From contig OZ240248.1 of the NCBI GenBank assembly GCA_965198235.1, positions 5,057,292 to 5,121,291 of the forward strand: a stretch of DNA of 64,000 bases, in the 5' to 3' direction. The notes under the pieces are model-generated. The model was not told where the DNA came from. It searched no databases and saw only the letters and a list, made by a program, of their open reading frames with translations. The DNA comes from Candidatus Poribacteria bacterium. Lineage in GTDB: Bacteria; Poribacteria; WGA-4E; WGA-3G. Position 1 is the stretch's first letter; each line of letters opens with the position of its first letter. Below, one piece after another: positions 1 through 64,000 of this stretch. The position numbers were made by a program, and so were the translations under genes.

Positions 1-941
1 ACCGCATCTAATACACGGGTATTTTCCTCAATCACATATCGACACCTTTTTTGTGTTAACGCAGGAAGTTCTTCTTCATATTTTTTGAAATCTGTTAGCG
101 TAATGTCCCGAAGTGAAGAGATGTCGGGGAACCATTGTTTAAGGATAGCAACCCCTCTTTCACATTCCGCGCGGCGTTTATTGTATTCAGAAGCGGCAAG
201 TTCGCGTTTTACCTTCGTATTACAAATAGCAATACAATGCGTTGCCAAGTTGAGTGGGACATGTTCGTGTTCAAGCGAGCGGCAGTCCAGAAACAGTGCT
301 TGATTTTCCTGTCCCATCAACGAGATCGTCTGGTCCATGATACCACACTTAACACCAACAAATTTGTGTTCTACCTGTTGGCACAACGCCGCGATTTCTT
401 TGTTGTTAATTTCTAATTGTGGCGCGCTTTCGGGTGTTCCGGACACAGAACTGGCGGTTAAAAAAGTAAGCGCGGTCGAGACTGAAAGTGCCGCTGAAGA
501 ACTCAGACCGGCACCAATCGGCACATCACCTGTGATGACAGCATCTATTCCTGATACTTTTTTGCCTGATGTTTGTAGGAGGGACGCAACCCCGATGAGA
601 TAATGGCTCCATGCTGGAGCGTGATGTTGAATAGAAGGAAGCGTATCCAGACGGAATTCGTAAGAGTCGTTAACATCTAAAGCATGTAACCTGACACGTC
701 CATCAGGTCTCTTCCGAGCAGCGATGTTGAGATATTTATCAATCGCCACTGGAAACACATAACCGTCGTTGTAATCTGTATGTTCGCCGATGAGGTTCAC
801 TCTGCCGGGGGCGGATACAACAAATGCGGATGTGCTACCGAAGATTTCTTTAAATTTCTGGTTGGTGAAGGAAACGCGCTTAGATCTGCTTTCAGAGACA
901 CCTATATTGTTCGGATCGTCGCGCAAAATGTTTTTTTTCAT
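1..941 (-). CDS. galK: Galactokinase (3' end runs off the window)
   Basis: Manual translation of the minus strand from ATG at 941 gives SAPGRVNLIGEHTDYNDGYVFPVAID (galactokinase signature) and GDVPIGAGLSSSAA (GHMP ATP motif). It is absent from the ORF track because no stop lies in the window. Confidence 0.95.
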   Translation of the reverse strand, partial: MKKNILRDDPNNIGVSESRSKRVSFTNQKFKEIFGSTSAFVVSAPGRVNLIGEHTDYNDGYVFPVAIDKYLNIAARKRPDGRVRLHALDVNDSYEFRLDTLPSIQHHAPAWSHYLIGVASLLQTSGKKVSGIDAVITGDVPIGAGLSSSAALSVSTALTFLTASSVSGTPESAPQLEINNKEIAALCQQVEHKFVGVKCGIMDQTISLMGQENQALFLDCRSLEHEHVPLNLATHCIAICNTKVKRELAASEYNKRRAECERGVAILKQWFPDISSLRDITLTDFKKYEEELPALTQKRCRYVIEENTRVLDA

Positions 942-1128
942 ATTTCTAACTATGGCCAAATGCCCATCGTTCCTCTACAGAGATTTCACCCCTACCGGGT
1001 TAGAACCCTTCTTACAGTTCAGTCCCGTTTGAAATTGACCAGAAACCTGCCCGAAATGTAATGGAGGGCAGCGCGAAGGCCAATTATTTAAAAACCTGAA
1101 ACGTAGTGGTAGACAGCGCGAAGGCTCA

Positions 1129-1848
1129 TCATTTAAAGAATTTCAGAAATAATCCCAACGTACTTGGCAGTTCCTCACGAGGGATATAACAATCAACACT
1201 TAGGTCAGGTTCAACGTCTTTTTCCGATAGTGATGGCTGTGTCAGAAGTTGTTCTTCTGGGGCATGCAGCGCGGGTTGTAAATTCGGTGATGCTGGTTTT
1301 TTAGCAGGGGCTGTACCTTCCGCGATAACCAGTTCGCCGACAGGGAGATACGTCGCCAGTGGATATACTTCCGTTTCAGTTAAAACAGTGATATGAGGAA
1401 GTGGTGTATCTGCTAATCGCTCCATCTGCATCGTTAAGTAGGTGGTTTCTGCCAAAGCTGCTCGCGGTCCGTCCGGTTGGCACGCGACGATCGTAATCAA
1501 TGGAATCTGTTTTTGTAAGGCACTTTCAATCGCTGTGAGAAAAAAGGATGCATTGAGCTCTGCAGGGATTACATCTATATCTGCGATGAACAGACAGGCT
1601 GGGTGCCCTGAAAGCATTCCTTCAGCAATAAGTCCGGATTCCTTAGTGGATCTGGTTTCTGTTGTTGGCAAGTCATCGAGTAAATATTCAAGCCGTTTTT
1701 CAGCGAGGAGCGGGAACAGCGCACCGCAATATGAGCAGATATAAAGGTTCCGTTCAAGTTCGTTTTTGAAAGCGAACTCTTGGCACCCGGTGCATTTGTG
1801 CCATAGACTGGTGTTTTCTTCAAGGTCTTTGGAGATATGCGTTTCCAT
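1129..1848 (-). CDS. AccD-like protein: intact N-terminal Zn ribbon, degenerate carboxyltransferase domain
   Basis: LWHKCTGC...LERNLYICSYCG...AEKRLEYLLD matches the AccD N-terminus. The GGSMG and SGGARMQEG motifs are missing. Confidence 0.6.
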   Translation of the reverse strand: METHISKDLEENTSLWHKCTGCQEFAFKNELERNLYICSYCGALFPLLAEKRLEYLLDDLPTTETRSTKESGLIAEGMLSGHPACLFIADIDVIPAELNASFFLTAIESALQKQIPLITIVACQPDGPRAALAETTYLTMQMERLADTPLPHITVLTETEVYPLATYLPVGELVIAEGTAPAKKPASPNLQPALHAPEEQLLTQPSLSEKDVEPDLSVDCYIPREELPSTLGLFLKFFK

Positions 1849-2064
1849 TTTTTTAACGTTTTTCTAACTATGGGAATCTGGGCGTTGCTCCAAATGTAAA
1901 GCAAAGACAAATTATGCCATTTAAGGAAACCTAATTTCATTCCGCAACGGTTTTCATCTAAGTTATAAGCCTGTCTTAGGTTTCAAAAGGTTTTTAACTT
2001 AACCAGACACCATCGTGAAACGAAGTGGAACGATGCTCAGAGGTCCAATAAATTAAAAAACAGT

Positions 2065-2430
2065 TCAAGTCCGTATGATTCCAGCTATCGCTTCTGCTTC
2101 CGTATCATAGCAGTCAAAAATTGTCATCAATTTTGCCATGACGATAAGACTTCTGACGTTGCCACCGAGGTTCAAGAGGACTATGTTCCCTTCGTTGCGT
2201 CGGATGGTGGTATGAGAGGCGACAAGCACTCCTAAGCCGGAACTATCCATCATCTGGACCCGTTCCATGTTTAAAATTATGTTGAATTTTTCCCCAGGCT
2301 CCCCTTCGCTATCAGCTACTTGAATCTGTTGATGAATGATGTCTTTGAGAGCTAAGACATCTACTCCAATAACTTTCCCCTCAATATCTAAAATTGTAAT
2401 GCTACCTTTGTGTCGAAGGTTGACTTGCAT
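2065..2430 (-). CDS. STAS-domain anti-sigma factor antagonist (RsbV/SpoIIAA-like)
   Basis: 121 aa with the VQMMDSSGLGVLV phospho-Ser motif. Confidence 0.9.
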   Translation of the reverse strand: MQVNLRHKGSITILDIEGKVIGVDVLALKDIIHQQIQVADSEGEPGEKFNIILNMERVQMMDSSGLGVLVASHTTIRRNEGNIVLLNLGGNVRSLIVMAKLMTIFDCYDTEAEAIAGIIRT

Positions 2431-2681
2431 AGAAATACCTTAAAAGTTTAAATTACTCCCAACCCTGAGAGGACAATTCCGGTTCTCGGTTCCCTGGATA
2501 TTCCTCTATAAAGAGGGTTCAATGCTTTCCCACATTGTGCTACTGAAGGACAATTTATAGATTCTTAACGCTTGAGCCCTATGTGGGAAAAGGCTTAGAT
2601 ATAGTGATAAGAGGCATCTTACGCCTCTTTACTCGTTTGGTTAGAGTCGCGAAATCCACGTAAATCCGAGCGTAGATGTGA

Positions 2682-3425
2682 CTATGGTTCTGGAATCCCC
2701 TTATATTTGACCATTTTGATGATAGTCCCGTTATTTTCGTAAGTTACAGAGTCCATGCAGGCTTCCATCAAAAATAGTCCTCTACCACTGCTTTTGAGCA
2801 AGTTTTCCGGGTCGAGGGGATCGGCGACTTCCTTGCGTGTGAATCCATCGCCTTCGTCCTCGATGACGATCTCAAGTTTACCCTCGGCAAGAGTGAATTC
2901 GATGGTCGCTTTTTTAATTGGATTTTCTTTATTGCCGTGTTTGATCGCGTTTGTACCCGCTTCAATGACAGCAAGGTTAATCTGTTCTTGGATGTCCTCT
3001 GTGAAATCTGTCTCTTTCAGAATCTCGGTGACAACAACGTCGAGTAGGTAAACATGTTGCATTGAACTTGGGAGAGAAAGTCTAATAATTCGTTCAGTTC
3101 CAGTTTCTTTGCGCGTAGACTCCTCACCCTCGTCCTCAGTGGCAATGGTTAATCGGTTTTCAGCAAAAATCAGCTGAAAAGTCGTTTGTTCTTCCGGATC
3201 CTCTTTATTGCTGTGCTTGGTCGCGTTTGTACCCGCTTCAATGACAGCAAGGTTAATCTGCTCTTGGATGTCCTCTGTGAAATCTGCCTCTTTCAGAATC
3301 TCGGTGACAATGACTTTGAGTAGATCAACATGTTGCATTGAACTTGGGAGAGAAATCGTAATAACCTGTTCAGTTCTCTCGCCCACGTTTGAAGCTCCTT
3401 CTCTGCACACTTGGGTGTTTTCCAA
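2682..3425 (-). CDS. RsbW/SpoIIAB-like anti-sigma factor Ser/Thr kinase with a duplicated HATPase_c segment
   Basis: The C-terminal copy has EAGTNAIKHGN, IEDEGDGF and SSGRGLFLM. The N-terminal copy repeats the first ~90 aa and lacks the G2 box. The TTG start is uncertain. Confidence 0.85.
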   Translation of the reverse strand: MENTQVCREGASNVGERTEQVITISLPSSMQHVDLLKVIVTEILKEADFTEDIQEQINLAVIEAGTNATKHSNKEDPEEQTTFQLIFAENRLTIATEDEGEESTRKETGTERIIRLSLPSSMQHVYLLDVVVTEILKETDFTEDIQEQINLAVIEAGTNAIKHGNKENPIKKATIEFTLAEGKLEIVIEDEGDGFTRKEVADPLDPENLLKSSGRGLFLMEACMDSVTYENNGTIIKMVKYKGIPEP

Positions 3426-3469
3426 GGGCAGCTACAAGGCAGGGCTTGAAAATAGTCCTACCTTAGTGG

Positions 3470-3533
3470 CTATCGGCTTTCAGCCTTCGGCTATCAGCGG
3501 GTCCGCTGACGGCTGATTGCTGGCGGCTGACTG
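3470..3533. repeat. Inverted heptamer repeat cluster (TCRGCNN x4 facing GCTGNNN x4)
   Basis: tcggctt tcagcct tcggcta tcagcgg, then gctgacg gctgatt gctggcg gctgact. Confidence 0.7.
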
Positions 3534-3685
3534 TACTTTTTAGCATGTTTTGGTATCATTAAGATTTATTATACCATAGTTTTTCCTGAAAAAACTTGCC
3601 AAAAATGTTAAGATATTCTACAGTAAGTGTAACAAACTTGTGATGGGATGCGTGCATGGTTTCCGCATCCAAGTAACTCTGAAAC

Positions 3686-3713
3686 GGGTTCGGCTATGGC
3701 TATAGCCGAACCC
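3686..3713. repeat. Perfect 12-bp hairpin (REP-like or terminator) just downstream of the phosphatase gene
   Basis: GGGTTCGGCTAT-GGCT-ATAGCCGAACCC. Confidence 0.6.
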
Positions 3714-3721
3714 CTCCTAAT

Positions 3722-4996
3722 TTAAATATTTCGCTTGACAATAATTAATGCTCTGTCGTCATGGGGATTTGTGCTTCCACTAAACAGTGTTAGATCGTTA
3801 ACAACCACCTCACATAACGCTGATGCTGACAATCCCGTGTTTTTGGAAATACAGGCGGCAAGCCTATCTCCACCGTAGAAGCTATCCATTGGTATTGTAT
3901 TTCGGAGCACGTCCGCATCCACTGCACTCGTAGAGGCTTTCTGGTTTTTACTGAAAACTGACTGGCGCAAGCCTATAGAGGCTTGCGGGACAATGTTTCC
4001 AGTTTCCGTTTCGGTAATACCATCCGTATAGAAAACAAGAATATCGCCGGGAGACAAAGAACAGATGGCACTTGAAAACGTCGCTTCCTCAAATGCGCCT
4101 ATCAACATGCCTTCTGTTTTTAAGACCCCCATCTCGCTGGTATTCTTCCAGTGGAATGGATAACAGTGCCCTCCATTTGAATACGTGAAGGTCGAATTCG
4201 CTATGTCCAATATACCGTAAACCATTGTTGCGAACAAATCTGCTTCGGTGTCACGGACCACTAAATCATTAATCCGTTTGAGGATTGACGCAGGGGTGTC
4301 TTCCTCATGGCAGAGTAAGCGGAGTGCAGTTCGAACCATCACCATCAACAGTGCCGCAGGAATACCGTTGCCCTTTACATCACCGAGAACGAGTCCGACC
4401 TGTGTTTCATTCAACGGGATGAAATCATAGAAATCACCAGAGACGGACGTTGAACTTTGGAGCAGAGTTGCGATGTCAAAACCTTCAAGATTTGGTGCTT
4501 GTTCAGGTAATAATTTTTTTTGAATAGCGGCGGCGGCTTGAAGATGTCCAGCGAGTTGTTGCAACCCTTCTTCGCTGAACTTGTCTCCCATCGCATGCAT
4601 TAACGGGTTGATATATTTGATGGGACGAGTTCTACCTAAAACAGCTTCAACCCGCGCGGTTAACTCGCGTAGGTCAAACGGTTTCGTGATATAATCGTCT
4701 GCGCCGGTATCCAAACCGAGGACTTTATCTTCTGTCTGTCCACGGGCAGTCACTAAAATGACCGGAACGTTTTTTGTATCTTCTATATTTTTTAGTTCTT
4801 CAATGACCTCGAAGCCGTTTTTATGTGGCATCATCACATCGAGAAGAATAAGATCCGGGGGGTTCGCACATGCGCTCTGCACTGCACTCTCACCATCGTT
4901 TGCTGTTCGTACGTTGTAGCCCTCCGGTTCAAGGCTCATTTTTAGCAATTCAAGGATGTCAAGATCGTCATCAACAATTAAAATCGTTTCAGCCAT
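3722..4996 (-). CDS. Response regulator receiver fused to a PP2C/SpoIIE (RsbU-like) phosphatase
   Basis: REC motifs ILIVDDD, LLDVMMP and KPF; PP2C motifs SGDFYD, GDVKGNG, YTDGITE and DDRAL. The ATG at 4996 overlaps the kinase stop (ATGGCTGA). Confidence 0.92.
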   Translation of the reverse strand: MAETILIVDDDLDILELLKMSLEPEGYNVRTANDGESAVQSACANPPDLILLDVMMPHKNGFEVIEELKNIEDTKNVPVILVTARGQTEDKVLGLDTGADDYITKPFDLRELTARVEAVLGRTRPIKYINPLMHAMGDKFSEEGLQQLAGHLQAAAAIQKKLLPEQAPNLEGFDIATLLQSSTSVSGDFYDFIPLNETQVGLVLGDVKGNGIPAALLMVMVRTALRLLCHEEDTPASILKRINDLVVRDTEADLFATMVYGILDIANSTFTYSNGGHCYPFHWKNTSEMGVLKTEGMLIGAFEEATFSSAICSLSPGDILVFYTDGITETETGNIVPQASIGLRQSVFSKNQKASTSAVDADVLRNTIPMDSFYGGDRLAACISKNTGLSASALCEVVVNDLTLFSGSTNPHDDRALIIVKRNI

Positions 4997-7445
4997 TTTT
5001 CCTCTTTTCCAACGGAACAAAAAACTGGAAGTTGCTCCCTCGTCCATTCTCTCCCGTGTCCACCCATAATCGCCCACCGTGTGCTTCGACTATCCCTGCG
5101 GCAATTGAGAGTCCTAAGCCCGTGCCGCTTTGTGGTTTTCGTGCTTGGACACTTCCGAGTTGTCGGAACTTATCAAAGACCTTTTCTCTATCTTCAGGGG
5201 GAATTCCTGGACCCGTATCAATGACTTCAACATGGAATCCATCGGTTGCGCTCCCATTTTGCAGAGATTTTGATATTCTTATTGTTACCTTCCCGTCATC
5301 TGGTGTGAATTTAATTGCGTTTCCAATGAGGTTAATAAAAATTTGCCCAATCCGGTCTGCATCCCCAATCATTGGAGGTAGATTAGATTGTGCCTCAAAA
5401 AACAGAGAAACAGCTTTCTCGTCTGCTTGTGGACGAAGTTCCTCGATTCGCCGTTTGGCTATCCTGCCTATTTGTACCTGCTCTTGCTTCATCTCAACAC
5501 GTCCTGCTTCAATTCGAGAGATGTCGAGTAGGTCGTTAATAAGAGCGGCGAGCCGTTTCGACTGGCGATGGGCACGGCTTAAGCTTTCGTACTGTTTCTG
5601 ATTAATTTTACCAGTTTTCCCATCAAGTATTAACGAAATAAATCCGATGATGGATGTTAGTGGTGTTCGCAATTCATGCGATACAAGCGAGACGAACTCC
5701 GACTTCATTTTTTCTATTTCGTGTTCATTGGTGATGTCATCAAAGACATAAACGGTGCCAACGATGTTATTATGTTCATCGGAAAAATGGCTTGCTATGA
5801 TGCGGAGGACTCGAGAACGGTCGCTGTCCTGTTGATTACCATTGACATCCACTTCGACGACGAATGCGCGTGTGGCATTCGCAAAGACTGTTTGGTGTTG
5901 TGCCACTTCACGCCGAGAGAAAGACAGTATTTTCATGTTAACAGTTCTCTTATCCGTTTTTGTGTCCCCTCCTTTTTCCAATGTTTTCGTCCAGCAGATT
6001 GTACTATTTGCTGTATCGACAGCGATAAAATTTTCGTAGTCAGTGGTATTCCCTAAATCCAGAAGACGTTCAGCTACAGGATTAACGTAGAGGACGCGTC
6101 CAGTGGGCTCCACAACAATCAAACCTTCGCCGAGATTGTCTACGATAGCTGTGAGTTTTTTCTCTTCTTGTGTTAATCGATCGACAGCATTTTTCAGGTT
6201 CCGACGCATCTCATTGAATTCTTCGGCGAGAACACCGACCTCATTATCGCTGTCAACAGTGATTTCGCTGTCAAATTCACCCTGTCCAATGCTGCGCGCT
6301 GCTTGTGCGACTTTCAATATAGGTGTCGCTATCCGCTGTGCAGCCCACCAAGCAATTAATATAACGATGCAACTGGACCCAATGGTAACGTAAAAAATAT
6401 ATTTGTTCAGTCTAACGACACCGGCGTAAGCCGATGAGATAGGACTTGAAGTAAAGACTATCCAGTTGCTAAAGTTTTGTTGAACCTTCCACGGCTCCAT
6501 ACTTGAGAGTGTTTTTGCTTGGGTGTTTCTCCGCGTTCGCGCCCAACCATAGACGCGAGGTTCATTGAAGGTATCCATCTCACCTTCCGATTCATAGTCG
6601 TAATACTTTCCATTAATGCCCTTTTTTCCTTCAATAATCGCCTCCTCTGCGGCATTGCTCATCTCTATGTAATTATCTATTTGATACCCGCTTTGGGGTG
6701 AAGCTGCAATGACTTTGCCAGATGAACTCGTTAGAATCGTATATGTTTCCGCCAATTCCGGTAGCGATTGAACTAAACTGGTAAGTTCAGGTAAAAACAG
6801 AAATGTTCTTAGCACGCCGACCGTGTTATTTTTTCCCTGTGTAACGGAGCCTTTGGCAGCTGTACGTATTGGCAGTGCAATTGGAAGAAGATGCACACCT
6901 CGCAGTTTATCATAGATGACATCTTCCACAAATGGATAACCTATGCCGTTATTATAGGCTCTTTTCCACCAATTCCTGTCCTGCACTCGATGTGGGAACA
7001 TTTTAGTCGTGTCATAATCCAACTGTTGATTATTTGAACGGAGGACGTACCCGAAGGCATTTGTAATGGTTACTTCAGTTTTATAGCCTGCATAGGTCTC
7101 AAGCAGGCGAATACTGTCCTCCAATCGTGCCCATACGCTGAGAAATACACTCTGCTTCTCGTTAGCAGTGTTTGAGTACACAACTGCTGCTTGGATGTTT
7201 GGAAGTTCTGCTTGAATCTTTTCAATTTTTTCGGAGATAGCATTGTCCACTCGGGCGAGTTTTTCTTGCGCCAGGAGAACAAGATTCCCGCCAACAGACT
7301 CCTTTAGCGCGTTCTCGCCTAAAAATTTGATGGTTAAGGCAACGGCAAACAACGGCATCAGGGAAACAAACAAAAACAGGACTACCTGCTGACCGCGTAG
7401 ACCCACTTTAAACTGGGAACGCTCCGGACGATTTTTATCTTTCAT
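4989..7445 (-). CDS. Membrane sensor histidine kinase (extracytoplasmic sensor, HAMP, PAS, HisKA, HATPase)
   Basis: Two TM segments, HAMP (EVGVLAEEFNEM), H-box VSHELRTPL, NLIGNAIKFT, DTGPGI and GTGLGL. Confidence 0.95.
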   Translation of the reverse strand: MKDKNRPERSQFKVGLRGQQVVLFLFVSLMPLFAVALTIKFLGENALKESVGGNLVLLAQEKLARVDNAISEKIEKIQAELPNIQAAVVYSNTANEKQSVFLSVWARLEDSIRLLETYAGYKTEVTITNAFGYVLRSNNQQLDYDTTKMFPHRVQDRNWWKRAYNNGIGYPFVEDVIYDKLRGVHLLPIALPIRTAAKGSVTQGKNNTVGVLRTFLFLPELTSLVQSLPELAETYTILTSSSGKVIAASPQSGYQIDNYIEMSNAAEEAIIEGKKGINGKYYDYESEGEMDTFNEPRVYGWARTRRNTQAKTLSSMEPWKVQQNFSNWIVFTSSPISSAYAGVVRLNKYIFYVTIGSSCIVILIAWWAAQRIATPILKVAQAARSIGQGEFDSEITVDSDNEVGVLAEEFNEMRRNLKNAVDRLTQEEKKLTAIVDNLGEGLIVVEPTGRVLYVNPVAERLLDLGNTTDYENFIAVDTANSTICWTKTLEKGGDTKTDKRTVNMKILSFSRREVAQHQTVFANATRAFVVEVDVNGNQQDSDRSRVLRIIASHFSDEHNNIVGTVYVFDDITNEHEIEKMKSEFVSLVSHELRTPLTSIIGFISLILDGKTGKINQKQYESLSRAHRQSKRLAALINDLLDISRIEAGRVEMKQEQVQIGRIAKRRIEELRPQADEKAVSLFFEAQSNLPPMIGDADRIGQIFINLIGNAIKFTPDDGKVTIRISKSLQNGSATDGFHVEVIDTGPGIPPEDREKVFDKFRQLGSVQARKPQSGTGLGLSIAAGIVEAHGGRLWVDTGENGRGSNFQFFVPLEKRKNG

Positions 7446-7454
7446 TTTTTATAG

Positions 7455-7652
7455 TTTTCAGCTTTCAGTGACAAGAGATTATCGGTTAATCAAACCGCCT
7501 CTTTAACTGAGAACTGACAACTCTTAACACTGACAACTGATAACTGGTCACTGACGACTCTTAACACTGACCAGAGATCGTTGTGGTATTTACGAACGAT
7601 TGCAACAACCACACGATTAATTGACAACTGACCACTGTTAACTGAGAACTAT
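7455..7652. repeat. Heptamer (ACTGAYA-like) tandem repeat region with an internal inverted repeat
   Basis: Units ACTGAGA/ACTGACA/ACTGATA/ACTGACG/ACTGACC, two ACTCTTAAC units, and ATCGTTGTGGT...ACCACACGAT in the middle. Confidence 0.8.
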
Positions 7653-7656
7653 TTTG

Positions 7657-7995
7657 CTATATGCAAGCAGCACACGCGCCTTCCTCGGTATCATAAATCT
7701 CGATGACGGTGCTGAGCTTCGTTACCTCCAAAACTTCCCTAACAGCTTTCTGAGGGCTGAGTAAAACTAACTTTCCACCCGATTGCTGACAGGACTTCAA
7801 AGTGACCACAATTGCTCCTAATGCGCTGCTATCGATTAACGGAACGTTCATTAGATCAACCACTAATTTATCGCGCCCGGTTTGAAGTTGTTCGTTCATT
7901 TCCTTACGGAACGTGTCAGAGGCATTTCCAAGAATCTTTCCTTCCACATGAAGGATGGAGATATTTTGCTCCCCAATCGTTGTATCAAAATTCAT
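7657..7995 (-). CDS. STAS-domain anti-sigma factor antagonist
   Basis: VDLMNVPLIDSSALGAIV motif. Start placed at ATG 7995, downstream of AAGGA. Confidence 0.9.
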   Translation of the reverse strand: MNFDTTIGEQNISILHVEGKILGNASDTFRKEMNEQLQTGRDKLVVDLMNVPLIDSSALGAIVVTLKSCQQSGGKLVLLSPQKAVREVLEVTKLSTVIEIYDTEEGACAACI

Positions 7996-8140
7996 AGGTC
8001 TTTTCCTTAGTATTTCTATTTTGGGGGTTGTATTTTTCTTAGGGGAAACACCCAAGCAAAAACACCTCGCCCTAATCTGCTACAGCACAAGCCACCGTAC
8101 GATGTGTTTCGTTTGTATAGTGCACAGCCTACGCAGGACA

Positions 8141-8827
8141 TTAACTTGTCCTCATTCGTAGGTTGCCGCGGTGTATCACAACATAATTTCGATTGAACTT
8201 CGGATTTTTTAAGACAGTTTCGACCATTCCACCGAGTGCCTCGAGGCACGCCGAACTATTGTTAATCTCGTTTTCGATAGTTTCATCGCCGGACTTATAA
8301 GCCACCCACTTTCCTGTCGATTTCAGCAGAGGTATGCAGTACGTCGCCGAGTCTCGAATCGCTGCGACGTAACGGGTGAAAACCCAATCGTATGCTCCAA
8401 TGTGTTTCTGCTGTTGCGCACAAACTTCCGCACGTTCCGCGAATATTTCAACGTCTATCCTTTGATGCCGATTCAATTGGGCGACTATAAATTTTAGGAA
8501 ACTCACCTTCTTTTTCGATGATTCAATGAGTGTTAACCGGATATCAGGCATGTAGATTTTCAACACGATTCCCGGGAATCCGGCACCAGTCCCAATATCA
8601 ATTACAGAATCACCGCTTCTTAATGAGATATGTTCCAAGACGCTTAGCGAATCAAGAAAATGTTTATGAACGATCTCATCATTATCTGTGATCGCCGTGA
8701 GATTAATGTGTTCATTCCACCGCAGTAATTCAGTGCGATACAGATTGAATTGTGCTACCTGATGCTCAGTTAACGGAAACCCGTAATGATTGAACGTCTC
8801 TTTTAAGTCTTGCTCGTACCTCGCCAA
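8141..8827 (-). CDS. rsmG: 16S rRNA m7G527 methyltransferase
   Basis: WNEHINLTAI, KHFLDSL and DIGTGAGFPG; directly follows mnmG. Confidence 0.95.
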   Translation of the reverse strand: MARYEQDLKETFNHYGFPLTEHQVAQFNLYRTELLRWNEHINLTAITDNDEIVHKHFLDSLSVLEHISLRSGDSVIDIGTGAGFPGIVLKIYMPDIRLTLIESSKKKVSFLKFIVAQLNRHQRIDVEIFAERAEVCAQQQKHIGAYDWVFTRYVAAIRDSATYCIPLLKSTGKWVAYKSGDETIENEINNSSACLEALGGMVETVLKNPKFNRNYVVIHRGNLRMRTS

Positions 8828-8842
8828 TTGCCATGCCTCATA

Positions 8843-10720
8843 TTATCTCGGATTCTGTTGATGAAGGATAACCGTCAAGATCGAGATGTCCGCTGGCGAA
8901 ACACCAGGTAAGCGTGATGCTTGCCCGATAGAGGTGGGCCGGATCTTTGTAAGCTTCTCACGTGCTTCTGTCTTCAACCCCTGAACGTCGGCATAATCAA
9001 ATGTGTCGGGGATTCGGAAATTTTCCAATTTCTTGAATTGATGAATCTGTCGCTGTTGTCGTTGGATATATCCGTCATATTTTATCTGAATTTCCACCTG
9101 TTCAGTCACGGCTGGCGGCAGGGTTTCAGAGGGAGGCACGATCTTGGTTATCTGTTCGTAATGAAGTTCTGGGCGTTTCAGAAGTTCTGCCAAGGATGTA
9201 GGTTGCTTCAACGCGCCCGTTTCGAGGATATTCGCTAAATTATCCAGAGTCGTAGGAGTCGGTTTGAGAAGGGTTTCCTGTAAACGTCCCAATTCTGTTT
9301 CGATAGCCGCTGCTTTCTTTTGGAATGGGTGATATCTGTCATCATCAACGAGTCCGATCTGTCTGCCGATTTCGGTGAGTCGCAAATCTGCGTTGTCCTC
9401 TCGCAGCGCTAACCTGTATTCGGCACGCGATGTAAACATGCGGTAAGGTTCACGGATGTCCAGCGTAACCAAATCGTCGATAAGTACTGCTATGTAAGCT
9501 TGCGATCTGTCGAGGATAAGAGGGTTCTCACCTTTTACCTTTAAAGCAGCGTTGATTCCTGCCATAAGCCCTTGTGCGGCGGCTTCCTCGTAGCCTGTGG
9601 TCCCATTGAGTTGTCCCGCGAAATAGAGCCCTGGTACCTGCTTCGTCTCAAGCGTCGGCTGTAGTTGCGTCGCTGGTGCGAAATCATATTCTACGGCGTA
9701 TCCGAAGCGCATGATTTCAGCATTCTCTAACCCTTTAATGCTATGTACCATCTCTACTTGTACATCTTCAGGTAGGCTCGCAGAAATACCGTTGAGATAG
9801 ATTTCGTCCGTATCTCGTCCCTCAGGCTCCACGAAGACTTGATGCTCTGTCTTCTCTGCGAAGCGGACAACCTTATCCTCAATTGAAGGACAGTAACGGG
9901 GACCGATGCCGACGATACGACCGCTGTACATCGCAGATCGGTGAAGATTCTCATGGATTACCTTATGTGTTTGCTGATTCGTGTAAGTTAGGTAGCACGG
10001 GAGTTGGAGCTGTGTAATTCGTTCGGTTAAAAATGAGAAAGGGAGAGGATTTTCATCACCCGGCTGAATTTCCATTTCGCTGAAATCAACCGTCTGGGCG
10101 TTGACACGCGGAGGAGTGCCAGTTTTGAGCCTACCGATCTCAAACCCAAGACTTAAAAAACTTTCTGAGAGTTTCTCGGCGGAAGACTCACCTGCTCTAC
10201 CTGCGCTATATGATACATCACCGATATGGATTATGCCTTTCAGGAAAGTGCCTGTCGTTAGAATCACAGTCTCTCCGAAGTAAGCGGTCTTTGTCTGGCT
10301 CAGAATTCCGATGCATCGACCATTTTCGACGAGCAGCTCCTCAACTAATACTTGTTTGATGTCGAGCCGTTCTTGTGCTTCAAGGACCCGTTTCATTTCA
10401 TCTTGGTACGCCTTTTTATCGGCTTGTGCGCGGTTTGATCGAACTGCGGGTCCTTTTTTAGTATTTAAACGTCGGAATTGGATCCCGGTCTTGTCAATAT
10501 TTTTTGCCATCTCACCGCCGAGCGCGTCTACCTCTTTAACGAGATGTCCTTTGGCGAGCCCTCCAATAGCAGGGTTGCAAGACATCTTCGCGATGGTGTC
10601 CAGATTGATAGTGACGATGAGTGTTTCGCAGCCCATTCGTGCGGCGGCAAGTGCTGCTTCACAACCTGCGTGTCCTGCTCCGACTACGATAACGTCGTAA
10701 TGTTTTTGATAAGTGTTCAT
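8843..10720 (-). CDS. mnmG: tRNA U34 carboxymethylaminomethyl modification enzyme MnmG/GidA
   Basis: GAGHAGCEAA, MSCNPAIGG, GPRYCPSIEDK and GQLNGTTGYEEAAAQG. Confidence 0.98.
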   Translation of the reverse strand: MNTYQKHYDVIVVGAGHAGCEAALAAARMGCETLIVTINLDTIAKMSCNPAIGGLAKGHLVKEVDALGGEMAKNIDKTGIQFRRLNTKKGPAVRSNRAQADKKAYQDEMKRVLEAQERLDIKQVLVEELLVENGRCIGILSQTKTAYFGETVILTTGTFLKGIIHIGDVSYSAGRAGESSAEKLSESFLSLGFEIGRLKTGTPPRVNAQTVDFSEMEIQPGDENPLPFSFLTERITQLQLPCYLTYTNQQTHKVIHENLHRSAMYSGRIVGIGPRYCPSIEDKVVRFAEKTEHQVFVEPEGRDTDEIYLNGISASLPEDVQVEMVHSIKGLENAEIMRFGYAVEYDFAPATQLQPTLETKQVPGLYFAGQLNGTTGYEEAAAQGLMAGINAALKVKGENPLILDRSQAYIAVLIDDLVTLDIREPYRMFTSRAEYRLALREDNADLRLTEIGRQIGLVDDDRYHPFQKKAAAIETELGRLQETLLKPTPTTLDNLANILETGALKQPTSLAELLKRPELHYEQITKIVPPSETLPPAVTEQVEIQIKYDGYIQRQQRQIHQFKKLENFRIPDTFDYADVQGLKTEAREKLTKIRPTSIGQASRLPGVSPADISILTVILHQQNPR

Positions 10721-10839
10721 TTCTTTTTTTAATTTATTGGCACCTGGGCGTTGTTCCCCTATGTTCCACAACGGTTCGCGGGTAATTCCAATCCGCTCTG
10801 GATTATGAAATGTTTGATAAAGACTTCTACTTCGCCTAA

Positions 10840-10894
10840 CCCCGTTGAAGCAGATCGCTTATGGGCGAGTACGCCGCAAAATTGACCAGAAACC
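10840..10894 (+). repeat. ~55-bp near-identical repeat, also at 12627-12681
   Basis: CCCCGTTGAAGCAGATCGCTTATGGGCGAGTACGCCGCAAAATTGAYCAGAAACC. Confidence 0.9.
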
Positions 10895-10934
10895 TGCCCG
10901 AAACGTAGTAGAAGGCAGAGCGAGGACCAATTAC

Positions 10935-11903
10935 TTAAAAACCATCGTAAATAATGCTGATGACAAGCGTTGCAACGATTTCAAGGCTTTTTGGACTACA
11001 TTTATCGACCGTATCTTCTACTGTATGCCAATAGGGATAAGTGAAGTCGATAATGTTTACCATTGGGATACCGACTTCGATTAACGGGACGTGATCGTCC
11101 AAGATAGCGTCCCCTAAACGGGGTTGAAAAGGCATTAAACCGAGCGTTGCTGCGCGCTGCCAGATTGCCTCCGTGAACCCCCGATTTGCATTCCAAGAAT
11201 AGCGTTCAATCGGGAGTGCCAAATCCCTGTCTCCGATCATGTCTAACAGAATTCCATAATCCGGTTTCCATTTACCCAAATTTCGAGCGAAAAACCGAGA
11301 GCCGATAAACATATTTTCAACTGACCTTCCATAATCCTCGCCGTCGAAAAGGATGATAACGACCCTGCGTAGCGGTGGGTGTTCCTTTAAGACTCTCGCA
11401 ATTTCAAGAAGGACAGCAACACCGGAGGCACCATCGTTGGCACCGAGGATCGGTTTATCCCGATTTTCTGGCTTTGGGTCCCGGTCAGCGAAGGGACGGG
11501 TATCCCAATGCGCTGCGAGCAGGAGCGTCTCGCCGCCAGTTAGCGGTCCAAACTCTGCCAAGATATTGTTTAGGTGAAGCGTTGCCGTTTTTGTTTTATA
11601 CTGATGGGGTTGAAGAACTACGCTGTTTGCATATTTCTGAAGTTCCGTAAATAGAAAATTCTGCGTTTCGCTATGTGCCACCGAACCGGGCGGCCGCGGC
11701 CCGAATGCACACTGCTTCTCCAACATATCAAAGGCTCGCTGTGCGTCAAAGGCAGCGTTCGCTTCGCGCGCGGTACTGACGCTATCGCGACTCAAGTTTC
11801 TTAATCCTATATTTCGGTTGTCCGAATCTGGCTCCGCACATACAATACTAAATACGCCGCAAAGCAGACTGACTAAAAGTGCAACGAGCCATTGCTTTTC
11901 CAT
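10935..11903 (-). CDS. Secreted M28-family peptidase / glutaminyl cyclase-like protein
   Basis: Signal peptide, then AHWDTR, GANDGASG, FDGED, DDHVP and WHT. Confidence 0.85.
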   Translation of the reverse strand: MEKQWLVALLVSLLCGVFSIVCAEPDSDNRNIGLRNLSRDSVSTAREANAAFDAQRAFDMLEKQCAFGPRPPGSVAHSETQNFLFTELQKYANSVVLQPHQYKTKTATLHLNNILAEFGPLTGGETLLLAAHWDTRPFADRDPKPENRDKPILGANDGASGVAVLLEIARVLKEHPPLRRVVIILFDGEDYGRSVENMFIGSRFFARNLGKWKPDYGILLDMIGDRDLALPIERYSWNANRGFTEAIWQRAATLGLMPFQPRLGDAILDDHVPLIEVGIPMVNIIDFTYPYWHTVEDTVDKCSPKSLEIVATLVISIIYDGF

Positions 11904-12518
11904 CTAAGCTTTCCGTCTGCCCTCAAGTGCTTTTGCGAGTGTTACCTCATCAATGTACTCTAAATCGCCTCCAACGGGAATACCGTAAGCAATTCGAGTG
12001 ACAGCAACCTCAAAGGTTTCCAAGTGTTGTGTAAGGTAGAGTGCAGTTGCTTGTCCTTCTGTTGTCCAGTTTGTAGCAAGGATTACTTCTCGCACGGCTT
12101 CTCCGTCTACAGTAGCGTCTCGAACTCGTTGAAAGAGGGTATTGATTCCGAGTTCGTCGGGACCGGTCCCGTCCAGCGGTGAAAGAACGCCGCCCAACAC
12201 GTGGTAGAGCCCTTTATAACTGTTGGTTCTTTCAATTGCCCAAAGATCATCAGACTCTTCGACAACGCAAATTACCTGCCGATCGCGGCGCGGATTTGTA
12301 CAGATATAGCACGGATTTGTGTCTGTAATAGTGCCACATATATCGCAGTAAGATAGGTGTTGTTTTACCTGCGCGATGGCTTCTGCAATTTGGGCAGTCT
12401 CAGTGTCAGGTAACTTTAGCATAAAAAACGCTAAGCGTTGCGCTGTCTTTTGACCGATCGTTGGCAGCTTTTGGAGCTCCGTAATGAGCTTCGCCAGCGG
12501 TTTCGGGTATTCTTGCAT
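11904..12518 (-). CDS. recR: Recombination mediator RecR
   Basis: LPTIGQKTAQRL HhH, C4 Zn finger, YHVLGGVLSPLDG and RIAYGIPVGG. Confidence 0.97.
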   Translation of the reverse strand: MQEYPKPLAKLITELQKLPTIGQKTAQRLAFFMLKLPDTETAQIAEAIAQVKQHLSYCDICGTITDTNPCYICTNPRRDRQVICVVEESDDLWAIERTNSYKGLYHVLGGVLSPLDGTGPDELGINTLFQRVRDATVDGEAVREVILATNWTTEGQATALYLTQHLETFEVAVTRIAYGIPVGGDLEYIDEVTLAKALEGRRKA

Positions 12519-12694
12519 AGATTTTTTGTGCTAATTAATTCCCACAGTGGGATGAAGTAGAGGCACCTGTGCCTTCTCCTTTTTCTACACAGATTGTTTC
12601 GCAGTGAGAACCCTATGGGGTTCAGGCCCCGTTGAAGCAGATCGCTTATGGGCGAGTACGCCGCAAAATTGATCAGAAACCCTCGTGAAACGTA

Positions 12695-12826
12695 TTTCTA
12701 ACTATGGGTCTCTGAGCTGCCTTCCACTTCGTTTCAGGCAGGTTTTCGGTTAATTAACGGCTTGTACTTCACCGAAAACCATCGCGGAACGTAGTGGAGC
12801 GATGCGCGAGTGCCTATAGTTTAAAA
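12695..12826. repeat. Dispersed ~57-bp REP-like family A (two back-to-back copies here; others at 1038, 2002, 10885, 13196, 35067; partial at 942, 1861, 63981)
   Basis: Consensus ACCRRAAAC-stem-GRAACGWAGTGGA-stem-C.C.R.G.CC.ATAGTTAGAAA. Confidence 0.85.
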
Positions 12827-12828
12827 AG

Positions 12829-13137
12829 CTACGGGAGCCCCGGAATTTTAATGCCACCGGTCAATTTGCTCATTTCTGCCGACATCATCTCTTGTGATTG
12901 TTGCAATGCTTCATTGACTGCCGCAACGACAAGGTCTTCGAGCATTTCTGTATCTTCCGGATCAACAACCTCCGGTGTGATGCGGAGTGATACGACTTCC
13001 TGTTGTCCATTGACAACGGCGGTTACCATTCCACCTCCGACGGTTGCCTCAACGGTGCGATTTGCGAGTTCTTCTCGGATTTCAAGCATTCGCTTTTGCA
13101 TTTGCTGCGCTTGTTTCATCAAATCGTTCATTTTCAT
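12829..13137 (-). CDS. ybaB: YbaB/EbfC nucleoid-associated protein
   Basis: MKQAQQMQ, GGGMV and LEDLVVAAVNEA; lies between dnaX and recR. Confidence 0.95.
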   Translation of the reverse strand: MKMNDLMKQAQQMQKRMLEIREELANRTVEATVGGGMVTAVVNGQQEVVSLRITPEVVDPEDTEMLEDLVVAAVNEALQQSQEMMSAEMSKLTGGIKIPGLP

Positions 13138-13299
13138 ATTTTTAATTTTCCTTGCGGTTCGATGAAGTGGATTAGAGGTTCACGGTCATCTCCGTAGAGC
13201 CGCCCTCCATTTCATTTCAGGCTCGGTTTTTTGTCTGATAAAAGAAAAGACGTATTTGATAATCCTAACACCTCTTAACCGACTTTTGGAAAGGTGCGG

Positions 13300-15102
13300 T
13301 TATTGGGTCTCCACAACTTTAGCATCGAAAAGGTCGAGAGCGGTTTTAAGTTGTGGATCGTCTTGGGCTTCAATTTTACGCATAAGCGGTGTTTTTCGCT
13401 CTGTTTGTTCTGGTCCATCCTCGGATACTACCGATTCTGACACTGTATCTGAGGTAACTAATTCGATTTTCACGGGTTTGCCGACTTCCTGTGTTAGGAC
13501 ATCGGCTATAATTTTTTTGTCCTCATCCGTTACTAAGAAAAGGAACGAGGATGAACATGGAATCTCAACCATATTTGTGCCATTTACTGTAGGGATAGCA
13601 CCCTCCAGCAGTCCATGTCCGAGTTTCACAGGGAGTTTTGATTTTACCTCATCCCAAAATGAAGGGAGGTCTGCTAAGTCTCTGGGTCCATGTGAAACTG
13701 GCGAAGAGATTGGCGCGTTAGCGTCCGGTGAAGAAGGCATCGGGATTTGCTCTCTGTGCGATGTACTCGATACCTCTTTTGCGGGATCAAATGGCGTTGC
13801 AGCAGATGTATCTGGCTTTGTAGCGGAAGGCAAATCTGGCGATGTAACTTGTGGGTTTGGCTGATTTGTCAGCGGTGCGAATATGTTCTGCCGTGGTGGG
13901 AGTTGTGCCGTTGCAGACAGCCCCGCTGAATCGAATTTTTGCTCTAAGGTAGACAATTTGTTGATTATCTCCTCGAGAGGAATGCCTTCTTCAAGCGAGT
14001 TGAGTTGGATAAGTGCTGTCTCTAATTGAAGTTGTGGATAACCATACTGTTTGATATCTTGATTGACGTGCATCAAAATTTTGATAATCCGTGATAACCT
14101 GCCTACCGACATCTGTTCTGCCTTCTGCTTGAGTCTCGGAAGATCTGACTTGGGACTCTGAACCTGTTCACTGAGGCTGTTGTCGATTGCTAAAAGTCGT
14201 AGGTCTCGGAAGTACCCGATCAGTTGATCTAAGCACTGTGACAAATCTGTGCCTTGTTTCGTCAGGTTATTTAGTGTTTTCAGCCCTTTTGCAACATCTC
14301 TTTCCGTTATCGCCTCCGTAAGTTCTTGGAGGAGAGAACTGGAACCGAGCCCGATGGTCTGTTCAACGGCTTCGATTGTTAAATTTTTGCCAGCAGAGGA
14401 AACGAGTCGTTCCAATAAGTTTTCTGCATCTCGTAAACATCCTTCGGATTGTCGGGTGATAAGCGTGAGTACGTCCAGATTCGCTGAAATATCTTCCTCT
14501 TCGACAATTAATTGCAAGCGTTCAATTATCTTTTCATCTTCAAGGTGTCGAAAATCGAAATCTTGACAGCGAGAACTGATTGTCTTCGGGATCTTGGCAT
14601 GTTCAGTTGTTGCCATGATGAACATGACATGCGGAGGCGGCTCTTCAAGCGTTTTGAGTAAAGCGTTGAATGCCTCTGGTGAGAGCATGTGTGCTTCATC
14701 TATGATGTAAATTTTGTAGGTACAGGTAGCTGGTGAGAGTTTGACGTTTTCACGGAGGTCTCGGATCGTATCAATACCGCGGTTGGAGGCGGCGTCCATC
14801 TCGATCACGTCGAAGGATCTATCTTGCGAAATTTCGTTGCAAAATCCGCATTGATTGCAAGGCTCAGCGGTCTCGGTGGAGTCAAATTCGGTTTCTTGAA
14901 TGCGATTGGGACAATTGACGGCTTTGGCGAGAATGCGCGCGACTGTGGTTTTACCGGTACCGCGCGGTCCCCAAAAAAGGTAGGCATGCCCGATACGTTC
15001 GGAGAGGATCTGATTTTTTAGCGTCGTGGTAATGTGCTCCTGTCCGACAACGTCTCTGAAGTTTTGGGGACGCCATTTTTGGGCAAGAACCTCGTAAGAC
15101 AT
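13300..15102 (-). CDS. dnaX: DNA polymerase III subunit gamma/tau
   Basis: KWRPQNF, GPRGTGKTT, IDEAHML, NALLKTLEEPP and TISSRC. Confidence 0.97.
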   Translation of the reverse strand: MSYEVLAQKWRPQNFRDVVGQEHITTTLKNQILSERIGHAYLFWGPRGTGKTTVARILAKAVNCPNRIQETEFDSTETAEPCNQCGFCNEISQDRSFDVIEMDAASNRGIDTIRDLRENVKLSPATCTYKIYIIDEAHMLSPEAFNALLKTLEEPPPHVMFIMATTEHAKIPKTISSRCQDFDFRHLEDEKIIERLQLIVEEEDISANLDVLTLITRQSEGCLRDAENLLERLVSSAGKNLTIEAVEQTIGLGSSSLLQELTEAITERDVAKGLKTLNNLTKQGTDLSQCLDQLIGYFRDLRLLAIDNSLSEQVQSPKSDLPRLKQKAEQMSVGRLSRIIKILMHVNQDIKQYGYPQLQLETALIQLNSLEEGIPLEEIINKLSTLEQKFDSAGLSATAQLPPRQNIFAPLTNQPNPQVTSPDLPSATKPDTSAATPFDPAKEVSSTSHREQIPMPSSPDANAPISSPVSHGPRDLADLPSFWDEVKSKLPVKLGHGLLEGAIPTVNGTNMVEIPCSSSFLFLVTDEDKKIIADVLTQEVGKPVKIELVTSDTVSESVVSEDGPEQTERKTPLMRKIEAQDDPQLKTALDLFDAKVVETQ

Positions 15103-15175
15103 CAGGCAATCCTTTCTTGTATGACTTGAGTTTGGGAATGAGGTATGTCCACTCCAACGAATTCGCCCAAAAGAT

Positions 15176-15445
15176 GACTATGCACCCAGGGTTGACAAGC
15201 TCCTCCAGGCGTTGCCCGCGTCGTTAGTTCAGGTTAGGCACCCTTGCGTCACACGAGCAACTTATCTACCGCTGCTTCCTTCCGGACCTGACGGGGTTCA
15301 ACAAGCGCCCGTTGCTCAAGACCCAACCATCAACACCACGTGCGCGGGACAGTCCCCACAGAAACGGGCCGCATACTGGGGATTCAGTCCTGCTTTAGCG
15401 GATTGCAGGATACAGGGCACCGCTACCTCCCCACCTAGCATAGCC
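15176..15445 (-). ncRNA. ffs: Large (Bacillus-type, Alu-containing) signal recognition particle RNA
   Basis: The 5' end GGCTATGCTAGGTGGGGAGGTAGCGGTGCCCTGTATCCTGCAATCCGC matches the B. subtilis scRNA Alu pattern. Helix 8 reads TCAGGTCCGGAAGGAAGCAGC, and the ends pair (GGCTATGC/GCATAGTC). About 270 nt. Confidence 0.95.
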
Positions 15446-15507
15446 AAGGCGTTAATTATTCTTGAACAGTTATATAGCAAGTTTTGACTTGCAAGCTGCG
15501 TCAAAAG

Positions 15508-15599
15508 TGGCGGAGAGAGTGGGATTCGAACCCACGGTACTGCAAAACAGCACACATGATTTCCAGTCATGCCAGTTCAACCAACTCCTGCATCTCTCC
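15508..15599 (-). tRNA. tRNA-Ser(GGA)
   Basis: Cloverleaf with anticodon arm CATGA-CTGGAAA-TCATG, long variable arm and encoded CCA. Confidence 0.95.
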
Positions 15600-15737
15600 G
15601 TAAAATTTTCAGGGACATCTCATCAAGCCGCACGCGATATGAGATGGGAAATCTGGTTTAAAAACAAATTTCGACCTAATTCCAGATCGAAGAATGTAAA
15701 TCAAAGACAAATTGTGCTTTAATAGCACAATTTCGTA

Positions 15738-15810
15738 TGGAGCAGACGGGATTTGAACCCGTGACCTCACCCGTGCGAGGGGCGCACTCTCCCAACTGAG
15801 CTACTGCCCC
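15738..15810 (-). tRNA. tRNA-Ala(CGC)
   Basis: GGGGCAG/CTGCTCC acceptor with G3:U70 and loop CT-CGC-AC. CCA not encoded. Confidence 0.92.
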
Positions 15811-15870
15811 AGAAGTGGAAAAAACAAACATTTTGCAACAGTTATTTTTCACCTACCATTAAGCAAAAAA

Positions 15871-15955
15871 CGGAGAGAGTGGGATTCGAACCCACGGTGA
15901 CTTGCGCCACAACAGTTTTCGAGACTGTCCAGTTCAACCACTCCTGCATCTCTCC
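15871..15955 (-). tRNA. tRNA-Ser(CGA)
   Basis: Anticodon arm ACAGT-CTCGAAA-ACTGT, long variable arm and G73. Confidence 0.95.
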
Positions 15956-16020
15956 TTCTGATGTAATCTCTCCAACCCATAGTAACGGGTGGCACACATC
16001 CCAGCCTTCCATAAACCTTT

Positions 16021-16479
16021 TTACACTTTACTACGGTGTTGCTGAAAAAAGGACTTCAGAAGGGCACCGCTCTCTTCTGCTAATATCCCGCTCACCAATT
16101 CAACCCGATGATTCAATCGTTCATCTTGAAGGATATTATAGAGCGTTCCGGCTGCCCCTGATTTCGGGTCTGTTGTTGCGTAAACAACTCTTGGAATACG
16201 TGCTAACACGATCGCCCCGGCACACATTGGACAGGGCTCTAACGTCACATATAGGGTCGTATCGACAAAACGCCAGTTACCAATTTTTTCGGATGCGGCT
16301 TGTAGGACAAGCATCTCCGCGTGGGCGATAGGACTGCCGCATGCTTCGCGTAAGTTAAATGCTTCAGCGATCAGGACATCGTCTCTAACAAGCAGAGCAC
16401 CAACTGGCACTTCTCCTTTTTCGCCCGCCTGCTGCGCTAATTTAAGAGCTTGCCCCATCCAGAAAAAATCGTTATCCAA
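16021..16479 (-). CDS. tadA: tRNA adenosine(34) deaminase
   Basis: GEVPVGA, HAEM and TLEPCPMCAGA. Confidence 0.96.
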   Translation of the reverse strand: MDNDFFWMGQALKLAQQAGEKGEVPVGALLVRDDVLIAEAFNLREACGSPIAHAEMLVLQAASEKIGNWRFVDTTLYVTLEPCPMCAGAIVLARIPRVVYATTDPKSGAAGTLYNILQDERLNHRVELVSGILAEESGALLKSFFQQHRSKV

Positions 16480-16502
16480 ATTTTTTCAGCAAATGCCTTT
16501 GA

Positions 16503-16576
16503 AGCGCCTGAGAGGATTCGAACCCCCGGCCTTCTGATCCGTAGTCAGATGCTCTAATCCACTGAGCTACAGGCGC
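16503..16576 (-). tRNA. tRNA-Arg(ACG)
   Basis: GCGCCTG/CAGGCGC acceptor and TCTGA-CTACGGA-TCAGA anticodon arm. Confidence 0.95.
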
Positions 16577-16669
16577 GTATGCTATGCATCAGGAATCAAA
16601 ACGTAGGACGGAGTTATAAGACTTTGATGGTCCTACAGTTCTCTGTCCTCTGATTTATTGCTTTACAAA

Positions 16670-16754
16670 CGGAGAGGGTGGGATTCGAACCCACGATGGC
16701 TTGCGCCATAACTGCTTAGCAGGCAGTCCAGTTCAACCACTCCTGCACCTCTCC
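16670..16754 (-). tRNA. tRNA-Ser(GCT)
   Basis: ACTGC-CTGCTAA-GCAGT anticodon arm and long variable arm. Confidence 0.95.
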
Positions 16755-16757
16755 TAA

Positions 16758-16845
16758 TGGCGGTGGGAGTAGGATTCGAACCCACGATGGCTTGCGCCAT
16801 AACGGTTTTCAAGACCGCCGCTTTCGTCCACTCAGCCATCCCACC
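16758..16845 (-). tRNA. tRNA-Ser(TGA)
   Basis: GCGGT-CTTGAAA-ACCGT anticodon arm, long variable arm and encoded CCA. Confidence 0.95.
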
Positions 16846-16869
16846 TACACTTCACAAATCTCCATATCA

Positions 16870-16898
16870 ATTATACGATATATAAAAGATTGTGTCAA
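16870..16898 (-). promoter_or_regulatory. Consensus sigma70 promoter for the tRNA/tadA cluster
   Basis: TTGACA-17 nt-TATAAT on the minus strand, about 25 nt before tRNA-Ser(TGA). Confidence 0.8.
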
Positions 16899-16953
16899 GG
16901 AAATTGTTACTTTTTTCTGCGTTATTTATTTTTGCGTATATTCAAATGGTATA

Positions 16954-17613
16954 CTAAGTTTCCCCATGCCATTCCAGCGGTTCATTTCGTAAGTAAGGGA
17001 GTAGCATGCCTCGGAGACGCCGGTGCGCGTGGTGTAAATGTGTTTTAATTGTACCTTCTGATCTGTTTAACAACACTGCGATCTCTTTAATTGCCAGTTC
17101 TCTTCGGTGACGAAGATTGAACACACGACGCTGACCCGGTGGGAGTTTCCGCACCGCCTTCCGAATGATCCTACCAAGTTCCTTTTCTTCAAGGAGTTTC
17201 TCGGGGGATGGGTGAGAATCTGACATCTTTAGGACCTCGTCGGCATCAGGTGGTAATTCTTCAAACGTAAGAACTTTGCTACGGTTACGCTGCCGCTGAA
17301 AGTCGATGCTACTATTGATAGCGATTCGGTAAATCCAGCTGTAAAACGCAGAGCCACCTTTGAAGTTAGGCAGTGCTTTAAACGCTTTCAAAAAGACCTC
17401 TTGGCTAATATCTTTTGCTGTTTCTCGATCACGAATCTGCTGGTAAATGAGGTTATATATTTTCTTTTCATATTTGAGAACGAGGGGATTAAAAGCCTCT
17501 ATGTCACCATTTTGAAACCGATTGACGAGTTCATCCTCGTCAATTTGTTCAAGCTCCGACGCTGTGTACACAGTGGTCGGTTTTTGGATATTCGTCATGT
17601 CTCTTTTCTCCAT
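16954..17613 (-). CDS. ECF-family RNA polymerase sigma factor (RpoE/SigW-like)
   Basis: Region 2 DISQEVFLKAF and FYSWIYRIAIN; region 4 EIAVLLNRSEGTIKTHLHHA. Confidence 0.92.
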   Translation of the reverse strand: MEKRDMTNIQKPTTVYTASELEQIDEDELVNRFQNGDIEAFNPLVLKYEKKIYNLIYQQIRDRETAKDISQEVFLKAFKALPNFKGGSAFYSWIYRIAINSSIDFQRQRNRSKVLTFEELPPDADEVLKMSDSHPSPEKLLEEKELGRIIRKAVRKLPPGQRRVFNLRHRRELAIKEIAVLLNRSEGTIKTHLHHAHRRLRGMLLPYLRNEPLEWHGET

Positions 17614-17677
17614 ATTGAGTTAAGTTTAAGGGACTTGGGTTTACAATGCCGTAATCGAACGCAAACTGGCTTAAAAT

Positions 17678-17705
17678 TTATACACCGTAGATGTCAGAAA
17701 GTTCC
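17678..17705 (-). promoter_or_regulatory. Putative autoregulatory ECF promoter
   Basis: GGAACT-16 nt-GTATA, about 65 nt upstream of the ECF start. Resembles the AAC/-35 and CGT/GTA -10 pattern of ECF promoters. Confidence 0.45.
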
Positions 17706-17974
17706 AATTTTCTTAGTTTTTTTTTAATGTAAGTCCGTCCTTTTCCCTGTCTTAGACAGGTTGAAGAAGGTTTTTGTTCGTTTTTTTGTAATCCCGTCAT
17801 AAAAATTCAAGTGTGGATGTAGGTTGGGTTGAGCGGTAAAAAACCAAGAACTCTCGTTTATGCAGAGAATTCCGCTTTTCGATGCCTCATTCGGGTAGAT
17901 AGATATAGCGAAACCCAACAATCCAAACTGATAACTGACAACTGAATGCCGCTGTGTCATAACGTTGCGACATA

Positions 17975-18003
17975 TTGACATGTCAACCCCTTTGCGGTAT
18001 ACT
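17975..18003 (+). promoter_or_regulatory. sigma70 promoter of the histidine kinase, with its -35 inside a perfect palindrome
   Basis: TTGACA-17 nt-TATACT; TTGACATGTCAA is palindromic. Confidence 0.65.
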
Positions 18004-18063
18004 AACAGCAACCTTAGATTTTGCAGAAACCCCCTCAAGTTGCGGTCTAAAAGAGAGATTCTG

Positions 18064-19455
18064 ATGCGTCGGTATAGCATTCAAACCAAAATCGTGCTCC
18101 CATTTTTGCTCCTGTTTGCTTGTGTCACTGTCTTTGTGCCGTTGCTAACAGTTGAATTGTTTGCGTGGAAGTACAGTGAACAGTTTACACGTGAAACCCA
18201 AGGATGGCTCGACACCATCGTAGAAACTGGGTTTATTCGGGAAGATAGTGAGAAAGTCAAGAAAGCGTACAGCGTAGAAATTATGGTTTTCGGTTCCGAT
18301 TACACACTTAATCAGAGTACGTTGATCGGGCTCTCCGATGCTGAGCAGGATTGGGCGAATTTAGCGAAAAAAATGCGGCTGAGTGAGGTAAAAGATCACC
18401 TCCAAGAAGCGGATGGCACGCCTATTACACACGATGTGACGCTCGCTGGAAAGCCTTACAAGGTTTTTTATCTTTCGCTCCCGCCTGAACGGTTCTATTG
18501 CTTGTTACGTCCGATGGAAAAGATCGCTGAAGCCAAGCGAACTCTGACATGGTATATGTTAGGTATTGCTGCTCTCGTTATGGCACTGATTGCTTTTATT
18601 AGTCACCGTATCGGGAAGAATTTGACGAACCCGATTAAAGTTTTGGTCGATTCTACGACTCGTGTCGCGACGGGCGACCTGGAAGAGGAGTGTGAGATTA
18701 AAACGCATGATGAAATTGGCGATCTCGCTGCCGCGTTCAATCAGATGACAAGGGATCTCAAGGAGTCCAGAGATCAGTTAATTCAAGCGGAACGCTTGGC
18801 GACAGCGGGAAAAATGTCTGCCTCATTCGCACATGAGATTCGAAATCCGCTGTCATCTATGCGGATGTTAGCGCAGATGTTGATGCAGAAACCCGAAATG
18901 TCGGAAGAGAGGCATCAGCAATCCGTACGTTATATCCTTGAAGAGATTGAGCGGATTGATACCATCGTGAAAGGCTTAATGGACTTCGCACGTCCTTCGT
19001 CGCTTGACCGCAAGCAACAACCGATTGCACCTATCCTACAAGCCGTTTTGGCTTTGATGGAAGCCAACTTAGCACACCACAAAATCCAACTCGTCTTAGA
19101 TTTGTCATCTGAAACCCCAGAAATTCAATTTGATTCAGATAAATTGAAGCAGGCGTTTATGAATGTGGTCTTGAATGCACTGGAGGCGATGCCGCAAGGT
19201 GGGGTGTTGCGGGTGTCCACCTTCACGGAAAATGATAGCGTCGGTATCAAGGTTGAGGATACGGGAGCGGGGATACCAGAGGAGGATTTAGAACATCTCT
19301 TTGAGCCGTTTTTTACCCGAAAATCGAGAGGGACGGGACTCGGATTGGCGAATGTCAAACGGATTCTTGAGGAGCATAGGGGCAGCGTCGAGATTGATAG
19401 CACACCGGACAAAGGGACGGAAGTGTCGTTATGGTTGCCGTTGCGAGGTGTATGA
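18064..19455 (+). CDS. Membrane sensor histidine kinase (NtrB/AtoS-like; HAMP-HisKA-HATPase)
   Basis: FAHEIRNPL, NVVLNALEAM, DTGAGI, FEPFFT and GTGLGL. Start placed downstream of the promoter. Confidence 0.92.
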   Translation: MRRYSIQTKIVLPFLLLFACVTVFVPLLTVELFAWKYSEQFTRETQGWLDTIVETGFIREDSEKVKKAYSVEIMVFGSDYTLNQSTLIGLSDAEQDWANLAKKMRLSEVKDHLQEADGTPITHDVTLAGKPYKVFYLSLPPERFYCLLRPMEKIAEAKRTLTWYMLGIAALVMALIAFISHRIGKNLTNPIKVLVDSTTRVATGDLEEECEIKTHDEIGDLAAAFNQMTRDLKESRDQLIQAERLATAGKMSASFAHEIRNPLSSMRMLAQMLMQKPEMSEERHQQSVRYILEEIERIDTIVKGLMDFARPSSLDRKQQPIAPILQAVLALMEANLAHHKIQLVLDLSSETPEIQFDSDKLKQAFMNVVLNALEAMPQGGVLRVSTFTENDSVGIKVEDTGAGIPEEDLEHLFEPFFTRKSRGTGLGLANVKRILEEHRGSVEIDSTPDKGTEVSLWLPLRGV

Positions 19456-19640
19456 TGGTTGAGCGGGGGAGGCAACGTCGTGGAAAAGTTCGCTGGAGAT
19501 TGCTCTATTTCTCTCGGTTATAGAGGACATCCGATTTGTGTCGTCTTTTTAAGTACAATAACGTGTGAAATTCCGCTATGAAAAAAACGAGGGTTGTGGT
19601 ATAGTGTGCAGTGCTGTTAGGATAGTCTGTAGAACCTGCT

Positions 19641-21572
19641 TTGAAAGGCAAGAAATTGATTCAGCAACAAACACGGGATAGTCTCACGTGGCGCGCAGTG
19701 CTTATCGGTTTGGCGTGCGCTACGACCGAATGTCTTCTCGCGCCCTATAACGATTACGTCATCCGTAACATATTTCTCGCCGGCGGACATTTTCCTGTCG
19801 CTCCCTTCTTTGTTCTGACGATTTTTGTATTGGGAATCAATGTTCTCCTGAAGCAGGTCCATCCCTCCTCGGCGTTCTCACCCGGCGAACTTGTCACAAT
19901 TTGGTGTATCATGCTTGCACCGGCAGGCATCCCGTCTTCAGGGATGATGCGCTATGCCCTCAGCCCGATGGTGGCGTATCAGTACCTCGCTACACCAGAA
20001 AACGATTGGGAGTCACTGTTTCACCACTACATTCCGCATTGGCGCGTGGTTCGCGATCACTCCGCTGCGCAGTCTTTCTTTGAGGGCTTGTTCGCAGGTG
20101 AATCGGTGCCATGGGGTCCTTGGATAGTTCCCATCCTAACGTGGAGCACCTATGTCCTCGTCGTCTATTTCGTGATGATCTGCTTATCTGTGCTACTCCG
20201 TAAGCAGTGGGTGGAGTACGAACGCTGCGCCTTCCCACTCGTTAAGTTACCTGTAGAGATGGCAGCGCAAGGTGGGGGTAGTCTGGGTCCACTCTTTAAG
20301 AACAGCGCGCTCTGGTTCGGGTTTGCGTTCCCGGTATTCCTGCATACGATGAACGGGCTCCATACGTTCTTTCCGTCCATGCCTCATGTTCCACGCGATT
20401 TTTGGCTCAACCAATACCTCGTCGAACGTCCTTGGAACGCGCTCCGCCCGTTCCAAATCGTTATCTTCTGGTCTATGGTGGGGTTCAGTTATCTACTCAC
20501 TTTGGAGGTTTCGTTTAGCATCTGGTTCTTTTTCGTGTTTTACAAACTGCAGTGTCTGTTCGGTGTGATACTCGGTTTCCAACTCACTTCGGGACCGGGG
20601 GTGCAGTGGACAGGCAAGTCGTTTAGTGCAGCACAGGAGGCAGGCGCATGCCTGGCGTTTGTCGCCATCGCGCTCTGGAAAGCGAGGCATCACATTAAAA
20701 GCATGCTCCAACTCCGGCCTTCCGACGAAGCCTTGCCACCTGGCGTCACGATCTTTGGACTCCTTGGGGGTATCTGTGTACTTACGTTTTTCAATCATTT
20801 GATGGGGATGTCCCTCCTATTTGCGTTCGGTTTCGTGCTGTTTCTGCTTGCAATGTATGTCCTACTGACATGGCAGGTGATTAACGGCGGCATTCCGTTC
20901 ATCAATCCATCGTTTTCACCGCAGAGTTTCTTCCTAACGACGCTGGGCACCTCAAAAATCCACCCTTCCACATTGACTTCGATAATGATGCATCCGGTGT
21001 GTCTTACGTTAGATCTTCGCGAATTTATGATGCCGAATATCATGAACGGGCTGAAAGCCGCAGATGATGCCCGCGTCAAACGACGGCAGCTGCTCGTCGC
21101 GATGGCAGTTGCAATGGTCGTCGGGCTTGCTGTTTCCTATTACTCTGCGATTAAGATTAGTTATGCACACGGGGCACCTTACACCGGTGGTAGTTGGTTT
21201 ATGCGCCAACTTGAGGGACTGCTCATAAGCCCAAAGACAAGCACAAATTGGACAAACACGGGCTTTATGATATTCGGGAGCGGGTTCACAGTTTGGTTGG
21301 TGTGGATGCGTCAGACCTTTATATGGTGGCCCCTGCATCCGCTCGGTTATACGATGCTGAGTTCATGGGCAACGTTTAAACTCTGGTTCTCTATATTTTT
21401 GGGCTGGGGACTGAAGTTTAGTATTGTGAAATATGGTGGATTGAAGGCGTATCGGAGCGCGAGACCCGTCTTCCTCGGACTCGTTCTTGGGGAAATGACG
21501 TGTGCCGGACTCTGGGCAATTATTGGGATGATTACAGGAATTAGTACGGGGTATCGTATTTTACCGGATTAG
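19641..21572 (+). CDS. Polytopic membrane protein, DUF6785/DUF6784-like (putative OPT-like transporter)
   Basis: Many TM segments, with LRKQWVEYERCAFPL, WWPLHPLGY and PVFLGLVLGE as I recall them for this family. Confidence 0.65.
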   Translation: MKGKKLIQQQTRDSLTWRAVLIGLACATTECLLAPYNDYVIRNIFLAGGHFPVAPFFVLTIFVLGINVLLKQVHPSSAFSPGELVTIWCIMLAPAGIPSSGMMRYALSPMVAYQYLATPENDWESLFHHYIPHWRVVRDHSAAQSFFEGLFAGESVPWGPWIVPILTWSTYVLVVYFVMICLSVLLRKQWVEYERCAFPLVKLPVEMAAQGGGSLGPLFKNSALWFGFAFPVFLHTMNGLHTFFPSMPHVPRDFWLNQYLVERPWNALRPFQIVIFWSMVGFSYLLTLEVSFSIWFFFVFYKLQCLFGVILGFQLTSGPGVQWTGKSFSAAQEAGACLAFVAIALWKARHHIKSMLQLRPSDEALPPGVTIFGLLGGICVLTFFNHLMGMSLLFAFGFVLFLLAMYVLLTWQVINGGIPFINPSFSPQSFFLTTLGTSKIHPSTLTSIMMHPVCLTLDLREFMMPNIMNGLKAADDARVKRRQLLVAMAVAMVVGLAVSYYSAIKISYAHGAPYTGGSWFMRQLEGLLISPKTSTNWTNTGFMIFGSGFTVWLVWMRQTFIWWPLHPLGYTMLSSWATFKLWFSIFLGWGLKFSIVKYGGLKAYRSARPVFLGLVLGEMTCAGLWAIIGMITGISTGYRILPD

Positions 21573-21652
21573 GTAGTGGCAGTCAGCAGTTGGGATTCGG
21601 AGATCCCTCCTACAGGAGAATTGTAATGATTCTCGCCAGAAAACGTTTTATC

Positions 21653-21682
21653 TTGACATTATAGGTGGATACCGCGTATCAT
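21653..21682 (+). promoter_or_regulatory. sigma70-like promoter
   Basis: TTGACA-18 nt-TATCAT upstream of the NHL gene. Confidence 0.5.
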
Positions 21683-21734
21683 TAAAAAACAACCCTTCAA
21701 TCGGAAGATTAAAGTTAAAATACTCCACAAAATT

Positions 21735-23762
21735 ATGAAAAGATATATCGTTATCCTACCTCTTCTTTCCATCCTCTGTTCGCTATGCATCGGATTAAAC
21801 TCGGCTTTCCCAGTAGATTTTATCAAATTAGAGCGTGAATTTGCAGGTAAAGGCTCAACTCAGGGGAGATTTGGCAAGGATATTCACCTCGCCTTTGATA
21901 ACCAAAACATCTACGTCAGCGACACCGAAAATCGGCTTATTCAGAAATTATCAGCGACAGGAGAATTTCTGTCTCAAATCCCGGAAGCACCGGAATCTCC
22001 AGAAAATATCCTGCGGAAACCTGGACATCTTGCTGTAGATAGTTTCGGGAATATCTATGTTGCCGATGTAACAATTCAGCACATTGCAGAGACAGGAACC
22101 GAAGTGGGCACTCCGAAAGTTTATATGTTCGCACCGTGTGTCTACAAATTCAGTGGGACAGGAGAATTGTTAGACACCTACTTTGTCGATCCTGTGGATG
22201 TCCTTCCGAAAGTAGTTTTACCAGTGAATCTCATCATTGACGAGCAAGGGAAAACCGCTTTTGCGATTCAGCCGAAGGGATATAACAGAGCCCTCGGCGT
22301 CGCGCTCAACCCTCAAAATGAACTCTACGTTTTAGACGCCGAACTTGGACGCGTCCATAAGTTCAGTGCCGATGGAGAAAAGTTGCTCGCTTTCGGGAGG
22401 TATGGAGCAGGCGAGGGAGAGTTCGATATGGATGCCTCGGACATCGCAATTGATACACGAGGAAATGTGCTTATTGCGGATACCGGTAACCATCGCATTG
22501 TGAGGTTTGACGCGGCGGGGAAATCCCTCGGTAGTTTTGGGAGAAAGGGACGAGGCAATGGTGAATTTATGAAACCGATGGCACTTGTCGCCCTTCCCAC
22601 CGGTGAGGTACTTGTTAAAGATGCCAGTCGGTTCCGTAGAAAAGTTGGCGGGTTGCCGGAGGTTATTGCGCTTTCACCGACATTGACGCATCTTACGGAG
22701 ATCACGCCAGGTCAAGCGGAACTTGCTGACGCTATTACGAATGCGACGCGTCCACGATACGGTCCGTTTGCCCAGAGTCCCGCTACGGCTGCCGATAATG
22801 CCGCCTTGAATCGACGCGTCCGGTTGCTGGAGGAAGCAGAATACAGCCGATACTATGCTGATGAAACCGATGAGGAGGATAAGGAAGAACTCGCTGAAGA
22901 GCTTAAACGCAAAGACATCCGCCTGACGCTTTTTCATAACATCATCTCACGTGTCCAGAAGTTTGATCTCAGTGGACGGTATTTGGGACGTATCGTTTAT
23001 GAGACCGATCAGCTTAGCGAGGAAAAGCACGATCAGACCTTCTTGGATCTGGATGCTGCGGGTTATCTCTATCTACGGGATGATAGCGATTTTACGATCG
23101 CACAATATTCTGTCAGCGGATTTACCGTGAAGCCTTCGCACATGAACGGTTTTTACAGCGTCCGCGCCGCAAATCTTCGCAACAACTACTTGGAAGATTA
23201 CGAAGATATTGACTTTTCAACCGATGTTCAAGATGAACTCAACCAACTCGAACTCAAAAATATGTTTGGGTGGACCTATAGTCTTTCTGAACGGTGGCAC
23301 TTGACATTCCTGGATGAGTTGACGTATGGCGAGCAGGATGAACGCTATGTTACGCCTGCGAAGGTAGAGGATAGCTACGATTTCGAGACCCAAGCGTTAG
23401 AGAATGCGTTCGCCGCGAATCTGAAATTTATCACGAATCCGAATCCGTATCGATATAAGGAATTGAACTTATCCATCGGTCGTGTTGATGGCACGTCTGA
23501 TTTGACACAGGACGCGCTCTTCCCAGACCTCAACAAACAGCATAGAGTGGACACCGGCGATGCGAATTCTACGGTCGTTGAACTCAATTGGGATATCTGG
23601 TCACGAACGAATCTATGGCTTCGTTATGCGGACCTGAATCCGGCGGAAACGAGCCGCAATTTTATCCGTAGGTTTTACGATGTCTCCGGTGACCTCTATG
23701 AAGTGTTTGGGAGCCGTAATGAGGCGCGTCAGTTCCTTGGAGAGTTAACTATAAAGTTTTAA
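21735..23762 (+). CDS. Secreted NHL-repeat beta-propeller protein with a putative C-terminal beta-barrel
   Basis: Signal peptide; repeats IYVSDTENRLIQK, LAVDSFGNIYVAD and IADTGNHRIVRF; ends GELTIKF. Confidence 0.75.
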   Translation: MKRYIVILPLLSILCSLCIGLNSAFPVDFIKLEREFAGKGSTQGRFGKDIHLAFDNQNIYVSDTENRLIQKLSATGEFLSQIPEAPESPENILRKPGHLAVDSFGNIYVADVTIQHIAETGTEVGTPKVYMFAPCVYKFSGTGELLDTYFVDPVDVLPKVVLPVNLIIDEQGKTAFAIQPKGYNRALGVALNPQNELYVLDAELGRVHKFSADGEKLLAFGRYGAGEGEFDMDASDIAIDTRGNVLIADTGNHRIVRFDAAGKSLGSFGRKGRGNGEFMKPMALVALPTGEVLVKDASRFRRKVGGLPEVIALSPTLTHLTEITPGQAELADAITNATRPRYGPFAQSPATAADNAALNRRVRLLEEAEYSRYYADETDEEDKEELAEELKRKDIRLTLFHNIISRVQKFDLSGRYLGRIVYETDQLSEEKHDQTFLDLDAAGYLYLRDDSDFTIAQYSVSGFTVKPSHMNGFYSVRAANLRNNYLEDYEDIDFSTDVQDELNQLELKNMFGWTYSLSERWHLTFLDELTYGEQDERYVTPAKVEDSYDFETQALENAFAANLKFITNPNPYRYKELNLSIGRVDGTSDLTQDALFPDLNKQHRVDTGDANSTVVELNWDIWSRTNLWLRYADLNPAETSRNFIRRFYDVSGDLYEVFGSRNEARQFLGELTIKF

Positions 23763-23771
23763 AGTTTTTCA

Positions 23772-23830
23772 TCAATGCGCCAGGCGTTCGTTCAGGTTCA
23801 TTGAGTATGAACACAATTCTCCGTATATCC
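23772..23830 (+). repeat. Dispersed repeat family B (second copy ~29972-30030)
   Basis: AGGCGTTCGTT...CATTGRGYATGAACA...TCTCCGTATATCC is shared between the two intergenic sites. Confidence 0.7.
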
Positions 23831-23882
23831 GCTTTTGACGATGTCAAAAGCTATATGCTTTGGCTTGCGGTTTTTCATCAAT

Positions 23883-24860
23883 ATGGAATTTCGATCACTT
23901 TATCCTGAAGAATTAGAAGTGTGGCTGGACCATGTCACATCTGTCTTTACAGGCGGTCGCCAATATTTTTCTAATCATTGGCATAACGATCCGTGGCGGG
24001 ATGCGGAAGGTATCCGGGTAGCCGTTGATAAAGGGACTATTGTCAGCACGGTGCGCGTCTTTATCCGAAAGATGTTTTTGCACGGGGAACCGATAACTGT
24101 CGGTGGCATCGGCGAGGTCAGCACACATCCGGAGTACCGCCGACGTGGAATTGCTACACAACTTCTCAAAGATTCGATCCGGTTCATGGAATCCCAAGAT
24201 ATCGTCGTTTCTTCTTTACACGGAAGCCAACGCATCTATTCGATTGAAGGGTGGGAGAAGGTGCCGCGTTACTATGCAAGACAATTCTTCATCGCCAAAA
24301 AACAGGTGACGTGGGAAGTACGTCCAGCGAATTTTGATGATGCAGCCGAAGTCGAGCGAATCGCCGCTATCTACGACGGGTACGCACGTAAATTCAACGG
24401 GACCTTCGTCAGGGACGACATGGCGTATTGGACTGCGTGGGTCCAGACTGAGTCTCCGAACGCTTGGGTTGCCGATCGGGACAGCAACATTGAAGGCTAT
24501 ATCTCCGTCACTTGGCACGGAGATGAGCTCAGCATTAAGGAGTTCATCGCTTCAGAGGAAGCCTTTGAACAGGAAAATGGCAAACAACTTTTTGAGGGTA
24601 TGCTCTCTAATGTTGTAGCCCAGATGGGTGCGGAATCGGTTGAAGTTATCTACCCGGCACCTATTGCAGATGGGTTCAATGCTCCAGCAATTGAGGAACA
24701 TGGAAGTACGATGTATCGCGTCATTCAACCCACCGTGCTTTCAGAGAAGATGGCATCAGCCACGTTCAATTCGATTCCGAATCTGTTACACAATCAACCG
24801 AAACCCTTGGCACAAGGCATCCGGTCGCATCATATCTTTTGGTATACTGATGGATTTTAG
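23883..24860 (+). CDS. GNAT acetyltransferase (Eis-like)
   Basis: GGIGEVSTHPEYRRRGIATQL acetyl-CoA motif. Confidence 0.85.
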   Translation: MEFRSLYPEELEVWLDHVTSVFTGGRQYFSNHWHNDPWRDAEGIRVAVDKGTIVSTVRVFIRKMFLHGEPITVGGIGEVSTHPEYRRRGIATQLLKDSIRFMESQDIVVSSLHGSQRIYSIEGWEKVPRYYARQFFIAKKQVTWEVRPANFDDAAEVERIAAIYDGYARKFNGTFVRDDMAYWTAWVQTESPNAWVADRDSNIEGYISVTWHGDELSIKEFIASEEAFEQENGKQLFEGMLSNVVAQMGAESVEVIYPAPIADGFNAPAIEEHGSTMYRVIQPTVLSEKMASATFNSIPNLLHNQPKPLAQGIRSHHIFWYTDGF

Positions 24861-24971
24861 GGACAGTCCTTACGCTAAAGTCGACGAAGTCTTAAACGTC
24901 CGGATCGATAAACAGCTAATCTTGCCTATATAGTTTACCAAATTTTTGGCGCAGCTTGCAAATCAAAAAAC

Positions 24972-25000
24972 TTGACTTCTAATCCGATGCAGCATATAAT
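24972..25000 (+). promoter_or_regulatory. sigma70 promoter
   Basis: TTGACT-17 nt-TATAAT, followed by a strong AAGGAGG RBS. Confidence 0.7.
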
Positions 25001-25048
25001 CCTTGCTGTGATGAAACAAAAACTTGAAGTTGAGGAATAAAGGAGGGT

Positions 25049-26053
25049 ATGAAAATGGCGAAACTACGCGTTGGGGTTATTGGCTGTAGCGGTATCGGCA
25101 CAACACATGTATCAGGATTAGTGGGTATGCCGAACGTTGAATTAGCCGCTGGCTGCGATTTTGTTCAAAGCACATTGGATGCTTTCAAGGAAAAATATCA
25201 GAACAACTGGGGTAACATCGCCCTATATACCAACCATCAGGAGATGCTCGCCGCTGAAAATTTAGACATGGTGACAGTTGCGACATCTGACCATCGACAT
25301 GCCGACTTGGTCGTTGATGCGGCGAATGCGGGTGTAAAGGGTATCTTCTGTGAAAAACCGATGGCAACCAGTGTCGAAGATGCCGATAGAATGCTGGAAG
25401 CAACGGAGCGGAACGGTACTATTCTATCGATTGACCACACCCGTCGGTGGCAGCCTTTGTGGCGGCATACCAAGGATGTTGTCGTCGGTGGCGGACGCAT
25501 TGGGGATGTCCAGTATGTCATCGGCACGTTGAGTGGTGGACGCGCGATGCTTTTCCGCAATGGAACACATCTTGTTGATGCCATCTGCTACTTCGCTGAC
25601 TCAGATCCAGAGTGGGTCTCTGCCGAATTAGAGGATGGCTATGAGGACTATAACGAATATAAAGGTGATGGCGGGCATGTCCCCGCAACGGAACCATCGG
25701 CACACGGATATATCCACTTCGCGAACGGGGTGCGCGGCTACTATGCTGGTGGTCCGAAGACAACCCTCGCCGGATTCCGCGTCGAGATTGTTGGCACCAA
25801 CGGTTATATTCTCATCAGTGACAAGGGAGCAACACTCCATCAGGACGATGTTGTTGAGACGATCAAGGCACCAACGTGGGACATCTCCGGTATTCCTGCA
25901 GGGCCCCGAGAGTTGGTGGGTCTGATCACAGAGGGTGGCGAACCCGTCTCGCCTGGAACTGAGGGATATAAGGTCGTCCAAATCATCATCGGCTTCTTAA
26001 CCTCGCAACAGCGTGATAATGGAAAGGTCAAACTTCCGTTGTCTGGAGGTTAG
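25049..26053 (+). CDS. Gfo/Idh/MocA-family oxidoreductase
   Basis: VGVIGCSGIG Rossmann motif, CEKPMA and GTHLVD. Confidence 0.92.
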   Translation: MKMAKLRVGVIGCSGIGTTHVSGLVGMPNVELAAGCDFVQSTLDAFKEKYQNNWGNIALYTNHQEMLAAENLDMVTVATSDHRHADLVVDAANAGVKGIFCEKPMATSVEDADRMLEATERNGTILSIDHTRRWQPLWRHTKDVVVGGGRIGDVQYVIGTLSGGRAMLFRNGTHLVDAICYFADSDPEWVSAELEDGYEDYNEYKGDGGHVPATEPSAHGYIHFANGVRGYYAGGPKTTLAGFRVEIVGTNGYILISDKGATLHQDDVVETIKAPTWDISGIPAGPRELVGLITEGGEPVSPGTEGYKVVQIIIGFLTSQQRDNGKVKLPLSGG

Positions 26054-27141
26054 TCTTCGTCGCTTTTCAAAACGATCGCGTTTTCGGGGGTCCACTGCAG
26101 ATAGACCGTATCGCCGCGTTGGAAGCGATGTCCGTTTGTTCCACCAGTATTCTGTTGATGAACAATGAATGGAGTCGCGTAATCGGTTTGCACGGTGTAT
26201 TGGAGTGTCGTGCCGAGGTAACTTTCGTCCTGAACCACACCGCGCAGGCAGTTCACATCATCAGAGGTAGGTGTCATCCGCAGATCAATGCGTTCCGGGC
26301 GGACCGCAACGGTGACAGGCGTGCTCAGGGGTATAGTGTCGTTCGGTGTGCTGACAATCTTGAGCGGTAGCTCTGTTGTGAGTGCGATTTCATTCTCGCT
26401 AATAAGTGTCCCTTCAAGGAAGTTGGAGGTACCGATAAAGTCTGCGACAAAACGGCTCTGTGGCAAATCGTAGATTTCAGACGGCATTCCGACCTGGAGG
26501 ATTTTACCATCGTTCATCACCGCAATCCGATCAGACAGTACCAGTGCTTCCCCTTGGTCATGTGTGACATAGACGAACGTGATACCGACTTTGCGCTGCA
26601 GTGCCTTTAGTTCCGATTGCATCTGTTTTCGGAGTTTCAAGTCAAGTGCTGAGAGCGGTTCATCTAACAGCAGAATGGTAGGTTCGTTAATTAATGCACG
26701 CGCGAGTGCTACACGTTGCCTCTCGCCACCAGAGAGTTCACTCGGTTTCCGGTCGCTGTAACCCGGCAGCTGAATTAAATCTAATGAGCGTTCAACCGCG
26801 TCAGAGATTTCTGCTTTGGCTGCCTTTTTCATCTGTAGCCCAAATGCTATATTCTGTGCAACGGTTTTATGTGGGAACAACGCGTAATTTTGGAAGACGG
26901 TGTTAACTGGGCGACGATAGGGCGGCGTTTCTGCCATCAGTTTGCCGTTGATGAATACCTCCCCAGTGGTGGGATACACAAATCCCCCGATGATGCGGAG
27001 CGTTGTCGTTTTTCCACACCCGCTCGGTCCGAGCAAGGAAAAAAACTCGCCGCCTTCTATCTGTAAAGACACATCGTCAACTGCGACCGTGTCACCGAAT
27101 TGCTTTGTTACAGATGTGAGGGTGATTTGTCCTACAGACAT
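26050..27141 (-). CDS. potA: PotA-like polyamine ABC transporter ATP-binding subunit
   Basis: GPSGCGKTT, VNTVFQNYALFPH, LSGGERQR, LLDEPLSALDLKLR and a TOBE tail. No permease genes adjacent. Confidence 0.85.
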   Translation of the reverse strand: MSVGQITLTSVTKQFGDTVAVDDVSLQIEGGEFFSLLGPSGCGKTTTLRIIGGFVYPTTGEVFINGKLMAETPPYRRPVNTVFQNYALFPHKTVAQNIAFGLQMKKAAKAEISDAVERSLDLIQLPGYSDRKPSELSGGERQRVALARALINEPTILLLDEPLSALDLKLRKQMQSELKALQRKVGITFVYVTHDQGEALVLSDRIAVMNDGKILQVGMPSEIYDLPQSRFVADFIGTSNFLEGTLISENEIALTTELPLKIVSTPNDTIPLSTPVTVAVRPERIDLRMTPTSDDVNCLRGVVQDESYLGTTLQYTVQTDYATPFIVHQQNTGGTNGHRFQRGDTVYLQWTPENAIVLKSDED

Positions 27142-28421
27142 GTATGAGTTGTCCTCTGGCAAACGACAATGTTTTCTTCGTGCATCGTTATAGAGGTCTC
27201 ACCTGCAACGTTGGTGGGGCTATTTTTCTTTGGCATTCGTTTGTTTGGTATATTCCTGACGATTGTCGCCTTATGTATAAATCCATGCTGGCGGAAGGCA
27301 GAGACGATAAATGCGTCCGTCGGCAACATGACCTCTTTGACTCGGCGATTCCCGACGACATAGCAAATCGTAGCATTCGGTGAAAGCACTTGCACTACTG
27401 AATTGATGCTACGTCCAAGGTCTATGTAAAATGCCGATACCTCCCGCGCACGCTTCTCATCAACAGATCTAATTTCTGCAATAGCCTCTGTTACCGGAGA
27501 ATCCGTCACCGTTTCTTTTGGAGGCTGTCCTCCCATTGCAAGTCCGTCAATTTTGCGAGCATTCGGTAAACCTATCCACTCTGCTGCAAGCCGCGAGAAT
27601 TGTCCGTATGCCACCGTAGTCTGTGAGTCTCCGTAGGGAGGTGATGTAATCACTAAGTCATAACCACCGATCGGTCGAGGCATCGGGAGTTCACCATGAA
27701 CCGTATTCGCACTGGACACCGATGCTTCAACGCTTTTCTGTTTGTCAAGGAACGCTGCCAAGCCGTGCCGATTTCTGCTGAGTTTCTTACTGAAAGTGCC
27801 GAAGACATCTGGATTGAAATTCTCAAGTTTCTTCGCTGACATGCGATATAATTTAAACTCTCCATTCCGTGTATAGGAGACCTCACGAACCGTTTCCGAA
27901 AAGGCAACCAGAATAAAGTTTCGCACTGCTTCATCTTCCACTTTATTAATCCAAACCCGTAGATAAGCGAGAGATCTAATGACCTCTTCAGAGAACCAGT
28001 ACATCAGGTTGAGAATTTCAGGAATCGGCGCGTCAGGCACCTTATCCATTCCAAAATCAACCTGAAAGAGGTGATCGTTTAACCTGCTTAGCGTTTCGTC
28101 TAAGGTAGATAGACAAATAGGAGTCGATTTGGCAGTCGCTATAAGGCGCACGAGGGGGTTAATGTCACACCCAACGCTGTGCATGCCGAAGAGAGATGCC
28201 TCAACCAGAGATGTGCCGGTGCCACAATAAGGATCAAGGAGCCATCCGCCTTCTACGCCGTATCGCTTAAGGAGTTTCCGTGCGATTTGCGGGATCATCA
28301 TAGCGGGATAGGTGTGAAAGCAGTGGGTGTATTCTTTTGTATCAGCCGTTTGAAGATCCCATGTTTTGTCCCTATATTTCAGGTTTCCTGTGTGCATTTC
28401 TACAAGGATCCCGTTAATCAA
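27132..28421 (-). CDS. Orphan amino-methyltransferase, M.MvaI-like (probably N4-cytosine)
   Basis: HTYPAMMIPQ, DPYCGTGT (motif I) before TSPPYGDSQTTVAYGQFSRL (motif IV), i.e. alpha order. No restriction gene adjacent. Confidence 0.85.
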   Translation of the reverse strand: MINGILVEMHTGNLKYRDKTWDLQTADTKEYTHCFHTYPAMMIPQIARKLLKRYGVEGGWLLDPYCGTGTSLVEASLFGMHSVGCDINPLVRLIATAKSTPICLSTLDETLSRLNDHLFQVDFGMDKVPDAPIPEILNLMYWFSEEVIRSLAYLRVWINKVEDEAVRNFILVAFSETVREVSYTRNGEFKLYRMSAKKLENFNPDVFGTFSKKLSRNRHGLAAFLDKQKSVEASVSSANTVHGELPMPRPIGGYDLVITSPPYGDSQTTVAYGQFSRLAAEWIGLPNARKIDGLAMGGQPPKETVTDSPVTEAIAEIRSVDEKRAREVSAFYIDLGRSINSVVQVLSPNATICYVVGNRRVKEVMLPTDAFIVSAFRQHGFIHKATIVRNIPNKRMPKKNSPTNVAGETSITMHEENIVVCQRTTHTCL

Positions 28422-29859
28422 TGGATAACACCCGCGTCAAAATTTGATTTACGAGTTGCGGATTTGCTTTGCCGCGAGTGGCACGCATTACCTGTCCTAC
28501 AAGAAACCCGATCGCTTTCTTTGTGCCGTCACGGTAATCTTGAGCGGGACCGGGATTTTCTTCCACCACTTGCAAGACGATGCCTTCTATCTCGGAGGTG
28601 TCCGTAATTTGTGCCAATCCCTTTTCGGAAACAATCTGTTTCGGCATTTTACCCGTTTCAAAGGCATCGTCAAGTACAGATTTGGCAATTTTACCGCTGA
28701 TGGTCGCATCCCCAATTAACTGGATGAGTTCATTGAGGTGTGCGGGTGTGACCTTCGAGTCATGGATATCAATTTCTGCTGTGTTTAGGAGCCGCGTCAG
28801 ATCTCCCATAATCCAGTTTGCACAGGCGGTGGGTTCACCACTGAGTCGAGCGGCTTCGTCGAAGAATTCAGCGAGAGGTCGGGTGTTTGTCAGGAATTCT
28901 GCGTTTTCGGGCGAAATGTCGTAGTCCGAAATGAACCGTTTCCGGCGGGCAGCGGGGAGTTCGGGAAGCGTTGGCTGGATATTCTCAACCCATTCATCAC
29001 TTACCTGGACATGAACAAGGTCGGGTTCAGGGAAATAGCGATAGTCGTCAGCTTCTTCTTTACCTCGCATCGCGACGGTCTTGCCCGTGCTTGCGTCAAA
29101 TAGGAGTGTCTCTTGGACGACCTCCTCGCCAGCATCTAAAATTCGAGCCTGCCGTTTCACCTCGTATTCCATCGCCTCGATCAACTCCTGGAACGAGTTT
29201 TTGTTCTTAATCTCTGTGCGCGTTCCCAATTCTTTACTCCCTTTGAGGCGCAGGGAGAGGTTCGGTTCACATCGCAGGCTTCCCTCTTCCATGTTGCAGT
29301 CGCTAACTTCAATATACTCTAAAATTTCCTTAACTGCACGACAATAGGCGATGGCTTCCGCGGGAGAATGCAATTCTGGTTCGCTAACAATTTCAAGGAG
29401 TGGCACACCGGCACGATTGAAGTCCATGAAGCTCCGGGTTGGATCACCTGTGACTTCGGCGTGAATGGATTTCCCCGCGTCCTCTTCCAGATGAATTCTA
29501 CGGAGGGCGACGGTACGGAGTTCGCCCTCAAATTCAAACGTTACCTGTCCGTTTTGACACAACGGAATGTCATATTGTGAGATTTGGTAGTTCTTGGGCA
29601 GATCTGGATAGAAATAGTTCTTCCGATCAAATTTACTGGAAGTCGTGATTTTACATTCCATCGCCAAGCCGGCACGAACCGCAAATTCAACAGCGCGTCT
29701 ATTGACGACCGGTAATGTTCCCGGCATCCCTAAACAGATTGGACACGTACAGTCATTCGCCGAAGCACCGAAGATATAGGCACAATTACAGAAAAGTTTG
29801 CTTTCTGTGCACAATTCGGCGTGGATTTCCAAACCGATAACTATTTCGTATTTTTCCAT
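28414..29859 (-). CDS. gatB: Asp/Glu-tRNA amidotransferase subunit B
   Basis: IGLEIHAEL, FDRKNYFYPDLPK, IHLEEDAGK and DYRYFPEPD. Confidence 0.98.
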   Translation of the reverse strand: MEKYEIVIGLEIHAELCTESKLFCNCAYIFGASANDCTCPICLGMPGTLPVVNRRAVEFAVRAGLAMECKITTSSKFDRKNYFYPDLPKNYQISQYDIPLCQNGQVTFEFEGELRTVALRRIHLEEDAGKSIHAEVTGDPTRSFMDFNRAGVPLLEIVSEPELHSPAEAIAYCRAVKEILEYIEVSDCNMEEGSLRCEPNLSLRLKGSKELGTRTEIKNKNSFQELIEAMEYEVKRQARILDAGEEVVQETLLFDASTGKTVAMRGKEEADDYRYFPEPDLVHVQVSDEWVENIQPTLPELPAARRKRFISDYDISPENAEFLTNTRPLAEFFDEAARLSGEPTACANWIMGDLTRLLNTAEIDIHDSKVTPAHLNELIQLIGDATISGKIAKSVLDDAFETGKMPKQIVSEKGLAQITDTSEIEGIVLQVVEENPGPAQDYRDGTKKAIGFLVGQVMRATRGKANPQLVNQILTRVLSID

Positions 29860-30035
29860 TTTTTTAACAATTCACCAAGTGTTCGATAAGGCAAGTTTGG
29901 CATGAATGCCCCACGCCGTAAACCCGCAATGAATGTTGTTCATTGCTAAACGCTTTCGCTGGCTTTTTTAGCAATTCGCAAGGCGTTCGTTGGGGAGCAT
30001 TGGGCATGAACATAGGTCTCCGTATATCCAATTGG

Positions 30036-30806
30036 CTAACGTTTTGAAGACAATTCGTTAACGACGGTAACGTTCGCTTCCACTTCGCTCTCCGAGGTCA
30101 TACCGATAGTCATGGCATGCACACATGGGAGTCCCATCACGAATTCGATTGCCTCGCGTTGACCCGTCGCGTCTTCCGCCAATTTTCCCTGTCCCAGCAC
30201 TTTCATCCCATAGATGCCTTTTCCCACGAATGCCATCTGTTCCATTGTGCGGATGACATCGGCAGGGGATGCGTCCATGTGAACGCCGGCGTAATTAATC
30301 CGAGCCAAGACAACGTCAACCCATTCCGTCATCGCTGATGTTTGGAAGGCACCGTAATCGTGGCAGGATACGCCGTGTGCGCGAATCAATCCCTGCTCTT
30401 TGCAACGGGCGAGTGCTTCCATCGCATCTGGATACCGTTGTGGCCAGTCTACTTGTGTGAGACAGTGGAGTAGGACAATATCTACATAGTCAGAGCCTAT
30501 TTCCCTGAGAAATCGCTTTACATCTGCTTCTACGGTCTCTCGCGTTCGGGATGTCGTCTTTGTGGTGATAGTGACACTCTCACGCGCTACCTCTTTAAGT
30601 GCTGCTTTAACATGCGGGTGACTTCCGTACTGATCTGCGGAATCCCAAAACGTTACGCCCTTTCCGTGTGAGAACAACAGTAAATCACGTAAAGCTTCAA
30701 ATCCCAAATCTGTCTGATTTGAGCGACCATTCCAACCATTGGATCCAGTCCCGATCGAAAGCCGTGAAACATTTAAACCTGTTTTCCCAAGTGCTACAAT
30801 TTCCAT
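30036..30806 (-). CDS. Aldo/keto reductase
   Basis: LGKTGLNVSRLSIG, WDSADQYG, TKT, DIVLLH and GVSCH. Confidence 0.9.
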   Translation of the reverse strand: MEIVALGKTGLNVSRLSIGTGSNGWNGRSNQTDLGFEALRDLLLFSHGKGVTFWDSADQYGSHPHVKAALKEVARESVTITTKTTSRTRETVEADVKRFLREIGSDYVDIVLLHCLTQVDWPQRYPDAMEALARCKEQGLIRAHGVSCHDYGAFQTSAMTEWVDVVLARINYAGVHMDASPADVIRTMEQMAFVGKGIYGMKVLGQGKLAEDATGQREAIEFVMGLPCVHAMTIGMTSESEVEANVTVVNELSSKR

Positions 30807-31039
30807 TTCTATTCTCCTCTCAGTGGATTAAGCTTCTATTAAGTATAGCGTAACGTCTCCCAATTTGGCAAATGATTTCTGGAATTCGCGAGACGGAATG
30901 TCGTTATTCACTTTTTTTGTTGCTTTTCGCCTTTAAGAGACGTTACAATTCAATTATGATAAGAGGATCCGGAAAAATCTATGTTTATTTCAATTGAATC
31001 CACAGTAACTCACATGAGGAGGACCCAAAAAAGGGCGAA

Positions 31040-33319
31040 ATGAAATATATGAAGTCTTTTAGCAGAAACCGAATTCAGTCCAACAATAAATCAGGTTCGG
31101 GAACTGCGTTATATTCCATCATAATCCGAAAGTTATTTTTAAGTTTGCTTGTGTTGGCTTATGGATGCTTCGCCATCGGGGTGCAGGCTTCAGGTGATGA
31201 AGAATATAGTGCCGCGTGGCAAGAAGCCTTTGCATTGATTGATAAAGGGAACCGCAAAAAAGCAGCCTTGAAACTCGAGGCTTTATTGCAAACCGATCTG
31301 TCTGAGTCAAAAAAGCGTGAGATTCATCATGCCCTCGGCTATAACTATGAAAAACTTCGCAACCGTCCGAAGGCAGTTGGGCATTATGCGCGAGTTGCTT
31401 CGGTTAGTTATCCGCTGGCAGATCGTGCTGTCTATCGCTTAGCACGACTTTATGAAGGTATGAATAACAGAACACGGGCGATAAAGTGGTACACGCAGCT
31501 CGTCAAGGATTATCCCACGAGTTTTTATTTTGTGGAGGCGAAGTGGGCTTTAGCACAACTTCATCTGGAAGAGAAGCAGTACGCGTCCGCGAAGTCTCTA
31601 TTGGTCGAACTCGTTGAGCAGCCTCGCTATGCGAGAGAAGTCAGTTTTGCTTTGGCACGCTGTAATGAAGAGCTCGGCGACATTCTTAGGGCATTCAACA
31701 CTTATCACGAACTCATTAGGGAAAAGCACTCAGATAGCGTTGCTCGTGAGGCACTCGATCGACTCAAGCGGCTTGTGAGAGCGAATAGGACTCTAAAGCT
31801 TACTCCAACCGACCGGCTTCATTGTGGTTTGGTATCTTTTTCTCATAAACAGTGGAAGGCCGCCGTAGCGGACTTGGAATTAATTCCTAAGACTGTGGAT
31901 TTGAACCTACGGGCACATGCGCTCTATCTTATCGGACGAAGTTATCAGGGGCGGAAATGGTATAATACAGCAATTAAGAAATTCAATGCTGTCATTGCGC
32001 TCGGTGATAAAAGCGAGTATCTTACGCGCGCGACTTATCAAATAGCCCAGTGTTATCGTCGGAAAGGACATATTAGAACTGCCATCAGCAAGCTAGAGAG
32101 TTTCGTGAAAACTTATGCGTGGAGCGAGTTAGTAGACGATACATTGTATGATATCGCTCAACTCCGAGAAAAACAAGGTAAATCGGAGTTAGCACTCGAT
32201 GCGTATTCACGTTTAATTGAGGTGGCACCGAACAGTCCCTACGCCGATATTGCGGCGTGGCGAACTGGCTGGCAGCGTTTTGATGAACGCCGCTATGAAG
32301 AGAGTTACAATGCTTTCAAAGGCTTGAAGGAGAACTTCCCTGGAAATCGCTATGCGATGGGCGCGCACTTTTGGATGGCAAAGATACGTGAACGACAGAA
32401 CAAACCCGTACTCGCGCGAAAACTGTACAAAGAAGTGGCAGAAGCACGGTATTGGTACTACTCAGCAAGGGCAAAAGCGATTTTAGGTATGGCTACGTCC
32501 GAGTTGGAGCCGAAAGCCATTCAGGATTCGGAATTACCGGTGCGTCAGGCATGTCCGCAACAGGTGTCACTGTTGATGAAACTCAGGCTCTACGAAGATG
32601 CGATCGCGCAGTTAAACGAGCACATCAACACTACCTCGCTCTCTGAACAAGAGTGTTTTTATAATTTGATTACCTGTTATGAAGGACTCGCGATGTACGA
32701 TAAGGCACGAAAGGTGACCGAGCAGTCTCTTGAAAGTCCTGCTTTTGCAAATGCAACGCGGGCAGATTTAGAGAAACTCCATCGAAAACTCTATCCTCGT
32801 TATTATGCTGGCGCGGTTGAGAAATATGCCAAATTGTATAACGTGGACACCTTCTTAATTGCCGCCATGATTTTGGAGGAAAGCCGATACAACGCGAAGG
32901 CGGTTAGTTGGGCAGGCGCGATCGGATTGATGCAGATTATGCCGGCTACTGGAAGGGAACTCGCCCAGCAGCTCAAAATCCGCCGCTTCCGAACCTCAAT
33001 GCTCAAGCAACCCGACGTGAATATTCAAATGGGGACGAAGTATATCGGGTATCTCAACTCGCTGTTCAATGACAACACGATGCTGGTGACTGGCGCGTAT
33101 AACGGTGGTCCTGGACGGATGAAGCGGTGGGTGGCTTCCAGAGATATTGCAGACATTGATGAATTTGTTGAGAAAATTACTATCCGAGAAACCCGACTTC
33201 ATATCAAGAAAGTTATTGACAGTTACGATAACTATGTAGAAATTTATAAGAATGCGAGCGAGCCCCCTGCTGTGAATTCGGCAACAGGGATTGTACCAAA
33301 ACGATTAGAGGGGTTTTAG
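31040..33319 (+). CDS. Soluble lytic transglycosylase with TPR repeats (Slt70-like)
   Basis: TPR array, then ILEESRY, GAIGLMQIMPATG, AYNGGPG and ETRLHIKKV. Confidence 0.92.
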   Translation: MKYMKSFSRNRIQSNNKSGSGTALYSIIIRKLFLSLLVLAYGCFAIGVQASGDEEYSAAWQEAFALIDKGNRKKAALKLEALLQTDLSESKKREIHHALGYNYEKLRNRPKAVGHYARVASVSYPLADRAVYRLARLYEGMNNRTRAIKWYTQLVKDYPTSFYFVEAKWALAQLHLEEKQYASAKSLLVELVEQPRYAREVSFALARCNEELGDILRAFNTYHELIREKHSDSVAREALDRLKRLVRANRTLKLTPTDRLHCGLVSFSHKQWKAAVADLELIPKTVDLNLRAHALYLIGRSYQGRKWYNTAIKKFNAVIALGDKSEYLTRATYQIAQCYRRKGHIRTAISKLESFVKTYAWSELVDDTLYDIAQLREKQGKSELALDAYSRLIEVAPNSPYADIAAWRTGWQRFDERRYEESYNAFKGLKENFPGNRYAMGAHFWMAKIRERQNKPVLARKLYKEVAEARYWYYSARAKAILGMATSELEPKAIQDSELPVRQACPQQVSLLMKLRLYEDAIAQLNEHINTTSLSEQECFYNLITCYEGLAMYDKARKVTEQSLESPAFANATRADLEKLHRKLYPRYYAGAVEKYAKLYNVDTFLIAAMILEESRYNAKAVSWAGAIGLMQIMPATGRELAQQLKIRRFRTSMLKQPDVNIQMGTKYIGYLNSLFNDNTMLVTGAYNGGPGRMKRWVASRDIADIDEFVEKITIRETRLHIKKVIDSYDNYVEIYKNASEPPAVNSATGIVPKRLEGF

Positions 33320-33333
33320 AAAAGGATTTGTTA

Positions 33334-33359
33334 GTCAGAAAAAAGGGGCTCTTTCTGAC
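33334..33359. terminator. Hairpin between the convergent slt and nadB genes
   Basis: GTCAGAAA...TTTCTGAC stem. Confidence 0.4.
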
Positions 33360-33401
33360 AACCCACGACTATTTGGTTTGCTATCGCGAGAATGTTTTGG
33401 G

Positions 33402-35066
33402 CTACAAGGAGATCACTTCCGGTGGATTATCGCTCTTGATAAGAATTCGGCAGTGCCAGTCGGTATCGTCTGGCATCGGAAAATCAGCACGGTAGTGCGC
33501 ACCGCGACTTTCGGTTCGCGCAAGTGCTGATTCCGTTATCATTAAGGCAACATTGAGCATATTGACTGCTTCAACCAGGGCAATATCACTTGGTGCTGGT
33601 GTTGCTGGCACGTTCCCAAAATTTGCGGTTAAATCTTGCAATTCGGCGAGGGTTTGTCTCAAACCCTCGCCGTTTCGTTCAATACTCACATTTTCCCAGA
33701 GGGTCTCCCGGATTGCGTCCTTTATCGCTTCGATAGAAGCTAAATCTACCTCAATATGTGGCGTTTGAGATGTCTCTGTATTACCGGCGAGTAATATATC
33801 TGGTAGGTGAGAAGATTGTAATGAGGCGAACATTGCTGCGTTTGTGCCAGCGCGAGCACCGTAGACAAGGCACTCCAGAAGAGAATTGCTTGCCAAACGG
33901 TTCGCACCGTGCACGCCAGTGCAGGCAACTTCGCCACACGCATAGAGTCCTTTGAGGTTCGTTTCTGTATCGGTGTTCGTGCGGACGCCTCCCATCATAA
34001 AGTGGGCACCGGGACGAACCGGAATTAAGTCAACGCTGATGTCTAATCCATAGCGTGTAGTGGTGTCGGAGATCGTTGGGAATCGCTCGTGGATAAACTC
34101 GGTAGGTTTATGTGTAATGTCGAGATAGACGCACGGAAATCTTGTCAATTCCATTTCTATCTGGATCGCACGACTGACAACATCGCGAGGCGCGAGTTCA
34201 CCTTTCTCGTGGTATTTTTCCATAAAACGTTCGCCACGAATGTTGATGAGTTGGCCGCCTTCACCACGAACTGCTTCTGAGATTAAAAAGTTAGGAGCAC
34301 CGTCCAAGTAGAGCGTTGTTGGATGAAACTGGACGAATTCCATATCGACCATTTCGCATCCAGCGCGCCATGCTGCAGCGAACCCATCGCCGGTTGCCAC
34401 TTTTGGGTTGGAGGTGCAAGGGTAGATGCGTCCGAGACCACCCGTTGCAAGAATCGTGGCTCTTGCACGAATACAGAATACTTCTTCGTCTACAATTGCG
34501 GTAACGCCGTAGCAAGTGACGGTTTCTTCACGCCCTTTGGTGATCTCTGCATCTGTCAGGAGATCAATGGCAAATGTGTTTTGTAAGACGTGAATGTTTT
34601 CAGTGTTAAGCACGCGCTGAATGAGGACATCCGTTGTCTCACGTCCGGTTGCATCTCCTTTGTGGACGATACGCCGACGGCTATGCGCGGCTTCTTGCGT
34701 AAAGCGCGGCAGTGTGCCTTCCCAATCAAAGTTCGCACCCCAGTCAAGCAATTCAGCGACGCGTGGAATACCTTCGGATACCATCATCTCAACGGCTTCG
34801 ACATCGCAGAGTCCCGCGCCAGCTGTGCAGGTATCCTTTATGTGCAAGGCAATCGTGTCATCAAGGTTCATAGCAACTGCGATGCCACCTTGGGCGTAGT
34901 GTGTGTTGCTCTCTGTCAGTGTGGTTTTGGTGATTAACGTCACATTCGCGTGCTCACTCGCAGCGAGAGCCGCGCGTAACCCCGCAGCACCGCTACCGAT
35001 GATTAGGACATCCGTGTCCCAGCCTGAATGCCGCTCTGGATTCACCGTAGATGTTGGATTTTCCAT
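33402..35066 (-). CDS. nadB: L-aspartate oxidase
   Basis: GSGAAGL, AQGGIA, EFVQFHPT, LISEAVRGEG, HGANRLASNSLLE and ESRGAH. Confidence 0.96.
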   Translation of the reverse strand: MENPTSTVNPERHSGWDTDVLIIGSGAAGLRAALAASEHANVTLITKTTLTESNTHYAQGGIAVAMNLDDTIALHIKDTCTAGAGLCDVEAVEMMVSEGIPRVAELLDWGANFDWEGTLPRFTQEAAHSRRRIVHKGDATGRETTDVLIQRVLNTENIHVLQNTFAIDLLTDAEITKGREETVTCYGVTAIVDEEVFCIRARATILATGGLGRIYPCTSNPKVATGDGFAAAWRAGCEMVDMEFVQFHPTTLYLDGAPNFLISEAVRGEGGQLINIRGERFMEKYHEKGELAPRDVVSRAIQIEMELTRFPCVYLDITHKPTEFIHERFPTISDTTTRYGLDISVDLIPVRPGAHFMMGGVRTNTDTETNLKGLYACGEVACTGVHGANRLASNSLLECLVYGARAGTNAAMFASLQSSHLPDILLAGNTETSQTPHIEVDLASIEAIKDAIRETLWENVSIERNGEGLRQTLAELQDLTANFGNVPATPAPSDIALVEAVNMLNVALMITESALARTESRGAHYRADFPMPDDTDWHCRILIKSDNPPEVISL

Positions 35067-35218
35067 TTTCTAACGATAGGCCCCTGGGCATCGCTCCACT
35101 TCGTTTCGCGATGGTTTCTGATTAATTTCAACGCGATCCAAGAATGTGCGGTTTTTTACGTAAGACTTTCCGACCAAAGCCTGCCTCACAATTTTACGAA
35201 AGATTCCTTTTTTTGCTC

Positions 35219-35650
35219 TTACTGAGTTGATGCCTTCGGAGCGAAACTCTCACTGACCGGCATCACCTTACCCGTCCCAGTAGCGATAAGGGTGCCATCA
35301 CCGAGCGTAACTGCTGCTTTCGCCTCCACTAACCTTTTTGAAACCTTAATACGCTCCGCGCAGACATGGAGTTTCACGCAGGTTGGTGCTGGATTGCGGA
35401 AACGGACTTCAAGTTGTGCTGTTACTGCGGGTTGATCAAAGGTACTTATCCCGACATAGGTAATCGCTTCATCTAATAGCGTGCTGAGGATACCCCCGTG
35501 TAGAATGTTCGCCCAACCTTGCAAGTGTTCGGCGGGTGTACATTCAATATGGACGAATTCGCCTCCGTTCTTAATTTCAGGTTTTACCTGAAAGCCGAAT
35601 GGATTTTTCATACCACAAACAAAGCAGTTGTCGTTATTTTCAATTGCCAT
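35219..35650 (-). CDS. PaaI-family hotdog thioesterase
   Basis: CFVCGMKNPFG and HGGILSTLLDE; start overlaps the valS stop. Confidence 0.88.
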   Translation of the reverse strand: MAIENNDNCFVCGMKNPFGFQVKPEIKNGGEFVHIECTPAEHLQGWANILHGGILSTLLDEAITYVGISTFDQPAVTAQLEVRFRNPAPTCVKLHVCAERIKVSKRLVEAKAAVTLGDGTLIATGTGKVMPVSESFAPKASTQ

Positions 35651-38318
35651 TTCCGCTTCCTGACTCAGTGAGCATTGCAAGGCTTCGTGCTAATTTTTCT
35701 TCTTCCGTCAGCATCCGCTCAAGTTGTGCTCTCTTTTGTGCAACGACTTTTTCAGGGGCACGCTGAATGAAATTCGGATTATCTAAAGTCTTCTGTGCTG
35801 CCGTGACATCTTTAACCACCTGCTGATGTCGTTTGCTAAGCCTTGCATGTTCGGCATCCAGATCGATTATATCGGCAAGTGGGATATAGATAGCGAGTTC
35901 ACCGATAACGGCTTCTGCTGAAGCACGGGGTTTAGACAGAGACTCGGCGATAGCAATGTCTGCTACGCGTGTAAAGGCTGGCAAGTACTGTGCCAAGTAT
36001 GCTTCAAGTCGTTCACGCACTTCAGCATTTGGCGATTGGATATGAACCTCTACTGACGCGCCGATCGGAACATTCAACTCGCCTCGGATGCTTCGGACAC
36101 TCTCGATGACTTCCATGAGTGTTGCCATGGTGGCTTCTGCTTTCGGATTTTCGTCTATTGGCTCTGGCCATAAGGAAACTGTTACCGAACCTGCTTCGGA
36201 AGATTCGCTTCTGCCGCCACTGTGCGGGAGTTGTTGCCAAATCTCTTCGGTCAAGAAAGGCATCAAAGGATGGAGAAGCCGCATTGTCTGCTCCAGAACA
36301 TCCGTTGCTACCCAAAGTGCCTCTGGTTCATTTTGTGAGACTCGCTGTTTGGCAAATTCCAGGTACCAATCGCAGAATTCATGCCAAAGGAAGGCGTAGA
36401 GTGTTTGTGCCGCTTCATGGAAACGGAAGTTCTCGAAAGCATCGGTTATTGTTGTGATGGTGTGGCTAAGACGGCTGCGTATCCAAGCGATTTCTAACGT
36501 TTCCTGTTCAGTTTCTACAGCATCCATCCTTGCGGGAACAGGATGTTTTTCTAAGTTCATCAGAATGAACCGGGCTGCATTCCAAATTTTGTTAGCAAAT
36601 CGCTTACCTGCCTCAATCTGCGATTCTGGGAGGGGAACATAAGGATTTGGGGTGCTTGCATTGACGAGAGCAAAGCGGAATGCATCCGTTCCATAGGTGC
36701 CAATTGTCTCTAACGGATCAATGCTGTTTCCCTTCGATTTGCTCATTTTCTGTCCCTTTTCATCAGCAACAAGTCCATGCAGGTAAACGGTGCGGAACGG
36801 TACTTCGTCCATACACCCTAATCCGAGCATAATCATTCTTGCGACCCAGAAGAAGAGGATGTCCCAGCCGGTTACAAGGACGGAGGTCGGATAAAAAGTC
36901 TTCAGTTCCTTCGTATTTTCTGGCCATCCCATAGTAGAGAAGGGCCACAACCCTGAGCTGAACCATGTATCCAGAACGTCTTCTTCCTGACGAAAATCGG
37001 AGGCTCCGCATTCGCACTGCTGAGGTGTTTCCACGGCAGCGGTGACTGCTTCACATGCGTTACAGTACCATATTGGGAGTCGATGTCCCCACCACCGTTG
37101 ACGTGAGATGGGCCAGGGTTCGATGTTCTCCATCCAATGATAAAAGTGCGTAGTTTCCCGCTCTGGAATGAACTTGACTTCGCCTTTTTTCGTTGCTTCT
37201 ATGGCGCGCTGCGCGAGTGGACGAACATTCATAAACCATTGCAGCGATATAGCAGGTTCAACAATTGTACCGCATCGGTCATGATGTCCAACGGCGTGCC
37301 GATGTGGCACAATCTTGACGAGATAATCTAAGTTCCGCAGATCTTCCACGACACGTTTGCGGCAATCCCATCGGGACAAGCCGACGTATTTTTTGGGGGC
37401 GTTTTCGTTTATATATCCATCTCGCGCGAAAATCGTGAGCTGTTCGAGATTGTGTCGTCCGCCAATTTCATAGTCGTTAGTATCATGCGCTGGTGTAACT
37501 TTCAAAGCACCCGTACCGAATTCTCTATCCACATACACGTCCGCGATTATCGGAATCTCTCTGTTGCAGAGCGGTAGAAGTGCTGTTTTTCCAATCAAGT
37601 GTTGATAACGTTCATCTTCAGGGTGCACAGCAACAGCGGTGTCGCCTAACATTGTTTCTGGACGCGTTGTGGCAATTTCGAGCACGACATCACTGTCCTT
37701 AACTGGATAGTGGATGTGATAAAAGTTTCCGTCTATCTCTATCGGTTCGACTTCAAGGTTACTGAGGACGGTGTTGCAGTGTGGACACCAATTTGCCATA
37801 TACGTATCGCGATAGATAAGCCCTTGATTGTAGAGTTTGACAAAAGCGGTGCGGACGGCTTTCGAGAGACCGTCATCGAGTGTAAAGCGCTCGCGTTCCC
37901 AATCACAAGAGCATCCGAGTTGTTGAAGTTGCGAGACAATGTAACCGGCAGATTCATCTTTCCACTGCCACATGCGTTCGATGAATTTTTCGCGTCCAAG
38001 ATCGGTTCTGCTGGTGCCTTCTTCAGCGAGTTTTCGCTCCATAATAAGTTCAGTAACAATACCGGCGTGATCGGTACCGGGCATCCAGAGTGTGTTATAA
38101 CCTTGCATGCGTCGCCATCGGATGAGGCAATCTTGGAGTGTATTGTCGAGCGCGTGCCCGATGTGTAAACTACCCGTGATATTCGGTGGGGGTATCACGA
38201 TCGCATAAGGCGGTTTGTCAGAGGGTGCCTCTGCGTGAAAGTAGCCGTTTTTCTGCCAAAGTTGGTACCATTTCCCCTCAATTTCATGAGGGGTGTAGAT
38301 TTTTGGAAGGTTTGTCAT
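35640..38318 (-). CDS. valS: Valine--tRNA ligase
   Basis: PPPNITGSLHIGH, GTDHAGI, KMSKS and a C-terminal coiled coil. Confidence 0.98.
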   Translation of the reverse strand: MTNLPKIYTPHEIEGKWYQLWQKNGYFHAEAPSDKPPYAIVIPPPNITGSLHIGHALDNTLQDCLIRWRRMQGYNTLWMPGTDHAGIVTELIMERKLAEEGTSRTDLGREKFIERMWQWKDESAGYIVSQLQQLGCSCDWERERFTLDDGLSKAVRTAFVKLYNQGLIYRDTYMANWCPHCNTVLSNLEVEPIEIDGNFYHIHYPVKDSDVVLEIATTRPETMLGDTAVAVHPEDERYQHLIGKTALLPLCNREIPIIADVYVDREFGTGALKVTPAHDTNDYEIGGRHNLEQLTIFARDGYINENAPKKYVGLSRWDCRKRVVEDLRNLDYLVKIVPHRHAVGHHDRCGTIVEPAISLQWFMNVRPLAQRAIEATKKGEVKFIPERETTHFYHWMENIEPWPISRQRWWGHRLPIWYCNACEAVTAAVETPQQCECGASDFRQEEDVLDTWFSSGLWPFSTMGWPENTKELKTFYPTSVLVTGWDILFFWVARMIMLGLGCMDEVPFRTVYLHGLVADEKGQKMSKSKGNSIDPLETIGTYGTDAFRFALVNASTPNPYVPLPESQIEAGKRFANKIWNAARFILMNLEKHPVPARMDAVETEQETLEIAWIRSRLSHTITTITDAFENFRFHEAAQTLYAFLWHEFCDWYLEFAKQRVSQNEPEALWVATDVLEQTMRLLHPLMPFLTEEIWQQLPHSGGRSESSEAGSVTVSLWPEPIDENPKAEATMATLMEVIESVRSIRGELNVPIGASVEVHIQSPNAEVRERLEAYLAQYLPAFTRVADIAIAESLSKPRASAEAVIGELAIYIPLADIIDLDAEHARLSKRHQQVVKDVTAAQKTLDNPNFIQRAPEKVVAQKRAQLERMLTEEEKLARSLAMLTESGSGNGN

Positions 38319-38351
38319 GTTTTTCCAGACCTTTCTTTGCGAGTGGCACCG

Positions 38352-38909
38352 TTAGGCGAAGAGGGGTTCTACCCATCCGTATGTCCCTGTTGCCATTGCA
38401 TAAAGTAGATTTACCTGTCGCGTTTCGGCATTTAAAAACAGAAGAAATTCCGAATTCGAGGCTTGAAGTTCCGTTGTAGCTTCCGTCAGAGTCAGCGGTT
38501 TGGATGCAAATTTATCCTGTGTTGACACGACGACAGGAGTATCAATCCCTTCAACTTCCAGTGGTGTTTCCACCTCGTCCGGATTGAGCTGTGCCACCAC
38601 CTCCCGATGGGGCGCAATATTTCGACGGTCTTTCACCCGGTCCTTGTAACGCCGGATCTGGCTGATTATCTTATCCGTGACAGTGTCTAGCGTAGACAGT
38701 ACCTCATGAGTCTCACTTTTTGCATAGAATGACACGCGTGGAGCTGTCACTATCATCTCGGCATCAAAACGGTGTTTCTCAGATTTGAGAACGACATTTA
38801 GTTCCTGCATTCCGTCGAAACGTGCCTCAATTTTATCGGCGCGCTTGAGGATATACGCGTAAATATCATCAGTAATTTTTAAATTATGTCCGGAGTACGT
38901 TACTTTCAT
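38352..38909 (-). CDS. hpf: Ribosome hibernation promoting factor (long HPF)
   Basis: RaiA N-domain plus the KPLTLTEA...FLLFLNAET C-domain; follows rpoN. Confidence 0.9.
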   Translation of the reverse strand: MKVTYSGHNLKITDDIYAYILKRADKIEARFDGMQELNVVLKSEKHRFDAEMIVTAPRVSFYAKSETHEVLSTLDTVTDKIISQIRRYKDRVKDRRNIAPHREVVAQLNPDEVETPLEVEGIDTPVVVSTQDKFASKPLTLTEATTELQASNSEFLLFLNAETRQVNLLYAMATGTYGWVEPLFA

Positions 38910-38975
38910 TGCGATCCTCCTGTTTTTCCTTTTTAATAGTTCCGAAAATGCTTTTTCTTTGTTAAGAATTCAAAG

Positions 38976-40892
38976 TCAATTGAAGCGAGAATCCTCGTGG
39001 ACAGCAGACCTTTCACGTGATGTTGGAATGCCTAATTCATCGCGATATTTCTGAACGGTTCGCCTCGCGAGCAAGATACCCTTCGCTTTCAAGGCATTAC
39101 TGATCGCTTGATCACTGAGAGGTTTTGACGGAACTTCGGCACCAACCATTTCTTGAATAAGATTTTTTACCTGTTTGGCAGAAACTGCGTCTCCTTGCGT
39201 GGTAGCTAATTCATTACTGAAGAAAAACCGAAGGGGATACATACCGTGTGGGGTTTGCACATATTTATTGCTTGTTACTCGGCTGACGGTTGATTCGTGA
39301 ACGCCTATTTTTTCAGCTATTGTTCTCAAGGTCAGCGGTTTAATACTCTTAACGCCTTGTGTTAGAAATTCCGCTTGTACTTCAAAAATTACTTCGGTGA
39401 CCCGGGCGATTGTACTGCCTCGCTGCGCGAGGCTACTGAGCAAATTGGTCGCATCACGATACCGTTTTTCTATCCATTCTTTTGCTTCAGCATCTAAGGT
39501 GCCTTGGTGATTTCGCATCAGATTTACATAGTAAGGATTCATCTGTAAGCGTGGTATGTGATTGTCTACAGAGATAGCTTGATATTTTCCATTAAGGTAT
39601 TGTATCTCCACGTCTGGTGTAATGATTTCTGTGAAGGAGGATTTCTTGAGCGATCGAGTCGTAGGATCTGTAAAGTAGCGACCCGGGTGCGGTGATAGCT
39701 TTCCTATCCACTTAGCCGCTGTATCAATCGCTGTGATGTCAACTTTCAGTGCCCCCGCGATGCAAGCCCATTGCTGATTCAGAAAAGTGTCGAAGTGATT
39801 TTCGATGATTTCTTGGGCAAGGCATTGCACGGGGATATTTTTATATCGAGAATCCGCACACTGTGTTTTATATGCTGCCGACGATGTTGAACTGTCCTTC
39901 CCCTTAGGACTCATCTCAGTACTCTGTGAGTCGTGCTCCGCATCCGTCCCGTCTTCCGGTTTATAATTGCGAATCTGTATAAGCAATGCCTCTCTTACAT
40001 CTTGATGTGCTATCCCAAGCGGTTCAAAATTATCTTGTATCTTACGGAGTACAGTTTCAACAAGTGATGTATCACAGCCAATGGTTTCGGCAATATCATC
40101 CAATGTAAGTTGGCAAAAGTTAAGTTCTGTCTTATGGCTGTCTGGTATACATTCGTATAGTATAGTATAGATCTTTTTGTTGTCTTTGTCGTTGATTTTC
40201 CATGCGCGATTTGCAGGCACGCTTCCATTTTCTGTGGAAGGAGGCAGCATATCTGCCCCAACAATTGTAGCAGTTTTTGAAAATTGAATATCACGGTCGC
40301 CCGTTGCTGCTTGTAAATTTTTTTCAATAAAAATGTGCAGTTCTGTTGAAAGGATTCCTTCATCCAATTCTGGCAGGAATTCACACGGAATTTGAAACAG
40401 TTTGAGTTCTAATTGTCCATCATCGTTGAGATTTCCGAGAATTTGCTCTGCGATGGCGCATTCTGTTTCTGAAACTATAATTTCGGGTGATGCGAGTGCC
40501 AATTGTTCAGCAAGATGCTCGTGCAGCGAGCGTTCATGCACCAGATCTGATTGTAGTTCGTCAGCATCCGAGTATCTGGAATTTAGCCGTTCACTGACGG
40601 ACACACGGTCTTCAAAAGCTGTTTCCCAATCAATATCAATAGTGCTATCTTCCCGATCAAGGTTTTCTTCTGGTTCATTCCATTCGGGCACTGAATCTGA
40701 TTCTTCGGTAGGAAGTGCTGCCTTGTCCTCTTCCTCGAGTTCTAAGAAGGGGTTCTGCTCCAGTTCTTGGCTGATGAATTGCGTCAGTTCCTGCAGCGGC
40801 ATATTTAGCACTTTAAGTGCCTGTTGTAACCTCGGTGTAATGGACGTTTTCTGTGTTAATTGGGGTGCTTGGGTAAGTTGCGCTCTGTACAT
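38976..40892 (-). CDS. rpoN: RNA polymerase sigma-54 factor with two insertions
   Basis: Gln/Leu-rich region I, ELEQNPFL, HTH IGVHESTVSR and RpoN box ARRTVQKYR. Confidence 0.95.
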   Translation of the reverse strand: MYRAQLTQAPQLTQKTSITPRLQQALKVLNMPLQELTQFISQELEQNPFLELEEEDKAALPTEESDSVPEWNEPEENLDREDSTIDIDWETAFEDRVSVSERLNSRYSDADELQSDLVHERSLHEHLAEQLALASPEIIVSETECAIAEQILGNLNDDGQLELKLFQIPCEFLPELDEGILSTELHIFIEKNLQAATGDRDIQFSKTATIVGADMLPPSTENGSVPANRAWKINDKDNKKIYTILYECIPDSHKTELNFCQLTLDDIAETIGCDTSLVETVLRKIQDNFEPLGIAHQDVREALLIQIRNYKPEDGTDAEHDSQSTEMSPKGKDSSTSSAAYKTQCADSRYKNIPVQCLAQEIIENHFDTFLNQQWACIAGALKVDITAIDTAAKWIGKLSPHPGRYFTDPTTRSLKKSSFTEIITPDVEIQYLNGKYQAISVDNHIPRLQMNPYYVNLMRNHQGTLDAEAKEWIEKRYRDATNLLSSLAQRGSTIARVTEVIFEVQAEFLTQGVKSIKPLTLRTIAEKIGVHESTVSRVTSNKYVQTPHGMYPLRFFFSNELATTQGDAVSAKQVKNLIQEMVGAEVPSKPLSDQAISNALKAKGILLARRTVQKYRDELGIPTSRERSAVHEDSRFN

Positions 40893-40902
40893 TTCATCAA
40901 GT

Positions 40903-41262
40903 CTGTTCCTTCAAAACTTGATATATCTACACAAAAGCGGATATATCTTGTTTTAGTGTTCCTGTTTCAACGTCCACTGCCCCCAAACGAGGTCTTACAC
41001 GGACTCCATCAGGCGTTTAGCCTCTCCCAGCGAACCGCAGGCGAGGGTTCTTAGGTTCATAGCAGCGTTGACATCACGATCTTCTGTAAAACCGCAACTT
41101 TGGCAATGATACTGCCTCTCTGCTAACGATAAATCTTCTTTCTTCTGTCCACAGTGGCTACACGTCTTGCTTGAGGCGAAAAACTGGGGTGCCTCTACGA
41201 TCTTTATGCCAAGCCTGTCTGCTTTGCTTTTGAGTTTGGCAAGAAAACCCACTAAAGCGTTG
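40903..41262 (-). pseudogene. tnpB: TnpB C-terminal fragment (Zn ribbon + RuvC-III) with right end/omega-RNA-like tail
   Basis: ASSKTCSHCG...YHCQSCG..DRDVNAAMNL, then GCCTGATGGAG..GTAAGAC...TTGAAACAGGAA...GTTTTGAAGGAACAG. The N-terminal ~300 aa are missing. Confidence 0.85.
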
Positions 41263-42003
41263 CTACCCTACCCTATAGGAGAAATTGTGTCCAAAATAGA
41301 GGTCTCTCGCAGTCTCGCTGTTGATGAGTTCTGTGGGCGTTCCGGCGAGCGTAATTTTTCCATCAACAATAATATATGCCCTGTCAACAATATCAAGTGT
41401 TTCAGCGGCATTATGATCTGTGATGAGCACACCTAAGTTGCGGTCGCGTAAGTGCGCAATGAGCTGCTTGATATCAGCAACAGCAATCGGATCTATTCCA
41501 GAGAGCGGTTCATCGAGCAGAATGAAATTAGGTTGTGCCGCAAGGGCGCGTGCTATCTCCGCTCGGCGACACTCACCCCCTGAAAGTGTATATGCCTTGC
41601 GTGGTAACAGATTTGAAATGCCGAGTTCGTCTGTCAACTCGCGGATGCGAGGTTCCCGTTCTGATTTTGGCACCCCTTGTACCTCAAGGATTGCCTCAAT
41701 GTTCTGTTGAACCGTCAGTTTACGAAAAATCGATGTTTCTTGTGCGAGGTAACCGATGCCAAGTCTCGCACGCTTATACATCGGATAGAAGGTAATGTCC
41801 TTATCGGCGTACGTAATTCTACCTGCATTTGGGCGAATCAGTCCTACCATCATGTAAAATGTCGTTGATTTTCCGGCACCGTTGGGACCGAGCAGACCGA
41901 CGATTTCGCCTTGCTGTACTGATAGACTCACCTCGTTAACGACTATGGGACCGCGCCGCGTATAACGTTTTACGAGTCTGTGTGCTTGTAGTTCTATTAC
42001 CAC
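41263..42003 (-). CDS. lptB: LPS export ABC ATPase
   Basis: GPNGAGKSTTF, RARLGIGYLAQE, LSGGECRRAEIAR, GIDPIAV and LITDHN. Confidence 0.95.
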   Translation of the reverse strand: MVIELQAHRLVKRYTRRGPIVVNEVSLSVQQGEIVGLLGPNGAGKSTTFYMMVGLIRPNAGRITYADKDITFYPMYKRARLGIGYLAQETSIFRKLTVQQNIEAILEVQGVPKSEREPRIRELTDELGISNLLPRKAYTLSGGECRRAEIARALAAQPNFILLDEPLSGIDPIAVADIKQLIAHLRDRNLGVLITDHNAAETLDIVDRAYIIVDGKITLAGTPTELINSETARDLYFGHNFSYRVG

Positions 42004-42265
42004 GATTTTTTAATCTGTTGCCTCGTTATGATTAACCTGTTAGGTCAATCCATTTAATGTAAAGGAAAGGCAAATTGTGCTTTGATTATGGTACAATTTG
42101 GTTTTATTATATTTTTCTCCCTCAAGGATGGTTACGTTTTCCGTCTCATCAGAAGAAAACTAATGAGAATTATAGCACTGTAAGACTTACGTAACGCATC
42201 CATCCTGCGAGGCGTTGACAAAAAAGTTTTCGAGAAGCAGGCAGCCTTCGAATTACACACTTGCC

Positions 42266-43198
42266 TTAATTACTCCCAGATTCTTCCGTTTCAGTGTTTG
42301 GATCCGCGTCATCAGGGTTTCCGGTGTCTGTATCAGCTTCTTCTTCCGGATCCGTATCTTCAGAGTTTTCAGCATCCGCATCGGGTTTATTTTCCGCGTC
42401 ACCCTCAGTATTATCAGTTTCAGCGTCTGCGTCATTTTGGGGCTGATCTCCTGTCTCCTCAGGGGCAGTTGGAGAAGTTTGTTCTTCCCCAGTGTCTGTG
42501 CCGTTTTCCGTGTTCTCATCTGCCTCTGAATCTACTGGTGATGCTTGTGTAACGGTAACCTTAAATTTAACGTCACCTTCAGCAGTCTGTTTTCCGGTTA
42601 CCCGATTGAAAGTGAAGAATTTGGTTTCGAGCCGATCCTGGTTTTGTAAAACGACGACGTTATCTCTAAGGATAATAGTACTTGTCAGGTTGTCCATGAT
42701 AGCATGGTCACAGGTAGCAAAGATATCTTGATCCCGGATTTCTACATTACCCTCAGCGACGATTTCTTTTGTCACTCCAGATTCTAAGTCGCGCTTGAGG
42801 GTGATTTTATCAGCGTTGAGAAACCCGATTTCAATTCCTTGCTCGTTACGTCGGACCGTCTTGGCTTCGTCAATAAGAATCGTTATCCCTTTCTGCTCAT
42901 AGCTCTCCATCCTTTTCGATGTACCGGTGATTATTTCTTTCGTCACTGCTGGTGTAGCATCCGTATTTTCAGCAGTGCCATTCTGCTCTATAGTATCCTC
43001 TGTCGTCTGAATTTCCGCAGTGTCGGTGGATGAAGGCCGTTCCTCTGTTTCTGTTTCCTCTGCACCGAGCGTTAGGGAGATAAGACAGACAAGAAGAGTT
43101 AGAAAACCGGCGTACGCGCAAAAATTGCGAAACTGGAATCTGTGTTTGTACCTACTCTGGTTCAATTGGCGTTTGATGGTATTCATGTGTTTTCTCAT
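42266..43198 (-). CDS. lptA: LptA/OstA-like LPS transport protein with a long acidic tail
   Basis: Signal peptide and OstA-like strands (AEGNVEI, ILRDNVVV); lies between lptC and lptB. Confidence 0.7.
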   Translation of the reverse strand: MRKHMNTIKRQLNQSRYKHRFQFRNFCAYAGFLTLLVCLISLTLGAEETETEERPSSTDTAEIQTTEDTIEQNGTAENTDATPAVTKEIITGTSKRMESYEQKGITILIDEAKTVRRNEQGIEIGFLNADKITLKRDLESGVTKEIVAEGNVEIRDQDIFATCDHAIMDNLTSTIILRDNVVVLQNQDRLETKFFTFNRVTGKQTAEGDVKFKVTVTQASPVDSEADENTENGTDTGEEQTSPTAPEETGDQPQNDADAETDNTEGDAENKPDADAENSEDTDPEEEADTDTGNPDDADPNTETEESGSN

Positions 43199-43844
43199 CT
43201 TTTGAGTGAAGTTTGAATTGATTGTTTTTCATTTTCACGGTTTTGAGCGTCGGATTTGAGTACATTTCCGTTCCGACCCATGTGGAATCTCCACGTACGA
43301 GTGTGACTTCGGCGGGAGCATACAACCTACCCGCAAGGTTCTGCCAATGGAGGATCTCGCTGTATAAAGTGCCATTTATACTGACACCAACGACATTCCC
43401 TGAGAGATGAAGGTTGTCTCTCTCGCTTCCCGTGAGGAACTGCTTACCCTTTTGGCTATTCAAGGTGATAGAAACAACACCGTCCTCGAAAATCTGAACG
43501 GTCGGATTTTGCACTTCAATGTAACTTCCGTGAAACGTTGAGGTATCTCCGACAAGCGTCCATTTGACAACACCTGCTTCGGTGTGTTGTGTAGAAAACC
43601 CATCCACTTTCTGTGTTGGGACCGTTTCTACCGGTTCATCAGTTGCCCCAACGGGTGTCTCTGTATTTTTACAACAAATTACGCAGAGTAACAGACAGAG
43701 ATACAATGGTGTAACAATTCTACTATGGTTGCGTCTTCCACCGACGATGCATCCAAATCCACTGCGTGGGATATCGTCGGATGTATGATTCAATAATTTT
43801 TGTGAATTTCTGCGTGTTAACAACAAGATCTTTCTCTTTCGCAT
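43152..43844 (-). CDS. lptC: LptC-like LPS export protein (true start probably near 43706)
   Basis: Hydrophobic N-segment followed by beta-jellyroll-like strands (LHLSGNVVG, LYSEILHW); gene order lpxL-lptC-lptA-lptB. Confidence 0.7.
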   Translation of the reverse strand: MRKRKILLLTRRNSQKLLNHTSDDIPRSGFGCIVGGRRNHSRIVTPLYLCLLLCVICCKNTETPVGATDEPVETVPTQKVDGFSTQHTEAGVVKWTLVGDTSTFHGSYIEVQNPTVQIFEDGVVSITLNSQKGKQFLTGSERDNLHLSGNVVGVSINGTLYSEILHWQNLAGRLYAPAEVTLVRGDSTWVGTEMYSNPTLKTVKMKNNQFKLHSKDEKTHEYHQTPIEPE

Positions 43845-44595
43845 GTGTCCGTTTCAACGCTAAAGGTGGTTCGATAATTGCGTGGTGTGAACCGTCTGGT
43901 TGACGGATAATGAACGTTGGTAGTATCGCCGCACCTGTTTTGAGCGCAATAGCAACTGGACTATAGGGTGTATAGGCATGCCTACCGAAAAAATCGACAA
44001 AAACACCGTTTACGGCTGTGTCTACATCGGCGACAATACCGAGCAGTTCATTACGTTTGAGACATCGAAGCGCATGGCGTACTCCTGTATCTCTGTTGAT
44101 AGTCACATACCCCGCCTTCTCCCGGTAACTGGAGACTAATGTGTTTAAACGGGGGGAACGCAATTCACGAACGATGGGTGTGAGCGGAGCAACTGTAGCA
44201 GAAATGCTGGCAGCCAGAAGTTCCCAATTCCCAAAATGCCCCGTTAAAATGATTGCCCCTTTTCCAAACGCAAGGGCTTGCTGTACATGCTCGATTCCTT
44301 CAAAAGTGACATATCGTTGAATCTGCTTACTATCCAAGCGTGGGAACTGCATGAACTCTACCACAGTCTTGCCTAAGTTTTCAAAGCACTGTTTTGCCAC
44401 TGCTTTGATTCGGCGTTCATCTGGAAACGTCAAGCTGCACCGTAAGTGTTCACATGCCAACTCCCTGTGCTGTGGTGCCAACCAGAATACAAGGGCACCC
44501 AACCATCCACCCATAGCCAATGTCACCGAGCGCGGCAGTCGAGATACACAGAATCCGATTGATTTGGCAGCAAACTCATAACACCAGTCTTTCAT
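43723..44595 (-). CDS. Lipid A late acyltransferase (LpxL/HtrB family)
   Basis: TGHFGNWEL, VDFFG and PTQWIWMHRRWK. Confidence 0.9.
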   Translation of the reverse strand: MKDWCYEFAAKSIGFCVSRLPRSVTLAMGGWLGALVFWLAPQHRELACEHLRCSLTFPDERRIKAVAKQCFENLGKTVVEFMQFPRLDSKQIQRYVTFEGIEHVQQALAFGKGAIILTGHFGNWELLAASISATVAPLTPIVRELRSPRLNTLVSSYREKAGYVTINRDTGVRHALRCLKRNELLGIVADVDTAVNGVFVDFFGRHAYTPYSPVAIALKTGAAILPTFIIRQPDGSHHAIIEPPLALKRTHAKEKDLVVNTQKFTKIIESYIRRYPTQWIWMHRRWKTQP

Positions 44596-44854
44596 TAGTT
44601 AAATAGTATACTCAATTTCTCGTGAAATTACAAAGAAAAATGCAAAGCAAACATAAATCCTGCCGCGTGTAGGGCAGAATTTGTTACTCTGTTGCATTGT
44701 AGATAATTTTTCTTTGTTTTTTGGAATGCATTTATTGTCCGTAAAGTACACAACGCGCGAACACTCATGTTACAATCTCATACATACAAAATGTCGTTTG
44801 CCTTTCATCTTAATTCATGGTAAATTATAGGACAGAAATAGAACGGAATTCTCT

Positions 44855-46171
44855 ATGCATAACCCTCAAGAAATCAATAAGCAGCTCTATCGACTTGCAC
44901 TCCCCAATATCATTAGCAATTTTTCCATCCCTCTTTTAGGTGCTGTGGATACTGCTTTAATGGGGCGGTTAGAATCCGAACATTACCTCGGTGCGGTCGG
45001 CATCGGTGGTGTTATGTTCAGTTTTATCTATTGGGGGTTTGGGTTTCTCCGAATGGCAACGACAGGATTGACAGCGCAAGCCTTCGGGGAAAACGACACG
45101 CCGGAATGTGGACGCTTACTTTTGAGAGCAACATGCATCGGCATCATAGGGAGCCTGTTACTCTTTATCTTCCAGTGGCAACTTGCCGATATTAGTTTTC
45201 TACTCATCAATACCAGTCCTGAAGTAGAACATCTTGCCCGTGCCTATTATCACATCCGCATCTATGCTGCCCCCGCGACATTGTGCCTACACGCCCTACA
45301 CGGTGTTTTTTTAGGTTTACAGAATGCACATTACCCGATGCTATTGACGATTGTGGTGAACTTCGTCAATATCGTCTTAAATCTGGTATTTGTGCAGCTG
45401 CTCGGTATGAAAGTAGAGGGGGTCGCTTTAGCAACTGTCATTGCACAGTATATCGGGTTGCTTTTGGCAATTCTGCTTTTTTTCAGACGCTACAGAAGCA
45501 TCTTGACAGGGTGGAATATCAGGGAGGTTCTGTTGCTGTCCAAGTTAAAGCGATTCCTGAGTATCAGTGGCGACATCTTCATCAGGACCTGTTGCCTTGT
45601 GTTTAGTCACGCCGTTTTCACAGCGAAATCCGCTGCTTTGAGTGATACACTTCTCGCGATTAACACGATCTTGCTGCAATTTATCTATATTCTGTCGTTT
45701 GCGATTGATGGTCTTGCGTTTGCTGCAGAAAGCTTGATCGGCAGGTACAAGGGCGCACATGACCTACAAAACCTGAAACGGACAACGCGTCTAATCTTCC
45801 TCTGGGCATTTCTGTTCGGAGGTGTGATTATGCTAACCTTTGTGTTCTTTGGGAAGCGATTGCTGTCCGTTTTTACAGACCAGATGTCGCTTGTCGAACA
45901 GGCAGAAGTTTATCTTATTTGGGTAATCATCGCACCTGTAATTAACGTCGCTGCCTACATTTGGGACGGAATTTTTCTCGGAGCGACTGCTTCAAGAGCA
46001 TTACGGAATTCTGCAATTGTGTCAACACTGATCTATTTAAGCGCAGTCTATCTGTTGATGCCTTTTGGGAATCATGGGCTATGGGGCGCGTTAACACTGC
46101 TTTTGGTTGCCCGCGGTGTGTCGCTAACAGCGTTAGCACCCAAATATCTATTTAAATCCAGTGATTCCTAA
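44855..46171 (+). CDS. MATE efflux transporter (DinF-like)
   Basis: LALPNIISNFSIPLLGAVDTA and GFLRMATTGLTAQA; about 12 TM segments. Confidence 0.92.
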   Translation: MHNPQEINKQLYRLALPNIISNFSIPLLGAVDTALMGRLESEHYLGAVGIGGVMFSFIYWGFGFLRMATTGLTAQAFGENDTPECGRLLLRATCIGIIGSLLLFIFQWQLADISFLLINTSPEVEHLARAYYHIRIYAAPATLCLHALHGVFLGLQNAHYPMLLTIVVNFVNIVLNLVFVQLLGMKVEGVALATVIAQYIGLLLAILLFFRRYRSILTGWNIREVLLLSKLKRFLSISGDIFIRTCCLVFSHAVFTAKSAALSDTLLAINTILLQFIYILSFAIDGLAFAAESLIGRYKGAHDLQNLKRTTRLIFLWAFLFGGVIMLTFVFFGKRLLSVFTDQMSLVEQAEVYLIWVIIAPVINVAAYIWDGIFLGATASRALRNSAIVSTLIYLSAVYLLMPFGNHGLWGALTLLLVARGVSLTALAPKYLFKSSDS

Positions 46172-46314
46172 TAGATATGCCATCTTTAAAAATAAATCGC
46201 CAAGAACTGAATAAACCTTATCGACCCCATAAAAAAGTTGAAACGCTCTACAATTTATGCTAAACTGCAAAAAATAGTCCATATAAGTCCATGTTATAAG
46301 GAGAATAACGCAGA

Positions 46315-47166
46315 ATGCCAAAGTTTGGTGTAAATTTATTACTCTGGGCGGATAAGTTTGACAGAGAAACTGCAGACCTGATTCCTAAAGTCGCTGAAAT
46401 GGGGTTTGATGGTGTCGAAATCCCTATCTTTGACCCAGATACGGTGGACATCCCTTACACCCAAGCATTACTGAAGGATACCGGCTTAGAACCCATCGGG
46501 TGTAATATCATGGCAGGGGATAGAAATCCAATCGACGAGGATCCTGCGATTCGAGAAAATGGGAGAACCTATCTCAAGCGTTGCTGTGAAATTGTTGCAG
46601 AATTGGGTGCCGATACGCTCGTTGGGCCAATGTATAGTGCTGTTGGTAAACTCGTTGGACGCGGTAGAAACGAACAGGAGTGGAACTGGTGTGTTGAAGG
46701 TTTGCAAGATGTTTGCGAATTCGGTGGAAAATACGGTGTTACGCTCGCCAGTGAACCGCTCAACCGGTTCGAAACCTATTTCATCAACATTGCCGAAGAT
46801 GCTGTTAAACTTTGTGAAGCAGTAGATAGTCCATACTTCAAGGTGCATCTGGACACATTCCACATGAACATTGAGGAAAAAAATCAAGCAGACGCTATCA
46901 TCGCGACCGGCGATTTTTTGCATCACGTTCACTGCTGTGAAAACGATCGCGGGACTCCGGGCACGGGACTTGTAGATTGGGACGGTGTGTTCGGCGCGCT
47001 CGCTAAGGTGAACTACGACAGATGGCTCGTGATTGAATCATTTACACCGGCAGTCAAGGAAATCGCCGCTGCGACCTGCATCTGGCGCGACATCGCACCA
47101 AGTGCCGAGAGCCTCGCGATAGATGGACTCGCGTTCCTCAAACAGAAAGCAGCGCAATACCTATAG
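46315..47166 (+). CDS. D-psicose/D-tagatose 3-epimerase-family sugar epimerase
   Basis: EPLNRFET, HLDTFHMNIEE, HCCENDRGTPG and IESF. Confidence 0.9.
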   Translation: MPKFGVNLLLWADKFDRETADLIPKVAEMGFDGVEIPIFDPDTVDIPYTQALLKDTGLEPIGCNIMAGDRNPIDEDPAIRENGRTYLKRCCEIVAELGADTLVGPMYSAVGKLVGRGRNEQEWNWCVEGLQDVCEFGGKYGVTLASEPLNRFETYFINIAEDAVKLCEAVDSPYFKVHLDTFHMNIEEKNQADAIIATGDFLHHVHCCENDRGTPGTGLVDWDGVFGALAKVNYDRWLVIESFTPAVKEIAAATCIWRDIAPSAESLAIDGLAFLKQKAAQYL

Positions 47167-47240
47167 CATCACCCCGTTTGTAGTAGTGCGATTTATCGCA
47201 CGTTCATTAGAAAGTTGTACTGAAAGTGGGAGGAGTTGAG

Positions 47241-50201
47241 ATGCGTTGCATCAAATTGATGGGTCTGTTCTACACAATGTGCTTTGCTGTCTTTCTAACG
47301 GGCGATGTCGTGGCACAGCACGCGCCGCCAGATGGAACAGACGCAAATCCTGCTGACGAGTTCCAATTCCTCAGCAATATCCGACAACTCACTTATGACG
47401 GAAAGCGTGGCGGTGAGGGGTATTTCTCGGAAGACGGCAACGCGCTCATCTTCCAAAGTGAACGCGAATCGGATAATCCGTTCTATCAAATCTATCTTTT
47501 AGACCTACTGACAGGCGATACGCACCGCGTCTCACCCGGTATAGGAAAGACAACTTGCGCCTTTTTCCGTCCAGGGACCGATGAAGTGCTTTACGCGTCG
47601 ACCCACCACGATGCTTTTGCGAAAGCAAAACAGGAAGAGGAACTGAAATTCCGGGCATCGGGCAAAGAAAGACGCTACAGCTGGGATTACGATGAAAAGA
47701 TGGACATCTTCTCGGCAAACCGAGACAGTCGTAACCTCAAACAACTGACAAACGCGCCCGGCTATGATGCTGAAGCCTCATATTCACCTGATGGCAAACG
47801 TATCGTTTTCTGTTCGCTACGGAATGCATATCCCAAAAGTCAACTCTCCCCAAAGGACCTGAAGCAACTGGAAGTCGATCCCGCCTATTTCGGCGAAATT
47901 TATATCATGAACGCCGACGGATCCGATCAAATTCAATTAACGGACGCTCCGGGCTACGATGGTGGTCCATTCTTTACACCCGATGGGCAGCATATCGTTT
48001 GGCGACACTTCACGCCTGACGGCAGCGAAGCCGACATCTACACAATGCGGATAGATGGCTCAAGTGTACGGCGACTCACCGATTTCGATAGCATGTCTTG
48101 GGCACCTTACTTCCATCCGAGCGGGGCATACGTTATCTTTGCTTCCAACAAGCTTGGATTCTCTAATTTTGAGCTATATCTCGTCGATGGGAGAGGTAGA
48201 CATGAACCCGTCCGTGTTACCACAACTGATGGGTTTGATGGGCTACCTGTCTTTTCACCAGATGGTAATCGCTTGTGCTGGACCTCGAATAGGAACAGTC
48301 AAGAGGTTTCGCAACTCTACCTCGCCGACTGGAATCACGAAGCTGCCCTGAAGGCAGTTACATCGGCACCAAGGAGTCACAATTCACCCGTGCATCCGGT
48401 CCGAACGGTTTCCGACTCCGAATCCTCTAAAAAAACGAGTATCCGTCAACATATTGAATTTCTTGCCGACGATGCCCTTGAAGGTAGAATGACCGGTTCA
48501 GAAGGCGCGAAACGCGCAGCGGAGCATATTGCTACCCAATTTGAGGAACTTAGTCTCAAGCCTACCGGTGATGAAGCGAGTTACTTCCAAACCTTTGAAT
48601 TCACTGCGGGTAGACAGATCATATCTGAGGAAAACCGGTTCCACATCACACGTCAGATGCATGGTGCCGAACAAGAGTTAGAATTCAGCGTGGAGCAAGA
48701 TTTTCAGCCGCTCTCTTTCTCTCGTAACGGTATCGTTGAAGGTGAAGTAGTCTTTGTTGGGTATGGGTTAACCGTCCCCGGCGAGTTAGGTGAAGGGTAT
48801 GACGCTTATGCGGGGTTAGATGTGAAGGACAAAATTGTCGTTGCCCTCCGTTATGTTCCTGAAGAGGTTGAACCCGAACGTCGCCAGCAACTCAATAGAT
48901 ATGCTGGGCTCCGATACAAGGCGATGCAAGCACGGGAACACGGCGCAAAAGCGTTTCTCGTCGTCGCGGGTCCGAACTCCCCCAACGCGGGTAAGTTGAT
49001 TCCGCTTGACTTCGATAGTAGCCTTGCTGATTCTGGGATTGTCGCTGCATCAATAAGTGATACCGTCGTGAAGGCACTCTTTGCACCATCTGGCAAGGAT
49101 CTGAAAGCAGTCCAGTCCGGACTTGATGTGGAGAATCCACATTTCCTTGGACAGTTTCCGTTACCCGATGTCAAGATTAAAATTGTCGTTTCGGTTGAGA
49201 AAGTTAAGAAAACCGATCAGAATGTCATCGCACTTCTCCTACCACCGCAATTAACAGATGACACCGAGTACATCGTTATCGGTGCGCACTATGATCATAT
49301 CGGCTACGGTGAAATCGGTTCATTGGCTCGGAAGGGTGAGGAGGGACAGATTCATAACGGTGCAGATGATAATGCCTCCGGCACCGCTGTCGTTTTAGAA
49401 TTGGCGGCGACACTCAGTGAAGCATTCCAAGAACACCCTGAAAAATTTAACAGAGGCGTTATCTTCGCACTCTGGTCAGGAGAGGAACTTGGACTTATCG
49501 GGTCCACCCACTTTGTCAACCATCCCGTTGTCCCTTTAGAGAAAGTAGTGGCATACGTCAATTTTGATATGGTGGGACGACTCCGTGAAAACAAACTCGT
49601 TTTGCAAGGTGTCGGTTCGTCATCTGTGTGGATGAAACTCATAGAAAAGCGAAATGTTCCCATCGGTTTCAACCTAACTTTACAAACCGATCCGTATCTG
49701 CCAACGGACGTGACCGCTTTCTATCCGAAAGAGGTGCCGGTGCTCAGCTTCTTCACCGGTGGACACGAAGACTACAATCGTCCAACGGATGACCCAGAGA
49801 CACTGAACTATACCGGCATAGAACGGATATCACGCTTGGCACACGGCATTGTTTTGGATGTGATCAGCACCCCTGAGCGTCCGGAATATGTCCAGGTCGA
49901 ACGGGGCGAGTCAGAAGGTGGGAGTCGCGATACATTGCGTGCGTATCTTGGCACAATTCCTGACTATACGACGGAAGGCACTGGTGTTAAACTCTCCGGG
50001 GTTCGCGCCGGTGGTCCCGCCGATAAAGCCGGTTTGAAAGGGGGTGATGTTATCGTGGAATTTGGCGGACAGAAAATCGCTAACATCTACGACTACACCT
50101 ATGCACTTGATGCTGTGAAAATTGGGGAACCGGTCGAGGTCATTGTTATACGAGATGGGGAACAGGTAAAGCTGACGGTTACGCCTGAGGCGCGGAATTG
50201 A
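47241..50201 (+). CDS. Secreted M28 aminopeptidase with PD40/TolB propeller, PA and PDZ domains
   Basis: PD40 repeats (SPDGKRIVF), GAHYDH, GADDNASG, SGEELGL and a C-terminal PDZ (GGPADKAGLKGGD). Confidence 0.92.
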   Translation: MRCIKLMGLFYTMCFAVFLTGDVVAQHAPPDGTDANPADEFQFLSNIRQLTYDGKRGGEGYFSEDGNALIFQSERESDNPFYQIYLLDLLTGDTHRVSPGIGKTTCAFFRPGTDEVLYASTHHDAFAKAKQEEELKFRASGKERRYSWDYDEKMDIFSANRDSRNLKQLTNAPGYDAEASYSPDGKRIVFCSLRNAYPKSQLSPKDLKQLEVDPAYFGEIYIMNADGSDQIQLTDAPGYDGGPFFTPDGQHIVWRHFTPDGSEADIYTMRIDGSSVRRLTDFDSMSWAPYFHPSGAYVIFASNKLGFSNFELYLVDGRGRHEPVRVTTTDGFDGLPVFSPDGNRLCWTSNRNSQEVSQLYLADWNHEAALKAVTSAPRSHNSPVHPVRTVSDSESSKKTSIRQHIEFLADDALEGRMTGSEGAKRAAEHIATQFEELSLKPTGDEASYFQTFEFTAGRQIISEENRFHITRQMHGAEQELEFSVEQDFQPLSFSRNGIVEGEVVFVGYGLTVPGELGEGYDAYAGLDVKDKIVVALRYVPEEVEPERRQQLNRYAGLRYKAMQAREHGAKAFLVVAGPNSPNAGKLIPLDFDSSLADSGIVAASISDTVVKALFAPSGKDLKAVQSGLDVENPHFLGQFPLPDVKIKIVVSVEKVKKTDQNVIALLLPPQLTDDTEYIVIGAHYDHIGYGEIGSLARKGEEGQIHNGADDNASGTAVVLELAATLSEAFQEHPEKFNRGVIFALWSGEELGLIGSTHFVNHPVVPLEKVVAYVNFDMVGRLRENKLVLQGVGSSSVWMKLIEKRNVPIGFNLTLQTDPYLPTDVTAFYPKEVPVLSFFTGGHEDYNRPTDDPETLNYTGIERISRLAHGIVLDVISTPERPEYVQVERGESEGGSRDTLRAYLGTIPDYTTEGTGVKLSGVRAGGPADKAGLKGGDVIVEFGGQKIANIYDYTYALDAVKIGEPVEVIVIRDGEQVKLTVTPEARN

Positions 50202-50370
50202 TTTTTCACTGAAACCTGTCTTATCTTATATCGTAAACATAGGTGTTACTACTTCAACCTTTTAAACCTTATTGAAGTATATATTGATGCTTTCGAGAGC
50301 ATTTGTAATAGAACTTGATGAAGTTAACAAACACACGGTCTGTGCATATTACAATATCAAGGAGATATTT

Positions 50371-51528
50371 ATGAACGTGAAAGTTTTTAGGTTGGTGATA
50401 TGCGTATTGCTTTCACTCTCAGTAGCGTTGCTGTCTGGATGTGAACGGATGCGCGATATGGGGATGACCGATGAAATGGTCGCTCCGTCTGATACCGATA
50501 CTATGCCCACGCTTAAAGTAGGTTTAATTCGCCACTCGGATTATATTGATTTCACCCAAGGAGCTGAACTTGCCCAGCAACAGATCAACGCAGCTGGTGG
50601 GGTTCTCGGAAAGCAGCTGGAATTTGTCATTAAAGAGGAGACCGCTGATACAGTTGTTCAGACTGCAATGGACTTTGCTGAGATGGGAGACGTTGTAGCG
50701 ATTATAGGTCCCCTGTTTTCAAGCCATGCTGTGAAGGTCGGTCCCGTTGCCACTATTCCAGTACTTGCGGGGGCGACAGGTAAAGATGTGACAGAAACCG
50801 GTGATTTCATTTTTATCGTTGGGGCTTCTAATGCGTTGCAAGCAGAACTGATGGCAAATTTTGCAGTGGACGAACTCAGCGCGAAAACAGCCGCAATGAT
50901 TTGGCAGAATCAGGACGTCTATTCCGGGGGTTTTGTTGAAGAATTCAGTGCCAATTTTGTGCAACTCGGTGGCAGTATTGTTGCCGAGGAGGTCTATGAG
51001 CCAGGGGATACAATGTTTGACGCGCAACTTGAGAGGATCAAAGCAGTGAATCCGGATGTCCTCTTTCTCGCCAGTTTCCCGCCAGAGGTCCCCCTTATCA
51101 TGGAACAAGCGAGGGCGATGGGTATTACAGCTACCTTTATCGGCAGCGACGGTTGGGATGTTGCACCACTGCACGCAATGATAGAGGATAAGTCCCTGCT
51201 CGCAGATTCCTACCACTGTAGCAACTTCCATCGGACCCAGGCGGTCGAATTTGTTTCGGCATTCGAGGCTATGTTCCCTGGAACATCTGCTGGTGGTGTT
51301 GCCGCAGGTGGCTACGATGCGGTGCGGTTACTTGCCCAAGGAATTGAGAATGCACAATCAACAGATCCGGTAGCGGTTCGCGATGCGATTGCTGACATCA
51401 CGGACTATGAGGGTGCGACAGTCATTTCTCATTTCAAGACAAATGATAATGGGCAGAAGCGCGAGTCTAACAATAGTGCTGTCGTGGTCCGAGGTGAAGA
51501 TGGAACAGTCTATCCCTACCCAAATTAA
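50371..51528 (+). CDS. LivK-type ABC substrate-binding lipoprotein (paralog 1)
   Basis: Lipobox LSGC, INAAGGVLG, FIGSDGW and GYDAV. Confidence 0.88.
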   Translation: MNVKVFRLVICVLLSLSVALLSGCERMRDMGMTDEMVAPSDTDTMPTLKVGLIRHSDYIDFTQGAELAQQQINAAGGVLGKQLEFVIKEETADTVVQTAMDFAEMGDVVAIIGPLFSSHAVKVGPVATIPVLAGATGKDVTETGDFIFIVGASNALQAELMANFAVDELSAKTAAMIWQNQDVYSGGFVEEFSANFVQLGGSIVAEEVYEPGDTMFDAQLERIKAVNPDVLFLASFPPEVPLIMEQARAMGITATFIGSDGWDVAPLHAMIEDKSLLADSYHCSNFHRTQAVEFVSAFEAMFPGTSAGGVAAGGYDAVRLLAQGIENAQSTDPVAVRDAIADITDYEGATVISHFKTNDNGQKRESNNSAVVVRGEDGTVYPYPN

Positions 51529-51715
51529 GACGTAGTCGCAAAGTTTATTAGTGAGATGAGGGTGGTTCATTATTCGCGGAATTTCGTATTGTGCAACAAA
51601 GGGATCCCACCGTACGCTTCTTGTGAATCAAGGCATTGATTGATACTATTACAGTTGCAATGATTTATGAACCCCCTCATCTTTAATTATGCTTTTTACT
51701 GGAAAGGAGAATTCC

Positions 51716-52879
51716 ATGAACGTTAAAATTTTTAGGTTAATGCTATGCGTATTGCTTTCACTCTCAATCGCTTTGCTGTTTGGATGTGAACGGATGCGTG
51801 ATATGGGGATGACCGATGAGATGGTCACTCCGCCTGATACCGACACGATGCCCACACTGAAAGTGGGACTGATTCATCCGCAGCCAAATTACATCAGTTT
51901 TGGCAGCGGTGCGAAACTTGCCCAAGCTGAAATCAACGCAGCTGGGGGTGTCCTTGGCATGCAGGTAGAACTCATCTACAAGCAGGAACTCACGGAAACC
52001 GTCGTTGAATCTGCAACAGAATTGGCTGATGAAGGTGTTGTCGCTATATTGGGTCCCCTGTTTTCAAGCCATGCTGTGAAAGTTGGACCAGTTATCAATA
52101 TTCCTGTCCTTTTGGGGGCAACAAGGGCAGAGGTGACAGCAGCGGAAACGGACCCTAACGATTTTATGTTTCTCATTGCAGGTTCAAATGTGTTGCAAGC
52201 AAAACTATTGGCAAAAGTTGTTGTAAATCAACTTGGTAAGAAAACCGCTGGAATGATTTGGAAGAATAAGGATGTGTATTCTGAGGGTTTTGTCGAATCT
52301 TTTGAGTCGAATTTCCAGAAACTCGGCGGTAGTATTGTCGCTAAGGAAGTTTATGAAAGCGACGATACGATGATGTTTGATGCCCAACTCACGACAATTC
52401 AAGCCGCAGCCCCGGATGTTCTGCTCCTTGCCAGTTTCCCACGAGCGAACCCACGGATAATGAAACAGGCGAGGGACATGGGGATTGAATCCATTTTTAT
52501 TGGCAGTGATGGGTGGGATGATCCATTGATGTTTGAGGTTTTAGAGGATAACGCGCCTCTTGACAATTCTTTCTATTGTACCAATTTGGATCCGGATGCT
52601 GTAGAATTTATTTCTGCTTATGAGGCGGCATTTGGTCCTGTTGATGGCATTGCTGCGACGGGCTATGATGCCATGAAAATTTTGGCAATGGCAATTGAGG
52701 CAACGGAGTCAACAGATCCGATGGCAATTCGGGATGCAGTCGCTGCGATCACAAACTACGAAGGGGCTACAACTATCTCTCGTTTCGATGAGAACCGCAA
52801 TTCGGTTAAAAGTGTCGGCATAAGGCAAATTCTTAATGGAATGCCACAGGCTAATATAATTGAGGCGGCACCTGAGTAG
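51716..52879 (+). CDS. LivK-type ABC substrate-binding lipoprotein (paralog 2)
   Basis: Lipobox LFGC; same motifs as paralog 1, with a near-identical 5' DNA sequence. Confidence 0.88.
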   Translation: MNVKIFRLMLCVLLSLSIALLFGCERMRDMGMTDEMVTPPDTDTMPTLKVGLIHPQPNYISFGSGAKLAQAEINAAGGVLGMQVELIYKQELTETVVESATELADEGVVAILGPLFSSHAVKVGPVINIPVLLGATRAEVTAAETDPNDFMFLIAGSNVLQAKLLAKVVVNQLGKKTAGMIWKNKDVYSEGFVESFESNFQKLGGSIVAKEVYESDDTMMFDAQLTTIQAAAPDVLLLASFPRANPRIMKQARDMGIESIFIGSDGWDDPLMFEVLEDNAPLDNSFYCTNLDPDAVEFISAYEAAFGPVDGIAATGYDAMKILAMAIEATESTDPMAIRDAVAAITNYEGATTISRFDENRNSVKSVGIRQILNGMPQANIIEAAPE

Positions 52880-52977
52880 CCAACGTGTTAGAAACAGACT
52901 ATTCAAACAACGTACGAGTTCTCATGTCGACGAGAACTCGTACTCTTTTAAAGTCCTCACAAATACGGAGAATCAAG

Positions 52978-54162
52978 ATGAAGGTTAAAAAGAGTAGAAT
53001 TTTTACGTTTGTATTCGCTATGACTGCATTGGTTGCGAGTTTGATTGGCTGTGAACGAATACAGCAAGTTGTCCAACCTGCCACGCAGATGGAAGGTCCT
53101 GGCGAGGAAATTTCCATTGGAGTCGTCTTGCCCCAGACAGGGGACTTGGGCCCAGGTGAATTTGGTCCGGGCGCCTTGGTGATGGAAAATAGTTTTAACA
53201 TGGCACTTGAGGAAATTAACGCCTCGCAACTGCTCGGTGGCGCAACCCTCAAGTTCATCACTGAGGACGATATGAGCACTGTAGAAGGTGCCATCACGGC
53301 TTTCAATAAGTTGATCCATCAAGACAAAGTACCTGTGATCCTCGGTGTCTGGACATCGCACGTTGCCAAGTCTGTTTTTCCGATTGCGCAGGAAAACGAG
53401 GTCGTGGCGTTTAGTCCAGTCGTCATCGCCTCTGGCTTAACTGCGATCGGTGACTTTATATTCCGAGCGAGTCACTCTACAGATGACCTAATTCCTGAAG
53501 GGATCAGGGTGACACATGAGAAACTCGGCTATCAGCGGGTAGTGACGATAGCAGATTCAGTTGATTTCGCTTCTCGAGTTAGTGATGAAGTGCATAGGAA
53601 AGTCTTTGCTGATAACGGTATTGAAGTGCTGACCACGGAGACTTTTGAAACGGGTGATACTGACTTTTCCGTCCAATTAACCCGGATAAAAGAATTGGAG
53701 CCAGATGCAATTTTCCTCTCTGCGCAACAAATAGAGGTTATTAGGATTCTCACCCAAGGACGCGAACTGGGGATTCCTGCTGATATTCCCATTATTAGTC
53801 ACGTCTTATCTGTAGATGAGATCCAAAGTGCGGGGGATGCCGCTGAGGGTGCGATTACTTTTACAAGTTGGGTTAGCACAGCGGACACCCCCGGAAATCA
53901 GACTTTTGTTCAGAACTACACCGCGAGATACGGCATGGAACCCAGCGTTTGGGCTGCACAACCGTATGCCGCTGTTTATATCCTCGCGGAGGCAATCAGG
54001 AACGCCCAATCAACGGATTCAAAAGCTATTGCTGCTACGCTGGCTGAGATTAAAGATTTTGACACCGTTTTGGGTAAGTTCTCTTTTGATTCCAGCGGAG
54101 ACGCTATTTATGACGCAGTTGTTCTGATTGTTAAAGATGGCAAACTTGAAGTTTTCGAGTAG
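52978..54162 (+). CDS. LivK-type ABC substrate-binding lipoprotein (paralog 3)
   Basis: Lipobox LIGC, IGVVLPQTG and TDFSVQLT. Confidence 0.88.
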   Translation: MKVKKSRIFTFVFAMTALVASLIGCERIQQVVQPATQMEGPGEEISIGVVLPQTGDLGPGEFGPGALVMENSFNMALEEINASQLLGGATLKFITEDDMSTVEGAITAFNKLIHQDKVPVILGVWTSHVAKSVFPIAQENEVVAFSPVVIASGLTAIGDFIFRASHSTDDLIPEGIRVTHEKLGYQRVVTIADSVDFASRVSDEVHRKVFADNGIEVLTTETFETGDTDFSVQLTRIKELEPDAIFLSAQQIEVIRILTQGRELGIPADIPIISHVLSVDEIQSAGDAAEGAITFTSWVSTADTPGNQTFVQNYTARYGMEPSVWAAQPYAAVYILAEAIRNAQSTDSKAIAATLAEIKDFDTVLGKFSFDSSGDAIYDAVVLIVKDGKLEVFE

Positions 54163-54182
54163 AAACGTGTCCGATTAAATGG

Positions 54183-54235
54183 AAAGTGCGCTGCGACAGA
54201 TTTCCAAACTTTGTCACAGCGCACTTTACTTTTTT
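54183..54235. terminator. Probable bidirectional intrinsic terminator
   Basis: AAAGTGCGCTG..GACA / TGTC.CAGCGCACTTT stem followed by a T tract, between convergent genes. Confidence 0.65.
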
Positions 54236-54256
54236 AAGGAACGAAACCAGTTTTCG

Positions 54257-55378
54257 CTACTCAAATGCGAGATGGGCGACGACCCCTGCGTGGTCGGAGG
54301 GCCACAACCCAGAAGGCAACCGTTCCGCTGGTGTATCTCCTATGGTGTGAGTCAGAATCTGCGTGGGGAGTTCAATATTTCTCGCAAAAATCTGATCAAT
54401 CCGTACAGAATGATCACTCACCTCATTTAAGATGTCATCGTCTTGGCAACAAGTATTACCAATTCCCTCGGAATCCACCTGCCAAAGGTCAACATACCCC
54501 GCAGAGAGTAAAAGTTGATAAGCGGTACCGTCGGGTGCCCTCGTATTGAAATCCCCTAACAGGATAATCGGCAGAGTTTCGTCGCTGAGGCTATCTACCA
54601 ATTCCTGCATTTGTGCAACCCGGTTTTCCTCCGCGAATGCCTCCAAGTGTGTATTGACAACGCGGTAAGTGACACCAGAAACGGTGGCATCTACAGCAGC
54701 GTAACCCCTTTTTACTTCAAGACCGAGCATTTCGATTGTAAGGGCATTTGCGTAGTTCGCGCTCATAGGACGTGATATCGTAACACCACCACGCGCCAGC
54801 AGCACATCAAAATCAGTTAAACGAACATCAACAATTCCAGCATCCGTAAACATCGGCATTTCCACATCAAGGTTTTCGACTTGGGCAGCGACTTGATAAT
54901 CTAAGCCTTCTGCTTGAAGCGCGCCCATCAAAATTTGGAGAAAATCTAAGACGACCTCTTCAGCATCAGGAGTTCTTTCTGTAATAGAATTGCCCGGGCT
55001 TTGTGTGCGAATGAGTGAAATCTCTTGTAAACCGATGAGATGTGGTTGATACATCTTTATAGACTTGGCAATTGCCGCAGCGCGCCCCGGAAAATCAGAG
55101 GCAATCACGTTGTTGTACATGGTAGCAACTTCTTGCGGTACTTGTATCAAGTTTTCTACAGACAGAAGCGGTTCTGCACTGCTCCCAACGTAAACATTGT
55201 AGGTCATCACTGTGAGTGGTTCCGTATCTGGGGTACTGACTTCTGGTAACATCGGTGGTGTTATCTTTTCACAACCCGATAGGCTTAACAGGATCCCGAA
55301 TAACAGGAGAACGATTTTGATGGAACTCACACGATTTGAAAACTTGCTATAAAAATTCAATTTTTTAGACATATTCAT
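54257..55378 (-). CDS. Endonuclease/exonuclease/phosphatase-family lipoprotein
   Basis: Lipobox LSGC, MTYNV, GLQE, NTHLE, GDFN, RIDQI and SDH. Confidence 0.88.
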   Translation of the reverse strand: MNMSKKLNFYSKFSNRVSSIKIVLLLFGILLSLSGCEKITPPMLPEVSTPDTEPLTVMTYNVYVGSSAEPLLSVENLIQVPQEVATMYNNVIASDFPGRAAAIAKSIKMYQPHLIGLQEISLIRTQSPGNSITERTPDAEEVVLDFLQILMGALQAEGLDYQVAAQVENLDVEMPMFTDAGIVDVRLTDFDVLLARGGVTISRPMSANYANALTIEMLGLEVKRGYAAVDATVSGVTYRVVNTHLEAFAEENRVAQMQELVDSLSDETLPIILLGDFNTRAPDGTAYQLLLSAGYVDLWQVDSEGIGNTCCQDDDILNEVSDHSVRIDQIFARNIELPTQILTHTIGDTPAERLPSGLWPSDHAGVVAHLAFE

Positions 55379-55450
55379 CTCCAATCCCTCAATTGTTAAA
55401 TTGAGGCGACTTTGTTGTACAAGCAATCCTCCGATTGCAATTAATATTAC

Positions 55451-55571
55451 CAGGACTTACGCAAAATTGGCTTCCATGCCAAAATTGAGCGGATATTCCC
55501 GAAGAAAGCGCAATGAATTGCGCTACTACGAACCAAAGACCGCGCGAAAACGGGTCAACTGCGTAAGTCCT
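55451..55571. mobile_element. MITE-like element with 12-bp terminal inverted repeats and a target-site duplication
   Basis: AGGACTTACGCA (55452-63) / TGCGTAAGTCCT (55560-71), flanked on both sides by ATATTAC; internal hairpin AGCGCAAT-GA-ATTGCGCT. Confidence 0.75.
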
Positions 55572-55668
55572 ATATTACTTTATCGTATTTCGGTGTCAAA
55601 ACCCCTGAATTCATTCGGGGGATATAGACACCGCCTTGTTGGAAAAGACCAAACACCGAAAAATACAT

Positions 55669-55697
55669 TTGACATTTGGTCTAAAATGTAGTATAAT
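55669..55697 (+). promoter_or_regulatory. Consensus sigma70 promoter inside the element
   Basis: TTGACA-17 nt-TATAAT directly before the structured leader. Confidence 0.8.
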
Positions 55698-55700
55698 CAT

Positions 55701-55785
55701 AGTATCACAGTGGCAGACATTTCCAGCGTCACCGCAAGGTGGCGTGTCTGCCTACCTACTGGAAAGGGGTTAAAATTGTGATACT
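55701..55785 (+). ncRNA. Putative structured leader RNA (pseudoknot/kissing loop) upstream of tnpB copy 1
   Basis: Four to five helices that covary with the copy at 63638-63720. Confidence 0.7.
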
Positions 55786-55796
55786 GTGAAAAACCA

Positions 55797-57008
55797 ATGC
55801 GAAACACGAACCATAAACTTTTTCAGGATAAGTCTTTGCATCACTTGCACGACGAGTGCAATATCTGTGGTGTTGTCAAGAACCACTTCCTTGCTCTGTG
55901 CATGCGATATTACCGTCGTTATGGTAAGGGGCTTTCATACTCGAAAATGTCTAAGCACTTGACGAAACTCAAGAAACTTGAGAAGTATAAGCATTGGAAT
56001 ATCCCCTACTCGTGGGCCTTACAGAATGTCCTCAAGCGTCTGGCACAAAGTTTCCGTGAAATGAAAACATTAGGCAGAGGTCACCCGCAATTCAAGTCCT
56101 GTAAGAAACATAAAGGTATGACGTTTAGAGGTGAACAGGTCAAGATAGAGAAAGTATTAGATAAGCAGAAGAACGAAAGAAATCACCCGACGTATCGTAT
56201 TCGTCTCAATGGTCGTTGGTATCGTTTCGCCTTGCACCGTGAAATCAAAGGTGAAATCAAGCAAGTTCACGTGACAAGGGACGCACTCGGAGACGTGTAT
56301 ATCACCGTCACAGAAGATTACTCGGAAGTCAAATATGAACCCAAGACAGGTAAAGCTGAAGGGTTCGACTTTGGTATCAAAGACTTCCTGACTGGTAGTG
56401 ATGGTAAACCATACGTTTCTCCCATGTTCTACAAACACAATGCCAAGACATTGGCAGAAGCACAGAAAGTATATTCCCGCAAGGTCAAAGGGTCTAACAA
56501 CCAAAAACGCCAACGCAAGACCGTTGCGCGTATCCATAAGAAGACTGCGAACCGAAGAATAGATCACCATTGGAAACTTGCTATACAACTCTGTCGTAAG
56601 TTTGATATTCTGTTCTTTGAAGATTTGAACCTTCGCGGTATGAAAAAACTTTGGGGTAAACAAGTTTCTGACCTCGCCTTCGGTGCGTTCATACAGAAAC
56701 TTAAGCACCAATCCCATAAACGCATTCGTTCCGTGCTGAAGATTGGGAGATGGATACCCACCACAAAGTGCTGTTCTGTTTGTGAACATAAAAATGATGA
56801 CCTAACATTAGCAGACCGTGCATGGACGTGTCCAAGTTGCCATACGCACCTTGACAGGGACCATAACGCTGCGATAAACATTCTTAAGGAAGGGGTAGCT
56901 TCCTTTGGGTTAGGAGTTGTAAGACCAATAGTTCTGTTCAACAGGATTGTTGGCACCTCCGTTGAATCCGCCAGTCCGATTCTGAATTCCACAAACGCTT
57001 TCGCATAA
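55797..57008 (+). CDS. tnpB: RNA-guided endonuclease TnpB
   Basis: RuvC-I GFDFG, RuvC-II FEDL, Zn finger CSVC..CPSC and RuvC-III DRDHNAA; all three acidic residues present. Confidence 0.95.
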   Translation: MRNTNHKLFQDKSLHHLHDECNICGVVKNHFLALCMRYYRRYGKGLSYSKMSKHLTKLKKLEKYKHWNIPYSWALQNVLKRLAQSFREMKTLGRGHPQFKSCKKHKGMTFRGEQVKIEKVLDKQKNERNHPTYRIRLNGRWYRFALHREIKGEIKQVHVTRDALGDVYITVTEDYSEVKYEPKTGKAEGFDFGIKDFLTGSDGKPYVSPMFYKHNAKTLAEAQKVYSRKVKGSNNQKRQRKTVARIHKKTANRRIDHHWKLAIQLCRKFDILFFEDLNLRGMKKLWGKQVSDLAFGAFIQKLKHQSHKRIRSVLKIGRWIPTTKCCSVCEHKNDDLTLADRAWTCPSCHTHLDRDHNAAINILKEGVASFGLGVVRPIVLFNRIVGTSVESASPILNSTNAFA

Positions 57009-57144
57009 CTTTGCGGAAGCCCCCGAATTCATTCGGGGGTCTATCACTATCGCATGTTTTACAAGAAACCGTGCCAAAAAGAGAGTAGCATAGATTCGCT
57101 TATACGTCAAATGTAATTCCCGCGAAACCCTCTTTTTCTTTCTC

Positions 57145-57173
57145 TTGACATTTGCCTATCTTTCTACTATACT
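57145..57173 (+). promoter_or_regulatory. sigma70 promoter
   Basis: TTGACA-17 nt-TATACT. Confidence 0.7.
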
Positions 57174-57213
57174 TAAGGCAGTTTCTAAAAGACTTATGGA
57201 GGTATGCACCCTA

Positions 57214-57654
57214 GTGAAATTCTATTATCAATCCTGCTCACACTATTGGAAATTAGTGTTCATAGCCGTTTTCATGACCATAGCACTTCTTATCGGATGC
57301 AGTCAAAAAACGAGTGCACCGGAGATCGGACAAACGACATCGCTCTCTGGAACGATTGTCGAAATCGACGACCATGGCAATGCTGTCACTGACCTTTACA
57401 TCGCTCCATTTACCGAACGCGGTTGGGAACTTGGGGACACGCTTGAAGCAACGTTTGCAACAGGGCAAAAAATTCAGATCAAATTTGTTGAAAACTATGG
57501 AGATGTTCCTGAGGGGGAATATTTGGGGCGATTTTCGACCTCTACCAAACAATTCAAGATTGCGATTAACATGGGAAACATCTCTAAAACTTTAGAGTTG
57601 AAGAACCAGAGCAAGGTGGTTCTTCAGAAAGTGGAGTCGTCTTCAGCAGATTGA
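57214..57654 (+). CDS. Lipoprotein with a stand-alone SAM hydroxide adenosyltransferase (DUF62) C-terminal-like domain
   Basis: Lipobox LIGC; GTIVEIDDHGNAVTD, YGDVPEGE and IAINMGN. Start uncertain (57196 or 57214). Confidence 0.65.
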   Translation: MKFYYQSCSHYWKLVFIAVFMTIALLIGCSQKTSAPEIGQTTSLSGTIVEIDDHGNAVTDLYIAPFTERGWELGDTLEATFATGQKIQIKFVENYGDVPEGEYLGRFSTSTKQFKIAINMGNISKTLELKNQSKVVLQKVESSSAD

Positions 57655-57739
57655 GTGGATCTGCCGCAATACCTACCGTGTAGACGTAAACTCATTTTCT
57701 ATCAGAAAGGTGTCCTATACGAGGATAAATATACGAGAG

Positions 57740-59314
57740 ATGCTTCTTACACTTAAACAGGCAAGTCAATGGGCTTCAAAACATCTAAATAAAAACGTTA
57801 CACCCGCAAATATCACCTATTTAATCCAGTATGGAAGGATTGAATCTGTTGTTGATAACGGTCTAACGTTGGTCCCCTTGGAAAGCCTTGAAAATTACTA
57901 CAGTCTAAACCATCGTGAAACACGATGGAAAGATGAGATCGGTGATGACTTGAATTGGACGCTATCCTTTGAAAAAGTGAAGGAGGCGGAAACAACAAAG
58001 CATGTCCACCGGTTGCATCCGTATAAAGGCAAATTTATTCCACAACTGGTAGCCTATTTTTTAGATTCGCATACTGACGACTTTAAACGGGATGTCTATT
58101 TTCGACCAGGTGATATTGTGCTTGATCCGTTCTGTGGGAGTGGGACTACTTTAATCCAAGCGAACGAACTCGGCATACACGCAATTGGTATTGATGTTTC
58201 GGCGTTTAACGCTTTTATTGGCAATGCTAAAGTGGCGACATATAATTTCATCCCTTTGTGTGAGAAAAGTCAGGAGATAACGGCAGCACTTAGAAATTTT
58301 GTCGCTACGTCCGGGATAGTCGAATTTGAATCTAAACTTGCGGAAATGCTTGTTGATTTTAATAATCAATATTTTCCAGTGTCTTTCAAACGTCAGGTCA
58401 GAGTAGGTGAAATCAATCAGAAGCAGTACGGGGCTGAGAGGGAAGAGGCGTTTTTAGAAACGTATCGTGAACTTGTTGCCGAGTATCAAATTGACACACA
58501 GATGCCAACCCACTCCGCTCGCTTTAGGAAGCAGTGGTATCTTCCGGGAGTTAGAGCCGAAATTGATTTCGTCTATAGTTTGATTAGAAGAATAGAAGAT
58601 CCTTCAATACAAAGTGCCTTGATGTTGATACTAAGTCGGACCATCCGTTCGTGTCGAGCTACAACACACGCAGATTTAGGCACATTGCGGGAACCTGTAA
58701 CCACAACCTACTATTGTCGAAAGCACGGCAAAGTCTGTAAACCGCTCTTTTCAATCCTCAGTTGGTGGGATCGGTACAGCAGAGATAGTATAGAAAGGTG
58801 GGTTAAGTTCAGTAAATTAAAAACGGATACCTTTCAACACTGCATAACGGGTGATTCGCGGACTATTGACATCTGCACGATATTGAGACAAGCAAGTCCA
58901 CAATTTGCAGAGATCGCCCAGAAACAGCGGATTAAGGGTATCTTCACAAGTCCTCCCTATGTTGGACTTATCAACTACCACGAGCAACATGCCTACGCCT
59001 ATGATCTCTTTGGTTTCAAGAGGTTAGATGAATTAGAGATTGGTCCTCTGTTTAGAGGGAAGGGACACGAGGCAAGAGAATCCTACATTCACGGTGTGGC
59101 AGAGGTTTTCAAAAACTGCAAGCGATCTTTGGCTAATGATTACGATGTTTTCGTTGTTGCAAACGATAAGTTTAATATGTATCCAACTATCGCTGAAATA
59201 GCTGGTATGCACATCGTCAATCAACACAAACGACCTGTGTTAAATCGGACCGAAAAAAATCGAGGGTCGGCGTATTCTGAGACGATATTCCACCTGAAAG
59301 AAAAAAGGAATTGA
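57740..59314 (+). CDS. DNA amino-methyltransferase with an N-terminal HTH-like segment
   Basis: HRLHPYKGKFIPQ, DPFCGSGTT and TSPPY. Confidence 0.88.
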   Translation: MLLTLKQASQWASKHLNKNVTPANITYLIQYGRIESVVDNGLTLVPLESLENYYSLNHRETRWKDEIGDDLNWTLSFEKVKEAETTKHVHRLHPYKGKFIPQLVAYFLDSHTDDFKRDVYFRPGDIVLDPFCGSGTTLIQANELGIHAIGIDVSAFNAFIGNAKVATYNFIPLCEKSQEITAALRNFVATSGIVEFESKLAEMLVDFNNQYFPVSFKRQVRVGEINQKQYGAEREEAFLETYRELVAEYQIDTQMPTHSARFRKQWYLPGVRAEIDFVYSLIRRIEDPSIQSALMLILSRTIRSCRATTHADLGTLREPVTTTYYCRKHGKVCKPLFSILSWWDRYSRDSIERWVKFSKLKTDTFQHCITGDSRTIDICTILRQASPQFAEIAQKQRIKGIFTSPPYVGLINYHEQHAYAYDLFGFKRLDELEIGPLFRGKGHEARESYIHGVAEVFKNCKRSLANDYDVFVVANDKFNMYPTIAEIAGMHIVNQHKRPVLNRTEKNRGSAYSETIFHLKEKRN

Positions 59315-59317
59315 CGA

Positions 59318-59530
59318 ATGTCCTTACAACGACAGACGATGATTAAAGAGAAAATTAAGGATTGTATGCGGGATAAACCTCTGGAAACCGAAGAAATTAG
59401 AGAAGTTTGTCAAATCGGTAATTTAAACGAAGCAAATCTTACACAAGTGGATATCTGGTTGGATGCCTTTGAGCAGGCTGGCATTGAGTTGAGACCGGAA
59501 ATTGATAGTTATTTCGAGAAATTCAGATAA
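59318..59530 (+). pseudogene. Internally deleted type II restriction endonuclease (TdeIII-family-like)
   Basis: 70 aa directly after the MTase. The C-terminus LDAFEQAGIELRPEIDSYFEKFR resembles TdeIII-family C-termini as I recall them; no PD-(D/E)xK core. Confidence 0.55.
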
Positions 59531-59574
59531 CGATTTCTGAACGCAATAGTCCATTTACCAGTACCACATTGCTT

Positions 59575-60609
59575 ATGAAAGTTGACAACGCTTTTGATAA
59601 ATCGGAATTACTGCAACACCTCAAGACTGCTTACGCACTGCCATTGCAGTCTATGACTTTTTTGCCCGAAGGAGAGGACAGTTACGGCTATATTGCATTG
59701 TCTGAAACCGGTGAGAAGTATTTTGTCAAAGCGTCTACTTCTGTGCCGAATATCTGCTTGCAGTTGGCATCGCTCTTACGGCACCGATGTAACATATCTG
59801 GCGTTGTTGCTCCATTGGAAACATTAGACGGCACATTGAGTATCCCATGGCACGATTTTCGCGTCTCACTGTTCCCCTTTATTGAAGGTAGAAGCCGTTG
59901 GGACTTGTGGAAAGTCGGAAAAGATTTCACCGATGCAGAACTCAGTCAGACGGCTGCCCTGTTAGCGACAATCCATCTTTGCACAGATGAGATTGAGACG
60001 AGTCACCTTTCCACGGCAAAATATGATTTGCCGCTACGGAATGAGCTCCACATGGCACTTGAGGCTTCTGCAAAAAAGGTCCCTTCTCAGAATCCGTACC
60101 AGAAGCAGTTGCTTGACGCACTCGCAGCCCACCGATCTTCGATTTTAGAAACAATGGATAGATACGATGAATTAGGACGTTCAGCAGTGGCATCGCAAAC
60201 ACCTTTTGTGATTACACACGGCGATCCGACTCCGGGCAATCTTATTTTGGATACTGAAAACCAACTGCACCTGATTGATTGGGATGGTATTTCTTTGGGA
60301 CCCGCTGAGAAAGATCTTGTTGCTTTTACTGGGGAACGGTTCGATGTGGTCTTGGGCAGCTATCTTGAGAAAAAACGGAACGGAGTTGCCTTACATGTAG
60401 ACATTTTCGGTTTCTATATCTATGAATGGACGCTCAATGAAATCCGAGATTACAGCACTAAAATTCTGTTTAAAAATAAGGACACGCAACAGAACGAATA
60501 TGACTGGGAGAGCCTGCAAGACTACCTACCACCGGACCATGAATTGATGGAAAATGGAATCATGGCTGTCCAAGGCACACTCGATAGGTGTGGTGTCCTA
60601 CTGCAATAA
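59575..60609 (+). CDS. Aminoglycoside phosphotransferase/choline kinase-family protein
   Basis: LPEGEDS, YFVK, THGDPTPGN, LIDWD and PAEKDL. Confidence 0.85.
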   Translation: MKVDNAFDKSELLQHLKTAYALPLQSMTFLPEGEDSYGYIALSETGEKYFVKASTSVPNICLQLASLLRHRCNISGVVAPLETLDGTLSIPWHDFRVSLFPFIEGRSRWDLWKVGKDFTDAELSQTAALLATIHLCTDEIETSHLSTAKYDLPLRNELHMALEASAKKVPSQNPYQKQLLDALAAHRSSILETMDRYDELGRSAVASQTPFVITHGDPTPGNLILDTENQLHLIDWDGISLGPAEKDLVAFTGERFDVVLGSYLEKKRNGVALHVDIFGFYIYEWTLNEIRDYSTKILFKNKDTQQNEYDWESLQDYLPPDHELMENGIMAVQGTLDRCGVLLQ

Positions 60610-60622
60610 TGGAGGTTAGACA

Positions 60623-61354
60623 ATGTCTGAAATCAAATCCGTACTACTTTGGGAAAATCAACGGCGATATGTCCGCGAGGCGATTGATGCCGGCACACTC
60701 AAGGGAGCGATTATTCCAACGGGGAGCACAGAGCAACACAACGAACATTTGGCGATGTATCACGATACGCAAAGTGCAGTGTATGTCTCCAAATTGGCAG
60801 CTGAGAAGTTGTTCCCGCAGGTTATCGTCACAACCCCTTTAGCAATCGGGGTATCGGAACACTGGATGGATCACAAAGGCACGCTCACACTTCGTCCGGA
60901 AGTTTTTGGTGAGGTGCTTTATGACGTCGCTGATAGTATGCGCCGGCACGGCATTGACAACATTCTGATTGTCAATGGGCATGCTGGAAATGCCGGTCCA
61001 GTGCATCAACGGTTAGATGGCTACCGAGAAAAACTCGGTATCAACATCGAATTTCACTCCTACTGGGAAGCGTACAATGAAGAACTCGTCAAGGCGCAGA
61101 TGGAATCCGAGATCTGCCCTGGACACGCGGCGGAATTCGAGACAGCATTTGCCCTCGCTGCTTTCGCAGAAAACGTTGATTGGAACGGCGTGGATTACGA
61201 CAGCGCGAAACTCACTATCTCCGATGCAGGGCAGGCGAAATCCGACCGAGAATATCATCATCAAGCAAAATTGGCGACAGTCGAAAAAGGACAAGCGATG
61301 ATTGATGTTGCTGTGGACTGGGTCGCGGCACGGATGGAATCGATGCTTTCATAG
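60623..61354 (+). CDS. Creatininase/mycofactocin peptidase-family protein
   Basis: GSTEQHNEHL, D, NGHAGN and HAAEFET. Confidence 0.9.
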   Translation: MSEIKSVLLWENQRRYVREAIDAGTLKGAIIPTGSTEQHNEHLAMYHDTQSAVYVSKLAAEKLFPQVIVTTPLAIGVSEHWMDHKGTLTLRPEVFGEVLYDVADSMRRHGIDNILIVNGHAGNAGPVHQRLDGYREKLGINIEFHSYWEAYNEELVKAQMESEICPGHAAEFETAFALAAFAENVDWNGVDYDSAKLTISDAGQAKSDREYHHQAKLATVEKGQAMIDVAVDWVAARMESMLS

Positions 61355-61442
61355 CCGGACTTTTGCTGTAGGCGCGCCGCTAACGAAGCTTTCTGGGAAA
61401 CACCTCGTTTCTTAAGCGCGCCTCTATCCTTGACACCTTTTC

Positions 61443-62231
61443 CTAATGGCCTTCGATCACTTTCCGTAACCCATCACCCTGTTCCCGCCACCAACTATGG
61501 AGAATGGATATATCGGTACCGATGCAGAAATGCCGGACCCCCATATCAAGATAGTGCTTCGCATCATCAGCACTCCCGATTTCGGCACGCGGAGGGACAC
61601 CCATTTTTATCGCGGTCTTGAACACCTTGTCTTGTGCTTCACGAATTTCCGGAGCACCGCGTTGGCCTATCATACCGATACTCATTGAATAATCCGAACC
61701 ACCCCACTGAATCATATCAACGCCTTCAACAGATAACACTTCTTCAATGTTATCAACAGTCCCTTTTTTCTCTATCATGATAACGACGACAACATCGCGA
61801 AGTGCTTGGACGTATTCTGGACCTCCCCCGTAACCCATATAGGAAAATCGGCGGGTTGCTACGCCGTAACTACCGCCATCTTCGGGGGTATCTGCACGCG
61901 TAATGCGCACACATTCCTCCACGTCTTCAACGTTTTGGCAGTCGGCGTAAAGCACGCTCTGGAAGCCAGAGCCGATCGCGCGTTGTGCGATGAAACCTCG
62001 TGGCTCTTGGTCGACCTTAATCATTGTGGAGATGTTGTGCAGTTCAGCCGCCCGACACAGGTTATCCAAATCGTGCAGATCAAACGGACCGTATTCCCCT
62101 ACAAATTCAACGTAGTCATACAACCCTGTGTGTCCAATCGCCTCAACGATGGAGGGCCAAGTGGTATGGATATGCGTGCCGACTGTCGGTTTGTCAGCAT
62201 TGAGTAGTTCTCGAAAGGTATTTGTTCTCAT
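61443..62231 (-). CDS. HpcH/HpaI aldolase-family protein
   Basis: EYGPFD, IMIEKK and GGSDYSMS. Confidence 0.85.
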   Translation of the reverse strand: MRTNTFRELLNADKPTVGTHIHTTWPSIVEAIGHTGLYDYVEFVGEYGPFDLHDLDNLCRAAELHNISTMIKVDQEPRGFIAQRAIGSGFQSVLYADCQNVEDVEECVRITRADTPEDGGSYGVATRRFSYMGYGGGPEYVQALRDVVVVIMIEKKGTVDNIEEVLSVEGVDMIQWGGSDYSMSIGMIGQRGAPEIREAQDKVFKTAIKMGVPPRAEIGSADDAKHYLDMGVRHFCIGTDISILHSWWREQGDGLRKVIEGH

Positions 62232-62413
62232 GGATTGCTCCTCTGTTTTTGAGTCTAAGGCTGGTTAAAAGCCCATATTAACGTTAGCAGAGATCTGCAC
62301 TTTTTTCAACAACTTTTGGCTTGCGAACTTCATTAAAAAGTGCTTGCGCATCGATACTATTTCTGTTAGACTTGTGATAGACCCAAGTCTAAAGACTTGG
62401 GCTTCTGCAATCA

Positions 62414-63625
62414 TTAAGCAGAAGCATTTGTGGAATTCAGAATCGGATGGTTCGATTCAACGGAGGTGCCTACGATCTTGTTAAACAAAACAATAGGTCT
62501 TACAACTCCTAACCCAAAGGAAGCTACCCCTTCCTTGAGAATATTTATCGCAGCATTTTGGTCTCGGTCAAGATGCGTTTGGCAACTTGGACACGTCCAT
62601 TCCCGATCTGCGAGGGTTAATTCTTTATTATGGTAATCACAAACACAACAGCACTTTGTCGTAGGAGTCCATTTATCAATCTTCAGCACAGAACGTATCC
62701 GTTTTTTCGCCTGCCACTTGAGTTTTTGAGAGAACTCTCCAAACGCAAGGTCAGAGACCTGCTTTCCCCACAGGCGTTTCATACCGCTAAGGTTGAGATC
62801 TTCAAAGAACAGGATGTCAAACTTACGACAAAGTTCTATCGCAAGTTTCCAATGGTGGTCTGTCCGTTGGTTCGCCGTTTTCTTATGGATACGCGCAACA
62901 GTCTGACGGCACCGTTGCTGATTCTTAGAACCTTTGACCTTGCGAGAATACGCCTTTTGTGCGTTTGCCAATTGCTTGGCTTTCTGTTTGTAGAACATTG
63001 GAGAAGTATATCTATGACCATCACTGCCGATCAAGAATGCTTTGATACCAAAATCAAACCCTTCAGCTTGACCCGTCTTGGGTTCAATTTTAATTTCGGT
63101 ATAGTCTTCTGTCAGGGTGATATACATATCTCCGAGGGCGTCCCTCGTTACGTGAACTTGAACGAGGTCGCCTTTGATTTCACGGTGCAGAGCGAACCGA
63201 TACCAACGTCCGTTCAGTCGGATTTTATACGTCGGGTGGTGCCTCTCGTGTTTTTGCGCGTCCAGCACTTTCTCAATCTTCACCTGTTCACCGCGGAACG
63301 TCATCCCTTTGTGTTTCTTGCACTTCTTGAACTTCGGGTGACCTCTGCCAAGTGTTTTCATTTCACGGAAGCTTTGGGCGAGGCGTTTTAGGATATTTTG
63401 CAGACTCCACGCATAAGGAATGTTCCAATGCTTATACTTCTCAAGTCTCTTGAGTTGCGTCAGGTGCTTCGACATCTTGGAATACGAAAGTTCTTTACCG
63501 TATCTGCGGTAATATCGCAGTGAAAGTGCCAAAAAGTGGTTTTTCACAACGCCACAGATATTGAGTTCATCGTGGAGATGTTTCAAGGTTCTATCATGAA
63601 AAAGTTTATGATTTGTGTTCCGCAT
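62414..63625 (-). CDS. tnpB: RNA-guided endonuclease TnpB (diverged paralog of 55797-57008)
   Basis: 403 aa, collinear with copy 1; GFDFG, FEDL and DRDQNAA intact. Confidence 0.95.
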   Translation of the reverse strand: MRNTNHKLFHDRTLKHLHDELNICGVVKNHFLALSLRYYRRYGKELSYSKMSKHLTQLKRLEKYKHWNIPYAWSLQNILKRLAQSFREMKTLGRGHPKFKKCKKHKGMTFRGEQVKIEKVLDAQKHERHHPTYKIRLNGRWYRFALHREIKGDLVQVHVTRDALGDMYITLTEDYTEIKIEPKTGQAEGFDFGIKAFLIGSDGHRYTSPMFYKQKAKQLANAQKAYSRKVKGSKNQQRCRQTVARIHKKTANQRTDHHWKLAIELCRKFDILFFEDLNLSGMKRLWGKQVSDLAFGEFSQKLKWQAKKRIRSVLKIDKWTPTTKCCCVCDYHNKELTLADREWTCPSCQTHLDRDQNAAINILKEGVASFGLGVVRPIVLFNKIVGTSVESNHPILNSTNASA

Positions 63626-63637
63626 TTGGAATATCAG

Positions 63638-63720
63638 GTATCAGGCGTTTATCCCCTTACATGTGGGAGGCAGACACGCTACCCTGCGGTAACGCATGTA
63701 ATGTCTGCCAACCTGATACT
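63638..63720 (-). ncRNA. Putative structured leader RNA upstream of tnpB copy 2
   Basis: Same fold as 55701-55785 with compensatory changes; preceded by extended -10 TGGTATAAT (63724-63732). Confidence 0.7.
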
Positions 63721-64000
63721 CTCATTATACCACATTTCAAACTGAAAGTCTCGGAAAGTGGCGACCTTTGGCTTGCTAACGGAAGCTAAAGGGTACCGTT
63801 TCAGAGCCGAAGCCTCTGAAACTCGCCACTTTCCGCAAGTCTTTTTTAACATAGACCCCTGGTCTAATTCACAAGGGCGAGACTGTATCCCAAAGCTAAA
63901 GCATTGAGTTTTAGTCTCGGAAGTTAGATAACTATCGTGAGAAATTATAGCGTCCACTGCCCCGAAGGGGCATTGATTTAACCGAAAACCACCGTGAAAC

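What the first reader, a model, noticed from the sequence alone, without database searches (positions are those of the whole stretch)
55669..55796. Covarying pseudoknotted RNA leader with its own promoter upstream of both tnpB genes
Seen in the sequence: each full-length tnpB gene is preceded by a -10 TATAAT and then an ~85-nt fold. Copy 1 reads outer stem GTATCACA/TGTGATAC, GGCAGACA, [TTTCCAG], CGTCACC-GCAA-GGTGGCG, TGTCTGCC, TACCTA, [CTGGAAA], GGGGT. Copy 2 (63720->63638) reads outer stem GTATCAGG/CCTGATAC, GGCAGACA, [TTACATG], CGTTACC-GCAG-GGTAGCG, TGTCTGCC, TCCCA, [CATGTAA], GGGGA. The bracketed 7-mers are perfect complements in both copies yet differ between copies at 3 of 7 positions, always compensated. 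The outer stem has two more compensated pairs and the inner hairpin one, six in total. The bracket pairing crosses the GGCAGACA/TGTCTGCC helix, so it is a pseudoknot or kissing loop. Established: TnpB guide (omega/re) RNAs overlap the 3' end of tnpB and the right end, and both elements here also have that 3' structure. Inference: this is a second, 5' RNA module. It could be a translational switch (no clear SD sits next to the ATG; the SD-like AGGGG is inside the fold), a processed small RNA, or an element-specific identity or immunity signal, since the pairing sequence diverges fastest while the scaffold stays fixed.
Basis: partly seen in the sequence, partly recalled or inferred. Interest (0 to 1): 0.85.

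Follow-up and report, generated by a model that had tools for sequence, protein, structure and literature searches.

The report
Structured RNA leader before tnpB genes
A compact folded RNA of about 95 bases, not found in the RNA family library searched, sits between a strong promoter and the start codon of many transposon nuclease (tnpB) genes in sponge-symbiont bacteria and most likely controls how that nuclease is made.

Summary
Copy 1 (55702-55796, +) and copy 2 (63719-63626, -) belong to an RNA family with 25 copies in this genome. It was found in 100 of 151 sampled genomes of the phylum, which record titles of relatives name Candidatus Poribacteria.

On 98 distinct sequences, 97% of cells pair and 28 of 32 pairs show changes on both sides. 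This includes 6 of 7 pairs of the crossing 7-mer helix, which was not part of the search model. G-U cells outnumber A-C cells 193 to 28, which places the fold on the tnpB sense strand.

The fold is a three-way junction: P1, a P2-bulge-P3 arm, and a short hairpin P4 whose loop kisses the bulge. It starts within about 2 nt of the predicted transcription start. It ends 10 nt before the AUG in 75 of 92 cases, with no Shine-Dalgarno. A second copy of the P1 3' strand ("D") abuts the AUG and covaries with the P1 5' strand.

Rfam 15 gives no match. The same leader (mean 83% identical) precedes TnpB clades only 26-52% identical, and it takes the place of tnpA.

Best reading: a portable cis-acting expression module for tnpB mRNA. 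The function is inferred, not shown. The identity or immunity idea is not supported.

The parts
55602..55621 (+). Copy 1, subterminal left-end hairpin CCCCTGAATTCATTCGGGGG. It is nearly identical to the right-end hairpin and is the likely TnpA-recognised DNA hairpin. It is separate from the RNA leader.
   Evidence: Direct reading and comparison with the right-end hairpin. The TnpA role is inferred from what is known of IS200/IS605.
55669..55697 (+). Copy 1 promoter: TTGACA, 17 nt, TATAAT.
   Evidence: 12 of 12 consensus match. The same TTGACA-17-(TG)GTATAAT module lies upstream of most of the 105 related leaders and drives tnpA in the full-length element of this genome.
55702..55711 (+). P1 5' strand (S), GTATCACAGT. 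The predicted transcription start lies within about 2 nt of its first base.
   Evidence: P1 has 9 of 10 pairs with changes on both sides and 93.3% of cells paired. The start site is inferred from the distance to the -10 box, not mapped.
55712..55719 (+). P2 5' strand, GGCAGACA. It pairs with 55745-55752.
   Evidence: 99.9% of cells paired; 6 of 8 pairs change on both sides across variants.
55720..55726 (+). 7-nt internal bulge TTTCCAG, the 5' half of the kissing or pseudoknot helix.
   Evidence: 6 of 7 pairs change on both sides and 98.7% of cells are paired. These columns were unpaired in the search model.
55727..55744 (+). P3 hairpin CGTCACC-GCAA-GGTGGCG.
   Evidence: 7 of 7 pairs change on both sides and 99.1% of cells are paired. 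The loop is GCAA in 57 of 98 and GCTT in 17 of 98.
55745..55752 (+). P2 3' strand, TGTCTGCC.
55754..55770 (+). P4 hairpin: ACCT (55754-55757) with GGGT (55767-55770). Its 9-nt loop holds the 3' 7-mer CTGGAAA (55759-55765), which pairs with the bulge.
   Evidence: 93.7% of cells are paired but the helix is nearly invariant, with 1 pair changed on both sides. An indel-linked swap supports it: 19 of 19 own copies with TACCxA have GGGGT, while of 6 with T-CCCA, 5 have GGGGA and 1 has GGGGG. A variant class has UCC with GGA.
55775..55784 (+). P1 3' strand (P), ATTGTGATAC.
55784..55795 (+). D: a direct repeat of the first 5-7 nt of P, next to the start codon. It can pair with S in place of P.
   Evidence: The five inner S:D pairs form in 92-96 of 97-98 sequences, with changes on both sides in 1 to 42 sequences per pair. 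These columns were unpaired in the model. With P blocked, D pairs with S in 73 of 95.
55797..57008 (+). Copy 1 tnpB, 403 aa.
   Evidence: ORF. Pfam OrfB_IS605 plus Cas12f1-like_TNB. Matches the solved ISDra2 TnpB chain 8bf8_A (also 8ex9, 8exa) at E 1.2e-44.
57009..57047 (+). Copy 1 right end, with hairpin CCCCCGAATTCATTCGGGGG (57020-57039) and terminus GGGTCTATCAC. The likely 3' guide-RNA scaffold ends here.
   Evidence: Similarity between the two copies stops after GGGTCTATCAC. Contigs of four RNA libraries diverge after 57047. The guide RNA itself was not tested.
63626..63719 (-). Copy 2 leader: S 63719-63710; P2 63709-63702 with 63676-63669; bulge TTACATG 63701-63695; P3 63694-63677; P4 63668-63665 with 63655-63652; loop 7-mer CATGTAA 63663-63657; P 63645-63638; D 63638-63628.
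   Evidence: Direct reading. R1 match at 94.9 bits.
63724..63729 (-). Copy 2 -10 box TATAAT, preceded by TGG.
63752..63835 (-). 84-bp insertion with 13-bp terminal inverted repeats (CGGAAAGTGGCGA) that splits the -35 region of copy 2.
   Evidence: and comparison with uninterrupted upstream regions.
62414..63625 (-). Copy 2 tnpB, 403 aa.
62374..62413 (-). Copy 2 right end, finishing with GGGTCTATCAC.

Best explanation
The region is the 5' untranslated leader of the tnpB mRNA in tnpB-only IS200/IS605-family elements of Poribacteria.

How it is built. A consensus sigma-70-type promoter starts transcription at or within about 2 nt of the base of helix P1. The first ~85 nt fold into a three-way junction. 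P1 stacks on a P2-bulge-P3 arm, and a short hairpin P4 lies beside that arm. A 7-bp kissing helix between the P4 loop and the bulge locks the two together.

How it likely works. The fold is a portable cis-acting expression module that stands where tnpA and its Shine-Dalgarno sit in the full-length element. It base-pairs the 5' end of the mRNA, which may protect it. It leaves a fixed unstructured stretch of about 10 nt before an AUG that has no Shine-Dalgarno, so start-site use depends on the fold. The duplicated strand D can displace P and pair with S, which would bury the sequence next to the AUG. This gives an on state (S:P) and an off state (S:D) that tune TnpB synthesis.

What is shown and what is inferred. 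Shown: the structure, the strand, the position, the spacing, the absence of an SD, the covariation of D, and the distribution. Inferred: the transcription start, the effect on stability or translation, and the switch.
For: Structure:
- 97.4% of 3134 cells are paired.
- 28 of 32 pairs change on both sides.
- 0 of 500 shuffles reach the observed values, and slid controls pair only 33-51% of cells.
- The same holds on the 21 distinct own copies.

Strand: 193 G-U cells against 28 A-C cells.

Promoter: 12 of 12 consensus match, with 4 nt between the -10 box and P1; the same module lies upstream of most of the 105 related leaders by my reading of the listing.

Link to the start codon:
- In 92 of 98 distinct leaders a start codon follows P1 by 9-13 nt, and by exactly 10 nt in 75 of those 92.
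- An SD-like 4-mer is present in 1 of 92, against 47.5% of 608 long ORFs and 9.9% of random sites in this genome by a similar but not identical count.

D: the inner five S:D pairs hold in 92-96 of about 98 sequences and covary. In own copies L013 and L021, D pairs better with S than P does. In two variant copies (L090, L091) the unconstrained minimum-energy fold uses S:D.

Module character:
- Ten ORFs behind leaders are all TnpB by Pfam (10 of 10) yet only 26-52% identical to each other.
- Nine of their leaders are 72-93% identical, mean 83%.
- The full-length tnpA-tnpB element has the same promoter, a short leader with an SD, and tnpB overlapping the tnpA stop, with no fold.
- A variant leader with the same architecture has an AGGA SD and no D.

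Abundance: 25 copies in this genome against 6 Y1 tnpA genes.
Against: - Nothing shows directly that the leader is transcribed from this promoter. The public RNA libraries were available only as contigs, which cannot show starts, ends or strand.
- S:D is weaker than S:P. Blocking P costs 5.1 +/- 2.3 kcal/mol. In a fixed register, S:D contributes +1.2 kcal/mol against -7.3 for S:P. The off state would therefore need a trigger that I cannot name.
- In unconstrained folds, D is essentially free in only 24 of 95 sequences; otherwise it pairs with coding sequence.
- The strand asymmetry fits top-strand single-stranded DNA as well as RNA.
- Three architecture-alike copies in this genome, and a few leaders elsewhere, are not followed by tnpB. 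The fold may therefore have a role beyond tnpB translation.
- The near-invariant P2 and junction sequences suggest that something recognises the sequence specifically, and this reading leaves that partner unidentified.
Confidence: 0.55

Rival explanations
1. The fold is a sensor (a riboswitch or a binding site for a host factor). A ligand or host protein binds the three-way junction, stabilises P1 (S:P), frees D and the AUG, and so makes TnpB production conditional on the state of the cell.
For: - The architecture is that of junction riboswitches as I recall them: a closing P1, two side-by-side arms held by a distal loop contact, conserved junction nucleotides (U, UAAAG) and an alternative partner for a P1 strand overlapping the start region.
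- P2 and the linker are nearly invariant while other helices drift.
- One leader serves many TnpB clades, which fits a host-side partner.
Against: - The junction is very small (0-1, 1 and 5-6 nt).
- The motif was seen almost only in transposon copies, with no metabolic gene logic.
- No Rfam riboswitch model matches, even at E up to 10.
- Variant classes change P2 and the linker together, which suits a structural triplex or packing constraint as well as a binding pocket.
Confidence: 0.15
2. The fold is an autoregulatory operator or a second RNA partner of TnpB. TnpB binds the leader and represses, or otherwise controls, its own translation.
For: - TnpB is an RNA-binding protein whose own guide RNA contains a pseudoknot (recalled).
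- Autogenous control through leader pseudoknots is known for other RNA-binding proteins such as S15, S4 and T4 gp32 (recalled).
- The leader is tightly linked to tnpB.
Against: - The same leader (mean 83% identical) precedes TnpB proteins only 26-52% identical.
- One TnpB clade (85% identical proteins) uses two leaders with different P2, P3, linker and kissing sequences.
- Some leaders precede genes other than tnpB.
- I saw no likeness between the leader and the 3' end region by eye; this was not tested formally.
Confidence: 0.12
3. The fold is a self-cleaving ribozyme or a processing signal. It cuts near P1 or between P and D, releasing a stable small RNA and an mRNA with a short leader.
For: - It is a compact pseudoknotted fold with a few invariant nucleotides.
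- The strand order P2, bulge, P3, P2', linker, 7-mer is the same as P1, P2, P3, P1', J4/2, P2' of HDV-like ribozymes (recalled).
- The tandem P and D would suit a cut at their border.
Against: - No ribozyme family of Rfam 15 matches at E up to 10.
- P3 is a 7-bp helix capped by a tetraloop, so the L3 and P1.1 core of HDV-like ribozymes cannot form.
- The junction strands do not fit the hammerhead core.
- A dedicated promoter directly in front removes the usual need to trim read-through transcripts.
Confidence: 0.08
4. The fold is a single-stranded DNA structure of the transposon's top strand, used by TnpA during excision or integration, and is not an RNA.
For: - IS200/IS605 elements transpose as single strands and rely on DNA hairpins.
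- The G-T over A-C asymmetry is also what a top-strand DNA fold would show.
Against: - Each element already has matched subterminal left-end and right-end hairpins elsewhere (55602-55621 and 57020-57039).
- The full-length element that encodes TnpA lacks the fold.
- The fold keeps a fixed 10-nt distance to the start codon and begins at the predicted transcription start. That is a constraint at the RNA level.
- It persists in front of non-transposon ORFs without element ends.
Confidence: 0.05
5. The fold is an element-specific identity or immunity signal. The fast-diverging 7-mers let each copy recognise itself.
For: The 7-mer helix is the most variable part of the fold.
Against: - The two 7-mers pair with each other in 98.7% of cells.
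- They match a copy's own 285 nt upstream and its own 3' end no better than those of other copies: mean best match 5.46 against 5.48, and 5.96 against 5.92.
- Drift under a pairing constraint explains the pattern.
Confidence: 0.03

Closest known systems
TnpB guide RNA (omega RNA / reRNA) of IS200/IS605 elements
   Same: It is a transposon-encoded structured RNA on the tnpB sense strand in the same element, and pseudoknotted (the latter recalled). The TnpB here is a relative of ISDra2 TnpB.
   Different: The guide RNA overlaps the 3' end of tnpB and the right end and carries a guide taken from the flank. This fold is at the 5' end, ends 10 nt before the AUG, has no guide-like free segment, and shows no copy-specific match to the element ends.
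Rfam IS605-orfB-I and IS605-orfB-II motifs
   Same: They are structured RNA motifs found by comparative analysis next to IS605 orfB (tnpB) genes.
   Different: Both families are in Rfam 15, and cmscan found no match to them at E up to 10 on the leader. I did not read their original description; its supplements were closed.
IS200 tnpA 5' leader (stem-loop over the ribosome-binding site; recalled, no call)
   Same: It is a structured 5' untranslated region of an IS200/IS605-family transposon gene that limits translation.
   Different: That one is a simple hairpin that sequesters an SD in front of tnpA. Here there is a three-way junction with a kissing helix, no SD, it sits in front of tnpB, and the tnpA-bearing element lacks it.
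IS110 bridge RNA
   Same: It is a structured non-coding RNA encoded in the 5' region upstream of the transposon's enzyme gene (I saw only the search listing and the start of the abstract of PMC11208160).
   Different: Bridge RNA loops pair with target and donor DNA. Here the two variable 7-mers pair with each other and do not match the element's ends. The enzyme is also different.
Autoregulatory or SD-independent leaders of bacterial mRNAs (rpsO/S15 and alpha-operon/S4 pseudoknots, T4 gene 32, rpsA; all recalled)
   Same: They are pseudoknotted or multi-hairpin leaders placed at a fixed distance from the start codon that decide 30S access. rpsA also lacks an SD.
   Different: There is no sequence or model similarity. 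The partner here is unknown, and the duplicated P1 strand (D) has no counterpart that I know of.
Junction riboswitches with distal loop-loop contacts (purine, THF-I; recalled)
   Same: They share a closing P1 used as the switch helix, two parallel arms tied by a distal tertiary pairing, and an expression platform overlapping the start region.
   Different: No Rfam match. The junction is much smaller, the kissing helix is 7 freely covarying Watson-Crick pairs, and the fold occurs in transposons rather than metabolic operons.
IStron group I intron at the 5' side of IS605/IS607 elements
   Same: It is an extra RNA module at the 5' part of a TnpB-bearing transposon (abstracts in the listings).
   Different: A group I intron is several hundred nucleotides long. 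This fold is about 85 nt and gave no intron match in Rfam.

Membership tests
Any described RNA family (Rfam 15, 4227 models, including IS605-orfB-I/II, HEARO, c4, ribozymes and riboswitches) | A match to the family covariance model at or near its gathering score | tested here: not met
   Whole window at gathering threshold: 7 matches (SRP RNA and 6 tRNAs), none here. Region 55300-57400 at E up to 10: two chance-level hits. Region 55690-55805: best hit DUF3800-IX at 15.3 bits against a cut-off of 36.8, E 0.61. Four variant loci: 0 hits at E up to 1.
TnpB omega RNA / reRNA | Overlaps the 3' end of tnpB and the transposon right end, with the guide taken from the flank just past the right end | tested here: not met
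   The fold lies at 55702-55796, upstream of the ATG at 55797. The right end is at 57047.
TnpB omega RNA / reRNA | Bound by TnpB and needed for DNA targeting | not testable with these tools
   No RNA-protein tool or binding data were available.
IS200/IS605 end hairpins (TnpA-recognised DNA) | Subterminal imperfect palindrome, alike at the left and right ends | tested here: not met
   Such a pair exists elsewhere in the element (55602-55621 and 57020-57039). The fold is internal, behind the promoter, and has no counterpart at the right end.
HDV-like self-cleaving ribozyme | Nested double pseudoknot with a short P3, an L3 loop forming P1.1, and a catalytic C in J4/2 | tested here: not met
   The strand order is alike, but P3 is 7 bp closed by a 4-nt loop (GCAA in 57 of 98), so L3 and P1.1 cannot form. 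No Rfam HDV-type hit. Cleavage itself was not tested.
Riboswitch | Direct ligand binding that changes the fold | not testable with these tools
   Only the architecture could be compared.
Riboswitch | Mutually exclusive pairings that link the aptamer's P1 to the start region | tested here: inconclusive
   S can pair with P or with D, and both covary. However, S:D is about 5 kcal/mol weaker.
IS110-type bridge RNA | Loops complementary to the element's donor ends and to the target | tested here: not met
   The variable 7-mers pair with each other. Their matches to a copy's own ends equal those to other copies' ends.
Leader peptide / upstream ORF | A reading frame kept open across copies | tested here: not met
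   In the frame that starts at (T/G)TG GCA GAC, the first stop falls anywhere from codon 0 to 26 among 98 sequences, and 6 of the 98 have no stop at all.
Structured cis-regulatory 5' leader of an mRNA | Lies between the promoter and the start codon on the sense strand, with a conserved structure and a conserved distance to the start codon | tested here: met
   The spacing is 10 nt in 75 of 92.
Structured cis-regulatory 5' leader of an mRNA | A measurable effect on translation or mRNA stability | not testable with these tools
   No expression data were available beyond assembled contigs.

The most novel reading that the evidence does not exclude
The leader is a previously undescribed sensing RNA, either a new riboswitch class or an operator for a host or transposon protein. 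It gates synthesis of an RNA-guided nuclease, so that TnpB-driven homing in these sponge symbionts is switched on only in a particular cellular state. The tandem P/D strands would be a simple strand-exchange expression platform that works without a Shine-Dalgarno sequence.
Probability: 0.22. Interest if true: 0.85.

Novelty: new variant of a known kind. Interest (0 to 1): 0.66.

Why it matters
TnpB elements are understood as a nuclease gene plus a 3' guide RNA. Little is known about how the nuclease itself is expressed or restrained in nature.

Here a second, strongly conserved RNA module accompanies tnpB. There are more than a thousand matches in the 151 sampled genomes, and the module is more conserved than the proteins it precedes. 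It appears exactly where tnpA was lost.

If it controls TnpB translation, three things follow:
- It is a natural dial on an RNA-guided nuclease.
- It is an example of start-codon selection without a Shine-Dalgarno sequence in a little-studied phylum.
- It is a compact, well-defined fold (three-way junction plus a 7-bp loop-bulge kiss) that is ready for structural and reporter work.

It also adds a new, high-confidence family to the catalogue of structured bacterial RNAs, from uncultivated sponge symbionts.

Tried and rejected
Rfam was searched four times. Nothing better than chance came back.

Public RNA libraries were available only as assembled contigs.
- Contigs cannot show starts, ends, strand or level, so I draw no expression claim from them.
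- Cover of the leader was patchy. One contig of run X2 spans 55616-55754. One contig of run X9 joins 55654 to 55797, a form lacking the promoter and leader; whether other letters lie between the two sides is not known.
- Stretches without cover prove nothing.
- Four runs have loose ends after 57047, which agrees with the right-end boundary.

Leader peptide: rejected, because stops fall at scattered positions. I also dropped the idea that the TGA in D is kept in frame with the ATG. The two window copies break it by direct reading.

Identity signal: rejected.

HDV-like and hammerhead readings: rejected on core features and on Rfam. Cleavage was not tested.

A home-made descriptor scan of the genome gave 140 hits, most of them false at my loose thresholds. 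It recovered 26 leaders that passed my P2-sequence filter and three architecture-alike copies without tnpB (C1 537350-, 1877822-, 3783677+). An exact pattern for those three was found in only 2 of 61 genomes of the genus. I did not follow them further, and I cannot say whether they are homologous.

A fixed-register energy comparison overstated the weakness of S:D. The constrained folds are the better estimate.

It shows presence in Poribacteria records (78 of the 80 rows shown; the other 2 are titled 'uncultured bacterium') but not absence elsewhere. Outside the phylum nothing was searched with a structure model.

Literature searches, and passages of PMC10055086, turned up no description of a 5' RNA fold before tnpB. 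Subscription papers and all supplementary files were out of reach. The motif lists of comparative RNA surveys, which are mostly in supplements, may hold it.

I did not test the 3' guide RNA, did not run R-scape, and did not compare right ends between TnpB clades.
Full report
WHAT IS THERE

The window is G000:C1:5057292-5121291. It holds two 403-aa tnpB genes, at 55797-57008 (+) and 63625-62414 (-). Both carry Pfam OrfB_IS605 plus the Cas12f1-like TNB domain. Copy 1 matches the solved ISDra2 TnpB chain 8bf8_A (also 8ex9, 8exa) at E 1.2e-44. In the printed alignment, which is to the top hit, an AI-designed nuclease of the same length and matched range, the motifs GFDFG, FEDLN and DRDHNAA line up with the nuclease motifs as I recall them.

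The two elements are 84% identical. Similarity runs from just upstream of the -10 box to a shared terminus, GGGTCTATCAC, at 57047 and 62374.

- Copy 1 has a perfect promoter: TTGACA, 17 nt, TATAAT at 55669-55697, a 12 of 12 match.
- Copy 2 keeps TGGTATAAT, but its -35 region is split by an 84-bp insertion with 13-bp inverted ends (63752-63835).

IS IT MORE THAN CHANCE?

Both leaders fold far better than shuffles, with z-scores of -7.2 and -5.2 and 0 of 200 shuffles as good.

BLAST with copy 1 found 26 matches in the same genome. Of these, 23 cover the fold at 74-84% identity, including in front of TnpB genes only 41-46% identical in protein.

On those 23 copies (21 distinct):
- 96.4% of cells pair.
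- The crossing 7-mer helix has changes on both sides in 6 of 7 pairs and is 98.6% paired.
- No shuffle of 500 reaches the observed covariation score or percentage paired (1 of 500 reaches the count of further pair types), and sliding the partners by 1-3 columns drops pairing to 30-42%.

A covariance model of the nested helices (R1) finds 25 copies in this genome. It found 105 matches in 100 loci taken from many other genomes.

On those 98 distinct sequences:
- 97.4% of 3134 cells pair.
- 28 of 32 pairs change on both sides.
- 0 of 500 shuffles reach any measure, and slid controls pair 33-51% of cells.
- The 7-mer helix was not part of the model, so its 98.7% pairing and 6 of 7 covarying pairs are not an artefact of the fit.

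Variant classes keep the architecture with quite different letters:
- P2 GGGAGA/TCTCCC with kiss GTATCAG/CTGATAC (L087-L091).
- P2 GGTAGAGA/TCTCTACC with kiss ATGTTAC/GTAACAT (own genome, upstream of the TnpB at C1:239795-240997).
- P2 lengthened to 11 bp, or P3 carrying a large insertion.

The structure is real.

STRAND AND ANATOMY

G-U cells number 193 and A-C cells 28. The fold therefore belongs to the strand that has the sense of tnpB.

The 3' 7-mer sits in the loop of a short hairpin, P4: (A/U)CCC paired with GGG(U/A). P4 is nearly invariant, so column counts say little. It is 93.7% paired, with one pair changed on both sides. A linked change does support it:
- All 19 own copies with TACCxA have GGGGT.
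- Of the 6 with T-CCCA, 5 have GGGGA and 1 has GGGGG.
- The distant class has UCC with GGA.

The fold is thus a three-way junction. P1 is continuous with P2 on the 5' strand. P2 and P3 are separated by a 7-nt bulge. P4 has a 9-nt loop that pairs over 7 nt with that bulge. Very short joining strands connect them (0-1 nt, U, and UAAAG).

The near-invariance of P2 and of the linker, and their joint change in the variants, suggests packing or triplex contacts. This is inference.

The -10 box ends 4-5 nt before the first base of P1, so the transcript should begin at or within about 2 nt of the base of P1. This is inferred, not mapped.

LINK TO THE START CODON

In 92 of 98 distinct leaders a start codon follows the end of P1 by 9-13 nt, and by exactly 10 nt in 75 of those 92. 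Only 1 of 92 has an SD-like 4-mer at -18 to -4. In this genome, by a similar but not identical count, 47.5% of 608 long ORFs have such a motif, against 9.9% of random sites.

The 10 nt are not arbitrary. They begin with a repeat (D) of the first 5-7 nt of the P1 3' strand (P). The five inner S:D pairs form in 92-96 of about 98 sequences and change on both sides in up to 42 sequences per pair. D, too, was unpaired in the model.
- In own copies L013 and L021, D is a better complement of S than P is.
- In two variant copies (L090, L091), the unconstrained minimum-energy fold uses S:D.
- S:P is the stronger helix. Blocking P costs 5.1 +/- 2.3 kcal/mol, after which D pairs with S in 73 of 95.

This is the layout of a two-state platform. 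S:P leaves the AUG region free. S:D would bring a helix to within 1-4 nt of the AUG. What would tip the balance is unknown.

The variant in front of the TnpB at C1:239795-240997 has the same architecture, an AGGA Shine-Dalgarno and no D. That fits the view that D and an SD are alternative solutions for the start region.

CONTEXT IN THE TRANSPOSON

Each element has matched subterminal hairpins at its two ends. In copy 1 these are 55602-55621 and 57020-57039. They are the expected TnpA sites, and the fold lies inside them, behind the promoter.

The genome holds 6 Y1 transposase (tnpA) genes. One full-length element (C1 about 118729-120300, minus strand) has:
- the same promoter (TTGACA...TGGTATAAT);
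- a short leader with an SD;
- tnpA;
- tnpB overlapping the tnpA stop;
- and no fold.

So in tnpB-only elements the fold occupies the place of tnpA and its ribosome-binding site. One tnpB copy has neither promoter nor fold.

Ten ORFs behind leaders from different genomes are all TnpB by Pfam (10 of 10) but only 26-52% identical to each other. The nine that carry the main leader type have leaders 72-93% identical, mean 83%.

The promoter-leader is therefore a shared, portable module. It is either under much stronger constraint than the protein or passed between elements by recombination.

A few leaders stand before other things:
- a small signal-peptide ORF (L112);
- a membrane-protein ORF about 100 nt downstream (L114; in L085 the downstream frame is similar but shorter);
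- truncated elements (L152, L201).

DISTRIBUTION

With R1:
- 38 of 61 relatives matched (this count includes the window's own genome): all 36 genomes of the genus, and 1 of 24 from three other families of the order.
- In a class-level sample, 76 of 151 matched.

With R2, a model built from the 105 matches, 100 of 151 genomes of a phylum-level sample matched:
- family f1: 82 of 99;
- family f3: 17 of 26;
- seven other families: 0 of 25.

That search returned about 1170 matches. These are samples, and incomplete genomes cannot show absence.

Of the 80 rows shown, 78 are titled Candidatus or uncultured Poribacteria and 2 'uncultured bacterium'.

I infer from these relatives that it is a poribacterium, a group of sponge symbionts. 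No structure-model search was made outside the phylum.

WHAT IT IS NOT

- It matches no Rfam 15 family, although Rfam 15 contains the IS605-orfB motifs.
- It is not the guide RNA, because it is at the wrong end of the gene and has no guide.
- No reading frame is kept open through it.
- The variable 7-mers and S do not match a copy's own ends better than those of other copies. This removes the bridge-RNA-like and the identity-signal readings.
- The HDV-like strand order is only a topological likeness. The 7-bp, tetraloop-capped P3 (GCAA in 57 of 98) excludes that catalytic core.

HOW IT MOST LIKELY WORKS

My best reading (0.55) is a cis-acting expression module for tnpB mRNA, with three effects:
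- It pairs the 5' end of the mRNA.
- It sets a fixed, unstructured, SD-less approach to the AUG.
- It can be shut by S:D exchange.

The rivals are:
- a sensor for a ligand or host factor (0.15);
- a TnpB-binding operator (0.12), weakened because leader sequence and TnpB clade are uncoupled;
- a ribozyme or processing signal (0.08);
- a DNA-level structure (0.05), weakened by the fixed spacing to the AUG, by absence from the tnpA-bearing element and by presence outside elements;
- an identity signal (0.03).

All functional statements are inference. The public RNA data were contigs only and cannot show a start, an end or a strand.

NOVELTY

The searches I could run (passages of PMC10055086) found no description of a 5' structured RNA before tnpB, and no paper mentioning TnpB together with Poribacteria.

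I rate it a new variant of a known kind. It is a TnpB-only IS200/IS605 element with an added, previously uncatalogued 5' RNA module of the cis-regulatory leader type.

Noticed in passing
window 63752-63835 (- strand): An 84-bp insertion with 13-bp terminal inverted repeats (CGGAAAGTGGCGA) splits the -35 region of the copy 2 promoter. The repeat word occurs only 3 times in the chromosome. In two other copies (L003, L005) a different sequence ending in ...GACTTTCCG abuts the same TGAC, so the -35 box may be an insertion hot spot.
   Followed up: partly
window 55560-55572: The word TGCGTAAGTCCTA, just outside the left end of copy 1 and followed by TATATTAC, occurs 78 times in the chromosome on both strands. 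It also flanks other copies (L029, L152). It may be a repeated host sequence used as a target, or the end of another element.
   Followed up: partly
own genome C1:537350-537403(-), 1877822-1877875(-), 3783677-3783730(+); loci L212-L214: Three copies share the same helix lengths and order (P2 GGAYAGCA-like, P3 CCCGCAC-GCTT-GTGYGGG, complementary 7-mers) but have no tnpB behind them. One follows an IS-type left-end hairpin and the same promoter, and precedes a terminator-like hairpin. There was no Rfam hit, and homology to the main family is unproven.
   Followed up: partly
L112:3097-3194, L114:6171-6264, L085:2374-2493: Leaders with a different upstream promoter context stand before ORFs that are not tnpB: a 152-aa signal-peptide protein starting ATGAAAACG, and a membrane protein about 100 nt downstream. 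This may be capture of the promoter-leader by host genes.
   Followed up: partly
window 55654/55797 (run X9 contig): One RNA-library contig joins 55654 directly to 55797, giving a form of the element without the 142-nt promoter-leader block. Whether other letters lie between the two sides is unknown. This genome also has a tnpB copy lacking the block (C1:4993643-4994845).
   Followed up: partly
window 57145-57173: A second near-consensus promoter (TTGACA, 17 nt, TATACT; 11 of 12) lies about 100 nt past the right end of copy 1, upstream of a region with a GGAGG and downstream ORFs, including a DNA methylase-like gene at 57710-59314.
   Followed up: no
window about 41025-41258 (- strand): A short TnpB-like remnant (35% identity to residues 294-371 of copy 1), listed among the own-genome protein matches.
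   Followed up: no
window 15178-16845 (- strand): A large-type bacterial SRP RNA (188.6 bits) lies next to a cluster of six tRNA genes.
   Followed up: no
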